Below, piece by piece: positions 1 through 64,000 of a DNA stretch of 64,000 nt. The translations under genes were made by a program, and so were the position numbers. Below the pieces are notes generated by a model. The model made no database searches and had not been told where the DNA came from. It saw nothing but the letters and a program-made list of their open reading frames with translations. Where the stretch lies: assembly GCF_000497125.1 (NCBI RefSeq), contig NC_090602.1, positions 1,302,001 through 1,366,000 of the forward strand, given 5' to 3'. The stretch's first letter is position 1; each line of letters starts with the position of its first letter. The stretch is from Spironucleus salmonicida (lineage: Eukaryota).

Positions 1-281
1 ATATCATATTAGATATCGGATAGAAACTTAGACGAACTCGTCAAAACCGGTATAATATTGTCCACTAGGGCCTTGTTAAGCTGTTCTAGCGTCGTTACCC
101 GACGTGCAGTTACCCCCTCTACCTCGAATCCTCCTACAAAAACCGCTTAGCAAAAGCTTTTCATTCGCTTTAGCGAAGTGGGATGATCTAGTTCTAGGCA
201 GAATGCTGTGATTTATAACCGGGACAGGTAGATGGTCACGGCAGTGCCAACCTCTCCCGCACCGATTACAAGGACTCTCAT
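1..281 (-). CDS. yqeB: YqeB-family protein, 5' part (runs off the window)
   Basis: ATG at 281, MRVLVIGAGEVGTAVTIYLSRLQ...; identical to the complete copies. Confidence 0.8.
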
Positions 282-899
282 TCGAAATAATATATGAATC
301 AATATATAATAACGGCTTCCACTTACATCTGAAATTAAACATAGAATGCCTGCACATTCACTGCAATGATTTCCACCATTATTGACTCCTATGTACAATT
401 CAACGATGCAAAATTCTATCCCACAAATTGATTTTATTATCCGTTGATTGTGTTAGCTCAACTTTGTTACTGCATTTAAGTCTTATAGGCAACATTGTTG
501 AAGCCCTTAATATTTGTGAAGATTTGAAGCCATGATCGTAATTTCACATTAGTAACTAACGCAATAGTGTCCTTTTAGGCTTATAGAAATATATGATATA
601 TAGAAAACAAATGACAGGTGGTTCCAGTTAAAATAATGGCCTTAATTTATATTTAAGCTTCATACTGGAGAAAAGTTAGAGTTTTTCATTTTATTTATTT
701 ATACTAGCCGTTTATGAAATTTATATCGTACTCCTGACTGGCACTCGTAATTTTCGATATTTAATCATCATTTTATCTGTGCCTCCAATGATAGAGCTTA
801 AACACTACTGTTACATTTTTTGTTCTTTGGCAATTTTCTCAAACCGATGAATTTATCCTGCTACACACCTTCACACCCTCAGCATCAGTTGAGGAGCGC

Positions 900-1100
900 G
901 TGATCCGGCCGCTGCTGGACTGCACGCAGGGGGACGTGCTGGCATTCACCGGTGCGTTCGCGGTGGAATTCGTGAGCTCCGACGCAGCCGAGTGCGACTT
1001 CGCTGCACGGGGAGGTGGAAAGGAGAGCGAAAGGGGGAGAATCCGGCGGTTCCTAGACGGGCGCGACTACGGCTGGTTCGCGGAAATGGGCTATGAATGA
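900..1100 (+). pseudogene. 3' fragment of a TtcA/Ctu1-like tRNA thiolation gene (copy 1)
   Basis: VIRPLLDCTQGDVLAF...EC...SERGRIRRFL resembles the TtcA C-terminal IRPL region. No upstream SGGKDS PP-loop; in-frame TGA at 789. Confidence 0.55.
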
Positions 1101-1113
1101 GAAACGGGTACAA

Positions 1114-1464
1114 TCACTTGTTGGAGGAATACTTGGAGATGGCAGACTCGGCGTGAGACTGGGCGGCCTTGTAGAGCTCACCACCGTTAAGCACGAGTTT
1201 GGCGGCAGCGGTGATCTGGGACTTACCAATGGTGTTACGGTGGTGCTGTCTGGCGATCTGGGAGGCTTCGGAGGCGATTCTCTCGAAGAGATCGTTGACC
1301 ATGGAGTTCATGGCGGCCATGCACTGCTTGGAGACACCACAGTCAGCGTCCTTGCCCTGGAAGGCATCAGAGGCCTTGAGAACCTTGAGGATGTAGGTAC
1401 CATAGGTCTCTACTCTCTTCATCTTACGGGTAGCTTTGGCTTCAGGGGCGGATCCAAGGGACAT
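1114..1464 (-). CDS. H2B: Histone H2B (copy 1)
   Basis: ETYGTYILKVLK, MNSMVNDLFERIASEAS, TI..QI..AAKLVL.GEL.K.A, AISKY; 116 aa; ends AAG TGA. Confidence 0.97.
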   Translation of the reverse strand: MSLGSAPEAKATRKMKRVETYGTYILKVLKASDAFQGKDADCGVSKQCMAAMNSMVNDLFERIASEASQIARQHHRNTIGKSQITAAAKLVLNGGELYKAAQSHAESAISKYSSNK

Positions 1465-1472
1465 TTTAAATA

Positions 1473-1481
1473 GTGGAGTGG
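1473..1481 (-). promoter_or_regulatory. C-rich promoter motif CCACTCCAC upstream of H2B
   Basis: Lies 8 nt upstream of the ATG. CCACTCC also precedes RPS20, endosulfine, poly(A) polymerase and the genes at 32327 and 45226. Confidence 0.65.
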
Positions 1482-1691
1482 AAATGCCAATCTAGGCACC
1501 TGGGCCTAGTCACTTGCGCAGGCTCACTTTTGCGAAATCACTATACTCCACATTATTATATTGCATATACCTCGTATACTCGGGAGAAAGCGAAATAGCC
1601 CAAAGATGGCTGAGTCTACTTTTGTGTACACTTCATCCTACAACGGCGACTTAATGACTTCGCACCTAGGCAGGCAGCCTCCAGTGGTCAG

Positions 1692-2531
1692 TCAGATAGC
1701 ACGATCTCTGATGCTCTACCACGCCATTAACTCACAAATCACGCTGCCGGCGACACACCTGGCGCGCGTGCTCAAGGTGTACACGAACGCAGCATCGCAT
1801 AGCGGGTCGATTTCACACAGCAGCTGGTTCTTTAAGACTACAGCCCCTGTCTCAAGTAGACCTAACAGCAGTCCAGATACAGGCGCACATACGCTGAGCT
1901 GGCCTCGGCGATGGGTCACAGCATCCATTTTTCGGTTGAGGCACTCGCCGGACTCTGTCTACAGGCCCCCCTCATCAGACTCAATGACTCCTATCGGGTC
2001 TCCTATTTTTACAAACTCTCCAATCCCTCGTTTTGCTGTCCACCTCCCGCCGATCTCAGCGCGGGCCTCGCGTTCGAATGAATATCCACCGATTAGCTCT
2101 GGCTCCGACATTTTCTACTGTTTCTAGCGTGTTCCCGCATAGCGCCCCGACTTTTAGATTACAATACTGGCCGTTAGACCCTCTATTCCCCAATTGGTTG
2201 AAATTGTCACCCCTTGGAATTTGAATTGGGTGGGTGCGGTGTTAACAACAATATCATATTAGATATCGGATAGAAACTTAGACGAACTCGTCAAAACCGG
2301 TATAATATTGTCCACTAGGGCCTTGTTAAGCTGTTCTAGCGTCGTTACCCGACGTGCAGTTACCCCCTCTACCTCGAATCCTCCTACAAAAACCGCTTAG
2401 CAAAAGCTTTTCATTCGCTTTAGCGAAGTGGGATGATCTAGTTCTAGGCAGAATGCTGTGATTTATAACCGGGACAGGTAGATGGTCACGGCAGTGCCAA
2501 CCTCTCCCGCACCGATTACAAGGACTCTCAT
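1692..2531 (-). CDS. yqeB: YqeB-family selenium-dependent molybdenum hydroxylase system protein, 279 aa
   Basis: Continuous frame with TAR=Gln. N-terminal VLVIGAGEVGTAV, LELDHPTSLKR..SFCQAV..G..EVEGVTA; C-terminal LIGGYSFERE.RA, IGEFVKIGDPIG, APVSGLLLGLL, EIDP, TLSTRARCVAGSV. Confidence 0.82.
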
Positions 2532-3149
2532 TCGAAATAATATATGAATCAATATATAATAACGGCTTCCACTTACATCTGAAATTAAACATAGAATGCC
2601 TGCACATTCACTGCAATGATTTCCACCATTATTGACTCCTATGTACAATTCAACGATGCAAAATTCTATCCCACAAATTGATTTTATTATCCGTTGATTG
2701 TGTTAGCTCAACTTTGTTACTGCATTTAAGTCTTATAGGCAACATTGTTGAAGCCCTTAATATTTGTGAAGATTTGAAGCCATGATCGTAATTTCACATT
2801 AGTAACTAACGCAATAGTGTCCTTTTAGGCTTATAGAAATATATGATATATAGAAAACAAATGACAGGTGGTTCCAGTTAAAATAATGGCCTTAATTTAT
2901 ATTTAAGCTTCATACTGGAGAAAAGTTAGAGTTTTTCATTTTATTTATTTATACTAGCCGTTTATGAAATTTATATCGTACTCCTGACTGGCACTCGTAA
3001 TTTTCGATATTTAATCATCATTTTATCTGTGCCTCCAATGATAGAGCTTAAACACTACTGTTACATTTTTTGTTCTTTGGCAATTTTCTCAAACCGATGA
3101 ATTTATCCTGCTACACACCTTCACACCCTCAGCATCAGTTGAGGAGCGC

Positions 3150-3350
3150 GTGATCCGGCCGCTGCTGGACTGCACGCAGGGGGACGTGCTGGCATTCACC
3201 GGTGCGTTCGCGGTGGAATTCGTGAGCTCCGACGCAGCCGAGTGCGACTTCGCTGCACGGGGAGGTGGAAAGGAGAGCGAAAGGGGGAGAATCCGGCGGT
3301 TCCTAGACGGGCGCGACTACGGCTGGTTCGCGGAAATGGGCTATGAATGA
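3150..3350 (+). pseudogene. 3' fragment of a TtcA-like gene (copy 2)
   Basis: Identical to 900-1100. Confidence 0.55.
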
Positions 3351-3363
3351 GAAACGGGTACAA

Positions 3364-3714
3364 TCACTTGTTGGAGGAATACTTGGAGATGGCAGACTCG
3401 GCGTGAGACTGGGCGGCCTTGTAGAGCTCACCACCGTTAAGCACGAGTTTGGCGGCAGCGGTGATCTGGGACTTACCAATGGTGTTACGGTGGTGCTGTC
3501 TGGCGATCTGGGAGGCTTCGGAGGCGATTCTCTCGAAGAGATCGTTGACCATGGAGTTCATGGCGGCCATGCACTGCTTGGAGACACCACAGTCAGCGTC
3601 CTTGCCCTGGAAGGCATCAGAGGCCTTGAGAACCTTGAGGATGTAGGTACCATAGGTCTCTACTCTCTTCATCTTACGGGTAGCTTTGGCTTCAGGGGCG
3701 GATCCAAGGGACAT
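3364..3714 (-). CDS. H2B: Histone H2B (copy 2)
   Basis: Identical to copy 1. Confidence 0.97.
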   Translation of the reverse strand: MSLGSAPEAKATRKMKRVETYGTYILKVLKASDAFQGKDADCGVSKQCMAAMNSMVNDLFERIASEASQIARQHHRNTIGKSQITAAAKLVLNGGELYKAAQSHAESAISKYSSNK

Positions 3715-3941
3715 TTTAAATAGTGGAGTGGAAATGCCAATCTAGGCACCTGGGCCTAGTCACTTGCGCAGGCTCACTTTTGCGAAATCACTATACTCCA
3801 CATTATTATATTGCATATACCTCGTATACTCGGGAGAAAGCGAAATAGCCCAAAGATGGCTGAGTCTACTTTTGTGTACACTTCATCCTACAACGGCGAC
3901 TTAATGACTTCGCACCTAGGCAGGCAGCCTCCAGTGGTCAG

Positions 3942-4781
3942 TCAGATAGCACGATCTCTGATGCTCTACCACGCCATTAACTCACAAATCACGCTGCCGG
4001 CGACACACCTGGCGCGCGTGCTCAAGGTGTACACGAACGCAGCATCGCATAGCGGGTCGATTTCACACAGCAGCTGGTTCTTTAAGACTACAGCCCCTGT
4101 CTCAAGTAGACCTAACAGCAGTCCAGATACAGGCGCACATACGCTGAGCTGGCCTCGGCGATGGGTCACAGCATCCATTTTTCGGTTGAGGCACTCGCCG
4201 GACTCTGTCTACAGGCCCCCCTCATCAGACTCAATGACTCCTATCGGGTCTCCTATTTTTACAAACTCTCCAATCCCTCGTTTTGCTGTCCACCTCCCGC
4301 CGATCTCAGCGCGGGCCTCGCGTTCGAATGAATATCCACCGATTAGCTCTGGCTCCGACATTTTCTACTGTTTCTAGCGTGTTCCCGCATAGCGCCCCGA
4401 CTTTTAGATTACAATACTGGCCGTTAGACCCTCTATTCCCCAATTGGTTGAAATTGTCACCCCTTGGAATTTGAATTGGGTGGGTGCGGTGTTAACAACA
4501 ATATCATATTAGATATCGGATAGAAACTTAGACGAACTCGTCAAAACCGGTATAATATTGTCCACTAGGGCCTTGTTAAGCTGTTCTAGCGTCGTTACCC
4601 GACGTGCAGTTACCCCCTCTACCTCGAATCCTCCTACAAAAACCGCTTAGCAAAAGCTTTTCATTCGCTTTAGCGAAGTGGGATGATCTAGTTCTAGGCA
4701 GAATGCTGTGATTTATAACCGGGACAGGTAGATGGTCACGGCAGTGCCAACCTCTCCCGCACCGATTACAAGGACTCTCAT
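3942..4781 (-). CDS. yqeB: YqeB-family protein
   Basis: Identical to 1692-2531. Confidence 0.82.
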
Positions 4782-5399
4782 TCGAAATAATATATGAATC
4801 AATATATAATAACGGCTTCCACTTACATCTGAAATTAAACATAGAATGCCTGCACATTCACTGCAATGATTTCCACCATTATTGACTCCTATGTACAATT
4901 CAACGATGCAAAATTCTATCCCACAAATTGATTTTATTATCCGTTGATTGTGTTAGCTCAACTTTGTTACTGCATTTAAGTCTTATAGGCAACATTGTTG
5001 AAGCCCTTAATATTTGTGAAGATTTGAAGCCATGATCGTAATTTCACATTAGTAACTAACGCAATAGTGTCCTTTTAGGCTTATAGAAATATATGATATA
5101 TAGAAAACAAATGACAGGTGGTTCCAGTTAAAATAATGGCCTTAATTTATATTTAAGCTTCATACTGGAGAAAAGTTAGAGTTTTTCATTTTATTTATTT
5201 ATACTAGCCGTTTATGAAATTTATATCGTACTCCTGACTGGCACTCGTAATTTTCGATATTTAATCATCATTTTATCTGTGCCTCCAATGATAGAGCTTA
5301 AACACTACTGTTACATTTTTTGTTCTTTGGCAATTTTCTCAAACCGATGAATTTATCCTGCTACACACCTTCACACCCTCAGCATCAGTTGAGGAGCGC

Positions 5400-5600
5400 G
5401 TGATCCGGCCGCTGCTGGACTGCACGCAGGGGGACGTGCTGGCATTCACCGGTGCGTTCGCGGTGGAATTCGTGAGCTCCGACGCAGCCGAGTGCGACTT
5501 CGCTGCACGGGGAGGTGGAAAGGAGAGCGAAAGGGGGAGAATCCGGCGGTTCCTAGACGGGCGCGACTACGGCTGGTTCGCGGAAATGGGCTATGAATGA
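5400..5600 (+). pseudogene. 3' fragment of a TtcA-like gene (copy 3)
   Basis: Identical to 900-1100. Confidence 0.55.
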
Positions 5601-5613
5601 GAAACGGGTACAA

Positions 5614-5964
5614 TCACTTGTTGGAGGAATACTTGGAGATGGCAGACTCGGCGTGAGACTGGGCGGCCTTGTAGAGCTCACCACCGTTAAGCACGAGTTT
5701 GGCGGCAGCGGTGATCTGGGACTTACCAATGGTGTTACGGTGGTGCTGTCTGGCGATCTGGGAGGCTTCGGAGGCGATTCTCTCGAAGAGATCGTTGACC
5801 ATGGAGTTCATGGCGGCCATGCACTGCTTGGAGACACCACAGTCAGCGTCCTTGCCCTGGAAGGCATCAGAGGCCTTGAGAACCTTGAGGATGTAGGTAC
5901 CATAGGTCTCTACTCTCTTCATCTTACGGGTAGCTTTGGCTTCAGGGGCGGATCCAAGGGACAT
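5614..5964 (-). CDS. H2B: Histone H2B (copy 3)
   Basis: Identical to copy 1. Confidence 0.97.
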   Translation of the reverse strand: MSLGSAPEAKATRKMKRVETYGTYILKVLKASDAFQGKDADCGVSKQCMAAMNSMVNDLFERIASEASQIARQHHRNTIGKSQITAAAKLVLNGGELYKAAQSHAESAISKYSSNK

Positions 5965-6191
5965 TTTAAATAGTGGAGTGGAAATGCCAATCTAGGCACC
6001 TGGGCCTAGTCACTTGCGCAGGCTCACTTTTGCGAAATCACTATACTCCACATTATTATATTGCATATACCTCGTATACTCGGGAGAAAGCGAAATAGCC
6101 CAAAGATGGCTGAGTCTACTTTTGTGTACACTTCATCCTACAACGGCGACTTAATGACTTCGCACCTAGGCAGGCAGCCTCCAGTGGTCAG

Positions 6192-7031
6192 TCAGATAGC
6201 ACGATCTCTGATGCTCTACCACGCCATTAACTCACAAATCACGCTGCCGGCGACACACCTGGCGCGCGTGCTCAAGGTGTACACGAACGCAGCATCGCAT
6301 AGCGGGTCGATTTCACACAGCAGCTGGTTCTTTAAGACTACAGCCCCTGTCTCAAGTAGACCTAACAGCAGTCCAGATACAGGCGCACATACGCTGAGCT
6401 GGCCTCGGCGATGGGTCACAGCATCCATTTTTCGGTTGAGGCACTCGCCGGACTCTGTCTACAGGCCCCCCTCATCAGACTCAATGACTCCTATCGGGTC
6501 TCCTATTTTTACAAACTCTCCAATCCCTCGTTTTGCTGTCCACCTCCCGCCGATCTCAGCGCGGGCCTCGCGTTCGAATGAATATCCACCGATTAGCTCT
6601 GGCTCCGACATTTTCTACTGTTTCTAGCGTGTTCCCGCATAGCGCCCCGACTTTTAGATTACAATACTGGCCGTTAGACCCTCTATTCCCCAATTGGTTG
6701 AAATTGTCACCCCTTGGAATTTGAATTGGGTGGGTGCGGTGTTAACAACAATATCATATTAGATATCGGATAGAAACTTAGACGAACTCGTCAAAACCGG
6801 TATAATATTGTCCACTAGGGCCTTGTTAAGCTGTTCTAGCGTCGTTACCCGACGTGCAGTTACCCCCTCTACCTCGAATCCTCCTACAAAAACCGCTTAG
6901 CAAAAGCTTTTCATTCGCTTTAGCGAAGTGGGATGATCTAGTTCTAGGCAGAATGCTGTGATTTATAACCGGGACAGGTAGATGGTCACGGCAGTGCCAA
7001 CCTCTCCCGCACCGATTACAAGGACTCTCAT
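6192..7031 (-). CDS. yqeB: YqeB-family protein
   Basis: Identical to 1692-2531. Confidence 0.82.
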
Positions 7032-7649
7032 TCGAAATAATATATGAATCAATATATAATAACGGCTTCCACTTACATCTGAAATTAAACATAGAATGCC
7101 TGCACATTCACTGCAATGATTTCCACCATTATTGACTCCTATGTACAATTCAACGATGCAAAATTCTATCCCACAAATTGATTTTATTATCCGTTGATTG
7201 TGTTAGCTCAACTTTGTTACTGCATTTAAGTCTTATAGGCAACATTGTTGAAGCCCTTAATATTTGTGAAGATTTGAAGCCATGATCGTAATTTCACATT
7301 AGTAACTAACGCAATAGTGTCCTTTTAGGCTTATAGAAATATATGATATATAGAAAACAAATGACAGGTGGTTCCAGTTAAAATAATGGCCTTAATTTAT
7401 ATTTAAGCTTCATACTGGAGAAAAGTTAGAGTTTTTCATTTTATTTATTTATACTAGCCGTTTATGAAATTTATATCGTACTCCTGACTGGCACTCGTAA
7501 TTTTCGATATTTAATCATCATTTTATCTGTGCCTCCAATGATAGAGCTTAAACACTACTGTTACATTTTTTGTTCTTTGGCAATTTTCTCAAACCGATGA
7601 ATTTATCCTGCTACACACCTTCACACCCTCAGCATCAGTTGAGGAGCGC

Positions 7650-7850
7650 GTGATCCGGCCGCTGCTGGACTGCACGCAGGGGGACGTGCTGGCATTCACC
7701 GGTGCGTTCGCGGTGGAATTCGTGAGCTCCGACGCAGCCGAGTGCGACTTCGCTGCACGGGGAGGTGGAAAGGAGAGCGAAAGGGGGAGAATCCGGCGGT
7801 TCCTAGACGGGCGCGACTACGGCTGGTTCGCGGAAATGGGCTATGAATGA
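7650..7850 (+). pseudogene. 3' fragment of a TtcA-like gene (copy 4)
   Basis: Identical to 900-1100. Confidence 0.55.
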
Positions 7851-7863
7851 GAAACGGGTACAA

Positions 7864-8214
7864 TCACTTGTTGGAGGAATACTTGGAGATGGCAGACTCG
7901 GCGTGAGACTGGGCGGCCTTGTAGAGCTCACCACCGTTAAGCACGAGTTTGGCGGCAGCGGTGATCTGGGACTTACCAATGGTGTTACGGTGGTGCTGTC
8001 TGGCGATCTGGGAGGCTTCGGAGGCGATTCTCTCGAAGAGATCGTTGACCATGGAGTTCATGGCGGCCATGCACTGCTTGGAGACACCACAGTCAGCGTC
8101 CTTGCCCTGGAAGGCATCAGAGGCCTTGAGAACCTTGAGGATGTAGGTACCATAGGTCTCTACTCTCTTCATCTTACGGGTAGCTTTGGCTTCAGGGGCG
8201 GATCCAAGGGACAT
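7864..8214 (-). CDS. H2B: Histone H2B (copy 4)
   Basis: Identical to copy 1. Confidence 0.97.
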   Translation of the reverse strand: MSLGSAPEAKATRKMKRVETYGTYILKVLKASDAFQGKDADCGVSKQCMAAMNSMVNDLFERIASEASQIARQHHRNTIGKSQITAAAKLVLNGGELYKAAQSHAESAISKYSSNK

Positions 8215-8441
8215 TTTAAATAGTGGAGTGGAAATGCCAATCTAGGCACCTGGGCCTAGTCACTTGCGCAGGCTCACTTTTGCGAAATCACTATACTCCA
8301 CATTATTATATTGCATATACCTCGTATACTCGGGAGAAAGCGAAATAGCCCAAAGATGGCTGAGTCTACTTTTGTGTACACTTCATCCTACAACGGCGAC
8401 TTAATGACTTCGCACCTAGGCAGGCAGCCTCCAGTGGTCAG

Positions 8442-9281
8442 TCAGATAGCACGATCTCTGATGCTCTACCACGCCATTAACTCACAAATCACGCTGCCGG
8501 CGACACACCTGGCGCGCGTGCTCAAGGTGTACACGAACGCAGCATCGCATAGCGGGTCGATTTCACACAGCAGCTGGTTCTTTAAGACTACAGCCCCTGT
8601 CTCAAGTAGACCTAACAGCAGTCCAGATACAGGCGCACATACGCTGAGCTGGCCTCGGCGATGGGTCACAGCATCCATTTTTCGGTTGAGGCACTCGCCG
8701 GACTCTGTCTACAGGCCCCCCTCATCAGACTCAATGACTCCTATCGGGTCTCCTATTTTTACAAACTCTCCAATCCCTCGTTTTGCTGTCCACCTCCCGC
8801 CGATCTCAGCGCGGGCCTCGCGTTCGAATGAATATCCACCGATTAGCTCTGGCTCCGACATTTTCTACTGTTTCTAGCGTGTTCCCGCATAGCGCCCCGA
8901 CTTTTAGATTACAATACTGGCCGTTAGACCCTCTATTCCCCAATTGGTTGAAATTGTCACCCCTTGGAATTTGAATTGGGTGGGTGCGGTGTTAACAACA
9001 ATATCATATTAGATATCGGATAGAAACTTAGACGAACTCGTCAAAACCGGTATAATATTGTCCACTAGGGCCTTGTTAAGCTGTTCTAGCGTCGTTACCC
9101 GACGTGCAGTTACCCCCTCTACCTCGAATCCTCCTACAAAAACCGCTTAGCAAAAGCTTTTCATTCGCTTTAGCGAAGTGGGATGATCTAGTTCTAGGCA
9201 GAATGCTGTGATTTATAACCGGGACAGGTAGATGGTCACGGCAGTGCCAACCTCTCCCGCACCGATTACAAGGACTCTCAT
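8442..9281 (-). CDS. yqeB: YqeB-family protein (terminal copy, unique upstream flank)
   Basis: Identical CDS; repeat identity stops about 50 bp upstream of its ATG. Confidence 0.82.
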
Positions 9282-10423
9282 TCGAAATAATATATGAATC
9301 AATATATAATAACGGCTTCCAGTTACATCTCGTAATTTTTTTAGAAAATGATAAGCTCAAATGATTTATACTTGTCTCATCCAAATATATTTAGAAAAGG
9401 AAAAATCTATACTCATATGTTAAAGTAATATAGATCTTACTATGAATAGTTTGTTTTACCAGATTGTTGGGTATCTATTTTTGATAAAAACTGTTTTTAT
9501 TAAGATCCTTAAAATATACGATTTTTATTAAAGTAACATTCTTTATAGTATAGAAAAGGTTAAGTAACTTCACATATGTTGTATCATTAAACAATAGCTA
9601 TGGATAATTTTACGATTCCAGAATTATTCAACCAATATCTTCAAAATGATACAACAGCAAAAATACATAAATCGATAAAACAAACTGTATAACAATTTAC
9701 AAAATTTGAATCAAAAAGTAAAAATATTAAAAAACATGATGAAAACTTGACTCCAAAATCGGAACATTTAGATACTTAAGAAAAAAATCATAAAAAGCAT
9801 ATGATTAAAGATTTTTATTAAACTCATATTAAATCATGACGTGAATGCAATTATTTAATATTAATATCAAATAACAGTATGTTATTTTTTTATTTTATCC
9901 TTTGAATTCATGGTGAATTTATTATATGAGTTGTAATAAAGACGCAACAAATTCATATGCATAAAAATAATGCTAATAATAAATAATTTGGGCATTTACT
10001 CATAAGCTTCCGTTTTATTTTAAAGGATATTGATTTTTAAGATCTTAATTGTATTAAATTAATATTAAATTAATAGATTCATATTAAAAATTATAAATAT
10101 GTAGTTATGATGTCAATAAATCTATAAAAACTAGATAGTAAATCTCAAAAAATTATTTGCGAAATACTAATACTATATTATATTAAAAATTAATAATGTT
10201 GTCTTTATAAGTTAAATAATTTTTTAATATAACATTTTAAATAATTAGTATAAAATTGCACACTATAATTTAACTAAATAGAATAACAATACTGAATCAC
10301 TAAATATAATGAAGAAAACCTTATATTTAGTAATAATTTATTACTTTTGTCAATTATTTACTTAAATAAGATTAAAATAATTAATAATAATTGAATATAA
10401 TATTTGATATACTTAATAGTTCA

Positions 10424-10843
10424 ATGAATTAAAGATGCTCATACTGTGCTTCAGAAGATCATACAATAACCTCTTGTCCAAAATAGAAGCAATGCTTTAT
10501 ATGTCTTAAAACATAGTGTAACTGTATTAAATAATATCTTTAAAAAATTGATAAATCATTACTTTAAAAACAATATGTTAATGAATGTTACCGTTGTAAT
10601 GGTGATCATACTATTTTTGAATGCCCTGAAAACGACGAATTATAATAAAAGTTTGATATTTTATCAGCTATTCCTGTTTAGGTAATTTAAAATGGATATT
10701 AGTTTGGTAAAATGTCTCTTAAAAGAAGAGAAGAGAAAAAAGGTAATTAGTTATGCTGTATTTGTGGTGGTACCTCACATGATTCTCGAGGCTGCTAAAG
10801 CTAAAACTTTAGACTACATTTTTCGGAAAGAGTATATAAGTGA
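10424..10843 (+). CDS. CCHC zinc-knuckle protein (possibly Air1/2-like), 139 aa
   Basis: CSYCASEDHTITSC, CYRCNGDHTIFEC, CICGGTSHDSRGC; ends AAG TGA. Confidence 0.8.
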
Positions 10844-10853
10844 GATAACAATT

Positions 10854-12074
10854 TCACTTCATTACTAGAATTTAATTAAGTTAGGCCTTCAATTCAGTAA
10901 TTATTTGTCTCTAGGATTGATAATTATCTTCCGTCCACTAAAGATTTTCTTTTAGATCAGTAATATTTTCTTTCGCTGTAGTAAGTTATTTATGAACATC
11001 TAAGTTATCGCATCTTAGCTATTAAATAAGTTTAGACTATTAGTCTTTATGAGCATTATATTCCATGCCATTAAGTTCTTCGTTTTAATGGAATTAAATA
11101 TTCTCTTCTTCCATCTTTTTAAATTTTGTTAGTTTGTATTTAACTTTTTCTCTTTCATTATAAAGATCATTTCTTAGAGCCTCATTTTATTCAGTTAGCT
11201 ACTTTTAGGATCTATCTAACAATATAACTTTTTATCGAGATTCCTCCAACTCTCTTGCAAGCCTTTATTTATTGGACCTTTCAATGTTAAGTTTTTCTTT
11301 TAATATATCAATTTCTTATTATTAATCTATAAGTTAATCTTAATTTGCAATTTAGTAAATTTTTTCCTCAACTATAACATTTCGCTACAATTACTCTTTC
11401 TGTACATCTACTTTAGTATCATTAAGCTAACTTAACAACTCAAATGTATGTGATAACTGTTTATCATTCGTTTGATTAATACTAACAAAATAATTGAATT
11501 TTGATGAAATTTGACCAGGCACTTATTAGATCTCATTTGAATCCAAACTATATATTCTAATTGTATTTACTTTTGTAATTTCCCACTATAACCCATTCTT
11601 AGTCTCTACTAACTCAAATATTTTCAAGTTTAAAAAAATTCTCATATTTATGCATTATTAAACAGCTTTAAGTTAATTAATAAAAGGTTGATCGTTTTTG
11701 AACTAAATTTCTTTCAAATTATTAATATTTTTATTTCCAGGATTAAATAAATCATCTAATGGTTATATTTAATGAGCTTATAGTGTGATAGAAAATCTAT
11801 AATCTGGATTTTTAAGTTTTTCTCGTGCAATATCTATTGCTTCAATTATTTAGCTGGATGATATTAATTTCATCTCAGGGTTTGCATGAAGTACAATTAA
11901 ATCGCTGGATTCTGTGTAAAGTTATAAAATATAATTTGCCATTATAGATGATATATCTTTCTCGATAATGACATTTGCTGACATAGAGTTTGCCATAAAA
12001 GATACTGTATTTTTATATTTCTTCCCATATGATTTGGTAACTTATAATTTAGGATCATTAATAAATATATGCAT
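10854..12074 (-). CDS. Hypothetical protein with a C-terminal coiled coil, about 406 aa
   Basis: Long frame with TAR=Gln, starts MHIFINDPKLQ; E/K/Q-rich C-terminal half; ends AAG TGA. Confidence 0.65.
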
Positions 12075-12118
12075 TTAAATCTTCAAAAAATATAATATAT
12101 AGTATAATATATAATAAG

Positions 12119-12430
12119 TCAATTGTCATCATCATCGTCATCATTTTCATTTGGCTAAACGGTGTGGAATCTACTTTTTACAGCTCTAGACTACGAAGCA
12201 TTAGATAGATTTTACTAAAAATATGCTATTTATTCATGTTTTTAGTTTTATTATGGAAATCCATTTTTGAGAACAAATTCAGCAGAATCATAATATCTCC
12301 CTTTATTAGTAGCTATACGACGTAATAAGGCAGCTCTATTAAATGGTAATCCTTTATCTTTACTTTCTTGTTCTTTTTTCTCTATTTCTCGTTGTAATTC
12401 CATAATATCTTCAGGACATGGATCAGGCAT
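12119..12430 (-). CDS. Endosulfine/ARPP-19 family PP2A-B55 inhibitor, 103 aa
   Basis: LLRRIATNKGRYYDSAEF matches the KYFDSGDY motif; CCACTCC upstream. Confidence 0.75.
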
Positions 12431-12482
12431 ATTTTTGTTGGAGTGGCAATAATTCTACAAATACAATATAATATTAAAGTAT

Positions 12483-13517
12483 TCAACCTCTCTCAATTTT
12501 TCTACCCATTGCCCTCTACTAGCTTTTACTACTCCATAGCCATAACAGGCATGTTACAATAGTTCCAAATAATACTAGACCAATACTAACAAGTTAAAAT
12601 TAACCATCGTTTCCTTACAATGGAATAGGAAGATTCATTCCCCACAAGCCAGTGAACATAGCAGCCACGTCAAGACCAACTAATACACAAGTCATATGCA
12701 GTTCAAATTTGAGTAACGAATTACGAGCCCCTTCCAAATTAAGCTCTGCTAATTAAATTCTATTATCTAGTCGTGCTTGTAATTCTTATACCTCTAATTT
12801 TAAATTCCTAACCTAGAATAAATAATTCTCTATAATATCGCTAATAATTTCTATATCTACAACTAAATGTTCTAATATGCTTGAATTTTCACTTTAACTA
12901 TCATCCTAATACTAGTTTTAAAATGCTAAATTAGCTAAATCAGATTCATTTTCTAAAAGTTTTTGTAGTGTTGACTATGCAGTCTAGGCTTCGGATTCCA
13001 CTTAGGCTAACGATTACTAACACTAAGCTAAATTCTATTATCCTACTAACGTTTCTGCTACCTTAAAGAATTGGTTTGATTAGTTTTCAATTTGATTGAA
13101 TTATAATGAGAGATTTGAGATAACGAAATGTAAAGCTGTTTCTAAAGCTAGTAGTTCAAAATGATGCTCAATTTCAGTATTTCTTTCGAGTTCTAGGATT
13201 TGATTAAAGATGGATGAAAATTTTTAATAAAAAAGTTCTGATGCGTCTTAGTATATCAAAAAAAAGGAATTTTACTTAATAATAGCGTTAATTTCCCCAA
13301 AAGATATAATAATTGCATTTTCACGTGGTTCAATTTGTTATGAGACGACTAGTAGTGTTCTAACATCACGAAGGGAAATATTAAGTTTAGTTGAAAGTTA
13401 CGACCTGGTAAAATTTTATATATCATTTATAATAACATAAGATGTCTTATAGTGTTATAAAAATTAAGTATCTGGTAGCAGAGCCGTAAATTTAACAATT
13501 TTAATATTTCGTTCCAT
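12483..13517 (-). CDS. MRS2: MRS2/CorA-family Mg2+ transporter, 344 aa
   Basis: LRDVR, IEPRENAII, FELLALE, RNSLLKFEL, GLWGMNL (GMN signature), two C-terminal TM helices. Confidence 0.92.
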
Positions 13518-13624
13518 ATTAATAATATATTAAATATATATAATATTTAAATCTATGTAAAAATATAATTATTTTAATTAACATAATAATAGCTAATTAT
13601 TAGTTTTGAACATTCCTCGCAAAA

Positions 13625-14131
13625 ATGCCGCCAAAAGCAGGAGCAGGAAACAAAGATGAGGATCCGTTTAAGGAGAAATATTTATAGGCAGAATAGCGTA
13701 TATAGGTATTAGAGCGTTAGCTCCTAGCTCGTGCCGAAGAAAATGCACGTTTAGCAGCTGAAGTTCGTAATATAGAACAGCAAGCCAAAAAATTTTCATA
13801 AGAAGTTTAGATAGAAAGAGCTGATCGTTCTGATATCACATCTGATATGACCCGTCAATTTAAAGCTATGTAGGATGAATTACTGAAAGATATTTCGGAG
13901 CGTGAAAGATCAATTGAAGCTATTCGCGCGAGTGCAGCTAAAGAAAGAATTTAACTTGAAAGCGATATGAAAGAGAAAAACGAGATAATTTAAAGAAAAG
14001 ATTAAGAAATTCTAGAACTTAAAACTAGATTAGATTAGCTTTCCAGAGAATTCTCCTCTATTTTAAGAGAAACTTTAGATACAATCAGCGATAAAATTGA
14101 ACATAAAACAGACGAAGTTAATATTATGTGA
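13625..14131 (+). CDS. CCDC153: CCDC153/DRC12-like flagellar coiled-coil protein, 168 aa
   Basis: MPPKAG..., DITSDMTRQFKAMQDEL, KDQEILELK, FSSILRETLD. Confidence 0.8.
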
Positions 14132-14148
14132 GATACGATTATTTTATT

Positions 14149-15051
14149 TCACTCTCTATTAAGAATACGATAAATACCTCTTTGCAATGAAAATGTAGAT
14201 ATTTCCGCTAGCAACTTTAGCTCCTCTGATGTCAGCTCTCTATATTATTTCTCTAGAGCAATGTTTGGATGTACATAGTAATAATCGTTTTCAAATATAT
14301 ACAGTTTTTTAAGCCCCCTACGCGCAATAACCTTTTATGATGTTGTAATGAGTGATATGGGAAATAAGGTAAATATACTACTAATATCACATATTAAAAC
14401 ATACATTCCTGGAAAATTTAAGCACACTGTTGTGAACCAGTAAAATATAGCCTTGGGGTTCATAAGAGCCTCTGCAAAATTAAGTGGCACAGTATCTTTA
14501 ATTTAAGTAAAATAGTTAATATAAAATGTAAGATCGAATTTATGTTACAGTATTAATTTAAAAAGAACTTTAGTAGATAGACCAGAGGAAAGAAACTATA
14601 CTTATACAAAATTATGTAAATCTTTGGAAAGGAAATATGAAAGAGGTATTAGAGGAATAGTGAGGAAAAGGTAAATTAATAAGTTTTTCTATGTAACCTA
14701 TCTATTTATAAATGGATTATTTAATTTAAAGTTAAATTTTTCAAAGTCTCCTTATGGGGTTATGATAAATATTTTTTAGAGATAGAAGCATAAAAAATAC
14801 AGTATGTACATAACCTTGTTTTTTTGATAATGAAAACATAACTCTGTGAAAGAACCATCTAAATTTGTACGATTCATGCACATACTCTACTCTGGAAGGA
14901 TGGCAGCAGAAATAAAAAAATAGCTGAACGCTATAGAAAGGACTGACGTGTAAGATTTTTTAATAAAAATATTCATACTGATAATTGTGATAAAAATAGT
15001 AAAAATAGTAGTCTGTACAAGCCAGAAATCTTCAGTTAAAAATTTCTCCAT
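14149..15051 (-). CDS. Multi-pass membrane protein, about 300 aa
   Basis: Open frame with several hydrophobic segments; ends GAG TGA. Confidence 0.65.
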
Positions 15052-15163
15052 TATATAGAGGAAGGAATATTAATAAAGATACTATATTATTATATTAATT
15101 TAATTATCCTTGGTTCTTTATTTTAATACATAATTTTGTATTATATATTCCTATATAGCCAAA

Positions 15164-15601
15164 ATGCACCAAAAGTTAACATTTCAGCAGAAATGCTTCC
15201 TAGCAATATTACATCCAATTACAGCAGTAAAGCTTACACTCACACATCATATGCATAAGTTAAACCTAAACTTTCTTCAATCATTTTTTTTCTACTTCAC
15301 ATCGCTAGAATCGCTATATTTCGCGAAAGAACATAAATAGGCACCACCACCACCAGCTATCTAACCGTTATTTTCATCGATTTTAACGGCATAAAGTGAT
15401 GCATTTAGCATATAAAAACACACAGCACAGAGTGTACAATTAGATTAGCTAAAGGCAGAAGTTGTAGCGGTAGGTGATTGCTCTATCGTCGAGTTATGTG
15501 AATTTGTAGTGAAAATTCATGAAATTGATGATTTAGTTGAAGGAAATTTTTCATAAAAAGGGATCTAAATGGTTGCACTATTGCATGCGTTTACGAAGTG
15601 A
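15164..15601 (+). CDS. Hypothetical protein, 145 aa
   Basis: Open frame from ATG to AAG TGA with TAR=Gln. Confidence 0.55.
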
Positions 15602-15736
15602 GTTATAGGGGTTAGTATGAGTTATAATTATATATATGAGGATTAATAACTGTAGATACTTGTTTTTTAAATTTTTGCGTTTGTTGCTTAAGAATATGTT
15701 TTTAAATTTTTAATGAAAAGTGAAGCAAAACAGTTC

Positions 15737-16132
15737 TCAGTAGTCTACAAATTTGCTCCTGAATATCTCTTCCGCCCTAGTCACATCAATATCTGTGTCG
15801 TCGGCAAATTTGATTTTCTTTTCAACCTGTTCAGATTTTGTGATGAAATACAGCATTACGCCTACCAAAATAATGAAAGAGATGAACCAGAAAGCCTTAT
15901 TAGAAGTAAGTTTTGGTGTTGTAAGCGTCCTAATTTCAACATAATCGTTAATTTTATAGTTAACTGTTTTAGTAAATTTATAGCATTTAGCATTAATGCA
16001 TGCAAACAATTTACCAGACTTCACAAAAGAGCCTGATTTAGTTGCTATATAATAGTCATGTATTTGGCTATTGTTAAATAATAGTGGAATACTTAAAATA
16101 GCCAGGCTGAGAGTAATGTATATTTGTATCAT
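15737..16132 (-). CDS. Small membrane protein, 131 aa
   Basis: ORF track; hydrophobic N-terminus and a TM segment FWFISFIILVGVMLYFI; TGA stop. Confidence 0.65.
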   Translation of the reverse strand: MIQIYITLSLAILSIPLLFNNSQIHDYYIATKSGSFVKSGKLFACINAKCYKFTKTVNYKINDYVEIRTLTTPKLTSNKAFWFISFIILVGVMLYFITKSEQVEKKIKFADDTDIDVTRAEEIFRSKFVDY

Positions 16133-16203
16133 CCTATTATTAGAGTGAAAAATTTATTATGATTAATCGTATAATAATATAATAAATATTTTTTCTTTTT
16201 AAT

Positions 16204-16851
16204 ATGCTTCGTATTGACTGTCGAAAGTAATATGATCTTAGAGACTACAAACTTTTATTTCCTTCTAGACTTGGTGTTACTATTATAGAATTAGGCCGTA
16301 CTATAGTCTAAGCTGTGGTTATAAAAGAAGAAATCCCACCTACTGCTAAAAACACTGGATAGTTTATCATAAACTCACCGTTTACACACCAGACGTAATT
16401 TTTTGTCGATAGAGTATTGAGATAGCTCTTACCGCTATCAACCCTGCAAATTACTCCAAACAAGTTAGCTTACAAAATAACCCTCACAATCACCATTCTG
16501 ACAGATGATGGATGCGCAGCTTCCGCAGCAGTCACCGCGGGATCCGCTGCCTTGCTTTCTTCGACTTTATAGGTATAATTCGTGCCAATTTGCGTATTTT
16601 TCGTCCCCTCTGCCGAATCCTCAGCTTCAGCTTCAGCCGATCCATCTATTGCCGAAGGTGAGCCGACGCTCATGATAGCCTACGACAAGTCTGGAAGCAT
16701 TTTTATGATGATTGGCGACGCAACAAACTGCGAGGAGAGCGCGATTCAAGGCATGGGGGCCAGCGCGCTCAGCGTGCAAATGGAGGACGCCGTGCAGTCC
16801 GAAATCGAGAAGAGAAGGCGCGAGCGCAGGGCGAGGTACCTCATAAAGTGA
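16204..16851 (+). CDS. Exosome core subunit, RNase PH family, 215 aa
   Basis: RIDCRKQYDLR, IIELGRTIVQAVV, ITITILTDDG-like ITILTDDGCAASAAVTAGSAALL, DPSIAE. Confidence 0.82.
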
Positions 16852-16863
16852 AATCCAGCGCGT

Positions 16864-17649
16864 TCACTGAACTAGGAAGTACGATGCCGGGAGCATAACT
16901 TTTTGGCGCGCGAACTCGCTCGCCGCGCTGCCAATTTCGCAGAGGTTTTCGAAGGTCAGCCGGCAGTCCTGCTGGAGGCGAAACAGCAAAAAGCTGCAAA
17001 ACGCATCGCCGGCCCCGACGACACTTGCGGGCTGCTGAATTTCGTCTATGAAAATTCGCTTTTTGCGACTTTGAAATTGAATTTCCACTCCATCGCTAAA
17101 AGTAGTGAAAACCGCCTTTCCGCTGAAATCCAGATTTCCGACCTTATCTTCATCTGACTTTTTGATGATTTTCACGAATTTCAATATTTAGAGCATTATG
17201 TCCGTCTGGAAATCGTTCAGCGGGGAGCGAAAATTGCAGTCGAAAATTAGGAGCGTTTCGGTGGCCAAAGATCTCAATAAGTGAAGGTTTTGAGCGTTCA
17301 AAATGGCGATTCCGCTTAAAAATACGATTTCTGGAAGACGAGGGAGTGGCGGCAGTATGAATTCAGATTTGTAAAAAGAGTAAACCGTCGTTTTTGAGTC
17401 AGAAAAGCCCACTGCTAAATTAGTTTTTTCTGTTTATTGTGGAAGTAGATTTATTTTTGCCTTTGTTAGTTGACTTTTTATGATTTGAGCCAATTAGTCA
17501 TTTCCAAGTTATGTTATAAAAACATAGTCCGCCTTGAGATAGGTGAGATTGAAAGATACATTTAGACAACCGCCGCCCGGGGAACCGTTAATCTAGGAAT
17601 TTTTGAAAATAATATCGTAATTTAGAGATCCAATAACGGTTATTTTCAT
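16864..17649 (-). CDS. PfkB-family carbohydrate kinase, 261 aa
   Basis: GSLNYD, PGGGCLNV, LGND, FDCNFR, KKSDED, VGAGDAF. Confidence 0.9.
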
Positions 17650-18465
17650 TTTATAATAATATGATATTTAGTATTTAATGTGAATAAAATATAAATATTA
17701 AGAATATGTAATAAATAAAATTACTATATAATAATTAAGTTATATCAAAAAATCGATATTATTTTTAAAGAAGTTGTTTGTTGAGTTTTATTAATAAACA
17801 ATTTAATTCTTCAATATGCTAGGATATTGATAAATATTATATACAATTACACACTATTATTTATAAACATAAATTTAGAATGTGATAGTGAAAATGGATA
17901 TTATAATATGTTAGGTTTAAGTTTACTGTTAATGGTAAATTTAAACAATCATTTTATAATGATTTTAATTAGCTGAATATGAAACAGGATATATAGAAAT
18001 TAGTAATAATAGTTAATTACTTAGCAGAATAGATTATGTGGGTATTTAGGAATTCAATCTTAGCGATGTAGGTTTCAAAATAAAATTATATACATATTTC
18101 AGAGTTTCGACGATAGAAATAGTAGCCTTTACTAATTAAATAATCAGGTATAAAAAGATATTATTTAATAATAATTTTTTTTAAAGTACAAATCACATAT
18201 AGTATTTTTATGATAAAAATAGAAGTCTAACATTTAAGATAAAGATGATTATGCTATCTTGTCAGTATAGTGTAGGTAGAATAATAATGCAGCCTTAAAA
18301 TATAATTTTATAAGCTACGATGTTTATTTAATTCTATTGCATTTAATTATAGATGTTTGTTTCTAAACAAAAGTAAACCTTTATTACTCTTATAATGCTA
18401 ACTGGTAGCAATGCGAATTTATCAGAATATAAATATATTTGACTAAGCCCCCAAACATAATATAA

Positions 18466-20421
18466 TCACTTTCTTTAGAAATTTTTCTTAATACTAGGTG
18501 CTGACGTTAATACAAAGCTATCTAGATTACCTTCGACCTAAGGAGTAGATCCACCAAGTTTTCCTTTTAATCTTTTTTAGTTTTTCAAATATTCCGACTC
18601 AGACATTGTAGAACTTCTAGTGAAAAATGATGAACCCAGGGATGTTTAAGATTAAGTTAGTAACTATGATACCATAATTTTTTGATTAGTTAAAACTTGG
18701 AGTTCAGTTTATGTTTACACGCATTTACCTTAACAAGCTATACTGTATAATTATTTTATTAATTATTTAACATCATTTGAAAGATTTTACTAATTTAATG
18801 TTTGTAAATATTATATTACTTATTAAGTATGTGGACAATAGTTTTCTTTTGTATTAGTCGATAAATCATTAAGCGTAAGGCCAGGAGAAAATAATTAGTT
18901 ATTATTATAATTTGTATCTGTATTTGGTTAACCGTTGGCTAAGTTCTACCCAGGCTAACCGTGGGCTAAGTTCTGCCCAGACTAACCGTTGACTAAGTTC
19001 TGCCCAGGCTAACCGTTGGCTAAGTTCTACCCAGACTAACCGTTGGCTAGGTTCTACCCAGACTAACCGTTGACTAGGTTCTACCCAGGCTAACCGTTGG
19101 CTAAGTTCTACCCAGGCTAACCGTTGACTAGGTTCTACCCAGACTAACCGTTGGCTAAGTTCTACCCAGACTAACCGTTGACTAGGTTCTACCCAGGCTA
19201 ACCGTTGACTAGGTTCTACCCAGACTAACCGTTGACTAGGTTCTACCCAGGCTAACCGTTGGCTAAGTTCTACCCAGGCTAACCGTTGACTAGGTTCTAC
19301 CCAGACTAACCGTTGGCTAAGTTCTACCCAGACTAACCGTTGACTAGGTTCTACCCAGGCTAACCGTTGACTAGGTTCTACCCAGACTAACCGTTGACTA
19401 GGTTCTACCCAGGCTAACCGTTGACTAGGTTCTACCCAGACTAACCGTTGACTAAGTTCTACCCAGACTAACCGTTGGCTAGGTTCTACCCAGACTAACC
19501 GTTGACTAGGTTCTACCCAGACTAACCGTTGACTAGGTTCTACCCAGACTAACCGTTGGCTAAGTTTTTGTTAAATTAGTTCCTATTTATTATAACATTT
19601 TCTTCAAACAAATTCCTTTTGTCTTATTTGGAAGATGTGATAATAAAACTAGGTATACCATCAGAAACTTATTCCAATTTAAACTAAGTACTCATGGTTT
19701 CTTTTTACTTTTATTTTGTTTATTTCTTATCATTATGCTGATGCTTTTTTTATTTAGCTATAGTATCTTTAACTTTAGTCACCTCTAGTGCAGAATCCTC
19801 ATTATCAATTACTTATTCTGTTTGGATTTAATTATCTTATTAAAGTATAATTTATTTTCCCTGTTACTATAGTTAAATTTCAAGTTACCTCACATCTTCA
19901 TATAATTATTCTTATGTCTTTAAACTAGACAAATATTAAGAATATAGGTTATCAGTTTGATCGACATTAGCGATACCATCATCTGGTTTATATAGCATAT
20001 TATTATTGTTTCTTTAATTAAGCTATTCTCTCAGATTTTAAATAATTTACGTATAATTTTTAACTGGAAATTTACTTAATGACAATATTTATTATAATTA
20101 TAATTCATAACTAGTTATAATGCTTTCCTGCATATTACATTTTTGAATAAGTGTGTTTTGATTATTTTGAACTGGAAAAGAAATATTAAAATTAGAAATA
20201 CTGTCTTGCATATACTTTAACAGTTCAATTTCTGCTGAATTTATCATTGATTAATAAATAGGAAGAATATTTTTTGGTTTTTCATGATCAGTGAGAGTGT
20301 TACAGTTTAATTTAGGTTCAAATAAAACATGCAATGGCCTATCTTATATTTATTTTCGCAAATTATAAAATATTTAAATGATTTACTTTTGAACACTTTA
20401 TGAAAAAAAACTTTAATCCAT
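18466..20421 (-). CDS. Hypothetical protein with a 9-aa tandem repeat, about 651 aa
   Basis: Same frame on both sides of the 27-bp array, which reads NL(A/V)NGQ(S/P)GQ; ends AAG TGA. Confidence 0.7.
18929..19565. repeat. 27-bp coding minisatellite, about 23-24 copies
   Basis: Unit ctaaccgttg(a/g)cta(a/g)gttctacccag(a/g), with three recurrent dimorphic sites. Confidence 0.97.
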
Positions 20422-20524
20422 TTTTTTATTATATTTATTATATACTTATATAAAATTAAAGAATTGTTATTAATAAAAACCTTATATATTAAATTACTTC
20501 ATTTAGGTTTTGGATATCTAATAA

Positions 20525-21556
20525 ATGTTCCGAGGATGTAAGGCATCTAAAAAGAACAAGTATATTGATAAATCTGTTACAAATCTATAACCTATATCGA
20601 TAGAAACATAAACAGATTACTAAATCACAACATATTTAACATAACCATTATCAATATAAAACCCATTTTCTACAACATTTACAACAAGTTATCCAGATAT
20701 TCAAGACTCATTTTCTGACCTTAGGAACTCAATATCAAATATGAAGATTAATATTTCGAATCTCGAAAAATCTAGTTTTAATACGTCGATGAGTCTCTCA
20801 AATACAATACAAACAGTTCACTAACTAACTACAAGCGACATTCCTTTATCCAGTTAAATATAGCGTTCTACAATCAGAGAATTATCAAATTCGCATTCTA
20901 ATTCAAACTCGACATTAAATTCTTCTTCGAAGTCTTTGAGAACTGCATTTTCGGCATAAAATTTATCATTACATCTATCAAAAACAGAGGCAAATAAGGT
21001 CTAGAGAAAGTTATTTAAAATATCCTAGAATATTCATAAAAATGTAGACTTTGAACCTAATATTGATATTTAAAAACCTGATTCGCAACCTACGGAAATG
21101 GGGAAAAGTTTTCAGGGTATCATGGTTTAAAATCTCGAGATAATTTAAAATGATTGGAAAAGAGATCTTTTTAAATATCTCGGACAATAATTTGAAAACA
21201 TTATAAAAGGACAAGATTTAGAATATTTTAACGGATTTTCTAATATTACTACTCTATCTTAAATTCAATAAGCAGTTGATATAGTCTAAAAATTTGATAT
21301 ATCAATATTTAATGGTCTTTCTTGCTTTGATAAATTTACTATGAAAGTTAAATTATTAACGACAAAAATTTATCTTTTAGAAGACAGAACTGTATAAGCA
21401 GCTGAATCTATTCTCATGATGCAGGATGGGGTAGTACCAAATTATGGTTGCTAAGGAGAATTTTTAGAAGGACTCAATTTGGAGCAAAGATAACTTGATA
21501 TTGATCTTAAAGAGCTTAATGTGGTAAATATTGATAAATTGTGGGGGCGGAAATGA
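20525..21556 (+). CDS. Hypothetical Ser/Thr-rich protein, 343 aa
   Basis: Open frame from MFRGCKASKK to LWGRK TGA. Confidence 0.65.
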
Positions 21557-21600
21557 TCAATTATATTTAATTATTATATGTTAAGTAAAATAAATAGTTA

Positions 21601-22041
21601 ATGTAACGAATGGACGATTTATAAAAAATTGAAATAAAATACAAAAAGAAATATGTGAAATTTACCAGTCTAACTAGTTATCAAATAAGACTTAATGAAA
21701 TCAAAAATGGGATAATTTAAATTGACTAAGAAAAACTGGACAAATTAGATAAAAGAAAATAGCTTATTCATAAATTAGAGTAGCTAAATAAACTTTCATA
21801 ATCTGAGAATATGAGTTGCAGGAGTAATATAATTAATATTAAAGAAAAACATTAGAAAAAGCATAGATCTGGAGTAAAAGTTCTATAATAGCATAAAGCA
21901 GATTAACACGAATCGATTACCAGGTTAACCAATAAATAAAAACTGAATATTACTGACATAAAAATTGATGTAAACTGGGAATCAATTATTTTAAATCGAG
22001 AGCAATAACTTTATTAAATTGTTTAATTTTTTGTTTAGTGA
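21601..22041 (+). CDS. Hypothetical protein, about 146 aa
   Basis: Frame from ATG to TAG TGA; no recognisable motif. Confidence 0.4.
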
Positions 22042-22177
22042 TTATTTAAATATGGAAATATAATTCATGCATGTTGTATCATATTGCACGTACGTAAACT
22101 GAGAAGAGACCATAAATAACTATATATTTTCCTATTTTTATATATAATAATATATTTTAACTGACATTATTATATAA

Positions 22178-22531
22178 ATGAAGTCATAAGCAATTAAAAA
22201 ACTTACCTAAGATTTAGATTGTTATGTCAGAAATTTAAGGCGATCATAGTTTCCTTAGATGAAAAATTATTTATTTGACCTTTAGGCCTCTAGTATTTAT
22301 TAACACCCGAAGGCAATTAGTGTTATTCAAATTTTGGATTAAACAAAAATTGCTAAATAAACATTACCGTAATCATCTAAAAGTTATCGTGATATTATTC
22401 CAATTCAAAAATCTAAGTCACCTACTAAATCAGTACGAATATCACTCTCAGACTGGTGTAAAGTTATAGAAAAACGAGATTCACATTTGGCATAATTAAA
22501 TATATTTATAGCATAATAATTTTCCAAATGA
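22178..22531 (+). CDS. Hypothetical protein, 117 aa
   Basis: Open frame after an AT-rich initiator-like stretch. Confidence 0.45.
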
Positions 22532-22593
22532 TGTTTTTCCAAAACATTTTAAAAGTAATATTATTATAATATTATTTAACATTCAGTTTATAA

Positions 22594-23178
22594 ATGATTC
22601 AAAATAAATAGATATCGACAGAATCATCTATTTTAGTTGATATGGATGGAACCCTTTATGATACATAATTTGAAACTAAGTTCCACGAAATTTATCCCAA
22701 TATTAAACTTACTTAGTATCCATATATTCTCCATATTGCGGAAACTTCAATGCTCGCAGCCTGCAAGGCAAGAAAGATCATATTCGACCCATAGTTTTTC
22801 TTAGATGAAACTCCCTATCAACATATGCACTCACAAATTAAAAAGTTCACCAACGAGTAAAAGGATGTTTTCATTTGCACACAGCCTGTTTAAACCTATA
22901 CAGCACCACTTGCAGAGTTTCTTAAAGTTGCTCAAATTCTCAACAGTTTTGGTTACTAATAGTCTACTAAAATATATTTTGGGGCAGATAAAACAGTATT
23001 TAAAGGTAAGTATTTGATAGATGATCACCCAGATTTTACTGAGCAAGAGGCTAGAGCAACTTGGAAATAAATTATGGTAAATTAAGAATATAATTCTAAG
23101 AAAACTAACTCACGTAGAATTGGCACCGAATCAGTAGAAGCTGATATTAAGTAAATATTCATGATTGATAATATGTGA
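22594..23178 (+). CDS. 5'(3')-deoxyribonucleotidase, NT5C/HAD family, 194 aa
   Basis: ILVDMDGTL, VFICTQP, DKTVFKGKYLIDDHP, EYN. Confidence 0.88.
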
Positions 23179-23186
23179 TGATTTTT

Positions 23187-23426
23187 TCACTTCTTAATAG
23201 AATTTTATATTTCATCAGACAACAATACGAGCTTGCTAAAGTCATCCTTTGTTAAATAAATACCTTTTGCCGTGTATTATATCTCTCCATTTTTGTCTTC
23301 GTATGTTTTTCTGATATCAATATATTTCTATTCTTTGATCTACTCATTTTTAACTATGAGATTCTTACCTAAGTCTATAATTTATTAGTTTAGTGGAGTA
23401 TTTTCCTTGAAAATCTTGCTTCTCAT
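23187..23426 (-). CDS. SUB1: PC4/SUB1 transcriptional coactivator, 79 aa
   Basis: YIDIRKTYEDKNGEIQYTAKGIYLT. Confidence 0.85.
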
Positions 23427-23459
23427 TTATAATATAATAATAATAATAATATAATAGTA

Positions 23460-23906
23460 TCACACTTCAAATTTACCAAATATTCTACAAAAATCTTAAA
23501 ATCCAATTTCCCCATTATACTAGTTTATCATTTCTTGTATTTCATCTCTATCTACCTAAACTCCCATCGATTCTAATACGAATTTAATTTCTGAAACACC
23601 TACATAACCATCACAATTTCTATCAAATGCTTTAAATATCTCTCTCCATTGCTCTTATTTAGGATGATTTAGTTTGGAATCGGCATAAATTCTGGTATAT
23701 TATGTAAAATCAATGAAATCTTCTTACATAAGTATATCTTTCATTTCATTCAATTCTTAAAGTGTGGGCTTTAATGAGCATGTATTCATTACTTTTTCAA
23801 TCTATGGTAGAGTGATCTTACCAGTATTATTAGGATCGAATACTCGGAATGAGTCTCTAATTTCTTCTAAAAAGTCAACCAATAGTTCTTGCGGAATATC
23901 GTCCAT
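23460..23906 (-). CDS. Calmodulin/centrin-like EF-hand protein, 148 aa
   Basis: EIRDSFRVFDPQNTGKI, EIFKAFDRNCDGYVGVSEIK. Confidence 0.88.
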
Positions 23907-24035
23907 TTATTAGAATTTTTATAGTATTATTATATATTTTATACAATATTGCGATATAGTTTATTTTATATATTTATCATTATAATTATATAATAAATTT
24001 TCCGTTTAAATTCTTTTTGCAGTTCCCTTTCTTTA

Positions 24036-24088
24036 ATGATGAATCTTCCTACCCTCTCAATACTGAGGATAAAATGAAGCCTATCTGA
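24036..24088 (+). ncRNA. Candidate box C/D snoRNA
   Basis: Intergenic; box C ATGATGA (24036), D' CTGA (24063), C'-like ATGAAG (24074), box D CTGA (24085). Confidence 0.55.
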
Positions 24089-24105
24089 TTTCTAATTATA
24101 TATAA

Positions 24106-26172
24106 TCAAACAATATTTTCACCTTGTATAATTCTCTTTTCATACTAATCTATAGCCTATCCTTTCAAACGTAGGAAATATTCTCTTTCTTTAAGCTAAA
24201 GTCTACCAACTTCTAGATTACATGCATCACCAAAAGCTTCTAAACTTATTTTAAACAAAATTTCATCTCTAAGATGCTTAATTAATTATTTAACACGTTT
24301 TAGTTTGGATTTTTATATCTTAATTCTATCTTATTTTTCTTATACTGCTTGCTTCTTAAGTTTCAAATATCCCTATTAATCTTGTAACTTAAATTTTTTA
24401 AGGGTCTATTCAACAGTTTCCCCCTAAACTCCTACGTCAGTCTATTCTTCAGTTTAAGTCGAGATTGTATTTGCTTAAGGACTTGAGAAATCTGTTATTT
24501 ATAGTTAACTTCCGCTCAGTTGAGTAAGAAATATATATTTTTGCTACTCAATAACCTATATTCTGTATAGATCATCTCTTGAATTTAGATATTATGGAAA
24601 TGGTGAGATTGTAAGATATTCATAACCTTTATCAAAAGAAAACGAGAAATAAAAGGGAATAGAATATTGTAAGTTTTAGTCTGATTTATATCCAAATGAA
24701 CTAGATTTGAATAACTGGATAACGTCGTAATTTTCACTTAATGAAATCGTATATGAGGCTGGTGCAAAAAGTGTTTACTATATGATGAATGTTTTATAAA
24801 AATGTCTTTTAGACGAGGTTAAGCCGACCAAACTTTAAAGATATAAACTTAATTTTTCATTTGTAATCCCAGAGTAATCTATGAAATCTTAAATAGATGG
24901 TATTTCAACTGATAAAGAACAAATATTATTAGGATGCTAAATTGACGTAACAAATATATTTTATATAAGGGCTACTGATGAGTTTACAGTATTTAGGTGC
25001 TAAAATGCTTCTTTATTTATGTTTATAAAACCGATAGCTGAAGACTCGAATGATATAGGAAGAACTGACATTCTTGAAGCGAATTAGTTGGAATCTGCAA
25101 ACGGCGTGAGACGTGTAATACTTGAGCCCTTTGTATCAATTGTGGTACAATTATTTAATTGAAGTATAATTTATATCTTACCCGGCGATGTTTTTTCCAT
25201 TGGGGACCAATTAGAATAATTTTAGTTAATCAGCGAGGAAAAAGGTTTAATAATAGTATTATCAACACAATGAGATAATTCACATGGCATGTTGAAAGGT
25301 TTCAAAGAGTTAAACATAGACCATTATCCTAGCAACAATTTCTCTAAATTAACCAGATGAGTACTCTGATTAGAGATATCATACTATTATGTCTACATGG
25401 ATTGTTAATTTTTGAAGAATACTAAAATATCGATATATTCAATTAGAGAATTGCTAGGTTTCAGTCTTGGAATATTAAATGATAAGTTTAAAGAAGAGTT
25501 TTCTATGTTATATTTCTCCATGGATATGTAAATTTATAGTGAAAATAATGTAAGCTATATATTTAATAGTTAAATCATTATATGCAAAGTAAAATGATCT
25601 TATTAGTCCGCATATTATAATTACTGGGTAGATACAATTGGAATATATTATAATTATCCCTCTTATAGAGGCACCTGCTAAGAATAATCCATAAATTAAA
25701 AAATAACAGATTAGGGCTGTAATATTTGTTGAGATTTAGGTAAAATCCATTCATGCTGTTGATAATTCAATAATGGAAAAGATATATATTTTAAATTGAA
25801 ATCTTAACAATATTCTTTGTAGAAAGTTTTCAAATTCATATTAATACCTTTTTCCTAAAATGTTATTTCGGAAATATTAGAGATGGACGATAATTTAAAT
25901 TAATATTCATGTAAAGTTATTACTAACTTTTGCTTTTATTCATACAAAGTAAATTATAAAAAGTAAGAAAGATCTGATAAATTAAAAATATTAGGAATTT
26001 TAAAATCAAATAACTGTTGTTTTAATGATAAAGGAACTATTATAGAGTTAGATATATATGGTATATTTAAAGGATTAATATTATCAGAAATGCATAACTT
26101 TAGGTTTATTTGATTGCATTGAGGATAAAGAGTTAAATTCAGTGAGTTGAAGTAGATTGTAAATTTATTCAT
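24106..26172 (-). CDS. Hypothetical protein, about 688 aa
   Basis: Frame stays open with TAR=Gln wherever checked, from MNKFTIYF to GENIV TGA. Confidence 0.6.
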
Positions 26173-26583
26173 TATTTTTATGACTGATTTTAACAATATA
26201 ATAAATAATAGTATAGGGTTTATTCAAAGATAATGATTTTATCTGCTACTGCAAATCTTTAAACTAATTGATAATTTAAAATATACGATAATTAAGTTAT
26301 AAATATAAATTAAATATATATAACAATAAAATGGAAATTTATATCTCTGTAATCGTAATCATAATATGTTGATATCTAAGGTTGTACATATTCAACAGCA
26401 ACATCAATTTATATATATTTGAGAAGATCATTCGAAAGATACACTCTACGCTAAGCAGTAAGACTCATCCGTACTAATCATTTGATTACCGAAGGAGTGA
26501 AAATAGCAAAGACATTCAAATTCTGAAATTTCTATTTTTAATTAATTATATATAATATTGGTCTCCTCTAAAACAATTAACTA

Positions 26584-28470
26584 ATGATCCCCCTGTTATA
26601 TCTCACTACACTTAAACCGCACATCTAATACCCTCTGATGAAACAACCTAAACATTAGATTAAAACATATATAGCATAATAAATTAAGAATGCTAACGTA
26701 CCACCATCTACTACTCCACCGTCAGTTCTCGTTGTACCAGGTTTTGCGGACTCTGATAATGCTGATAGAGGTATTGCAGCATCTTTAAAAACAGTAGCAG
26801 CCACAATAGATCAATATGATACTATTATTATTGTAGGTGCCCATTTTCCAGACACGTGCGGATCATCACCACCGTCTCGACCTTTGACCGCCTGGTGGGG
26901 GGACGAAGTGGAAACTTCATTAGGAAATTTTGATGTGGATGTTGATTTACGCGCAAAATTCGGACGATCAACTGGTTAAATATAACAAGATAACATCACA
27001 GATGAGTTGGTTTCGGAAAGTAGTTTTTACGATTAAATTTTCTTGTGGACACGTGCTCTATTTCCTGATAAAAAACCTAAAACTAAAGTCCTTCCATTGC
27101 TCATTCATGCCACTTTGCGCGATTAAGTATAGTTTTCGGCTTAAGTGCTTAGCGATAACTTATTTAAGCCAGCCGAAGGCGGATAATATGGAGTCGCAGG
27201 TGATGGCAAAAGATACTTGGTCATCATACCTATTTAGGTATCATAAGGATTGGAATTATATTAAAATATTTATATTGAGAATATTTTGCTAGATTTAACG
27301 TTTAACAATAAAGTGCAAGATTTTGAGTAATGGCTTTATTATTTGACTGGTAATACTGGAGCTACATTCTCTAAAACTATTGCAAGCTAGATTTTAGTTG
27401 TCAGATTAAGTTAATTAGCTTCTAGGGCAGTTCCTCACAATAAACCGACTGATCCTAACTGGGAATGGCGAATGTTAGATTATTATACAACTTATGATAG
27501 TTTAATGGATATACAAAAAATGAAGGATTCAGATTATATTTCTATTGACGAAGATTAATTAGAAAAAACAAGTAAAGTTTTCACTGAAGAGAACGACTCT
27601 CCAAAGGGGCATTATATTTATTATTCGATGTCGCTTAGTTTAGAACCCCCTCTGCATTAATCATAGACAACAAAAGGCAAAACTGCAAAAATGCCAGTAC
27701 CAGTTTCTTCACCTGAACCGTTTTCTTAGGGAGCTATGAATGAGCTAATGATTGCTGCTCAATTAACAATGCAAGGGAAAAAATATAATAAAAAAGAAGA
27801 ATTCTAAAAGTATAAATCGCTGTTGGCAAAACCTGCTCCATTTTCAATTAGAGTATATGTTCTAGCAGATCATTCACATGAGTAGTAAATAATTAACGAT
27901 ATGATTAAGAAAAACGTTTTTAATGATCCTAATCACATTAAGAATTTAACAGGGTGTTGTGAAGAACGTGTTTTATTTGAAGAGAAAATTGTGAACTTCT
28001 TCCCTAACGAATCTGTTATTCAAAGTGTAATTTCTAACACGAAAAAATTATATTAGGAAAAATTATCATATTCTTCTTTAAGAAAATTCGAGAAGCAGTT
28101 GTAATAAAAGTATAAAGAATTAGTTGCATCTGGTGATCTTCCTAAGAGTAAATTAAAGGAGTTAGACTTTAATCTTAAACAAAATTTAATTATTGAGATC
28201 TAGGTTTTCCACTCTTGGGAGTATACTGAGTTATTTAAGCTTACAGAAGCTAAAGGCTCATTCATTACCCTTTGGGATGGAAAGACCGCAGTATGTGAAG
28301 TGCCTGATACTAGGCCAGGTGTTCCACATATCATATTCTTTAGACTAACCCAGTGTTCTCTTAAGGCCGGGTTAGAGCCATGGGATTGGTAGCGTGCAAA
28401 AGTTCATACTTATTCTCGTACTCGCTTAACAAAGCCAGTCTGGTAATTTGTACCTAAAGATGAACTCTGA
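26584..28470 (+). CDS. Memo (AmmeMemoRadiSam B) plus AMMECR1 (AmmeMemoRadiSam A) fusion with C-terminal KDEL, 628 aa
   Basis: Memo-like TIIIVGAHF, W...VETSLGNFDVDVDL, KVLPLLI; AMMECR1-like LTGCC, IIEIQV, KAGLEPWDW; ends PKDEL TGA. Confidence 0.72.
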
Positions 28471-28509
28471 TTGATTTTAATTATTCTACTAAAATTTATA
28501 ACCTCTCAC

Positions 28510-30123
28510 TCAGTTCCAGTCACCTTATCCTGCTTCTTGTGGGTTAGGGCCGCCTGCCTGCTTTCTCATGATAACCTGATCAACTCTTAAAATACTGCAC
28601 GCAGCGTCACATCCAACACGGATGGCCCAGTTCTTAACGGCATAGCTATCGTATATGTGTTTTTCAGAGGGATTAATAAAATCATGGTCAGATTCAATAT
28701 CTACACCTCTGATGTTACCTTTACTATATTCAGCAATTAGGTTATTAACAACAATGTCAGATTTCTGCCCGCTGGTCTCAGCCAATACTCTAGGTACTAC
28801 TTCTAAAGCTTCAGCAAAAGCTCTAATACCGTATTATTCTAAACCAGTTGTATTCATTGCAATTTTCTTTAGTTCAGCGGAAAGAGCAAGTTCAGTAGCA
28901 CCTGCGCCTGGTAAAAATCTACCATCTGTCATAGCGGCCTTAGCTACGTTAACACCATTGCCTAAAGCTACAGCAGCATCATTTAAGAAGTTGTCTGTGG
29001 CAGCACGAATAACAACAGTCGAAATAGACTTAGAACCTTCATCTTTAACGATTAATACTTTCTTGTCACCAATTTCATCTACATAAAGTTCTTCAGCTGC
29101 ACCTAGTACGGACATACGTTCAGGAAGTCTGCAAGTTGTCATAAGCTCAGCATTAACAGATAAAGCAAAACGACGCACTTCATACTTAGATGCAATTTTA
29201 ATAGCCATCATGCCATATTTATTACAAAAATGAATAGCAAGTTCATGGAAATTATATTGAGAGACAAGAGTAGTGATTCCTGCATTTTTGAAGCTTAAAA
29301 TCAATTCTTCATATGCTTTTTCCTCAGAACTATTTAAGTTCTTCAAGTCCTCAGCATTTTCGAGTAAAATGGTACCTTTGGTCTCAGTTTCTCTAAGTTC
29401 AACGGGGCATCCAAAAACAGCAATCTTAGTATTTGTTTATTTGTTAACACTACCTCTTGGAAGAGCAGGAACGACAAAGCCTTTAACTACAAAACTATCC
29501 TCAATACCACAACCAGCTACTTTAGCAACCCTGACATGATCAGGATTGAAATCACCGTCCTTAGTGATTAAGAAAACGGCATCTATAACAAGTTTGGCAA
29601 TAATATCTTCATAACCATATTACTTAGCGGAAACAGCAGATTTAATGATCTGCGATAGTTTTTCACGGTCATCCGACTTTGCAGTTTCTGTGATAAGAGA
29701 TTAAAGAAGATCAGGAATAAGCGACTAAACTGTTTCGTATCCAGAGACAATATCAACAACTGGAATACCTTACTTAAGAAGATTTTCGGCATTGTTTAGG
29801 AGTTCACCGGCAAGTGAAATAACTAAATTAGTGCCATCACCATATTCAAGAGCTTGATTTTATGCTGCCATAACAAGCATTTTAGCCGCTGGGTGACGAA
29901 TTTCTAATTCTGATGTAAGCTATGCAGCGTTTTTGGTGATGATAAGCTTTTCCAGATGTGTAACAATCATTTTGAAAAGGCCTTAAGGCCCCATTGAAGT
30001 TCTGGAGATAGACGCAAGCTCTCGGCATGCATTAATATTACCGTATATGGCTTCATCTGTACCTTGGAGATTTCTAGTACCACCTTTTAACATAGATTAA
30101 AGACCGACTGTTGGTACTGACAT
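28510..30123 (-). CDS. CCT8: T-complex protein 1 subunit theta, 537 aa
   Basis: RTSMGPQGLFKMIV, HPAAKML, EYGDGTN, PGAGATE, LRVDQVIMRKQAGGP. Confidence 0.96.
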
Positions 30124-30213
30124 TTGAAAGGGTAAGGAAATTTTTAAGTAAATTAATAAATATTAAAATATAATAATATAATTAAAACTCAACTGTGGAA
30201 AATAAATTTTATA

Positions 30214-32154
30214 TCAAAATTCACTGCTGTCCATTTGATCTAAAAGATCCATTAATTACGTCCTCTATTATCCCTATACTTCTTATATGTCATGGATACT
30301 TAGCTCATCAAATTCATCATCCGTTTAGTTTTTATCTACTTCATTGGAATCATTTCTCACTGTTTAATCAGTCGATAAGAATCTGTGCACCAACAATTTT
30401 TCTTATTCAATAGGATATTACTTTGTAGAATCTTCTCTAGCTAGTTCTAGCCCAAGATTAATATCACTTTCTCCAAAAATTGAATCTAGTTCAGTTTACG
30501 TTTAGGATACATCTATAATAATAGGTCTATTCATTTTATCTTGCCTTCGTAACTCATCAATTGTTGGAAGAGCGATGAATTTACTTATATTTTCATTACC
30601 AAAAGAGTTTTTGACCAATTTCTCATGAATAACCTCATTTTATGCCAAAATTTCACCAAATTAAATATTAATTTCTTTAAATTCATCTTTTAGTATTTTT
30701 AAGAGGTCAAGATCGCCATTTACACTTTCAATCTCTAACCCGCATGATTTTTATTCCAAAACATCATATAAATCACCATCAACCTAAAATAATTCCTTTC
30801 CACCAATAACTTAGGTTAGGCCTCTCTTAAATAATTATCTTTACACTATTTTTTCATCTATACATGCTCTAAATACCATTTTATACACTATAACTTCAGA
30901 TTTTCCACCCAGTCTCCATGCTCGTGCTACTGCTTATTCTTCAATTTATGGATTCCAGTGGGGACTCACAATGATTACTCGCTGAGCAGCCTATAAATTA
31001 AGCCCTAATGCTCCGATTTTCATAGAAAGAACACATATAAATACATCTTTATCACTTTGGAATCTTTGTTATAGAGCATCACGTTGCAGAGATGGTATCT
31101 CTCCGGTAATTAATAGCGAATTAAGAGATGCCTGTAATGTTTTGAGAGTTGAAATATTCTCTGCAAAAATAAGAGTTTTAAGATGTTTAGTGGCAAAAAA
31201 ACTAGCCATTTTGATAATTATTGCTAATTTTTAAGTTTCTGTGCATATTTTAAGCTTTTAGATTTATGAAAAAACATGATCTTAATTTTTGTTTTCAATC
31301 TAATTTTGATACTCTACTCTATTTGGTAAATTTGCCCATACAATTATTTCTTGTTTATTTGTAAGTTTCGATTTAATTTGATTTTTGGTAAATCTAAGCA
31401 TAATTTCTGCTAGCTTTTCTGCGATGCGCCGTTCACACTCCATAGAAAGCTAATCTGGTGGATTCTTTTCAATATTCTTTATATAATGTTTCTAAAATTA
31501 TTTTTGGTCTCCAAAAAAATTAGGGACAGCAAATTAAACAATGGCAAATAGTTCTGTTAATGAGTTCATTATCGGTGTACCAGTAAGTGCGATTTTAAAA
31601 GCTTAGTGAGGAAACTGGGTAAGATGTTTGAAATTCTATGAATTGGTATTTTTTAATTCAGTAGCTTCGTCTGCTACTAAAATATCAAATTTTAAGCTTA
31701 CTAATAAATTAAAATTTCTGATCACGGATTAATAAGATGAAATAATAATGAGCTAGGTAAATTTAGATGCATTCGCTAAAATATCTAGCTTTTATTTTGC
31801 AGATCCATCTAAAATTAATACGTTAACATTGTTGCACCATGTTAAAATATGCTACTTCCACTATATAATAAGTGATTTTGGTGCTATAATGAGAGCCTTT
31901 TTGATCTAACAGTTAGCAAATTAAATATATAGAAAATGCGAAATAATAACAGTTTTTCCCAAACCGGGTTCATGACCTATTAAAACCCCTGAAGGGGCAA
32001 AATTGAGTTGATTTGCCATGTTTAACGAGTATTTTTAAAATGTTTAATGGTTCGAGAATGATATATTAATAAAATTTACAGTTTATTTTTGATATGAAAA
32101 TAAAGAATTAGCTTACTAATTTACTAGTTCTAGTAATTTTGTTTATACTGACAT
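30214..32154 (-). CDS. SNF2-family helicase (Rad26/ERCC6-like), 646 aa
   Basis: GHEPGLGKT, LVADEA, LTGTPIMNSL.EL, GLNLQAAQRVI..SPHWNP..EEQAVARAWRLG. Confidence 0.92.
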
Positions 32155-32326
32155 TTTTAATATAGTTATCTACTAAAATATATAATAACTAATATAACTT
32201 AAAGTATTAAAATTAATATTAAGATATAATTTTTCAATAATAATTTTATCTCCCTAATCAGTTAAAATAAAATTTAACTTTATTAACATATAATTTATGC
32301 ATTATATTGTGTTTACCCACTCCTTA

Positions 32327-32608
32327 ATGTCAGATATTGAGAAGAAGATCGACGATTTAACAATTATAGCTAAAAATGCTTCTAATAAATAGGACAAAGA
32401 CTTACTTGTCTAAGTAATGCGCTAATTAGTAGACGTACGTGCAGTTCTTTAGTAGGCTTAGATTAAAGAGAATGAATTAATGGAATCAAATGAGTTGCTA
32501 ACTAAAGAAGTAACATAACTCAAAGAGACTATTTTAAATAGAGAATATTAAATCACACACTTAAGCAGAAATTTAAAAACCTATATGGAAAAGGATGAGG
32601 TCAAATGA
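32327..32608 (+). CDS. Small coiled-coil protein, 93 aa
   Basis: CCACTCC just upstream; heptad-like sequence ending KREYQITHLSRNL...VK TGA. Confidence 0.7.
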
Positions 32609-32669
32609 TTCAAATAACTCTATTATATCATTATAATTATAATTTATGATAATAAATTCCTTCCTTAAA

Positions 32670-33248
32670 ATGTCACTTCTGCTTCCAGGTGGTAAAAAGA
32701 ATGCTTATATTTAGAACAATCTTCAAAAAATACATACCATTTTCCCTGATGGTTCAGAATGTATAGAAGAGTTTCATACCACAGAATAACTATATGTCAG
32801 CAGAAAATGGAGGAAAGTAGACCAAATGGGCAGATTATCAGACTGGTCAGTAGAAATTGGAGAAGTAGAGCAGAAAAAAGAAATTTTCACTGGATTATTC
32901 GAATCAGCAGATACTCCAATTGTCAACCGCTTAGATTCAGAAGGGTATTATATTTTTAAAATAACCAACCTACCACCTCCAGAGTCGAACTACAGAGTAG
33001 ATGTTGATGCCAAGGACCTTATTATTAGGACCACCAACAAAAAGTACTTCAAAAAGATCCAAATCAACGACTTAGAGTGGTAGAACATCCCCCTCGTGCA
33101 GCAATTTGTTAAAGTAAAGCACCACAATAACTGCCTAATGGTTTTCTACTAGAAGCCCCCTGGTATGGTCCAGTTTGAAAAAGCAGCACGCCAGGCGCGC
33201 CTCCAGGGCTTCTAAAACAAGAAGGAGGGTGAGTGCCCGGGCCAGTGA
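32670..33248 (+). CDS. DPCD: DPCD family protein, 192 aa
   Basis: KIHTIFPDGSECIEEF, RKWRK, W.VEIGE, IIRTTNKKYFKKI, ends ECPGQ. Confidence 0.9.
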
Positions 33249-33257
33249 TAACTTTCC

Positions 33258-34649
33258 TCACTCGTACGCCTGCATCATTATTTTCAGCTTCGCCAGCCTG
33301 CTCTGCATATTGCTGAGCTCTTGGAACGTCGCGGACAGCAGCCTGCGAATTTCCTCGACCTCCGCTTTCCGCAGCTTGTAGTCGCCGGTTTTGCTCAGAT
33401 TTATCGCGTCCATGCGCCGCTTCAGCCCATTTCGCTCCTGCTGCACTCTGTATATTTTCTCCTCCAGGAGCCGCCGCGTGACGCCGAGCTTGGCCTTTTC
33501 CTGCATTTTGGCCTGTTTCGACGTTGCTTTTGGCTTCTCGGGCCGGTTGCGCAGGATACCGCACTTCTCGTTCACGCGCTCGAACTCACGCTCGATTTCA
33601 GCGCTCAGCTGCCGCTTCTGGACTGGGCTGAAGACGCTCGGATTGAGGCTCTCGAAGTCGACCTCCGAGAAACGCAGCGGTGTCGCGGAGCGCTGCGAAG
33701 CACCGAGATTCGTGCCGTACTTGGTGTTGAGCTACGCCTGCAGGCCATCACCTGGCTGGTTCGCCTCGAAATCGACGTACTTGACGCTAATTTTCGACGC
33801 CGGCCGCGCTGCGAACACGGAGTCCACCTTCACTGCCTGCTTGAAACTAGCATTTTTCTGCCCATTCTGGTCGAACAGGTCGATCTGGCAGTTCACGTTT
33901 CGGTCCTCAAACTCGCACTGCGTGGAGGCCATTTGCTTGTCGGAATCGAGTTTTTGAAGCCAGGTCGATGTGTACTGCTTTTACGACAGAATAATGTTTA
34001 TGTCCTTGTTGTTCTCTTTTTATGTTATTATATTAGTCACGAACGGTGTCAGCGTTTCGTCGTTGATGTTTGAGAGCTATTTGGTGATAATCTAGTTCTA
34101 GAACGTGGTGAGCTCAACTGACCGTTCTCGTAGTGTACTGAATTTCTACTGTTCCTGCTTTATTATATACTCTGTTTTCACTATTTGCTCTCGAAGGGAT
34201 GACTCTTACTAGATAAAACCGATTTTTTGGTAAATTTGGGACTGGCACTGATTTTCTAGGTCTATGTGCTGGTACTTGAAATTTTCAACAAGCTGCTCGC
34301 GTTTCTATTGGTGGGTTTTTTCAAGTGTTAAAAGCTGCTGCTTTTCAATTTGAAAATTATGTAGTAATTCATGTTGCGATTTGATTTTTACGTTTAGCTA
34401 TGTGCTATAATTTTGGTAAAAATCTTCATTTTCTCTTGCTAATTCTTAATTATTTAGATCTATTTATTCTACTTTTTTCTTCAGCCGCTATACTCTTGTT
34501 TCAGAATTTTAATACTCAGAAAGTCTCTATTTTTTCATTGATTCCAACGCTTAAACTCTTTCTTTAAGCTAAATCATTTTGAGTATCAGTTCACCATGCA
34601 AGTCGTTAGTATATGCTACACGGTCAGCCGCATGTATTTTATGATCCAT
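33258..34649 (-). CDS. Coiled-coil hypothetical protein, 463 aa
   Basis: ORFs 33258-33575 and 33732-33932 share a frame with ATG 34649 under TAR=Gln; ends GAG TGA. Confidence 0.7.
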
Positions 34650-34777
34650 TTGAAAAATAGAAATTATAAAAATATTATTATATATAAATATTCACTTTAA
34701 GTAGTTAAAATAATTAACATGTAAATGGTTTCAAATCAGAATGTAAATTGTTATAAAATGGTCTGGTTCATCAATTA

Positions 34778-35116
34778 TCACTCAATCTGCTGGATGGTGA
34801 GTTAAACACCGGCGGGGTTCTTGCAGGTCTTGAAGAGTTCTTAAAGTTCCTCAGGAGAAGAAGTAACGTTGAATGTTCTCTTATATAAACGGAGTTCATA
34901 ACGATCCCATGTATTAGAACCATTACCGCAAGGGGATTTACGGGTGGTGATAGCGAGTCTTTTAACGGGAAGTCTAGTAGCACCAGAAATCTTGACATTG
35001 CAACCTTCAGTGCTCTGCTTGAGTTTACGGCAGAAGTTTTCTACAAGAGGAAGGTCCTTAGCGACGAGGACTAATTTGTAAGTCAAAGTTTGGGATACTT
35101 TCTTATCTTCGGCCAT
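34778..35116 (-). CDS. RPS20: 40S ribosomal protein S20 (uS10), 112 aa
   Basis: RLPVKRLAITTRKSPCGNGSNTWDRYELRLYKR; extends past TAA to GAG TGA. Confidence 0.96.
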
Positions 35117-35484
35117 GGCGTTGGAGTGGAAATAGCAAAATGAAATGGAAAGTAATATATATTAAAAATGTATAATAATAGGATCTGAAAGGGTATAGAT
35201 GCAATATGTATAAATTATTAAAAAAATAAATATATATTTAATCATAATATCTAAAAAAGATAATCTTAGACATTTATAATAATAATCAAATACCAGTTAA
35301 GTATATATATAAACATAAAATATTGTAGAAAGTAACTTAGCATATATATATTTAATTCTAAATAAATCCACATTAACTTTGATAGATGATAATATACTAT
35401 TAATACGTTAAGTGTATTCAACATATTAACAAAACAACATATAATATATAGATAGTTGTATTATGTATAATCAATTCCGCATTT

Positions 35485-36147
35485 ATGGACGGTGATTGTT
35501 TACAATTAAAACAAAATCCAGGTCCTGGTACATACGCTATTAAGTCAGTGATGGGCGATGGATGTAAATTTTCAATGGCTTCTAGAACTAATTTTAATGA
35601 TCCTATCGCTGCAAAAAGAACTCCTGGTCCTGATCCAGGTGCATATTCTATTCCGTCTACTTTTGGTAAAGGTAGAGCTTCAACATTAGCCGGTAGAACA
35701 AATTTAATCGGAAATAAACATGACGGCCCTTCTCCAAATGCTTATTTACCTAGCCCAAATCGAAGCACAAAAGGTTGTTAACTCGCTGGTAGAACAAAAC
35801 TGCCTGGTTTGGAACCTATGAATATTTCACCAGAACCTGGTCATTATAATATAAAATCAAACTTTGGTGATTCTAGAAAAGTATCTATGGCGGGGAGAAC
35901 TAATTTTAATGATTTTTATAGCACTAAAAACTCTAATTAAGTTAGCCCAGGATAATATGATGTGGCTCATAAAGTAGGCGCAGACTAGCCTTCATTTAGT
36001 ATAAAAGGAAGAATAGCTCAAGATGATACTAAAGCATAATAAAAATCACCAGGCCCGATTTACAACGTTTAAAGTACATTTGGCTCTGGTCCAAAAATAT
36101 CATTAGCTGGAAGGATACCCAAAAGTGGTCTTGTAATATTAGATTGA
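35485..36147 (+). CDS. SHIPPO/ODF3 PGP-repeat axonemal protein, 220 aa
   Basis: Repeated PGPGTY, PDPGAY, PSPNAY, PEPGHY, SPGQY, SPGPIY. Confidence 0.88.
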
Positions 36148-36511
36148 GTATTTTTTAATATTTTATTTGTTGTCAAAAATAGATAAAGCTAAGTTCTTAT
36201 ATTTTATTCTTTTCCCAAATTGTCTAGGCTAAATTATATTATCTAATTATTATGGAAATACTTCGTATCAACAAGCTTACCACCATTTATTCTTATTTTT
36301 AATTCTAAACTCTACAAACTACATACTCTCTCAATTTAGCAGACTCATATTAAGAAATTTTATGTAAGATTACAAATAATCGTTATAATCTATTTTGAAG
36401 AAATAAATCTCAATTATTGTTAAATTAGTCTCAAAATTAAATGAAGCACATAATATTACTAGATGTATGATGAAAAAATATCCATATTCAACTCATCCCC
36501 GTTTAATACAC

Positions 36512-36844
36512 TCATCCTAATAACCTAACTAATTCTAGTTCTCCAAACTCCTCCATAGAGTTACCTCCAGTTTTTGCTAAAATTTCCGCCAAATTTTCGT
36601 CTATTTTTGTTAATTTTAATCGTAACTACTATAGAGACTCAACTTCACTAGCAGTTTCTTCTGCACAGATTTTTGATTTTTAGGTAAGCAAATATTGTTA
36701 TGCAAGAAGAAATAGCTCTTTTTTAGCAAGGGAAAAATTTGTGATTTTAGCTGCTTAAATCTATGATTATATTTCGTCAATTTATATCAGTTATTATTTT
36801 AGTGTTAGTTTTGCCTGTATCGCTTGATTAATAGTTGATTACAT
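36512..36844 (-). CDS. Hypothetical coiled-coil protein, 110 aa
   Basis: Open frame; C-rich CCATTCCAC upstream of the ATG. Confidence 0.5.
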
Positions 36845-37723
36845 TTATTAGAATGTGGAATGGTTCTATAATAATATTATATAATAATATATAAAACATT
36901 ACAATTTAAAATATCATATGGAGTTATTTAAAAAACTGTCAATATATTATAATTAAAATTAAATACACTGAAAAATAATTCTTTAAAACTATAGTCATTT
37001 ATAAGATAAATAATATAACTAATTGATGCCTATATAACAAATGATAAGTGTAATAATGTTTAAAAGGTATTACTTAATATGACAATGTAGAGAATCTTGA
37101 TATTACTTATAAAGTATACTGGTTTTTGAAAATATCATTATCTTCTTAAAATTCATTTTCGTATTAGTAAGGAACTAACTATATAAAATTTCATATATAT
37201 ATCATACTCGTGGAATCTATAATTGGTTCTGTTGTTTCAATTATATTTAACTAGGAACAATATTATATAGGCACAAAAAATAACAAAATATAATTATTAA
37301 TATGATATTTAGTTATTACTAAATAATAGTAATAATTTATGATATAATATCTTAATTTTAAGACTCTTATAGTTGAAAAATATAAGCCATATAGTCTTAT
37401 TTAGGTCATAAATGTTAAACAATTATTTATCATATATTAAACATTACTTTGAATGATTTAATTGAATACAGTAAATATTATCTTACATAAATTTTCGACA
37501 GATATAAAGCGAACGAATATAATGAGACACGCTCTTAAAACAAATTATAACTAAAAAGCATATTAGAATTCTTGACATTCTTAACATAAATTTTATTGAT
37601 ATATAACATATATAATATTTAATTCATTATCTGTCGAAGTAATAAATCCTTATAAATACTTTTCATATTTATCTACTTTTTTATTTTATAATAATATATA
37701 TTAAAGATACTAAATAGCTTGAA

Positions 37724-38503
37724 ATGGATATTTCAGGCTTTTTTTATTAAAGATTAGAATCACCTCCTAGTCAGCATAAAATGGTTAAAACTCCTATATA
37801 AATTTTATTAGATATATCTAGGTAGACTATTTCTGATACATTACTAAAGCTTAAATAGAATGAATTTCGATTTGCTTAAAAACCACTTAATTCTGATTCT
37901 AAGACTTACTTTACAAAAAGGTAAGCAATTTAATTTGAGTCAGAATTAATGTAAGGACTATATGATGTACTTCGAAGATTAAAAAGTGTTGGGTTTCAGG
38001 AAACTGAGCCATAAACTTTATAAGAGATAATGGCTAGAAGCCAAGTAATTTTGCTATAAAATTATTGGTAAAGTGCTATTGCATTAGTTATTTAAGAGTG
38101 TAGAGACGCTATGCTAATTGTAGAGAAGACTCGCCCTAAAACTCATTATGAGTATTTTGAACCAGAAGTATTAGATGATTATTGGAGTCAATAGGAGTAG
38201 TAACTGACAGCTTAAAGCAATTTTTCAAACTAGCTTTAAGAATATGTGCAGGCTAGATAAGTTTAGCAAGATATTTTTGAAATATAAAAAATCTAAGAGG
38301 TATTTGTAGAAAACTTATAGTCTTAAGGAGATCAAATTTTAAGAATTTAAGATATTAATTTGTAAAGCGAGGAGACACTATAATAGGCAAATAAATATTT
38401 AATTCGGGCAAAGAAAAACTTAGAAGACTCAACTAAAACGACTGTTGTTTTGATGTCAATTGCTATTGCAGGACTATGGTATTTAGATGCTGTCAGAAAG
38501 TGA
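37724..38503 (+). CDS. Qa-SNARE, syntaxin 18/Ufe1-like, 259 aa
   Basis: SNARE motif IQEVFVENLQSQGDQI...ANKYLIRA plus a C-terminal TM ending LWYLD. Confidence 0.78.
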
Positions 38504-38624
38504 CAACATTATGATTATTTTGTATATTTTAGTGAATGATTTGCTGTTTCTTATAAGTGAATCAAATACAAAATTTAAGACAAATTAATTACATATTATA
38601 TTTTAATAATACGACATCATTTAA

Positions 38625-39650
38625 ATGCAATCACTATTTCTTCTTTCAAAATCTGGTAAGCCTATATTTGTTATCAATGAAGATAACAAGCTCAATTATG
38701 TAGTCGCTTATCAAGCGTTAAACACATTATTTACTACACCTGCTAAAACCTTAAAAATGGGAGCAATCACTTTAGTATATAAAAATATGGAATATGCAGA
38801 TTTATTTGTGTTTTGCGATATTTTGCCATTATTTTCATAAAATTACATTAATATGATCTCTAATATTATATTGTCTGCATTTTCAGGCAAATTTTTAGAC
38901 GTTCTTTAATAATAGAATAATTCTGATTTAGAAAATGAATTTTTATAATATAAGCCATTAATTACTGAAGTAATTTAGTTACTTAATAAGTATCCATATT
39001 TTGTGATGTTACATCATGAAAAATTATTAAATAAAATATAAATGGAAGACCTATTTGATAAAAATTCTGTTCTAGCATTAATATATAATGAAAAAGGAAT
39101 AATTTCATTTTTCCAGAACTCAAAAGTAAAGTTACATAATTTTAATGAGAATGAAGAAGTGAAATCGCTTGAAATTCAGACATTCTACTTATTTGCTTTA
39201 AAAGAAGCCAAATAAATGACCATCAGCTCAATTTCTAAAAACTCTAAATTTAATATTAATATATTTACGTATCACGACAACTATAAACTAGCTATATTAT
39301 CAAATTCGACAATTTCTTAATCAAACACTAATCTTAACCTTAATTTCCAATCTGCAATTTAGCTTAAACTTCCATAGCGAATTTAATCTTTATCAGTTAT
39401 TAAAAGATCATAGAATCGAGGTATTTAAATTGGAAAGGTACAAATCAACTAGTTAGAAGCAGCTCTAGAGGCTGTTAGCGAAGGTAGCTCTGTTGTTATT
39501 GAGGCTCAAAATTTCTGCACAACGGCGTGGTGTTATGGTGAGTATGTTATATGCATCGTAAGCAAGCAGACCGAATTAAAGTTTGGTCTTAAAATGTAAG
39601 TAGAAATATTAAGAGCAGTTTTTGAGTACTTCGCATATCGTACTTGGTGA
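38625..39650 (+). CDS. Mon1/SAND-like longin-domain protein, 341 aa
   Basis: N-terminal LFLLSKSGKPIF matches the Mon1 FILS.AGKPI motif. Confidence 0.65.
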
Positions 39651-39739
39651 GAATAATGATTGATTTGGATATTATTGATATAATTGTTATCGTATAGAAT
39701 TACATAAATAGTGTATTGTAATGAATAAATATTATCAAT

Positions 39740-41017
39740 TCACCATATTGTAATGTCAACCTCAGCTCCTGTGTTAATATTTTCAAGAAATACTTACCCA
39801 TCTTCTAAAATTACTTTGACATCCTCTTAGCCTTATACAAATTTCGCATTTGTTGCAAATAACTTCCAATATTGTGAAATTTCAATTTTTGATCTAGCAG
39901 AAATTTCTCCTGTAACAAATTTTAGGGACAGCGACTGATTCTCAAAGTAAAATGTTTATTTGACATGTGTCCCAAAAACAGCCGAAAAATATGGATAACT
40001 AAGTTATTAAATAATTTCAGGTTACTATAAAAGCGATATTGCATTAAGGTCTCCATACCCTTTTAAAGAAGGATAAATCCACGTTTTACCACTTATTTAT
40101 GTAAGCTATTACTTTATAATACTAAAGTCTCTTCCGAATTAACCTATAATAAAATTAGATTAAGTATTATCTTCTACAGCTTAAAAATTACTTTTAAATT
40201 TGTCTAATATTTTTGTATTGTCAATATAATTATAAATTAGGCAATTATCAGATATTATTTCACCAAATTTATCAAATACATCATTGATCGCCCCTGAAAT
40301 CAGAATAGATTTATTTGTATTTATACTTTGTAAAACTTTAGAATAAAACTAAGGTAAAATATCTGAATTCAGATTATTGATATAATTCCCATATTATGGT
40401 TCTGTAAAAGGTATATAACTAATAATGTTATCAAAATAATCAAATTCCTTTATCACAACTTTCCAAAATTACTAAATGATGTCCATAAAGCTATCATTAA
40501 AATATAAATGTTCAACTCCATTAATATTATAATAAGTTTATTCTGGAGTTATAAGTTTACACTGATCTTAGTTTATGGATCCGTTACTATTTCTAGTTAT
40601 CTGTTGCAATAATGGATATGGAAATTCATGAGATGAATCTGTGGGTAAAGTTTAGCCAAGTAACCACTATGGAAACCCTTAACCGCAATTTAGTTCACTT
40701 AGATGTTTTTAATACATTGCAATAATTACGCTAATGTTATTATCTTTACAAAGTTAAACTACTCTTTTCATCTCAGATAAATAACTTTAACTTGGAGTAT
40801 TATCTTTTTAAAATAATCCAGGTAGCATAAAGTTTAACTGTATAAGATTAATTTTGTTTCTTTATAAAAATTTAACATCGTCATATGAAAAGCTATTATC
40901 ATCGAATCCTAATTACGTTGGATAGTAAGGATATTATATAGGAGTAACTTGTACCCCTTTATAGTACATAAAAGCTTCACCATCAGTGTTACAAAGCTAT
41001 AGTATCAAGACTAACAT
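39740..41017 (-). CDS. GH5 endoglycoceramidase-like protein, secreted, probably inactive, 425 aa
   Basis: Short signal-like N-terminus; INLIQL, YL..MKRVV, CGQGFPQW, FWKVV..F...DNIISY..FTEP, FIIGQFG, WIY..LKGYGD. Confidence 0.72.
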
Positions 41018-41128
41018 ACTTTAAATACTTCTAATAGTTATTATACTAATAAGTATGTTATTAATTATTCGATTTATTTTATCAATTTTATATTATATAA
41101 TATTGAAAATTATTAACTTCAGTCTAAA

Positions 41129-43591
41129 ATGTCAGATAAAAAAATTATCCCACTCTCCATTGATGTTAATCATTCTAGTAATAGTTTATTAGTTTATTAT
41201 GAGCTATAAATTTCTATTCCTATTGAAGATAGTCCACCTGAAATTAAAAAGGATGTTTAATGTAAAGAAATACCGCTTTAGAATTATTCTGAAGAAGACA
41301 TTCCAGAGCTGAGAGATGCACTTCTTAAATCGTGTAAACTGATTAACCCAAAGTAAAAAGAACTTTTAGGTGTACTGCTTAAATCACTTATCACTGGTAA
41401 AAAAGTTTAAGCATGTGGTGAAATTTCCATCAATAGACTAGATGAATACATTTAAGCTATGTACGAAGATATGGTTATTAAAGTTGCAGCAACTGCCGCA
41501 ATAATGAGGCTTTGTGCAGATAAAGACAATTTAGATATAATTGCATCAAATGATCAACTTCTAGCATCATTGGCTCGTACTCTTCGTGATGATGGTCTTA
41601 GAAACATTGAAATTGCCACTAATATTTCATATATATTCTTCTTGCTATCACGCTATGAAATTTATTCACCAGCATTAATTACACATAAAGTTGTTTCATC
41701 TTTAGTAAAAATGATTGAACAAGAGGATAAAAGATATAAAGTTCTATACAAAGAAGTGGCTGAGAAGAAAAAGACAATTAATCCAAATGATAAAGCGTAA
41801 AAACTGAAATATATGCAAGAATACGAAAACTTCAAGTAGGTAATCAAGATTCAGGATAAAATGCTTTTTGCATCCCTTATGGGTATATTACACGTTTCAG
41901 AGGTAACACAAATATAAACTGGTGATGCAACGTACTTTATCCCCTTGGACAAGCTGGTTCCTTTGTTAATCTCAGTTCTAAAACGGAAACCTGTCAATGG
42001 TCAGCTTGTTATAGCGGTTGTTAATTTTCTTCACACGCTCTCTATTTAAGAAGAAGCTGCTTTACTAATCAAAAAATATAATATCACTGAATATCTAGTT
42101 AAATTAGTCTAGGAAGACTAAGATGACGAGGCATTAGAACCAGTTTTGCGTCTTCTGTACAACCTTTCATTTTCACCAGATATTCTCCATGAAATGATCT
42201 CATTGAACATCTAAGAATAGCTCGACAAATACGTTAAGCAGATCAAGTACAAGCTTATTCGTTACTTCAAGGCCGAGTGTAAGGGTGCAAAGTCTGAAGA
42301 AGAGTGTGTAGCAATAATTTGCGGTAACCATAATAATCATCCAGATGACGATCCAAAAATCGAACGTTTGGCCAAATCTGCCGCCCTCTGTGCCCGTATT
42401 GTACTCCAAATAGGTTCCACTCCATAGTCACTCCAAATTCTTGCTAAAACTGACATAGCAGTAGATTTAACACACATAATATGCTTATGTCCTCAACCAC
42501 CACTAGAAATTGTTCTGGCAATGGTGAATCTATCAAACGAAGCAAAATAAGCCGGTTATATCATGGCCACAGGTGCGCATACATCCCTAAGCTAGTAATT
42601 TGATCGGATTCGAGATGTACGATTTGCTAAAATATTCTCAAACCTCGCAATGAATACGAAGAACCAAATGCGTGACTTCAGTGCCGAATAAGCCTACGTA
42701 AGCAAGATTCTTGAAATCGCATCAGAGAGTATCGAAGACATCGAGATGGTTCATGAATGTTTAATTGTGGTTTCTGGGTGCAGTGCTAAGGCGGTTGAGG
42801 TAGGAAAGAGCAAGAACTTGTTGAAATTAGCGTTTGGTGTGCTCAATTCACCAGAAATGAAACTCAGCAGCAGTATTTAAGCCATTGGCGCTATCAGCAC
42901 AATTTTAAGCAGTCGAGATCATGTGAAGCAACTTGTTGATATGGAGGAATTCAGGTATTTGCCAGAAATTCTTTTGAGATAGTTAGTGGAAGCTATTGAT
43001 TACATGAATGCCATTTAGGAGTAAGGGTTGTTCCAGATAATATTTGGTGACTAGGACGGCTCAATCGATGAATATTAGCTAAAATTCGAGAATATGGAGT
43101 ACGATCTGCTGATTAACGTACTAATAGCAATTTTGAGAGCTTGCCAATACGGAAAGCTCAGAAAACCGTTTGCGACACGTTTGGAATTCTAAATTTTGTT
43201 GTCGAAGATCATATTTACTGGTCTCAACAGGCCAGAAAACGATCAATTGTGCCCACGTTTTATGCGATAAATTCAGAAAATTGAGGAAAAAATTGATGTC
43301 TAGAATAAGAAGCAAAAAAATACTGCGGCGTTGTTGGCAAAAATGCAGAAGAAAATTGCAGAGCAGAGCGTAGGCAAGGTTTAACCGCTGATTTTCAAGA
43401 GCGACTTGAAGGACGTGAAACTGCGAGTATGGCATTTAATCCAGGCGATTTCTGACTATATTTTCGATGTTATCATCGAAAATGAGCCTGAGGTAGCCGA
43501 GAACTTTAGAATCGCGAGATTCAGGGCTTACAACATGGAGTTTGTCGAAAAAGTCACTGGGTACGACGGTGATGACGAGGAAATAGAGTGA
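41129..43591 (+). CDS. KAP3: Kinesin-II associated protein KAP3, 820 aa
   Basis: LDEYI..MYED, LARTLRDD...IEIATNISYIFF, LRLLYNLSF, IRIARFRAYN-like FRIARFRAYN. Confidence 0.92.
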
Positions 43592-43593
43592 TT

Positions 43594-44265
43594 TCACTAT
43601 GGCATTTTCAGCAATTTTAATTTATGCTAGCTCAAAATAGATTTAACAGGGTATTCGACTTTTGTAAGTTATTTCTAATTGATTTTTTGAATGTTATTTT
43701 AGTAGACCTAGTCTCTGTGCAAGTTGAAGTTATTAATTCGTGCATTTCGCCTATACATTTCTAGATTTTGATAATTTTGCTTTTAGTACTTTTCTTGATC
43801 TTGTTCTAAAGTTCGGATTCGTTTAGATTTTAATGTGATAGCAATTTAGTCAATATCTTTTATGATTTTACCACTTTTTGTAACCTTAATTTTTTTGAAT
43901 TCTTCAACCACATTATAAAGAATAGTAGTAATATTTCTTCTAATTAGAAGATTAAGATTAGGATCCATGTAGATTCCTATTTAAATTTTGTCAGATGAAA
44001 TTTCTTGTTTATTTCCAAACATAGAAGCTAATAAGTTTTACTAAATCCGTTATTCATTTGCTATAATAATTTTAAAGTCATTATCTTGCTACAAATATGA
44101 ACAATGAGATTTGGTTCGAAAAACAGCCCTAATAAATTTTTTGGGCTCTTGTGCAGTAAAAATAAACTAACTTTTAATATTATCTTGTTATTATTTAAAC
44201 TCCTAAAAGCTATCGATTTGTTGTTGCTTTTATATTGTAGCATTACGCAATGGTACTAAATTCAT
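43594..44265 (-). CDS. Hypothetical protein, about 223 aa
   Basis: Frame from MNLVPLRNA to TAG TGA. Confidence 0.5.
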
Positions 44266-44372
44266 TTTACACACGGATCTTGATAACACATAATATAAAT
44301 CTATTAATTATTTACTGTTTATTTGACATATAATATGAATAATTAAAACAATAATTTCAGATTATCAAAAAA

Positions 44373-45074
44373 TCACTTCATATTTAATAATTATCGTTTT
44401 TTCTCCAATATAATTTGCTTTACTGGAAATTCGACTTTAGATAATTATGCTGACATAATTAGCCCTAGGTTATTTTAATATCTGTGGTTCCTTTCAATAT
44501 TATAATCCGTAATTCGTTTATCTCTTCGAAATACTTCAAGTTTCTAATAGTTATTCTTCTAATATTTTTATTAATCTTGCATTAATGTTTTAATACGCCC
44601 AGATTTTATTGAAAGCGCGACTTGATCTATATCTTTAATAATTCTATCATTTTTTGTAATTTTGAACTTTTTAAACTCTTCAATAATGTTATAGATTATA
44701 TTTTTAATATTACGCCTAATCATATGATTAAGTCCAGGATCATCATAACAATTTATTTGAATTTTATCTAATATTTCATTCGTTTTTTCTTTAATAAGGG
44801 AAGACCAATAGTTATGTTTTAACGCATTCTATCGTTTTTAAATTATCTCAAAATCATCAGAATACTATAAATAGCCCTACTTTTACTTTGTCTTAAGAAC
44901 TGCGCGTAAATACTTCTTTGTATCTTGAGATACGAAAATAGATGAAGAAGATAGCTTTTTAAATTCGGTTAAATATTCTGATTATGATTTGGTTAGTGTA
45001 TCTATTTTTTAATCGAGTATATCACTTGTAAGTAGTAACCTAGATCTGAGACAATTTTAACTGGCAGGTCTCAT
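44373..45074 (-). CDS. Hypothetical protein, 233 aa
   Basis: Frame from MRPASQNC to AAG TGA. Confidence 0.55.
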
Positions 45075-45225
45075 TTGTCTAGTATGATTATTATTTGTAT
45101 AATTAGTAATAAATGTATCTAAAATATTTAATGTTTATAAAAAGTATTGTTGTCTTTATAATCTTATATATTGTATAGTGTATTTATTTTATATAATATC
45201 CATATAAACAACTTACCACTCCAAA

Positions 45226-45462
45226 ATGAAGCCAACTTGTGATGTACCAAAAAGTAATCTTCTAATCGATATTCCCAAATTTCTTAAGAAGGCATAGGCT
45301 GAGTAAATTGAGCCTTAAATGGATGTATTAATTAAAGATATGAATGACGTACACATAAGTGAATAAAATCTAGACTGCCCAATGGTGTGCAAAATCGAAG
45401 TTATAGCAGGGTTATTTGAGATATAAAAAAAAGATAAACAGGAGGTTATTTTACCTGAGTGA
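45226..45462 (+). CDS. Small protein, NOPCHAP1/DUF4598-like, 78 aa
   Basis: SNLLIDIPKFLKKA...KIEVIAGLFE; CCACTCC upstream; ends GAG TGA. Confidence 0.55.
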
Positions 45463-45600
45463 AAATTCAATAGATTCTATATTCTATAAATATATTTTTT
45501 AGTTTACTTAATAGTTATATTTTTATAAAACCATTACAACTAGTACTTTCTAAATATTATAATTAATATCAATAATATGATAAATAATGATATGGTTAGA

Positions 45601-46857
45601 ATGTTACTCTTGATGTAAATAGAAAATTGTTATAAAAACAATTTTACCCAGTCAAACCCCTCTATAAATCAGGCTGCTATAAACATATTATTGACTAATA
45701 AAGGACTTGAGAAATATGGGATGGCTTCTGTTGATGAATAGATAGAAAAGATACTTACTGTAATGCGACTTCCTAAAATTAACCTAGATATTATGGGGGT
45801 TTCTATTGATATAGATAATGGCATTTTTACATCACTTTAAATAAAGGAAATGGATTCTTTTATTTTCAACGAATCTATTTCTTTTTAAATTAAAAATATG
45901 AGTTTAGAGATTCACTTTGAGGTTTATATTAGTTAAAAGTAATTTCCATTTTTACAGGATACTGGGCAAATTATAATATAGATGGAAAATATTGATTTAT
46001 CTACAATAGTAAGAATAGAATCTGAAGATGAATGTAAAAATAAATTTAAACCCTATCTTAAACAGACATTAATTAATATTAAAAAATTTTAGTTTACGTT
46101 TAACTGCAATCTTTAAATAATCATAAATATGATATCATAATTGTTACAAAACTAAATATCTCAATTAATTAATGGAATTTTGGGGGAGTAGATCGCCTAG
46201 GAAATTATGCTGAATTTAATGGAGTCATTTATTTTTTAGAATGAAATTATTCAGAATAATATGTCTTCAACTATAGTTACTGATTAGAGACTCATAAATG
46301 GGATTTAGATAAATGGATAATTTATGGTAGTTTCTATCACCGGCCAGCGCTGTATTTATATTGATAATTAATGCTATAATTCATTTAAATATTAATTATC
46401 TAATAAGTAATAATATTATACAAATAATGATATATAATACTAAATCGAGAAAGCAGCATTTAACAGTGGATTTGATCTATGGTTACATACTACTTAGAAG
46501 GTTAACAATGATATTATAATAAAAAATATTAAATTAATACAATTTCATAATACAGGTGCAGAGATTTAATTAAATATTTTGATAAAAGGGATAGAAAAAT
46601 AACTAGTTTTTCTCGATCTTATAAAATTTTCTCAAACAACTGGTAATGGTGGAATATTCAGAATTAAGTTAAGTAATTTAATTAAAAATGAAGGTAACGT
46701 TAATTCATCTGAAATAGCAGAAATTATATAATTCTTTGAAACTAGCTTTGAATAATATAATCTATAAGTTTCCAAGACGAATTATCTTAATCAAGATTCT
46801 CAGCTTGTTGTATATTTAGACGCTAACTGGGTGCATTTTGGAATTGATATGAAATGA
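45601..46857 (+). CDS. BPI/LBP-like lipid-binding protein, 418 aa
   Basis: Signal-like start; AAINILLTNKGLEKY...LPKINL resembles the BPI N-terminus; length fits the family. Confidence 0.68.
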
Positions 46858-47220
46858 GTTATCTTTTAATTCATTATATAGATTACTGATTGTAATAATT
46901 ACATACATAGTAAAATAATATAAATGATAAGTAGATCTTTAATTTTGCTAAAACTAATAGTTTTTATTTATAATTTATAAATTAAAAATTTGATAGAATT
47001 TCTTATCAGTTATATTTAAATAGATTGATAATAAAAATTGCTGAATCCTTAGAATAACTATATATTGTAGTATATTTAGTGTTATTTGTTTATGATTTTA
47101 TTTAATGGGATAAATAAACTGTAAATATAGTGATTAAAAAAGTAAAACTAATAGCAAAACAAGTTTCCAACATCATTTGATATAGTACTTCAAATAGGCG
47201 GAATAGATATAATATATTAT

Positions 47221-47246
47221 ATAATAATAATAATAATAATAATAAT
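47221..47246. repeat. (AAT)n microsatellite
   Basis: ataataataataataataataataat. Confidence 0.85.
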
Positions 47247-47448
47247 CCAGTTAAATTTCAATTATGATTTGAAAAAATTCCTTACAGAAATGAAAGTATG
47301 AGTTTTACTAATATTCTTTTAAACATATTAAATTTTTAGTAAATAAGATCATATATAAAAATCTGTCTTATGCTCTAATTTATCAAATTTTGTATATATT
47401 ATCGTAATAATACAATATTTATTAAGTATTGTAGTGCATGATATTTAA

Positions 47449-48405
47449 ATGCTCATTGATCTTCATTCACACTCCACTCATTCAGATGGTTCATACTCTC
47501 CATTCTTATTAATATAGCATGCCATAGCACTTAATCTGACTTATTTTGCAATAACAGATCATGATAATATCGATTCGATCAAAACACTTGAAAAATACAA
47601 ATTTCCTCATAATTTTACTTATATTCCTGGTGTTGAGATCACCACAAAATCAAAATGTAACAATGAAATATATCACTTAATAGTGTTGTTTCCATCCAAA
47701 ATGAAGCCTAATATTACACCATTTGCAGATATTTTTGAAATTTAGAAAAAAGATAGAAAAATTAGAATGGAAAAGCTTTGGATAAAAATTTAGGAAACTA
47801 ATAATCTCAATTAATCATATTAAGACTTTTAAACCTACTTTGGTACACTTAATTCAACGTAAGTTCAAAAGATCCATTTTGCATAATTTCTGACTATCAA
47901 AAATATTTGTGTGGATATCAATTCCTGTTTTAAAACCCATTTAGACATAGTAGTAAAATCTAGTGAATATCTGTTATTAGAAGATATGATTGCTTTAGCA
48001 AAACATGAAAATGCTTACCCAATTTTGGCACATCCTTACTATTTAGCGAAAAACAAATCATCTGTTGATAAGTGTATCCCTATTTACTAAACTCTTGGAC
48101 TGCGGGCGTTAGAAGTGGAACATCCAGAATAGGATTCTGACCAAAGGGATAATTTAAGAAAATTAGCTAGAGAATTGGGTCTTCAGGTAAGTATTGCAGG
48201 TGATTTTCACGGTCCTGAGCGCGAGAAAAATGGTTATTTTTTGGGAAATTTAGAGGGAAATAAACGAACTATGGAATGGGAAAAAGTATATTTGATGAAA
48301 GATATGGGATATAATTCAGGTATGGATATTTAGAAAGGCTTGGCTATGTCTGTAGCGCTTTTGGCATAAATCGGAGTTGTTATATTTATGGCTTGCCGTG
48401 GGTGA
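47449..48405 (+). CDS. PHP-domain phosphoesterase (TrpH/YciV-like) with a C-terminal hydrophobic anchor, 318 aa
   Basis: DLHSHSTHSDG, AITDHD, IPGVEIT, LAHP, LEVEHP, GDFHG; tail GLAMSVALLAQIGVVIFMACRG. Confidence 0.9.
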
Positions 48406-48792
48406 TATTTATTGGTTAAATTAGTGGATTTTTGTAATAATTCTTATATTAAAAGTTATAAGGTTACAATTTACAATATATTCTCATATGGTAGGAGATG
48501 AGCTTCTATAATTTAATTTTGATATATTTACAAAATTTGTTAAAAATCTCGTTAATATCATTCCATTAAAGTTAATTAATTAAGAATTTTGTATACTTTG
48601 GCTGTAAATAATAAATTATAGGAACTATGTGTTAATAAGCCAGATATCAAATAATGTTGTAAGGATATAAATATAAGTGTAAAATATTATTTTAATATGA
48701 TCGAAGTATACAATATTATATATATAATTAGAGTATTATATGATATTAAATATTATTACTTTAAGATCAGCAAATCCACTTCCTCAAAGTAA

Positions 48793-49392
48793 ATGCCAAT
48801 ACCTCAACCTGGATCTGCTTCACCTGATTTTACTGTTGATGTTCTTACACCTAATATGACATTCGAAAAACGTCAGCTTTCTGATTATAAAGGCAAGTAT
48901 CTTGTCGTTATGTTCTATCCTCTTGACTTCACATTCGTTTGCCCCTCTGAAATTATTAAATTTACTGAGGCTTCTGAGGAACTCAAGAAACATAATTGTG
49001 AAATAATTGTTGGCTCTTGCGATTCCCACTTCTCCCACTACGCATGGTGCTTATAAGAGCGCAAGGAAGGTGGTATCGGTGTGTGCAAGTGTGATTTATT
49101 TGCTGACAAATCTACCAAGATGGCTGAGGACTTTGGTGTATTGATCCCAGGAGAAGGTATCCCCCTCAGAGGTATTTTTATTATTTCTGATAAAGGAATC
49201 GTTCGCTCGGTTACTGTAAATGATCTTCCAGTTGGTAGATCTGTAGAAGAATGTCTTAGACTCGTCTAGGCCTTCTAATACTCTGATAAGACAGGTAACG
49301 TTATTCCTTGCGGTTGGACTCCTGAAAAGCCCGATGACGTCATCAAACCTGGTGTTGATGCTAAGAAAGAATATTTCAAGAAACATTACTGA
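48793..49392 (+). CDS. PRX1: 2-Cys peroxiredoxin (Prx1/AhpC), 199 aa
   Basis: YPLDFTFVCPSE, NDLPVGRSV, resolving motif VIPCGW. Confidence 0.97.
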
Positions 49393-49928
49393 TTTATCAC
49401 ACATTTTATTAATATTATTGTTAGTTTTCGATATTTTAATCAGTAAAGATTGTTCAATAAATAAATTATAAAATAAATAAGTATATAATGGAATGGTTCA
49501 TATATTAAACAGTATAACAATTTAATAAATTATTTTATATGAGATTATAATTCCTATTGACTTTATCATAATTTTCTTTTTGAAATCATTTCAAGTTATA
49601 AATAATACTCATTTTCGCCCTTGTTATAAGATATTACTAATAATATCATGCAACAATTTGGGTAATTAAATATATTTTGTTATAATATTGAAAATTGCTA
49701 GATAATTATTATATTTATCCTACTTATGGGTGTAGAATAATTAAATTGTTAATTATTCAATTAACTGAAAATTTTAAAGAGCTTATAATGAAATATAAAT
49801 ATGAAAATTTCACATTGTCTTGCATATTATACTGGATAATGGAAATTCAATAAAAACAAAAAATACTTTCAATAATTATATAATTATATATTCTTAATGA
49901 TATTATTTTTAAAGTAATTTTATACCAG

Positions 49929-50879
49929 ATGACCTTGACTGTTGTGGATAATGTTTCACGTTAAACTTTTCAAGTATAAATTGATACCAATAGACCATTG
50001 AGAGAATTATTCTAGATAATAGCTACATAAACTAATTAGGAAATGTAAATGTTTAGACTTATTTGTAAAGGAAAATTATTATCACAGGCTGATTATGAAA
50101 TTTAGCTAAGTGAATTAGGAATTCATTAAGAAGATACAATATAAATGTATTAAAATTTACGCCCTTCTAGAACTTAGTCAGAAGCCTCATCTTCTTAGAG
50201 TAATACTTAAAGAAATGCGTTTGATCCGTCATCGCTACTTGGTAACTAAAGCATCATAAATATACAGATGTAATAGGGCCCAAATGGTCCAGAGATAGTA
50301 TAGGCTGATTTAGATGGAGATATAGCTGGTTTTGGACCAATTAGTAATATAATAGGTGGATTAGGTAACATACTAGAAGGTAATATTTAAGGTGATGGTG
50401 TGCTTAATACAGTATTCTAAAATATTTTTTCTCATATTAATAATGGATCATAGAACTCATCGAATGATAATAATTAAAATAATGAGACTGCACAAACCCC
50501 CTCTAGACCATAAACCAGTAGACGTACATAACGTTAAGATTAACAATAGATCTAAAATGATAGTACAATGTAAAGGTTTTAAGAAATTACAAATTAAGTT
50601 TAAAGAAATACATAAACATAACAGCAAATATAATAAGAAGGCTATGGTTTAGTAATTAATTAACTCTCTACTAGAGTTAAAGCATTAGATTAAGGAACAG
50701 CGCTATAAAAGTTGTAAACTTAACGTGAGATACAGTCTATTACTAGTAGCTTAATATAAATGAGTAGATCAATCAACCCTGAGTTAAGCTAAATTTTAGA
50801 TATTCTTCAGGATGTATAGTTAACTTAGCCTTAATTAAGAAGTACTTTATAAGCAATCAGAGCACATATTTAGGAGTGA
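49929..50879 (+). CDS. N-terminal ubiquitin-like domain protein with a Q/N-rich tail, 316 aa
   Basis: FRLICKGKLL...LSELGIHQEDTIQM. Confidence 0.78.
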
Positions 50880-50933
50880 CGTTTAAAATTAATTAGTACA
50901 TGATAATTTTATATAATATTAACATCTTATAAA

Positions 50934-52385
50934 ATGTTACATGAAACAATCGAAGCGTATTTGGAAACAGCAGATGAAAAATAATTATTAAATATCGACT
51001 TTGACATTCAGTAGCTTCTTAAGCATCTTAATTATAACGAGATTTGGAAGATATTCATTAAGAAAGCTAAACTGGTGTCAAATAACTAAAGATGCATTAT
51101 AAACTTAGCAATACGGTTTTCCCCATACTCAGACCTAGCCATATCTAATTTAGCTGATCATATATCTTTAGATTAATAATAAATATTCGAATAATGTTAC
51201 GAACTTCATAAAAAATCAAAATCCTGTGCATTGCGTGCTTTACGGGCTCTAACTGATTCATCTGAATCAAAAATTTAGGTTACCCTATCACTATTCCCAT
51301 TAACATTTTCAGATTTAAAGCCACTCTAACTTTATATCTAAACTGCTTCCACTTTCATCTTTTCTGACTTTTCATAATTTTTCTGGGTAGTTCTGAATGC
51401 ATAAATATAGTCATTCTCAACTTCTTTTTAAAGTCTTGACCGTCAATTTTTACAGGAAATTTTTTCAGCAATAAAGTATTTTAATCTATAAGAGCAGTTT
51501 GCCCAGCTTTTGGCAAGAAATCTTATTGACACTACCTCAATGGAAGCTATATCATAGACACCAAATTTACGAAATTTTGATGTGTTTGCAGTAGAGAACC
51601 CAATTAAAATACTTTAGGTGCATTCAAATCCACTACCAACAGTAAACGATTTAATGTTAAGTAATGATATTTAAGGGGCAGTAAATTTATTTTAAAATAT
51701 ACCATTTAACGCAAAAACTGCAATTTCTGATAGCCTAAAACGAGTTAGTCCATAAACTATTATGGAAGAGATAAGTTTATTTTCGGCAGCTTAGAATATA
51801 GATTGTTAAAAGTTTGTATAATAGCTGAATAATGCACAAATAATAGAAAATAATGTCGTAATTCATTTATTTGATGAGGGGTATAGAAGTTGCTAACTTG
51901 AGGAAGTTAGTATATCTTTCTAAAAATCTGAAAGATTTTAATTCGACTTGGTCAGATCTTTTTGTAATGTGGAAATAAATGGAGTGCATATTAAAGTATA
52001 AGGGATTTTGATGGTTGTTTTAGAACGTATTATAAAAGAAGAATTACTTGATAATGAGTATCAGGTTGACTTAAGCTGCTTAGAAGAATATGGACTGATT
52101 GAAAAACTTGATGGTAAATGGGTAATTACTGAAGATGTCGATATTTTATAAGTCTATGAAAATGATTCTATAGAGGTTAATTCGACGAATGTACAAATAT
52201 AGTATACTAACTAAGTATGCAGTGAAATATTAAAAGCAAGTGTTTGCAAAGTAATTAAGCTACGAAAGTAGACATTGTAGGAGTTATAATAATAATTTGG
52301 TACTAATATTAAAATGATGCTAAATGAACTAGCAGAAAATGATATTATTACCATTAACGAAAATGGGTTATGGTGCTTTGATTGA
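50934..52385 (+). CDS. Divergent cullin, 483 aa
   Basis: FFQSLDRQF, QLLARNLI, C-terminal ILKASVCKVIKLRK...IKMMLNELAENDII (neddylation winged-helix-like). Confidence 0.62.
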
Positions 52386-52455
52386 ATTTGTTTGTAAGAA
52401 TAGTTTTTATATTATTTAGATAATAAATCGTTTCACTATCCACTCCACATCTACA

Positions 52456-53988
52456 ATGCAACCAAAGTCTCCTCCACAGCATTGTGGATTCAATCCAGCA
52501 ATGGATAAATTATTATCATAAACTATGTAAAATTACGTATCGTAATATTTAATTGAAGCACCAATAGAGCAAGAACGACGTAAAAAGGCATTAGACGCAG
52601 TAGAAAAAATAATTTCAGACTGGGTATGGAGTACGTATTCATCTACTTAGAAATAATGGATGACAAATTACTCAGATGTGAATAGACTAGCATTTATTTA
52701 GCCCTATGGTTCATATCTCTTAAATGTTCATACACCCGGGTCCGATATTGACTCTGTTGTACTTCTTCCATTCTATGTTGATTCTAAAACATTTTTTGAT
52801 GTATTACCACCTAGACTCAAATAGGACCCTAGAGCTAAGCAGGTAGAGGCTATTACTAAGGCAAAGCATCCGATTTTGACTTTAGTTTTTGATGATGTTG
52901 AGTTAGATCTTTAACCACTTATTTTAGCTGATGCTTAACTTACTAAAGATATGGACTTCTTAAATGAAGATAATTTCAAAAATGTTAAAGCAAAAATGAA
53001 AGAAGTTGCTGCATCTGTTGCTGCGAATATGTGGATTAAAAAGGAGACTTAAAAATAAGAGGCCACCTTCAACACTACTATACGATTTTTAAAACAAGTT
53101 CTTTAAGAAACTGGAATATCTGGAAATAAATTTGGCTACTTTGGAGGAATAAATCTTACACTCATGATGTGTCATTTAATGCGTGAAATGTATAATGAGC
53201 CGCTTTCTCCATGGTAATATTTATATAATTTCTTTTATGCATATGGTAGATATAACTATAGTATTCCTATTGTAGTAAACTAAGACGTAGGTTATATTTA
53301 GTAGTAAACTCCTATGTAAATTATTACCCCAGTAAAACCAGAAATAAATTCAACTGCTAAAGTAACAGACTCTACTTGTCGTGTAATTAAAAAAGTATTC
53401 CAGACATGCTAACGAAATATGGAAATTATTATGGAATATTCTTCATAAGTAATGAAAATTCCTGCAAATGATGGTTTGCTGCGGAAGCTTCATGTAATGG
53501 ATCTTATTTTTAGCGATCTTTCTGATGAACTAAAGCCTTGTATTTAATAATTTTTCTCTGATTCGGCTTTTAAAGCAGGTTATTTATACATATAGATAAA
53601 TTCTAATTAATCAGAGTTGCTTTAATAAACTAAAGATAAAATAGAACCTTTAATTGTTAATATTTTTACCAACCTTTAGAGGTTAACTAAAGAAGAAACA
53701 GGTGGATAAGCTAATATAGATTATATAAGGCCTTATCCAGTCTGGTTTGACTAAAATAAATTCAAAGGAACAAGTGCTTATTGTTATACATTATTTATTG
53801 GTATTTCTAAAACGAGTGGTGAAAAAGAATGGTTAATTAAAAAACTAAAAGAGATAATTTTTAATTTCAAATCTTAAATAAGAACTAGGCTTGAGTAGGA
53901 AGAAGTAAGCATATAGAGTATTGTAAATAATATGGTTGTTGCTTTAAAGGGAGGTAAAGAATTGAGGTAATTAGTTACTTTTGAATGA
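52456..53988 (+). CDS. PAP: Canonical poly(A) polymerase, 510 aa
   Basis: YGSYLLNVHTPGSDIDSV, GISGNKFGYFGGI, MQIITPVKPEINS. Confidence 0.93.
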
Positions 53989-54000
53989 TAAAATAAAATT

Positions 54001-55074
54001 TCACAAGAAAAATAATGTTCTGTTAGCTGATTCAATATTAGCATTCTGATAAAATTCATATTCTTCATATTCTGGATCATAAACACCATGCTATATCCAT
54101 CTAAGCTTGAAAGAAAGTCTAGGTCCAAGTTCCTACATTCTAATGTCTACTTTGTCTTCTATTTTATCATTTGTAAGATCTGCATCCTATTTTTCTGTGA
54201 AAACATATCTATATGCTCTCATAAATATATTATCCCTCTAATTATGGAATGTGACTACTTATCTTGCTTAAATAGCTTCTTTTTAACTTAAATTTTGTTA
54301 TATAAGTCGACCAACTCTTCTACCCAATCGGGTATTAAAATTAGTCATAATTATTTCCGGCGGAGCAAACGTAGGTTTTCCTGCTCCTTTCAAGTCTTTC
54401 CTTAAATCATATTCATAAAGTCTATAATATGCACTAGGCCCATATGGCAATGCAATCATTAAACAATGGGTAGGGCCGCGAATGGTTTCCTAAATCATAA
54501 AAACACTAGTATATCCCTATTAGTATAACTCGCAACAAAATTCTCTAATGCACTTTTTCTTATAATCACCTCTCTCTACATATTCAAAAACACCACCAAA
54601 TATTGATATTAAATCATCTTTCATAGCAACTGATCGCTTGTGTTAATGAGACCACTTGTATTATTCAATTGTAAGAGCAACCTTTGGGTTTTAATTTAAT
54701 GTAAAATACGTCTTAAGTTCATCATTAGTTTCTGCATGTAACAATTCCTCTTCTGCAATTTTATGATGTTCAATTGTTGCATCTTTAACACGACGATGAT
54801 CGATTGTTAATGGTTGTTTAGCTACAAACGTACCCTCACTTTTCAGAATTTAAGTTTCTCGTTTTTAAATCATCTTTTTAAGCTATGAAACTTATCTAAA
54901 ACCTTTCTGATGAGCTTTAATATGATGTGAATCAGCTAACTTAGTGGACACCTCTTACATCTCCTTTAGTCGCTCGATAGATTATGCTGATACTTTTCGT
55001 TTCCTTGCTGTTGGAATTGGTCCACTAATTTTAGGACCACGCCTGTTTTTAGCTAAGAACTTATTCTTCCCCAT
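54001..55074 (-). CDS. RPF1: Ribosome production factor 1 (Brix domain), 357 aa
   Basis: LPYGPSAYY, PEIIMTNFNTRLG, RQVVTFHNQRDNIF.R.YRY, MQELGPR, ends FFL. Confidence 0.92.
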
Positions 55075-55116
55075 GAAATAAGGAATGAAAAAAAATATTA
55101 CATTATATTTATCACA

Positions 55117-57636
55117 TCATAACCGAGTTAAAACTTCTAATAAAAGTAGCTCGTCAATATTCGCTAAAATTACTTCAAAATCCAATATATCTAAAATATT
55201 TATATTCTCATTGATAAAAGAAGTTAATGATATAGATGCTTAAACTATTGATAATTTGGCTTCTTTTGAAATTTTCTTTAGCTATTCGTATATGTTTATT
55301 TTTTTCAATTTAGTAATAACCTGTAAAAATTGTATACTAAGGTTATTATTTTATTTAAGCATATTTATATTGTTAAGACTTATTTATTTTTAAGTTTTAA
55401 TTTCTTTTTAAGTGAAAACTTGAGAAATTGTAACTGGAACATCGATGACATCAGAATCTTCAGTTTTAACAATATTTTATTTTTTATTATTATATTCTCC
55501 TAAATTATTGATTTTATAAGTTTAAACATTTTGCACAATCCATTTTGGCAGCTTATTAATGTTTCTTTATTCACAATAACGTTAATCTGCAAGAATAACT
55601 GTCCCAAAATCATTTTTATTACGTATGACTCTACCAATACATTAATTTACTGCTCTAAATGCTAAATTTTCGTAATATATAGATCCTGTTAGTCCTTTTC
55701 CGTATTTATCAAGCCAGTCTCGTTACTAAATCAATATTTAGTCCTTAATATCCGGGAAAGGAATAGAAACTATAATAACTGTTCGACATAATTCATCAGC
55801 AAAGTCTATGCCTTCGGATAAAGTTCCTCTTGCTACAGCTACTAAAATTGGCCGTTATGATAGATTATTCGAATAGCTATTTAAAGCATCATGATCCCCT
55901 TCAAAATAAATATACTAACCATTTAATAATTTTTTGATCTCCTTTATGATCTAATAGCTTTAGACAAAAACTAAGATACCTCCATGCAATGTATTAAATT
56001 GAGAAACTTTAATAACTTAAATTACTTTAGAAAAATAATAGTTATTTCTGTTCTAAAATGTGCCTATTAATCCAGAATCATCTATATTTTTACATATTAC
56101 TTAGTGCTTTTTCATAACACTTTAAAAACTTTCTTTGATAGTATAATTTAGTCCAGTTTCCATTTCTAAATCTCTCATGGGTGACAATGTTGCCGAAGTC
56201 AAAATAACACTAAAAGGGTTAATTTACTAAATCAAATATGCTGGAATACAACTATTGAGACAGAAAATATGAAATTTATCTTTTTAAAAAACTACCCCAA
56301 TATCTTCAGATTTTGCACCTGATACTGTTGCATTATACGCTATTTCCACTATTTTTGCAACTTAAATTACTAGCCCAAATTGATAATTTTTCCCAACAGC
56401 TCTATCTCCTTAAAGATAAAGATATTACGATTTAGAATTTGACTTCCTATAGTCATGGCGTAAGTTATAAATTACAAAATCTGCATAATTCGCAGATTCA
56501 ATCAGGTCCATGGTGAGAGATTTCAAGTTAACTTTATCGTAAATATTCTCAAAATAAAGCGTTTCTAAGTTAGATAATGCTTCAATATTGAGCTTGATTG
56601 TCAATAAAATATCACCCAATTTTTTCAAATTTTAGTAATGATTTTAGTAGTATTTTTACGATTCGTTGAGAGGCTTTGTAGGTTACAATTATTATTGCAA
56701 AGATGTTTAATTAAGCTCTAACTCTCTGCAGACTTCTAATGCTAACGCTATATTTTTCAAGGCTCCTCCAATATTGTCAGATGTAAACGCAGCTTAGAAT
56801 TAGGTTTTTACAAAACTTTCAAAATTATGCCCTTCATCAAAAATAATAATTGGGTTTTGAATAACTTTCAGAAGTTCTTAATCAAATATGTAGTTGTAAG
56901 GAGCTATTATAATTTATGAATCTAAAGATTGTCGTGAGGCAAAATATGGACAAACCTTATTTGCTGTTCCAGATGATAATATATCTTCTAGATCAGTTAT
57001 TTCCAGCTTTGTTTAAACAGAAAATGTACATTTTCTATTCTTAAGCAGTGACTTGCAGACTGTAGCAATAGGAATTTTATCTTTTACTGAAAGATGTTTA
57101 GCTTGTTCATTAAGACAAAAATTGGATCTAGATCCTAAATAAGAAATATGTTATTCTAATTTTAAAAGTTTTATGCAAGCATTTGCTTATTATAATTATG
57201 TGTGAGTTCTGGATAAAAAGATGATTTAAGGACATAGTGCTTCATATATTTTCGTCACCTTATCATATTAAAGACATTTTTTTAGCTTTTAATTAGTTTT
57301 TATAAACTCAAAAGATAAGTTTAAATCATTTACTGGAATTTAGATCTATTGGGAGATTAATTTGATATGATTTTTATGAGGATCATTTTTAAAGTTAGGA
57401 GATTGCTATATAGTAATTAATACTGCTAGAAGTTCTTTAGCAAGGTTGAATTGGATTTAAAATGATGATGTAGCTGCGAATAAACACACCGATTTACCAA
57501 ATCCAGTTTAAGCCTCTAAAGCTGCATTTGTATTCTTATGTAGTGAAATCAGTATTTTATCCATATAAGAAATTTGTTATGGATAAGGTTCAAATGGGAA
57601 TAGTATTTTAACATTTTAAATAATTAATTCGGGCAT
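55117..57636 (-). CDS. XPD-family Fe-S DNA helicase (RTEL1/FANCJ-like), 839 aa
   Basis: FPFEPYPQQ, LEAQTGFGKS, SRTHTQ, LGSRSNFC, CPYFASR, FDEGHN, TSATLSP, RGTLSEGIDF, QCIGRVIR. Confidence 0.92.
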
Positions 57637-57677
57637 CTACTAAATTTTAGTAATTATATTATAAGGTCTATTAACTT

Positions 57678-58991
57678 TCACTTTCCATATATTTTTATGG
57701 CATTCCATCTTTCTATAATCTCATTTTAGAGATTAACCTATTGAAACCTGTCAATATGTGCAGAAAATCTTGCCTATAATCCATATGCACATCCCCTTGC
57801 TGTCATTTATTACTCTCTAATAACCTCACATTCGCAAATATCTGCTAGTATTTAGCAAAATTTATTACTACGTGATACCCCTCCAGAAATTCTTATAGTC
57901 TTATCTTTTATCAAACCTATTTTGTCATTAATTTCAAGTGCAATTCCTTGCAAAACCGCAAATGCAAAATGCCCAGGAAGAGAAGAGAATGAAGCTCCTG
58001 TTAAAATTCCTTGTGAAGGAACAAAAATAATGCCATTTGATGAGTCTACGTCTACTAGAATTAAATCAATTGGTGTATCGTCTAGAATATGTATTTTACG
58101 CAACCAGTCAATATATCCTGTAGTAACGGGAATAAATGACTCGTACGCCTTGATAATCTGATATTTATTATCGTAATAACCTGTTGTTACAACTGTTTAG
58201 CTAGAATTTGTATGTTAGCATTATGATAACATGAAAGCGCCATATCCCATTGAAATTTTAACCTCGTTTGGTTTGTTTACAAAAAATCCTGCCTATGCAT
58301 CCCCAATTACAAAATTAAGAGGAATTTTAAATGGGCCCGTAGTGAATCTACCAAAAACTTAATTAGATTAAACCAACTCAATATGTGAAGTTTCTGTTGG
58401 AAAATCAAATAGTTAAAAAAGCTCAGGATCCCAATAATTGGTGTTAATATTATATAATCCAGTATGGCATGCCATAGATGGCTCTGTAACAATTCTACCA
58501 AACATTCTGAATAGTAAATATGTATCTAAAGTTCCTATAATGTGATTTTTACTGTATTTATATCCGGTTTATTTTTACCACCATTTATACTTAAAAATTG
58601 TCTATAAATAGCTCATATTAGCACCAGTTTTTTGTTAAAATATTTAATTATTACATTTATAATCATTAACTATGTCTTGACATCTCGTATCTGCCCATGA
58701 TATTCCGCATATACTCATTTCTGTCTAACGATCAAAAATAACCATGCTGTTACGCTAAATCGCTAATGAACAGCTTTTTATGCATTTAAGATCTAATTTA
58801 TCGTGTATCATTTGCTTTGCTACGTCAGCTATCCCTAAATTAATATGGCAAAATATCTCCTCTGGATCAAATTCGAACTAGCCTGGACATTCCGATAGAA
58901 TAGTATGATTAACTTTTTTTTTATATTTCAACTTTTAATCAATAAATGCATATACTGAAGTTGATTTGCTGCCCTGGTCTATAACTAGCAT
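57678..58991 (-). CDS. Glycerol kinase / FGGY-family kinase, 437 aa
   Basis: IDQGSKST, EFDPEEI, SWADTR, GTLDTYL, IGDAQA, K..MGYGAF, SGGVSRS. Confidence 0.88.
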
Positions 58992-59134
58992 TTAAGAAAA
59001 CCTCAATATCAATGTTATTTTTAATATGTTTTTATTATTTAATAGGTAAATCACAAATTATATATTTAAATAAATCGAGTAGTTTATTATAAAGTTAACT
59101 TAATTATAAAATAATAGCAGTGTCTTAAAAATAA

Positions 59135-59917
59135 TCAGCTAATTAACCTGTATAACCAATATGCGGCTATTAGAACTATCATTATCAGAACACAAATCAT
59201 CATGCATTTATCTCCCTTCATTAGTTTTTTACGTAAATGCTCGCTGGTGATCAATACTCCTTTAAGCTATTCATTAGCCGTTGTCAGTTGTTCCTGAACT
59301 GTATCTACCTTTTCATCCATGACTGTTTACAGCTCTGCATGACCCATTGCCTGGTTTTTAATAACTTTCAACTTTTCAATACCTAGCTGTGCTTTTCTAT
59401 CTATTTCTATGTTTAAATCCTCGACTTTCTATTTAGCCTCCTCGTATGACTTAAATTCTGGGAGAAGATCATCTAATTTTGCATCTTAAATATATTTTGG
59501 AACACCTAGAGCCACTTCCGAGGCCTATGATTTAACATTTTATGCAGAATTTTTATCAAATTATTGTAACGTATCATAAGCAGACTAAAACGTATCATGA
59601 GCTTTTTTTAAGTCTGAATTTTTCAAAACTGAAATTGAGTGAATATATTTTTATAAGACATCAAATTCTTAACGTATTTTAAATGAATGTGCTGCTAGTA
59701 CTGCTGGAGATGCATTTGAACTAATTAACTCTGCTTTTTGTCTTAGAAGATCCTTTAATGACAGAACAATCTATGATCCATCTGCCATAATTTATTCGTC
59801 ATTATTTAGCTCTTTATGAGAGATTTTATTTTCATCCGTAAGAATAGGATGATCTGGGGCAGGTTCATGGGTCATCTCTTCGATTATTTAGCACATTAAT
59901 GCTCTAGCATTCTCCAT
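59135..59917 (-). CDS. Qc-SNARE-like protein (SYP7-like), 260 aa
   Basis: SNARE motif LKVIKNQAMGHAELQTVMDEKVDTV..QL.TANEQLK plus a C-terminal TM. Confidence 0.7.
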
Positions 59918-60352
59918 TCTATATATATTGAGATGGTAGATAGTTATATATAAATATTATAAGGTATATTATTATACTAACTCTCATAATTCTGAAATAA
60001 ATAATAAAAATACAATTACTATGAATAATTGAATCAAAATTTCACCATAATATCATTATTATAGAATATAATCTCACCAGAGTCTGTTATTAGCTCAAAT
60101 TCATTCAATATCAATATTATGAAGCATATTACAACCTACTAATAAAAATTTAATTTATTCTTAAAAGGGTCAAATTATATTAAATTAATTTAAAAATCTA
60201 ACACTGTATTATAATTTAATGCTAATTCAATTAGCTATTAAATATCAAAGTTATATAATAGTTATTCTTGTATTTGTTTTTACTCTAATAAGCTAATAGC
60301 ATACATATACGCATCTTCAAATATTTGAATTTTAAATTCTTATTATTCAATA

Positions 60353-60952
60353 ATGAAAATCTTTCTTAATTGTTATAATGGTGTTATAACGAAGTCATAA
60401 TCAGGCAAGGAAACTTATGAAAATGCTGAAATTTTGCTTAACTTTTTTGGAAGTTTAGGCAACATTTTCTTAATTATTCAATTATATATCTAATTACTTC
60501 AGATTTATTTAATGAGACGTTTTTCTTGTTAATTAGATCCTCCAAAGTATGAAGGAAAGTAATTTAAAAGCTATCTACCTAAAATTGAAATTAAGCCTAA
60601 TCCTGCTTAAAGTAGGATTAAATAGTTGATAGATTTAAATAATTCAAAGTATCATAGTAATTTCTGTTATTCAATGATTTAAACATAGAAAAGTTTAAGA
60701 GACTCATAAGACTCCAAAATTATAAAATTTAGAAGTAGTTCAACAAAGTTGTCATAGTCATCATAGAATGAATACTTGAATAAAGTAACAGCCCTGGGAC
60801 GACTAAATCCCTGCTGTTATGTGAAAAGAAAGCAAATTGACTTTGACCCTTTTAGACCAGAGACATCGTTTGAGTATCCTAGTAATCGATTCATTCACAG
60901 ATAGCCAAAAATAATTAGTAATATAAAAACTGAGGAAATCATAAAATAATGA
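60353..60952 (+). CDS. Hypothetical protein (start may be 60512)
   Basis: Open frame with TAR=Gln. Confidence 0.45.
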
Positions 60953-60997
60953 ATTAAATATTAATATATATACTTATATATTTTCAAAAATCCAAAA

Positions 60998-61507
60998 ATG
61001 CTTAAAATTATATTGGACTTCCTATTCTGTAGAAAGCGATGCGCCAAAAAATCACTTATTTCAACCCAAGTACACACATATACATAAATATAACCTATCC
61101 AAGTTCGCACTTTAAATGCTAATCAGATCAGTTAAATCAACAATTCTATTTGTACTCTGTTACGTATTTAATAAAGGGCAACTGCTAAATTGTTGGCTAT
61201 AAATTGTCAAAACACATTTTTAAAGACTATTGGAATGTCATAAGGTCATTATATTCAAGTTTATGTGGATAAGTAATCGGCGGATCAACAAAACTTCATG
61301 TGTTAAATAGATGCACTGGTATCTTAACTTCCAGATAAATTTGAACAAAAGGCATTAATTGATAAGCAAATTTCAGTGGTGAATAATGTATTTATATAAT
61401 TTCTGTAGAGGTTTGATCTAGTTTTACAGGAGAAAATTTACTTTTAAAAGTTGTAAAAAATTGATGAAAAAATAAATGAGCTGAATAAAAAAATTCATTC
61501 TAAGTGA
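60998..61507 (+). CDS. Hypothetical protein, 169 aa
   Basis: Open frame ending AAG TGA. Confidence 0.55.
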
Positions 61508-63957
61508 GCCAATAAGTTTGTTAAGAAAGTAGTAATCTGCAATTCGTAATGTTTGTATCTAGCTTCATTGCGCTCTACCTCTAGGATTTTTCTCACTTAA
61601 AATAAGGAGAATTAATTTAAGATAGTAGTTGTATTAAAACTTGGATAGTGTGATTATTAAAATTTTAGTATTTATTATAACATTACATCATTTTATATTA
61701 CAATAACTGCTTTTAGAAGATTCTAAAATAACTCTTCGCTAGTGGTTAAAAATAATGCGAGTTATATTTAATTAAGACTAAGTAGTCTACCATAATCTTT
61801 AGTATGAAAAAATATTAAATACGCACTTAGTAACACATCAGTATTATAATTTATAAGAAGTAATAACTGTTCGTGACAAGATTATATTAAGGGAATAATT
61901 TAGAATAACTTAAAATAAGTATTTTAAGATGACATAGAATTAACAATTTAATTTGATATTTCTTCATCTGAAAACTTTATAGGCGATTTTAAATATTATT
62001 TAAATAATAATATTACCATTACGTCTATGTTCGATGAATTATAATTTTTAGTGGATATTGCTGCTTCAAAAAGCTATACCTGTTACTATTCCGAAAACTA
62101 ATTATAATTAACTAAATCAATGGACAACTAGTGTCTGAATTTACTTATAATAGTTTAAAAAGGATGCAATATATTTTCAAATGAACAATGTTTAAAATAA
62201 TCCTTATAAATGCATATTATATTTTCATCTATATCTTATTCTTTATCCCCTAGGCCAGAAACTTCGATAAGAGCCTATTTACACTACTTGCATTCAATTA
62301 ACTAAAATATTTAGACGAATTCTAAATATTTTCCAATATAGAGAATAATCTCTTTGGTAAAAATATTCACATGACTTAATGCAAATGTACTATCTAATAC
62401 AAACGTATTTTACTATATCATCTATTTCATAAACTCGAAAGCTTATATATTTTAGCTGAATAATAACATTACTTAACTCATATACGTATTAACTTATAGA
62501 CTTCCACTGGTATATACTTTGATAAATAATTAAACTAACTGATCTATAAAGTTATCATTTTATAATAAAAACTCGTCAGTAAATAATTATGATCCTATTA
62601 ATGTTTTTTCTGAAATAGTAACTTATAATATAGTCTAAAAATAGTAAAAGCTAGTTAAAATATCAACTTTTTACAAAACTTAAAACCCTTTTGTAATGTT
62701 TTTATCTGTAAATAGTTAATGAGCATAACACAATCCAGCTGTCTATATACATAATAGATTCTAAATATTTTATTATGACATAATAAATGCTGCTTAAAAT
62801 TAATTTTAATTAATCAAAGATTAAACTAATATATCAGGTGATGGTTTAGACAGTAAATAAAGCCTTTATTTTTATGAGACGATCTGGAAATCATTAAAGA
62901 AATGAATACTTGATATATTTTATAACTGTATTTTTTAAACCTGAAATAACTATAAGTTATTGTAAATATTAACTTCAATAGATTCTAAATCATTAGATAT
63001 AATGCTCAGATCATTTAACATATAAACTAAAGACTGAGGTATACTAACATCGTTCGATTTACATATTGTTTTGTTATTAATCTATATACGTGATAATTAA
63101 CTATTACTAATAGATAAACAATTATATTATTCTGTATTTTATTCAGTAAGTTATATTGAAATACCATTAACTTTGTTATAGTCATTTTAAAATTTAACCT
63201 GAAATAAATATTTATCAATATCTTTAACAAGCTGATCTGAAATATCAGAGAACTCACTATTCAGAGGAAAATTTAGAATGTTTTTGCCTTAAATTAAATA
63301 TACATTATTGTAATTCTTAACTAAATTGGAAGATTTAATACTTGTTTTACTAAATTTAGAGTCTGCTAAAAAATAAATATCATTGCATTTTGAAATAAGT
63401 AGAATATTATCTTGAATAATCATGACCTATTAACAATAAAATTAAACTGAGTATTCCTCATGATTTTAAGCTATGAACAAGTCTTCATTAATGAATATAG
63501 TTTTAATAAATGATGACTAGTTTATTTCTTGAATATAGGTAAATTATATAAAATTTTAGCATACTTCTTTTTAAAGAGTTAGACTAGAAATCCTACCATT
63601 TTTATTAACTTATATTTATTTTTATACTATTATTTTCTTTTAAATAAATTAAACATCATATTTTAATACCTAAATACTAATACTTGTCTCCTTACTATCT
63701 TTCATAATTGTAATACATTTATCTTATATAGTAATTATATAATTTTTAACCAGACATACGGATAGTGCACAATCAAACTATTTGACTAAATCTTATTCAA
63801 TCAATATTTTCATATCAAAATCGAATTTAAGTTTCCATAATATATATGGTTTCTCAGATATTGCATTAAAATAGTTAAATACCCCGTCAGTATTAATAAA
63901 ATTTATACACGTGAATGTTGTTGGTGAATCACTATCAATTTAGTTTATCTTATACAT
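61495..63957 (-). CDS. Large hypothetical protein, about 820 aa
   Basis: Same frame open at every point checked, from MYKINQID to LAHLE TGA. Confidence 0.6.
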
Positions 63958-64000
63958 TTTTATTTATACAGAATATACTATATAATAATATACTATACTT

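Follow-up and report, generated by a model that had tools for sequence, protein, structure and literature searches.

A tandem array in Spironucleus salmonicida carries histone H2B, a divergent YqeB-like gene and a TtcA-like gene fragment

At one end of a 64,000-nucleotide stretch of the Spironucleus salmonicida genome (contig NC_090602.1, positions 1,302,001 to 1,366,000; hereafter the window), we found a histone H2B gene repeated head to tail together with a gene related to bacterial YqeB and the severed tail of a TtcA-like gene. The array occupies positions 1 to 9321 with a period of 2250 bp and comprises four complete units and 321 bp of a fifth (Table 1). Self-comparison of positions 1 to 7071 with the positions 2250 bp further on gave 0 mismatches, and five copies at 2250-bp spacing were also found. 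The array starts before base 1 and extends past the left edge of the window, and its total size exceeds the visible part. On the right, the first mismatch is at 9322; the eight bases from 9323 to 9330 match again, and similarity stops there. An earlier note, made from the sequence alone, had claimed more than four identical 2250-bp periods and an array end at 9330, and both claims hold. The identical head-to-tail units with identical junctions identify a tandem segmental duplication, and a chance origin of the array is ruled out. The note had also called the array apparently perfect, which is true inside the window and fails beyond it, where a same-length contig has a 279-aa copy of the YqeB-like protein with the substitution R130C. 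The unit has a GC content of 47%, against 22 to 40% along the flank in the GC profile, which agrees with the mean of 44.7% given for duplicated regions of S. salmonicida (30.7% elsewhere) in the genome paper's account of duplications (PMC9509377). The telomere repeat (TAGG)n is absent from the 64-kb window.

Table 1. Features of the array, in window coordinates
Feature	Position	Strand	Basis or remark
Complete units	1-2250, 2251-4500, 4501-6750, 6751-9000		followed by 321 bases of a fifth
H2B CDS, 116 aa + TGA	7864-8214; identical copies 5614-5964, 3364-3714, 1114-1464	-	Pfam Histone
YqeB-like CDS, 279 aa + TGA	8442-9281; identical copies 6192-7031, 3942-4781, 1692-2531; fifth, edge-cut, 1-281	-	NCBIfam TIGR03309
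TtcA-like PP-loop gene, dead 3' fragment (last 67 codons + stop)	7647-7850; copies 5397-5600, 3147-3350, 897-1100	+	match to P0258
Spacer, 575 bp	7072-7646; copies 4822-5396, 2572-3146, 322-896		unit junction to TtcA-like fragment
Spacer, 227 bp	8215-8441	-	YqeB-like stop to H2B start; contains the H2B upstream region (sequence read directly)
Right-hand array end	9282-9330		identity to internal junctions over 40 nt upstream of the YqeB-like ATG, then the mismatch at 9322, 8 shared nt and unrelated AT-rich flank

The histone is a clear H2B. It scores above the curated threshold of PF00125 (E 2.7e-13, 50.7 bits, cutoff 26.4), and all 60 of the PDB matches listed are H2B chains (best E 2.4e-35). 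Among named sequences, those of Giardia muris and Hexamita inflata are its nearest relatives, and an alignment of 11 sequences including these two has 29 invariant columns, with a loop insertion in 11 of 11. The gene has a GC3 of 0.72 and no TAA or TAG codon, whereas 10 flank genes have a GC3 of 0.20 to 0.39 and use TAA and TAG often. Before its ATG lies AAAA, itself preceded by a C-rich run, and AAGTGA overlaps its stop; AAAA-type start and AAGTGA-type stop contexts have been tied to initiation and polyadenylation in S. salmonicida (PMC3916229), a comparison made here with the text description of the motifs. No histone 3' stem-loop was found, either as an Rfam match or as a 3' fold better than shuffled sequences (z = +0.99). 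From its sequence, the array gene appears to be the H2B in actual use in this lineage and strongly expressed.

Only the hexamitid code (code 6, TAA and TAG read as glutamine) leaves the YqeB-like frame open; the flank also uses this code heavily, which, together with the H2B relatives, supports a hexamitid origin of the DNA. The frame holds eight such codons, at positions 23, 45, 91, 126, 136, 139, 191, and 272, and we rejected a standard-code reading of the unit, which gives no YqeB frame. With TGA as the sole stop, 246 of 500 shuffled units had some frame of at least 279 open codons. This control disqualifies openness as evidence for the gene, and since openness is uninformative under a TGA-only code, the support for the YqeB-like gene is its collinear homology. 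A 447-aa plus-strand ORF at 7843 to 9186 has no family match, lies antisense to two homology-supported genes, and was judged spurious.

The note's further claim, that each unit carries H2B and a full 279-aa YqeB-like CDS on one strand and no other histone, was confirmed. Both genes are on the minus strand, and among 38 scanned stop-to-stop ORFs of at least 40 aa (there are 40 such ORFs in and just around one unit), only H2B matched Histone. Outside the array, 0 of 124 ATG-started ORFs of 95 to 230 aa in positions 9322 to 64000 did so. None of the scanned unit ORFs gave a reverse-transcriptase domain; a tRNA search of the unit was negative, and Rfam matched nothing in it, whether at the gathering threshold or with E values up to 1. 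The 575-bp spacer is mostly AT-rich (about 30% GC as far as about position 7575) and has no family match, and blastn and tblastx searches with the unit as query found nothing similar elsewhere in the window.

The description of the second gene as bacterial-type YqeB stands for its homology and fails for its degree of conservation. The protein matches TIGR03309 with an E value of 8e-31, but its 107.4 bits are far under the curated equivalog cutoff of 220, whereas 13 of its 14 nearest bacterial homologues score 266 to 351 bits and the remaining one 163.6. Homology to bacterial proteins is collinear over residues 3 to 275 without a frameshift, with the best match spanning residues 3 to 269 in one stretch and others reaching 275 to 277, at identities of 25 to 39% (32% for the best match). 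At columns at least 90% conserved, the protein keeps 18 of 28 residues, while 80 bacterial homologues each keep at least 21 (median 27); at columns at least 80% conserved, it keeps 31 of 54, the lowest of 81 sequences. Many of the near-invariant family residues tested (D97, GPG 113 to 115, E126-T127-x-RGH, R223, K237, R244, and D255-K256) are gone, including the GPG and RGH motifs, the RGH block being deleted, and there is an insertion of about 20 residues. The N-terminal GxGxxG (Rossmann-type), IGG..ER, and DP motifs are retained, and the TAA and TAG codons sit at variable or Q/E alignment columns. Unlike H2B, the CDS has neither AAA before its ATG nor AGTGA at its stop. Because the frame has stayed collinear with bacterial homologues, the protein is probably still made. 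It has drifted far from the canonical family and has probably lost the canonical job.

The gene is the sole eukaryotic relative of the family found among 1.84 billion representative proteins. In a FastTree phylogeny its terminal branch is the longest (1.60; next, 1.57), and its sister is weakly placed (support 0.55). The closest bacterial representative has its own relatives in Anaerolineales, Anaerolineaceae, and Bacillota metagenome-assembled genomes, at 41 to 42% identity to that representative, and no donor lineage can be named from these relatives and the tree. A profile search for a solved structure of the YqeB family gave none, save a marginal lipoyl-domain match (E 0.0037).

A GC-rich stretch 3' of H2B corresponds to the C terminus of a TtcA-like protein. 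It is convergent with H2B, with the two stops 13 bp apart, and has neither an ATG nor the PP-loop motif. Of its residues aligned to positions 341 to 409 of P0258, a full 409-aa TtcA-like protein with a PF01171 PP-loop domain that its source assigns to S. salmonicida, 68 of 69 are identical. P0258 is recorded on a contig of 1,610,267 bp, the same length as the contig of the window's own H2B and YqeB-like proteins. The identification of the stretch as the tail of a TtcA-like gene is new in the present analysis. A cut gene in every unit means that the duplication disregarded gene boundaries; the unit is a segmental duplication that slices through a neighboring gene.

Multiple copies of the YqeB-like gene have support from beyond the window. 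Besides the R130C copy, a same-length contig carries a 363-aa model (P0100), which can be read only across an internal junction; its extra upstream ATG comes from the 575-bp spacer of internal units, and the model is probably an artifact of array position. Partial forms of 234 and 204 aa occur in other sources, the 234-aa form starting in the junction spacer. The 2014 S. salmonicida genome paper mentions "three identical homologs" of this orphan-SelD-linked gene (PMC3916229).

Parts of the pattern have thus been reported before. In S. salmonicida a tandem array of H4 has been described, with nine or ten copies, five pseudo-copies, and four interspersed reverse-transcriptase genes, and a 5S array as well (PMC9509377). 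Since both identical YqeB-like copies and single-histone arrays were already on record (PMC3916229, PMC9509377), the surprise is smaller than the earlier note implied. Our literature search returned no account of the H2B/YqeB array and none joining Spironucleus to YqeB or to histone H2B; the supplementary tables of the genome papers may list the array or its expression.

The explanation we favor, with modest confidence, is a real tandem segmental amplification kept uniform by recombination, with H2B dosage as the likeliest benefit and the YqeB-like and TtcA-like pieces as passengers. A 2.25-kb segment of an ordinary locus would have been duplicated head to tail in S. salmonicida or a very close relative. 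The original segment would have consisted of the TtcA-like gene tail, the convergent H2B gene and then, upstream of H2B on the same strand, the YqeB-like gene, putatively a long-resident gene of bacterial derivation. Because the units are identical and their GC is raised, we infer that expansion and homogenization proceeded by unequal crossing-over and gene conversion, which may have produced the at least five YqeB-like copies. The note had read near-zero divergence as recent amplification or concerted evolution, and the identity of the units fits that reading. The benefit would lie in additional copies of the H2B template, H4 being amplified in this genome too, and the YqeB-like gene would have been carried along with the TtcA-like remnant. 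As to whether YqeB was a passenger or itself selected, which the note had posed as alternatives, the evidence leans toward the passenger: every unit includes the severed TtcA-like piece as well as 575 bp of unrelated spacer, which shows wholesale copying of the segment.

Slippage and unequal recombination may also have built the array with no dosage benefit, its uniformity then reflecting only recency or gene conversion. This neutral origin fits the sequence as well as the favored explanation does, and the nonfunctional cargo of the unit (the TtcA-like piece and the 575-bp spacer) speaks for it, as does the published description of 19.2% of the S. salmonicida genome as duplicated (at least 2 kb, at least 95% identity), often as single genes and with raised GC (PMC9509377). 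We regard it as rather unlikely, however, as the segment holds a core histone, H4 is likewise tandemly amplified (PMC9509377), and H2B bears the marks of a highly expressed gene. An assembly artifact, in which the assembler or polisher made or equalized the repeats of a locus that exists once or in far fewer copies, is very improbable. Exact identity over 9.3 kb is typical of consensus polishing of repeats, the array leaves the window so that its extent lies beyond view, and the manual coverage check described in the genome paper covers its two largest duplications only (PMC9509377). Against this stand distinct models on a same-length contig (the R130C copy and the junction-crossing 363-aa model), partial 234- and 204-aa forms elsewhere, as expected from a repeat broken at contig ends, and the three identical copies counted in 2014 (PMC3916229).

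Selection may instead have acted on YqeB-like dosage, with H2B as the passenger, if the protein were a eukaryotic offshoot of the SelD-linked selenium-utilization system needed in quantity. S. salmonicida has a selenophosphate synthetase fused to NifS (SelD-NifS) and few selenoproteins, and non-selenocysteine use of selenium has been suggested for it (PMC3916229). The near full-length collinear frame, with its N-terminal motifs kept and its reassigned codons at variable or Q/E columns, is not obviously junk. Nevertheless, we consider the idea improbable: the protein is the most degenerate of the 81 aligned members, one recorded copy alters R130, whose column is conserved in at least 80% of 80 bacterial homologues, and the start and stop contexts of H2B are missing from the CDS. 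Scans of 17 of the 44 ORFs of 250 aa or more, the 124 ORFs of 95 to 230 aa, and the 38 unit ORFs gave no YqeC, XdhC, or molybdenum-hydroxylase domain, although eukaryotic genes need not cluster. We give still less credence to a bolder version, in which the YqeB-like protein descends from the SelD-linked "third selenium utilization trait" and still works in this eukaryote, re-purposed for a new role, while the amplification is adaptive and H2B the hitchhiker. The protein would then have shed its molybdenum-hydroxylase-specific motifs and taken up another role in sulfur or selenium transfer, perhaps together with the TtcA-like tRNA thiolation enzyme next to it.

Under the favored amplification of H2B with passengers, the locus is an ordinary segmental amplification and not a novel type of histone repeat. 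A compact parasite genome would have raised histone dosage by copying whatever surrounds one histone gene, without an organized multihistone repeat, and a gene gained long ago by lateral transfer would have been multiplied as a by-product, along with part of another gene. "Expanded" copy numbers of foreign genes can stem from amplification of a neighbor, and in a TGA-only code long open frames carry little meaning. If the YqeB-like gene is expressed and functional, the locus would serve as a test case for how eukaryotes use selenium other than in selenocysteine; were the re-purposed reading true, it would give a first handle on such use in a eukaryote.

Each classical replication-dependent histone unit of animals holds every core histone type, and the mRNAs have a 3' stem-loop. 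The Spironucleus array resembles such units in its head-to-tail order, probable concerted evolution, and likely high histone dosage, but its unit has H2B alone, with a poly(A)-type AAGTGA signal overlapping the stop and no stable 3' hairpin predicted. Such animal repeats are summarized in the background of a study of Giardia intestinalis histones (PMC1872034). The H2b of that species is likewise of diplomonad type, with identical coding and 5' flanking sequences ascribed to recent duplication or gene conversion and, in Giardia, polyadenylated mRNAs; however, it is described there as only two copies about 5.8 kb apart, among low-copy histone genes at separate places (PMC1872034), whereas Spironucleus has at least four H2B genes in a strict 2.25-kb tandem. 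The YqeB/EF_2563 family (TIGR03309) was described by Haft and Self in 2008 (PMC2276186) and equals the "HP1" of Zhang et al. 2008 (PMC2432076). Bacterial and archaeal YqeB share with the Spironucleus protein collinear homology, the N-terminal GxGxxG, and a genome with selenophosphate synthetase (PMC3916229), but the Spironucleus gene is eukaryotic and nuclear, contains eight reassigned codons, falls below the family cutoff, and lies in tandem beside a histone, with no YqeC, XdhC, or molybdenum-hydroxylase neighbors in the scanned ORFs. The closest parallel in kind is the H4 array of S. salmonicida itself, where copies of one histone type also stand head to tail within a duplicated region of raised GC; that array is described with pseudo-copies and reverse-transcriptase genes (PMC9509377), while the H2B array carries a YqeB-like gene and a TtcA-like fragment as cargo in units that are identical within the window.

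The left end of the window is made of head-to-tail 2250-bp units. A base-by-base comparison at an offset of 2250 bp gave no mismatches over positions 1 to 7071, and the perfect tandem described in the earlier note therefore holds within the window. Positions 1 to 9321 comprise four complete units and a 321-bp part of a fifth, none differing from the others, in agreement with the more than four periods claimed before, and a repeat search returned five copies with a spacing of 2250. At the right end, a lone mismatch at 9322 is followed by eight matching bases, after which the similarity stops. The length of the array is not fixed by the window because its start precedes base 1, and both the exact copy number and the perfect identity of the units are to be taken as assembled. 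The GC content of the unit is 47%, versus 22 to 40% (mostly below 30%) in the flank.

Features of the array unit and of the flanking region (window positions)
Feature	Position	Strand	Match or remark
363-aa model of the YqeB-like gene	1692-2783	minus	reads across an internal unit junction
447-aa ATG-started ORF, code 6	7843-9186	plus	no family match; copy in each unit
YqeB-like ORF, 279 aa	9281 to 8442	minus	NCBIfam TIGR03309 (YqeB), E 8e-31
Spacer, 227 bp	between YqeB-like ORF and H2B
H2B, 116 aa	8214 to 7864	minus	Pfam Histone, 50.7 bits (cut-off 26.4)
GC-rich stretch, ~290 bp	beyond H2B, in minus-strand reading order		56-66% GC
AT-rich remainder of unit, ~500 bp	after GC-rich stretch, closing the unit		~30% GC
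Small ORF	10424-10843	plus	no Pfam match at the thresholds applied
PfkB sugar kinase	16864-17952	minus	flank gene
Q-rich ORF, 678 aa	18466-20502	minus	weak Pfam matches only (Collagen, RTX-repeat)
Minisatellite	18929-19566		27 bp, 23.6 copies, 92% matches
ORF, 418 aa	32701-33957	plus	no Pfam match; just 11 TAA/TAG
ORF, 463 aa	33258-34649	minus	no Pfam match
PHP-domain phosphoesterase	47449-48405	plus	flank gene
FGGY carbohydrate kinase	57678-59207	minus	flank gene

Family matches confirmed that every unit carries H2B and a full YqeB-like ORF on one strand, as had been proposed. All 60 PDB matches listed for the histone are H2B chains, and its loop insertion is common to all 10 aligned relatives; the named ones are from Giardia muris (51%) and Hexamita inflata (65%, over the available part of the sequence). 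The reported absence of H2A, H3, and H4 from the unit was also upheld, as H2B alone matched a histone model among the 38 scanned of 40 stop-to-stop ORFs of at least 40 aa in or just around one unit. In the remaining 55 kb of the window, none of 124 ORFs of 95 to 230 aa was a histone.

The GC-rich stretch contains, on the plus strand, a 102-codon stop-to-stop frame without ATG. Its residues 34 to 102 are identical at 68 of 69 positions to the C terminus (341 to 409) of P0258, a 409-aa S. salmonicida PP-loop protein (PF01171 at 211 to 368) that comes nearest, among NCBIfam models, to TtcA (71 bits; cut-off, 272). The recognition of this stretch as the tail of a TtcA-like gene is new information from the present analysis. 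The fragment has neither the SGGKDS PP-loop nor a start codon and is therefore dead; it is convergent with H2B, leaving 13 bp between its end and the stop of H2B. The 575 bp between the unit junction and the fragment had no match elsewhere in the window and no family match. Since every unit includes a truncated piece of a neighboring gene, the array is, as read from its sequence, a segmental duplication blind to gene boundaries rather than a dedicated histone repeat.

The designation "bacterial-type YqeB" stands as regards homology (TIGR03309, E 8e-31), but the protein scores only 107 bits, whereas 13 of its 14 nearest bacterial homologues score 266 to 351, above the cut-off. With HMMER, 599 homologues were found among 1.84 billion representative proteins; the best shares 32% identity (E 1.8e-22), and none is a close relative from a eukaryote. 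Compared with 80 bacterial homologues, the protein keeps 18 of the 28 columns conserved in at least 90% (others: minimum, 21; median, 27) and 31 of the 54 conserved in at least 80% (minimum, 35; median, 50). GPG is missing, the RGH block is deleted, and the near-invariant E126 is replaced by Q, encoded by TAA. GxGxxG, IGG..ER, and DP are kept, residues 3 to about 275 align with bacterial proteins without a frameshift, and the remaining TAA/TAG codons fall at variable or Q/E columns. The frame has 8 TAA/TAG codons and 6 CAA/CAG codons, and the gene is an old resident, because a recent bacterial import could not carry its TAA/TAG codons. In our reading, it appears to have evolved for long as a translated protein and to have since departed from canonical functional constraints. 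No donor lineage could be named from the relatives of the closest bacterial homologue or from a tree.

The open frame itself is not evidence, since, with TGA as the sole stop, 246 of 500 shuffled units also contained an open frame of 279 codons or more. The 447-aa ORF, antisense through H2B and the YqeB-like gene, exemplifies how easily spurious long ORFs arise where only TGA stops. In public sources, the YqeB-like gene is modeled at two lengths, 363 aa and 279 aa. The longer model is probably wrong, because the 84 residues that it adds at the N terminus derive from the junction spacer, occur in internal units only, and have no bacterial counterpart.

In the flank, long unspliced ORFs are open only when TAA and TAG are read as Q; among the products so read are a CCT chaperonin subunit, a kinesin-associated protein, an SNF2 helicase, and a poly(A) polymerase. 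In 10 flank genes, Q is encoded mostly by TAA/TAG. The PfkB, PHP, and FGGY genes encode enzymes of families typical of prokaryotes and may also be candidates for lateral transfer. Just right of the array, the small ORF has three C-x2-C-x4-H-x4-C spacings, zinc-knuckle-like by eye. The minisatellite encodes nonapeptide repeats (GQNLVNGQS-like) within the Q-rich ORF. Between 32000 and 34650, where local GC reaches 40%, two long ORFs on opposite strands overlap.

A 2014 paper (PMC3916229) describes "three identical homologs" in S. salmonicida of a gene that Haft and Self and Zhang et al. had associated with orphan SelD and that was previously unseen in any eukaryote. The passage names no gene; the two cited studies define it as TIGR03309/EF_2563/HP1 (PMC2276186, PMC2432076), from which we infer that the three homologs are the array ORF. 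One complete and two partial YqeB-like forms are recorded in other database sources, as expected if a repeat is broken at contig ends. A second recorded copy carries R130C, which alters a position shared by at least 80% of homologues. This copy, a junction-spanning model on record, the partial forms from other sources, and the count of three in the 2014 paper make it very probable that the array is real. In the main text of the Spironucleus literature, as far as available, we found no mention of the H2B array or of its YqeB-like link.

Most likely, the array started when a segment stretching from the TtcA-like tail, across H2B, to the YqeB-like gene was duplicated once. Unequal recombination would then have expanded it, and gene conversion would have held the units identical and GC-rich. 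The earlier note offered YqeB either as a passenger of H2B dosage amplification or as itself selected. The former is favored to the extent that a benefit would more plausibly come from H2B dosage. H2B has a GC3 of 0.72 and no TAA/TAG codons; AAAA stands immediately before its ATG with a C-rich run upstream, and the gene ends in AAGTGA. In the text description of PMC3916229, AAA serves as initiator, highly expressed genes are enriched for a C-rich element near -10, and AGTGA is a stop/poly(A) signal. A TATA-like run is present at the YqeB-like gene, which lacks all three of these signals. For both genes, such signals are predictions from sequence. That the YqeB-like gene was itself selected is the most interesting reading but the least supported, and the array may also have originated neutrally.

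Arrays are also described in this species for H4 (ten tandem copies, with reverse-transcriptase genes) and for 5S (40 copies); duplications make up 19.2% of the genome, with a mean GC of 44.7% versus 30.7% elsewhere (PMC9509377). In Giardia, by contrast, there are two copies of H2b, separated by about 5.8 kb, and the histone genes are low in copy number and lie at different loci (PMC1872034).

Follow-up and report, generated by a model that had tools for sequence, protein, structure and literature searches.

A 279-codon gene in the 64,000-nucleotide stretch of DNA that we analysed (the window) encodes a full-length homologue of the bacterial protein YqeB. It is read with genetic code 6 in a diplomonad, lies in a tandem array with histone H2B, and retains the predicted fold of its family while having lost most of the charged signature residues. 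We favour, with about even confidence, a retained YqeB-fold protein that has been repurposed. According to the authors of a study in Clostridioides difficile (PMC11448449), YqeB is the least understood marker of the selenium trait and its biochemical function is not known; a eukaryotic YqeB would matter if it showed this trait crossing domains.

The coding sequence (protein P0001) occupies 1692..2531 on the minus strand, from an ATG at 2531 to a TGA stop at 1692-1694; translated with NCBI table 6, it has 279 sense codons ahead of the stop. TAA and TAG each occur four times in frame and specify Gln under code 6; under table 11 the frame is broken by stops and there is no standard-code ORF of at least 80 aa across 1692-2531. 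The preliminary description was thus right that the coding sequence is hidden in the standard code and opens, through these eight TAA/TAG codons, with code 6. The protein begins MRVLVIGAGEVG, and its start aligns with the N-termini of bacterial relatives, so that the ATG at 2783 proposed by the ORF lister is probably not the start. Relative to the YqeB family the gene has two deletions, of 7 and 5 residues, and an insert of ~25 residues, all in frame. Internal TGA codons are absent from the frame, against 3.1-5.0 expected (P ~0.004 by mononucleotide shuffle, ~0.03 by codon-position shuffle), and the remaining five frames across the same stretch contain 1-8 TGA codons each. The antisense frame 1093-2436 is likewise open under code 6, and because it too is long an open frame alone is weak evidence. 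GC content is 50% and nearly flat over the three codon positions (0.54/0.44/0.53). Eight of the 14 Gln codons are TAA or TAG, and the gene would therefore have been resident in a code-6 genome for some time.

Compared with NCBIfam, P0001 gave a sole clear match, to TIGR03309 (YqeB; E 8.1e-31, 107.4 bits). This is the equivalog model for 'selenium-dependent molybdenum cofactor biosynthesis protein YqeB' (EF2563), with a curated cutoff of 220 bits, and P0001 scores less than half of that value. Eight bacterial comparators scored 343, 338, 272, 266, 229, 209, 180 and 164 bits, five of them reaching the cutoff. The assignment to YqeB made earlier hence stands as regards homology, given the significant match, but not at the level of an equivalog, for which 107 bits is too low. 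In an exhaustive phmmer search against 1.84 billion representatives, 599 proteins matched at E<=1e-3, of which 107 also reached E<=1e-10; P0001 itself was the only protein at E<=1e-30, and the best non-self matches were 32-34% identical. A word-indexed search of 5.8 billion proteins returned 65 matches. All 11 phmmer relatives that were retrieved align as YqeB-type proteins (27-31% identity to P0001), and the alignments run as a single stretch from residue 1-3 to ~275 of P0001.

Identity of P0001 to any family member is at most 34%. In an alignment of 66 sequences (A2), the other 65 have a median identity of 40% to each other and of 29% (maximum 33%) to P0001. P0067, a typical member of the family, is 50-55% identical to many relatives, and a locus query with it returned three loci at 41-42% identity to P0067, in Anaerolineales, Bacillota and Anaerolineaceae MAGs. 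The significant match, taken with the low TIGR03309 score and low identity to the family, marks P0001 as a true homologue but an outlier. With bacterial YqeB it shares homology over the full length, a similar size (279 aa versus about 265), the same predicted two-domain layout and the N-terminal GxGxxG...P...RR...VEG motifs; in contrast to them it is eukaryotic, is encoded in code 6, stands in tandem with H2B and is not near selD, yqeC or xdh genes.

We located the divergence along the protein using A2, which consists of hand-picked single-domain matches from the top of the word-indexed and phmmer searches and in which 54 columns are conserved (at least 80% conservation). P0001 keeps 30 of the 54, the lowest of the 66 rows (fraction kept in the others 0.64-1.00, median 0.90). 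Loss is concentrated in the centre: residues 97-141 retain three of 18 conserved columns, compared with 11 of 13 for residues 1-96 and 16 of 23 for residues 142-279. In alignments A1 and A2 the KRN segment is missing from P0001 through the 7-residue deletion, GLGPGF is replaced by STNWGI (including G113N and P114W), and ETNRGH by QKS, the 5-residue deletion taking out RGH; the E126Q change is encoded by a TAA codon. Other substitutions are R38K, D97N, G135R, R223L, K237L, R244L and D255T. Among the signature motifs, taken from the alignments built here and not from any published definition, KRN, GLGPGF, ETNRGHxLGR, LRGL, DPRG and SDK are all lost or altered. The insert of ~25 residues (roughly 185-210) falls between two strands of the C-terminal domain. 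These data bear out what had been described from the sequence alone, namely YqeB-like motifs at both ends, an eroded central GPGF/ETxRGH region and an insert, put then at ~20 aa, in the hairpin of a domain that resembles biotinyl/lipoyl carriers and in which we find the insert to be of low predicted confidence.

An AlphaFold2 model of P0001 built with A2 has a mean pLDDT of 87.9 and a pTM of 0.86, and 197 of the 279 residues reach a pLDDT of 90 or more. Block means drop to 60-71 at residues 111-140, which correspond to the eroded block, and residues 195-204, within the insert, form the sole segment of at least three residues with pLDDT below 50. The predicted model comprises a Rossmann-like N-terminal domain and a barrel-sandwich hybrid domain. 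The latter resembles biotinyl carriers (2d5d, Z 10.6, rmsd 1.7, 68 aligned residues; 1bdo, Z 10.3, and a target TM-score of 0.75 in Foldseek) and the family profile also matches such carriers weakly (E 0.001-0.02), although in P0001 the domain is broken by the low-confidence insert. The remainder of the model resembles Rossmann-type folds, including the XdhC-like 3on5_B (Z 9.6, rmsd 3.1, 123 aligned residues). This likeness to XdhC/CoxI proteins lies in the predicted structure only, and some bacterial YqeB proteins are named 'xanthine dehydrogenase accessory factor' by JGI annotators; on the other hand, many generic Rossmann folds reach an equal Z, and in a Pfam scan at E<=1 XdhC gave no match, the single hit being Sacchrp_dh_NADP (E 0.09, marginal, NAD-binding). 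We found no solved YqeB-family structure in the PDB, where the best sequence-profile matches were generic Rossmann and lipoyl/biotinyl folds (E>=5.7e-4).

The gene is part of a head-to-tail tandem repeat at 1..9321, with a period of 2250 bp, ~4.14 units and a unit-to-unit identity of 1.0. This identity holds in three successive unit comparisons, from 1, 2251 and 4501, the first mismatch being 7072 versus 9322. The window begins inside a repeat unit and the array may extend upstream. Identical YqeB-like copies, all on the minus strand, follow at 3942..4781, with the same ORF translation one period on; at 6192..7031 (ORF 6192..7283, in perfect periodicity); and at 8442..9281, a 279-aa ORF that is first in the array by direction of transcription and whose ATG lies 40 bp from the repeat end, which is upstream of it. 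One more copy is truncated by the start of the window, which leaves its 5' part at 1..281 on the minus strand (ORF 3..533, same N-terminal residues). The window thus holds four complete copies and one partial copy, and the protein cluster has five members on one 1.61-Mb contig. That the ORF is one of at least five identical copies in an H2B tandem repeat was missed in the preliminary description.

Each unit also encodes histone H2B (116 aa; Pfam PF00125, E 2.7e-13), at 1114..1464 on the minus strand, with identical minus-strand copies at 3364-3714, 5614-5964 and 7864-8214, the fourth copy being deduced from the perfect periodicity. H2B lies 227 bp downstream of the YqeB-like ORF on the same strand, has TAA or TAG in none of its six Gln codons and has a GC3 of 0.72. 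Its 3' UTR is short (1101..1113, minus strand), with a putative poly(A) addition site at ~1101. From the YqeB-like ATG to the H2B stop of the next unit runs a spacer (2532..3363) with short code-6 ORFs only, in which we found no supported gene. Rfam (at gathering thresholds) and tRNA scans of the window gave no match.

Transcription was assessed in four coded sequencing runs from one study, which we read as poly(A)+ cDNA because poly-T ends, some with adaptor, occur at 1101; their RNA nature is deduced from these ends. Each of the four runs contained 93-97% of the words sampled from one repeat unit. In all four, contigs span the YqeB-like ORF with zero differences (the X4 contig ends 9 nt before the ATG); they extend over 1101-2867, 1132-2522, 1376-3179 and 1346-3179, and all run on into H2B, although contigs reveal neither strand, ends nor expression level. 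Contig depth and uncovered or low-depth parts (such as 2540-3179 in X4) were left out of the evidence. The head-to-tail joint of the repeat (3249 to 1000) was seen in four of four runs, as were the poly-T loose ends at 1101, which are 13 nt past the H2B stop; Spironucleus 3' UTRs are reported to extend ~13 nt after TGA (PMC2874811). Among the loose ends listed for the four runs there was no poly(A) end near the YqeB-like stop (~1680), and a long transcript that contains H2B or results from read-through could therefore explain the coverage. The YqeB-like ORF is thus very probably present in RNA, and could share transcripts with H2B.

Judged from its genes, the host is a Hexamitinae diplomonad. 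CCT-theta in the window is 62% identical to that of Hexamita inflata, 51% to that of Giardia and at most 47% to those of named non-diplomonad eukaryotes. Of the 66 long code-6 ORFs listed for the window, 26 were scanned along with H2B; they include CCT-theta, an SNF2 helicase, a kinesin-associated protein, poly(A) polymerase, an XPD-like helicase, an FGGY kinase and a peroxiredoxin; the housekeeping genes are single uninterrupted code-6 ORFs. All thirteen window genes that were checked, the YqeB-like gene and H2B included, stop at TGA, and all but H2B use TAA/TAG as Gln. In the other checked genes most Gln codons are TAA or TAG, and eleven other genes of the window have a GC3 of 0.20-0.39.

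The gene is most probably the published 'YqeB family' gene of Spironucleus salmonicida. Xu et al. (2014; PMC3916229) reported 'three identical homologs' in this species as the first eukaryotic case, citing Haft and Self (2008) and Zhang et al. (2008), and suggested that selenium is perhaps used beyond canonical selenoproteins; where their paper describes the gene, it does so without the name YqeB. Stairs et al. (2019; PMC6397501) give the label 'YqeB family' to two genes, SS50377_13473 and SS50377_13475, together with fold changes and adjusted P values for both (supplement file 3). Our gene and the published ones are alike in occurring as several identical copies in a code-6 Hexamitinae host and in a contrast in GC: the repeat has ~46% GC versus ~29% in the other 55 kb of the window, which matches the 44.7% in duplicated regions and 30.7% elsewhere given for the 2022 S. 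salmonicida reference genome (PMC9509377). They differ in copy number (three as published versus four full and one partial in the window), and neither the H2B linkage nor the loss of motifs is mentioned in the accounts of the 'YqeB family' genes in PMC3916229 and the supplement of PMC6397501. Our full-text literature search returned no paper with 'YqeB' and 'diplomonad', nor, among the papers listed, any with 'Spironucleus' and 'YqeB' in the main text. A eukaryotic YqeB in Spironucleus is already known, in print since 2014 and in public annotation, and its existence adds no new fact. The new details are modest: no family member compared here is more degenerate, and the protein falls short of the equivalog cutoff; its gene belongs to an H2B-linked tandem array of at least five copies, and RNA-type contigs run unbroken from it into H2B; and, as a further addition, a partner Mo enzyme is absent from the searched part of the S. 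salmonicida annotation table.

Lateral acquisition from a bacterial yqeB best explains the presence of the gene in this host, as far as can be judged from sequence comparison. Every relative found in the word-indexed and phmmer searches is a YqeB of prokaryote type. The 65 word-indexed matches, most of which are unnamed, include no close homologue from any named eukaryote, in a database that contains Hexamita inflata, and we found no orthologue from another diplomonad. The earlier proposal of lateral transfer into a diplomonad agrees with these data, all relatives being of prokaryote type at no more than 34% identity and CCT-theta being closest to Hexamita inflata. In a FastTree phylogeny (66 sequences, 268 columns) P0001 groups with P0132 and P0160, two long-branch sequences of low conservation (support 0.78 and 0.86); as this placement may reflect long-branch attraction, no donor can be named. 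P0067, which has an insert at the same site, was considered as a eukaryotic sister and rejected: it is a metagenome protein, the proteins that share 50-55% identity with it belong to ordinary bacterial YqeB, and in the tree it does not form the sister of P0001.

Our favoured reading combines these observations as follows. A bacterial yqeB (EF2563/TIGR03309) would have been acquired laterally by a diplomonad as a nuclear gene and would have stayed long enough for eight of 14 Gln codons to become TAA or TAG. It now lies with H2B in a 2250-bp unit amplified to at least five identical tandem copies, and it is probably transcribed. Its product keeps both domains of the predicted fold, the N-terminal Rossmann-like one with its GxGxxG loop unbroken and the barrel-sandwich (biotinyl/lipoyl-like) one, and in-frame deletions and substitutions have stripped the central block of almost every conserved charged residue and the C-terminal part of several. 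The canonical YqeB step in the maturation of Se-dependent Mo hydroxylases would thereby have been given up, the protein surviving as a repurposed ligand-binding or carrier-type protein. More speculatively, it might pass on selenium or sulfur from the bacterial-type SelD-NifS fusion of the host, reported for S. salmonicida together with tRNA-Sec, Sec machinery and three selenoprotein W paralogues (PMC3916229). Against a repurposed protein it may be said that the P of 0.004-0.03 for the missing TGA codons is moderate evidence, and that the flat GC over codon positions, unlike that of H2B and the other window genes, fits weak constraint at the codon level.

The main rival, which we regard as possible, is that the gene is a decaying passenger whose function is lost and whose ORF persists because selection for histone dosage amplified the unit that it shares with its neighbour H2B. 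Under code 6 only TGA stops translation, and a dead gene can therefore look intact for long. P0001 retains the fewest conserved columns of the 66 sequences (30 of 54), with KRN and RGH deleted, and its 107 bits compare with a cutoff of 220; its GC is flat over codon positions and the antisense frame is open as well. In RNA-type contigs the ORF is joined to H2B, whose poly(A) end is alone among those listed, and the searched part of the annotation table has no YqeC or Mo-enzyme term. Published expression changes of the 'YqeB family' genes are small (log2 fold changes of -0.13 and -0.70 for SS50377_13473, and of 0.79 and 0.15 for SS50377_13475), with an adjusted P below 0.05 in one of the four contrasts (-0.70, 0.032; PMC6397501). 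On the other side, all three indels are in frame and internal TGA codons are absent; the N-terminal domain keeps 11 of its 13 conserved columns, GxGxxG among them, and 197 of 279 residues have a pLDDT of at least 90. Moreover, free drift from the ~40-50% identity typical within the family to ~30% would be expected to bring frameshifts. A retained and repurposed protein accommodates these last features, and we prefer it.

Less favoured, and in our judgement unlikely, is a stripped-down YqeB that would still work without YqeC or a Mo hydroxylase, for example as a carrier or adaptor of activated selenium (or sulfur) from the laterally acquired SelD-NifS to a new target. If true, this would represent a molybdenum-independent use of the machinery of the 'third selenium trait', and co-amplification, possibly co-transcription, with H2B would tie the dosage of the YqeB-like protein to the cell cycle. 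We also leave a small share of probability for explanations other than a repurposed protein, a passenger, a canonical YqeB or an artefact.

That P0001 acts with SelD to mature a Se-dependent Mo hydroxylase in a protist, and so marks a working labile-selenium trait as the preliminary description had it, we consider improbable. In its favour, P0001 is homologous to YqeB along its full length, and S. salmonicida is reported to have selenium machinery that includes SelD in the form of SelD-NifS (PMC3916229). Nor is a missing YqeC fatal by itself, because growth of Clostridioides difficile on xanthine or urate needs yqeB and not yqeC: on xanthine and urate, deletion of yqeB mimics that of selD, and deletion of yqeC has no phenotype (PMC11448449). 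However, P0001 scores below half of the equivalog cutoff, which five of eight bacterial comparators pass, and it has lost the residues altered by R38K, D97N, G113N, P114W, E126Q, R223L, K237L, R244L and D255T, besides the KRN lysine and RGH. For S. salmonicida, the evidence speaks against a Mo hydroxylase system, as judged by a word search of a partial table and not by a sequence search: the part of the Stairs et al. (2019) annotation table that was searched has no occurrence of xanthine, aldehyde oxidase, XdhC, MoaA, MoCF, molybdate, MOSC or YqeC. Those rows of the S. salmonicida table that do mention 'molybdopterin' stand for Urm1 and for two 'MoeB' proteins of the ThiF/Uba type, and the 'molybdenum cofactor sulfurase' of the table has class V aminotransferase domains only (PMC6397501). 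In the main text of Xu et al. (2014), 'molybd' is confined to the reference list (PMC3916229), and no Mo-hydroxylase or Moco-type gene was among the long window ORFs scanned (26 of 66). The alternative of repurposing, also raised in the preliminary description, fits this evidence better than a working trait.

Bacterial contamination or a mis-assembled repeat could be suggested by the GC of the repeat (17 points above its flanks), by the 100% identity of its copies and by the bacterial type of all closest relatives, but is barely credible given that no bacterium would translate the protein in full past the eight in-frame TAA/TAG codons, that contigs from four of four independent runs link the ORF to a eukaryotic H2B 227 bp away on the same strand, that the head-to-tail junction is found in the same four runs, and that duplicated regions of S. 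salmonicida are GC-rich in general (PMC9509377). Within the repeat unit, GC also varies along the spacer, from 27-36% up to ~3100 to 61% thereafter (150-bp bins).

The 34-nt stretch at 3146-3179 (unit positions 896-929 of the 2250-bp tandem repeat), which lies downstream of the histone H2B gene, is shared beyond the repeat unit. In three of the four public sequencing runs of one study, read as cDNA, a contig of ~1046 nt had only these 34 nt in common with the unit, with one mismatch, and continued past them into GC-rich sequence unrelated to it. Because this contig carries the 3146-3179 stretch and then diverges, the same short element must also be present in another locus or transcript, and the contig breaks at 3179 are probably an effect of the branch at this element rather than the end of a transcript. 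Within H2B, one run (X3) had 1426 A>G, in a contig that also covers the YqeB-like ORF; this change may mark a paralogous or an allelic copy, or it may be erroneous.

Opposite H2B and the YqeB-like gene, an antisense ORF of 447 codons (1093-2436, +) is open under code 6 (TAA and TAG read as Gln). We did not accept it as a gene; it exemplifies how easily spurious long ORFs arise when TGA alone terminates translation.

Elsewhere in the window, code 6 opens an ORF of 678 aa at 18466-20502 (-) with 101 TAA/TAG codons. Within it lies a 27-bp tandem repeat (18929-19566) of 23.6 copies with 92% matches. In translation this gives a 9-residue unit (NLVNGQSGQ, with variants) about 24 times, and both Gln of every unit are encoded by TAG. 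The code 6 ORFs at 26584-28470 (+; 628 aa) and 24106-26172 (-; 688 aa) had no Pfam match at E<=1e-3. Two more ORFs may be additional lateral-transfer candidates of the region: one for a PHP-domain protein (47449-48405, +; PF02811, E 6.8e-9), the other with a weak resemblance to GH5 cellulases (39740-41017, -; PF00150, E 2.7e-5). Both belong to families that are typically bacterial-type.

Follow-up and report, generated by a model that had tools for sequence, protein, structure and literature searches.

A conserved diplomonad protein joining Memo and AMMECR1 folds, with predicted signals for the endoplasmic reticulum lumen

Memo and AMMECR1 are near-universal protein families whose biochemistry is unknown and for which an involvement with RNA has been guessed. 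In human MEMO1 the iron ligands are reported as H49, H81 and C244 (PMC11081632). The signature of AMMECR1 consists of an RGChG and a DxRa motif, which form the predicted active site, with the cysteine as the predicted catalytic residue (PMC2034487), and the supplement to the same paper records that Giardia has kept a separate, canonical AMMECR1 protein. In the AmmeMemoRadiSam system the two families occur as a fused B-A protein (TIGR04336 and TIGR04335) with a radical SAM partner (TIGR04337). Our literature search, which had the Memo superfamily survey of Burroughs et al. 2019 outside its scope, found no description of the Memo and AMMECR1 fold pair in the secretory pathway and no main text naming the Giardia genes listed below or a secretory Memo-AMMECR1 protein. 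Here we describe such a fusion in Spironucleus salmonicida, encoded within a stretch of 64,000 nucleotides (contig NC_090602.1, positions 1,302,001 to 1,366,000 of the forward strand) that we call the window and to which all positions refer (Table 1).

The gene reads as 628 codons followed by TGA only under NCBI table 6, where 30 TAA or TAG codons are translated as glutamine; under the standard code no ATG open reading frame of at least 100 residues spans positions 26584-28470 in its frame. The product begins with MIPLLYLTTL and ends with VPKDEL. Eighteen codons 5' of the ATG at 26584 there is an in-frame TGA, and no methionine codon separates the two. Start codons in S. salmonicida are reported to be preceded, at about 10 bp, by a C-rich promoter motif (PMC3916229), and the element TCTCCTCT, which resembles the published motif by eye, is a candidate for a putative promoter motif that would fit this start codon. 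An intron near the gene start was considered on account of a branch-like ACTAA at 26580 and dropped, as no AG follows downstream. One match to the gene was found in the whole genome. Its neighbours encode a TCP-1 chaperonin, an SNF2 helicase and an open reading frame without a Pfam match, and nothing among them is linked by function to the Memo-AMMECR1 gene in an operon-like way. Orthologs are GL50803_21053 in Giardia and GMRT_14850 in G. muris.

Table 1. Features of the Memo-AMMECR1 locus, by position in the window
Feature	Residues	Positions	Strand	Basis
C-rich element TCTCCTCT, putative promoter motif		26562..26569	+	Seen in sequence; ends 14 nt 5' of ATG
Memo-AMMECR1 fusion gene	628 aa	26584..28470	+	Single exon, single copy, genetic code 6
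Ultra-short signal peptide, predicted	1 to ~8	26584..26607	+	Hydropathy; cleavage site inferred
Memo-fold domain	~9-355	26608..27648	+	Fold match and alignment to Memo proteins
Linker, variable, basic, proline-rich	~356-377	27649..27714	+	pLDDT <50 at 358-377; 1/20 columns invariant
AMMECR1 (double RAGNYA) domain	~378-622	27715..28449	+	Fold match, motifs
KDEL ER-retrieval signal and TGA		28456..28470	+	9/9 full-length members, also divergent fragment P0055

A word-indexed search returned nine full-length proteins including the query, with 43-60% identity. Among them are proteins of H. inflata, another hexamitid-like record, G. intestinalis (GL50803_21053 and its assemblage orthologs) and G. 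muris (GMRT_14850). The closest named relative is the Hexamita inflata protein at 60% identity, which together with genetic code 6 identifies the DNA as that of a hexamitid diplomonad; every named member carries the annotation "hypothetical". When 1.84 billion representatives were searched with a HMMER profile there were 26 matches, and the 12 of these that we inspected were members or fragments, some of them more divergent, with no bacterial Memo protein evident among them. Word-indexed searches for relatives gave 9 and 15 matches, and a further one, in which the divergent fragment P0043 was extended to greater lengths, gave none. Prokaryotic genomes and metagenomes yielded 153 and 221 pattern matches, of which none was confirmed as a relative, and a sequence search of the PDB had no match with E <0.1. 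The family appears to be confined to diplomonad-like sequences, with members in other fornicates perhaps missing or too distant; since no relative was found elsewhere, the protein may also be a dependency specific to this lineage. Across the alignment 146 columns are invariant, including 7 of the 11 tryptophans, and H543, H608, C459, C571 and C591 are the same in all nine members; these five lie in the AMMECR1 domain, as do several of the invariant tryptophans. The full-length structure model was built on nine sequences (pLDDT 66.5, pTM 0.55), with residues 221-263 mostly at pLDDT <50.

The earlier note on this DNA had proposed a Memo-like domain followed by an AMMECR1-like one, and both folds were matched in this order. 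The predicted fold of the N-terminal half matches human MEMO1 with a Foldseek E of ~2e-9. Against MEMO1 7kq8 the VIA search gave a Z of 25.8 and an rmsd of 3.2 over 278 aligned positions (residues 6-354, 11% identity), followed by LigB-type dioxygenases at Z 12-15, the next family scoring 15.3. Profile-profile comparison of this half of the family with Memo families gave 86-96%. The Pfam Memo profile matched the 628-residue protein weakly (E 0.006, 16.3 bits, below the 27-bit gathering score) and matched five of the nine members, with a best E of 7.1e-5; NCBIfam had no match for the 628-residue protein at E up to 10, and in the ESM Atlas the Giardia ortholog found Memo clusters at 0.76, under our threshold for a lead.

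Degenerate motifs had been noted earlier for both halves, and the alignments agree. In the Memo half PHAG is absent from all nine members, and the equivalent of H49, the histidine of that motif, is deleted. The H81 column holds Phe or Tyr in 9/9 members, with the window protein alone carrying a histidine one place before it; the D189 and H192 columns hold Gln, Ala, Ser, Thr or Glu; and the C244 column falls on T261 or A267 according to the alignment method, no member having a cysteine nearby. A register of these ligands drawn by eye (I217, S263, spacing 46) was set aside, as the alignments did not reproduce it. Ninety of the 350 columns of this half are invariant and none of them is a histidine. 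Cys92 is found in eight of the nine members and matches a cysteine that follows the H81 motif in 21/26 eukaryote-type sequences, compared with 0/19 exported-fusion sequences. The Memo half has very probably given up the ancestral metal chemistry.

The C-terminal 265 residues, folded alone, reached a pLDDT of 74.6. This half aligns to the AMMECR1 structure 1zq7 with Z 11.3 and rmsd 4.1 over 172 of the 201 template residues, and 1zq7 is the only chain with Z of at least 5 among 48,161. Foldseek is in agreement: all five matches with E <0.001 are AMMECR1 chains, with E between 6e-6 and 2e-4 for 1zq7, 1vaj and 1wsc and the next match at 0.15. Two helical insertions, at ~430-460 and 496-534, interrupt the domain. 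On the level of sequence Pfam gave no match to this half in any family member; profile-profile support for AMMECR1 was at most 26%, and an alignment of the KAGL...W tail to prokaryotic AMMECR1 proteins has a low probability. RGCxG is absent from all nine members and the place of DxRa reads xE(K/R/Y/T/H)L. Two candidates were dropped: C591 lies one residue out of register with the cysteine of the bacterial CxKAG motif, and a peptidase C39-like reading of the C-terminal part (ESM Atlas, Giardia ortholog, 0.75-0.76) stayed under the lead threshold and finds no support in the fold searches.

The N-terminus was described from the outset as short and hydrophobic, and it can be read as such. Mean hydropathy over residues 1-7 is 2.13, like that of S. 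salmonicida BiP (2.06), with PDI at 3.06 and two other xDEL proteins at 2.81 and 2.20; the same measure in seven presumed non-secreted proteins of this genome ranges from -0.46 to 1.03. BiP, PDI and the two other xDEL proteins have leaders of 7-8 residues, and divergent signal peptides have been reported for the species (PMC3916229). In seven Giardia-type sequences the signal peptide is clear, with a best 7-residue hydropathy of 2.9-3.3; hydropathy was the one criterion by which signal peptides were judged, here and in the bacterial fusions below. None of the sequences examined contains a transmembrane segment, the best internal 19-residue hydropathy being 1.0-1.7. KDEL forms the C-terminus of all 13 sequences that we examined, whereas the three preceding residues vary, which is more than chance would give, and among the full-length members it is present in 9/9, from Hexamita inflata to Giardia GL50803_21053.

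In the 14.5-Mb genome the exact KDEL-TGA string occurs four times; the wider pattern of KDEL or KDEF followed by TGA has 10 matches, six of them KDEF, compared with 3 for the control. The four KDEL sites end the Memo-AMMECR1 gene, PDI (Thioredoxin E 9e-26), a 239-residue CxxC protein without a Pfam match (L024) and one non-coding-looking frame, and the first three of these open reading frames begin with a hydrophobic leader. A gene for the KDEL receptor (ERD2) is present at L002 (PF00810, E 1.4e-47). The earlier note took KDEL to imply ER retrieval in a lineage that lacks a stacked Golgi; such retrieval in Golgi-less diplomonads is not new, as the KDEL receptor of Giardia is already reported as tagged and localised (10.64898/2026.02.17.706457). 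Taken from its leader and tail, the diplomonad Memo-AMMECR1 protein very probably resides in the ER lumen.

Published Giardia data place the gene among constitutively expressed ones. The G. muris ortholog is listed at FPKM 84 in trophozoites, 86 in cysts and 89 in excyzoites (PMC7641422 supplement) and the G. intestinalis ortholog at 12.6-89.6 across four isolates (PMC3610916 supplement); expression in Giardia is of the housekeeping type. The Giardia protein is listed in one of three encystation-vesicle fractions and in none of three peripheral-vesicle fractions (PMC3986054 Table S1), and the authors of that study describe many ER proteins in that set. With three credible KDEL genes in the genome of S. 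salmonicida, and this fusion being unannotated, single-copy, stage-independent and conserved between Giardia and Hexamita, the protein is likely a core part of the diplomonad ER.

Diplomonads have a reduced set of ER quality-control factors. In the S. salmonicida genome calnexin/calreticulin and ERO1 were not found, in searches that had no positive control. STT3 is present, so that a glycan-binding role may still be considered. A search for the TIGR04337 radical SAM partner, for which the control was positive in 8/14 genomes, returned no candidate in this genome, though a strongly diverged copy may escape such a search. Family searches likewise found no further Memo or AMMECR1 gene; the same searches also missed the Memo-AMMECR1 gene itself, which means that only recognisable copies are excluded.

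The comparison with bacteria changes how the targeting should be viewed. We collected Memo and AMMECR1 loci among the matches listed for prokaryotic genomes of four phyla and 12 single genomes, with one locus excluded. Leaders were counted in 5'-complete frames, four frames open at the 5' end being left out, and many of the fusions belong to one phylum. Among the loci listed, 27 of 33 fusions carry a hydrophobic leader ahead of their Memo domain, 5' of everything else that was recognised, compared with 3/51 stand-alone Memo and 0/45 stand-alone AMMECR1 frames. The signal-bearing fusions have kept the PHAG-type, SDxxH, RGCxG and DxRF motifs in 28/28 cases, and 17 of the 28 have a lipobox-like cysteine. 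TIGR04337 was found in 9 of the 39 neighbour frames scanned (54 were extracted); 8 of these 9, with a visible start, have twin-arginine leaders, five of them canonical and three with one Lys. A tenth TIGR04337 gene, beside locus L136, has no twin-arginine leader, and such a leader is also missing from the eight whose starts are visible and whose neighbours are stand-alone or leaderless genes. Judged from these leaders, an exported form of the AmmeMemoRadiSam system exists in bacteria; we found no literature description of a Tat-exported radical SAM protein of this family. The diplomonad protein therefore need not have been redirected to the ER, as the earlier note had it: most of the sampled bacterial fusions already carry export signals, so that "redirected" may be wrong and the targeting may be inherited.

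Where the fusion came from is a related question. An already exported bacterial Memo-AMMECR1 fusion, acquired before the split of Giardia and hexamitids, is the origin that the sequences somewhat favour. The acquired protein would have retained its passage across a membrane, with KDEL added and its partners lost; what is clearly specific to the lineage is confined to KDEL and the missing catalytic residues. In both free trees the family falls among or beside the exported fusions, outside the eukaryote-type clade; the mixture-model tree was a quick one, and the trees are without eukaryotic AMMECR1 sequences. The stem is long (~8.5 changes per site), and an AU test (LG+G4, 27 of 50 rows, 2000 replicates, fewer than advised) rejected only one of six constrained placements. 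The alternative is that the fusion was built inside fornicates from native eukaryotic MEMO1 and AMMECR1, with signal peptide and KDEL added and the bacterial likeness convergent. Its grouping with eukaryote-type MEMO1 is 11.7 log-likelihood units below the best tree and yet not rejected (p-AU 0.117), and neither are stand-alone Memo and archaeal placements. The family Memo profile matches stand-alone prokaryotic Memo at 96%, eukaryote-type MEMO1 at 94.5% (E 7.8e-8 over 239 columns) and exported fusions at 89%, with per-sequence medians of 2.9, 1.3 and -0.4 bits for stand-alone Memo, eukaryote-type and exported fusions; the second of these matches, the cysteine after the H81 motif and the failure of the family searches to find another Memo or AMMECR1 gene in the genome would all suit a native fusion. 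Against it, the segment from D189 to C244 measures 43-49 residues by register in the family, compared with at least 55 in 27/28 eukaryote-type sequences (selected by motif) and a mode of 41 in prokaryotes, and three new events are needed of which a bacterial fusion already supplies two. We regard native assembly as unlikely and lean to transfer on the shared domain order and leader, the short segment from D189 to C244, the free trees and the separate canonical AMMECR1 of Giardia; the profile scores, the shared cysteine, the long stem and the AU test count against it. Of the prokaryote-style fusion put forward earlier, the domain order is upheld and the prokaryotic origin is plausible, with the eukaryote-type grouping still standing in the AU test.

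How might such a protein function? Binding seems a better guess than new catalysis, and we would give about even chances to a soluble housekeeping protein of the ER lumen that has kept both folds, lost the ancestral chemistry and binds secretory clients. The protein would be imported co-translationally through its N-terminal signal peptide, ultra-short in hexamitids, as its sequence and the controls within the genome suggest. It would then fold, probably with a disulfide between C571 and C591, and be held in the ER by its KDEL motif and the KDEL receptor, presumably through cycling. With its metal ligands lost and no radical SAM partner found, the Memo half would work without iron or copper catalysis. 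Unfolded polypeptide, a short glycan or a glycolipid from the secretory pathway could bind in the vestigial Memo and AMMECR1 clefts, for which peptide binding in the vestigial site of MEMO1 offers a reported precedent (Qiu 2008), and the protein may act as a holding or sorting factor for such clients.

Instead of a binding protein it could be a remodelled ER enzyme, in which the metal site has gone and a thiol or acid-base site is left in the AMMECR1 cleft, drawing on C459, E466, H543-S-W-E546, D565, R586, R604 and H608, for example for disulfide transfer to or from PDI or group transfer onto a lumenal substrate. The invariant C459, C571, C591, H543 and H608 would fit this, as would the failure to find ERO1 in its uncontrolled search and the predicted catalytic role of the AMMECR1 cysteine. 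Near the expected LRGC the window protein reads L-T-G-C-C and the Giardia protein G-Q-L-G-D-M-C, and the cysteine position goes to C459 in one global alignment, which is weak (probability 3%). In the structure model the second strand runs from 463 to 471, and C459 falls 7-9 residues before the expected position, inside an inserted loop of low confidence (pLDDT <50), which counts against this reading; a cysteine just before that place in a poorly modelled loop leaves room for thiol chemistry all the same. The loss of RGCxG also speaks against an enzyme, there is no conserved CxxC in the diplomonad Memo-AMMECR1 family, conserved lumenal cysteines are most simply structural, and C92 is missing from the member P0003. 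Such an enzyme is improbable. The term pseudoenzyme used earlier is borne out for RGCxG and for the metal site of the ancestor only, and some new chemistry may exist. It is very unlikely that the protein is no stable ER resident in hexamitids, the leader being no signal peptide and the product cytosolic or passing through the ER only. All three H. inflata records, as annotated, start without a hydrophobic leader and that of the window protein is weak, but KDEL is kept in H. inflata as in every other member, the BiP leader in S. salmonicida is equally short and the Giardia-type signal peptides are clear. Least probable is a part in a working AmmeMemoRadiSam pathway whose radical SAM partner has diverged past detection. 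The family searches, having missed the fusion too, are blind to strong divergence; but neither TIGR04337 nor a bacterial radical SAM protein of the Tat type, used as query, had a match in the genome, no spermidine-synthase-like gene was found there by family search, and the five radical SAM genes that were found resemble other families by eye (MiaB/MtaB, HydE, Elp3, HydG and a SPASM protein) and show no evident leader for secretion, in addition to the lost ligands.

With these results a protein annotated as hypothetical in a well-studied parasite receives folds and a location that can be tested, and Giardia becomes a tractable cell in which to look for a Memo-AMMECR1 ligand. Exported fusions in bacteria and a lumenal version stripped of its catalytic residues together point to a ligand that is extracytoplasmic and not RNA. 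More tentatively, and with the odds somewhat against it, diplomonads may have acquired the exported Memo-AMMECR1 subunit of a radical SAM system in the bacterial cell envelope and made it a core factor of their ER lumen. If true, no Memo or AMMECR1 protein would be known from the secretory pathway of a eukaryote before this one; it would close a gap in the reduced machinery for folding in the ER, and from its ligand one could tell on which kind of extracytoplasmic substrate, be it protein, glycan or lipid and not RNA, the bacterial system acts.

Among known systems, the exported form of the fused B-A protein of AmmeMemoRadiSam (TIGR04336 and TIGR04335) has the same Memo-AMMECR1 order and both folds, and shares with the diplomonad protein an N-terminal export leader, a short charged linker and the KAGL...W tail. 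The diplomonad protein differs in its lost motifs, helical insertions, KDEL end and lack of a detected partner, and lies under detection for both families, whereas the bacterial fusions keep all catalytic motifs; as its way of working is that of neither parent enzyme and the signature motifs of both are missing, it is set apart from the working system. Human MEMO1 (PF01875; PDB 3bcz, 7kq8) shares the fold and the cysteine after the H81 motif. MEMO1 is described as standing alone, as residing in cytosol and nucleus and as binding iron or copper through H49, H81 and C244, whereas the diplomonad Memo domain is missing all three ligands, is fused and bears a signal. The AMMECR1 family (PF01871; PDB 1zq7, 1vaj, 1wsc) has the double RAGNYA fold in common with the diplomonad domain, from which RGChG is lost, DxRa is lost or reduced to xExL and into which two helical insertions are placed; a role in RNA modification, as put forward for that family, is hard to reconcile with the predicted lumenal site. 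Compared with BiP and PDI, the KDEL-type ER residents of diplomonads, the Memo-AMMECR1 protein is without a chaperone or thioredoxin domain and has in common with them a short leader, an xDEL end and single-step housekeeping expression.

In the Spironucleus salmonicida genome, the signal peptides of secretory proteins are far shorter than usual, at only about 7-9 residues; the initiating Met is followed by five to six hydrophobic residues and then a small residue (examples are listed in the table). Among the C-terminal signals of this organism we observed NDEL on BiP and QDEL on a protein identified by eye as FKBP-like. A KDEL protein encoded at locus L024 gave no match in Pfam at E 0.001. It is probably a further unannotated ER resident, perhaps with a divergent thioredoxin fold.

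The genome also encodes several radical SAM proteins. The SPASM-type gene at L007 finds its best matches in archaea, at up to 42% identity, and was likely acquired by lateral transfer. Judged by eye, the radical SAM genes at L004 and L006 resemble those for the hydrogenase maturases HydE and HydG, which fits a hexamitid with a hydrogenosome.

Within the window, the glycoside hydrolase family 5-like protein is probably secreted. The collagen and RTX Pfam matches of the Gln-rich ORF were rejected as low-complexity artefacts. A head-to-tail repeat was also present, in which copies 1-3 are identical and each unit contains, among other genes, a histone H2B-like ORF (by eye).

Features of the S. salmonicida genome and window
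Feature	Location	Strand	Detail
2250-bp unit	window 1093-9200		~4 copies
H2B-like ORF	window 1114-1464	-	
Gln-rich ORF	window 18466-20502	-	>20 tandem copies of 9-residue Gly-Gln-Asn unit
Glycoside hydrolase family 5-like protein	window 39740-41017	-	Cellulase E 2.7e-5; short signal peptide
L024 ORF	L024:119-838 = G000:C4	-	239 aa; short signal peptide, CEHC motif, KDEL
BiP	L027-L029		short signal peptide
PDI	L026		short signal peptide
L060 locus	L060		short signal peptide
SPASM-type radical SAM gene	L007 = G000:C7:367089-370469		

In bacteria, radical SAM genes of the TIGR04337 family whose products start with a twin-arginine leader adjoin signal-bearing Memo-AMMECR1 fusions (L134, L184-L188, L200, L244), and three of the TIGR04337 genes next to such fusions are followed by an RlmI-like 23S rRNA methyltransferase gene. 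Two bacterial stand-alone Memo frames, L192 and L196, also bear export leaders; L192 resembles an exported fusion locus that was duplicated and truncated, with a broken radical SAM gene. In the quick mixture-model tree of Memo domains the sister of eukaryote-type MEMO1 is the Memo domain of L139, an exported planctomycete fusion (support 97), a position of possible interest for how eukaryotic MEMO1 originated.
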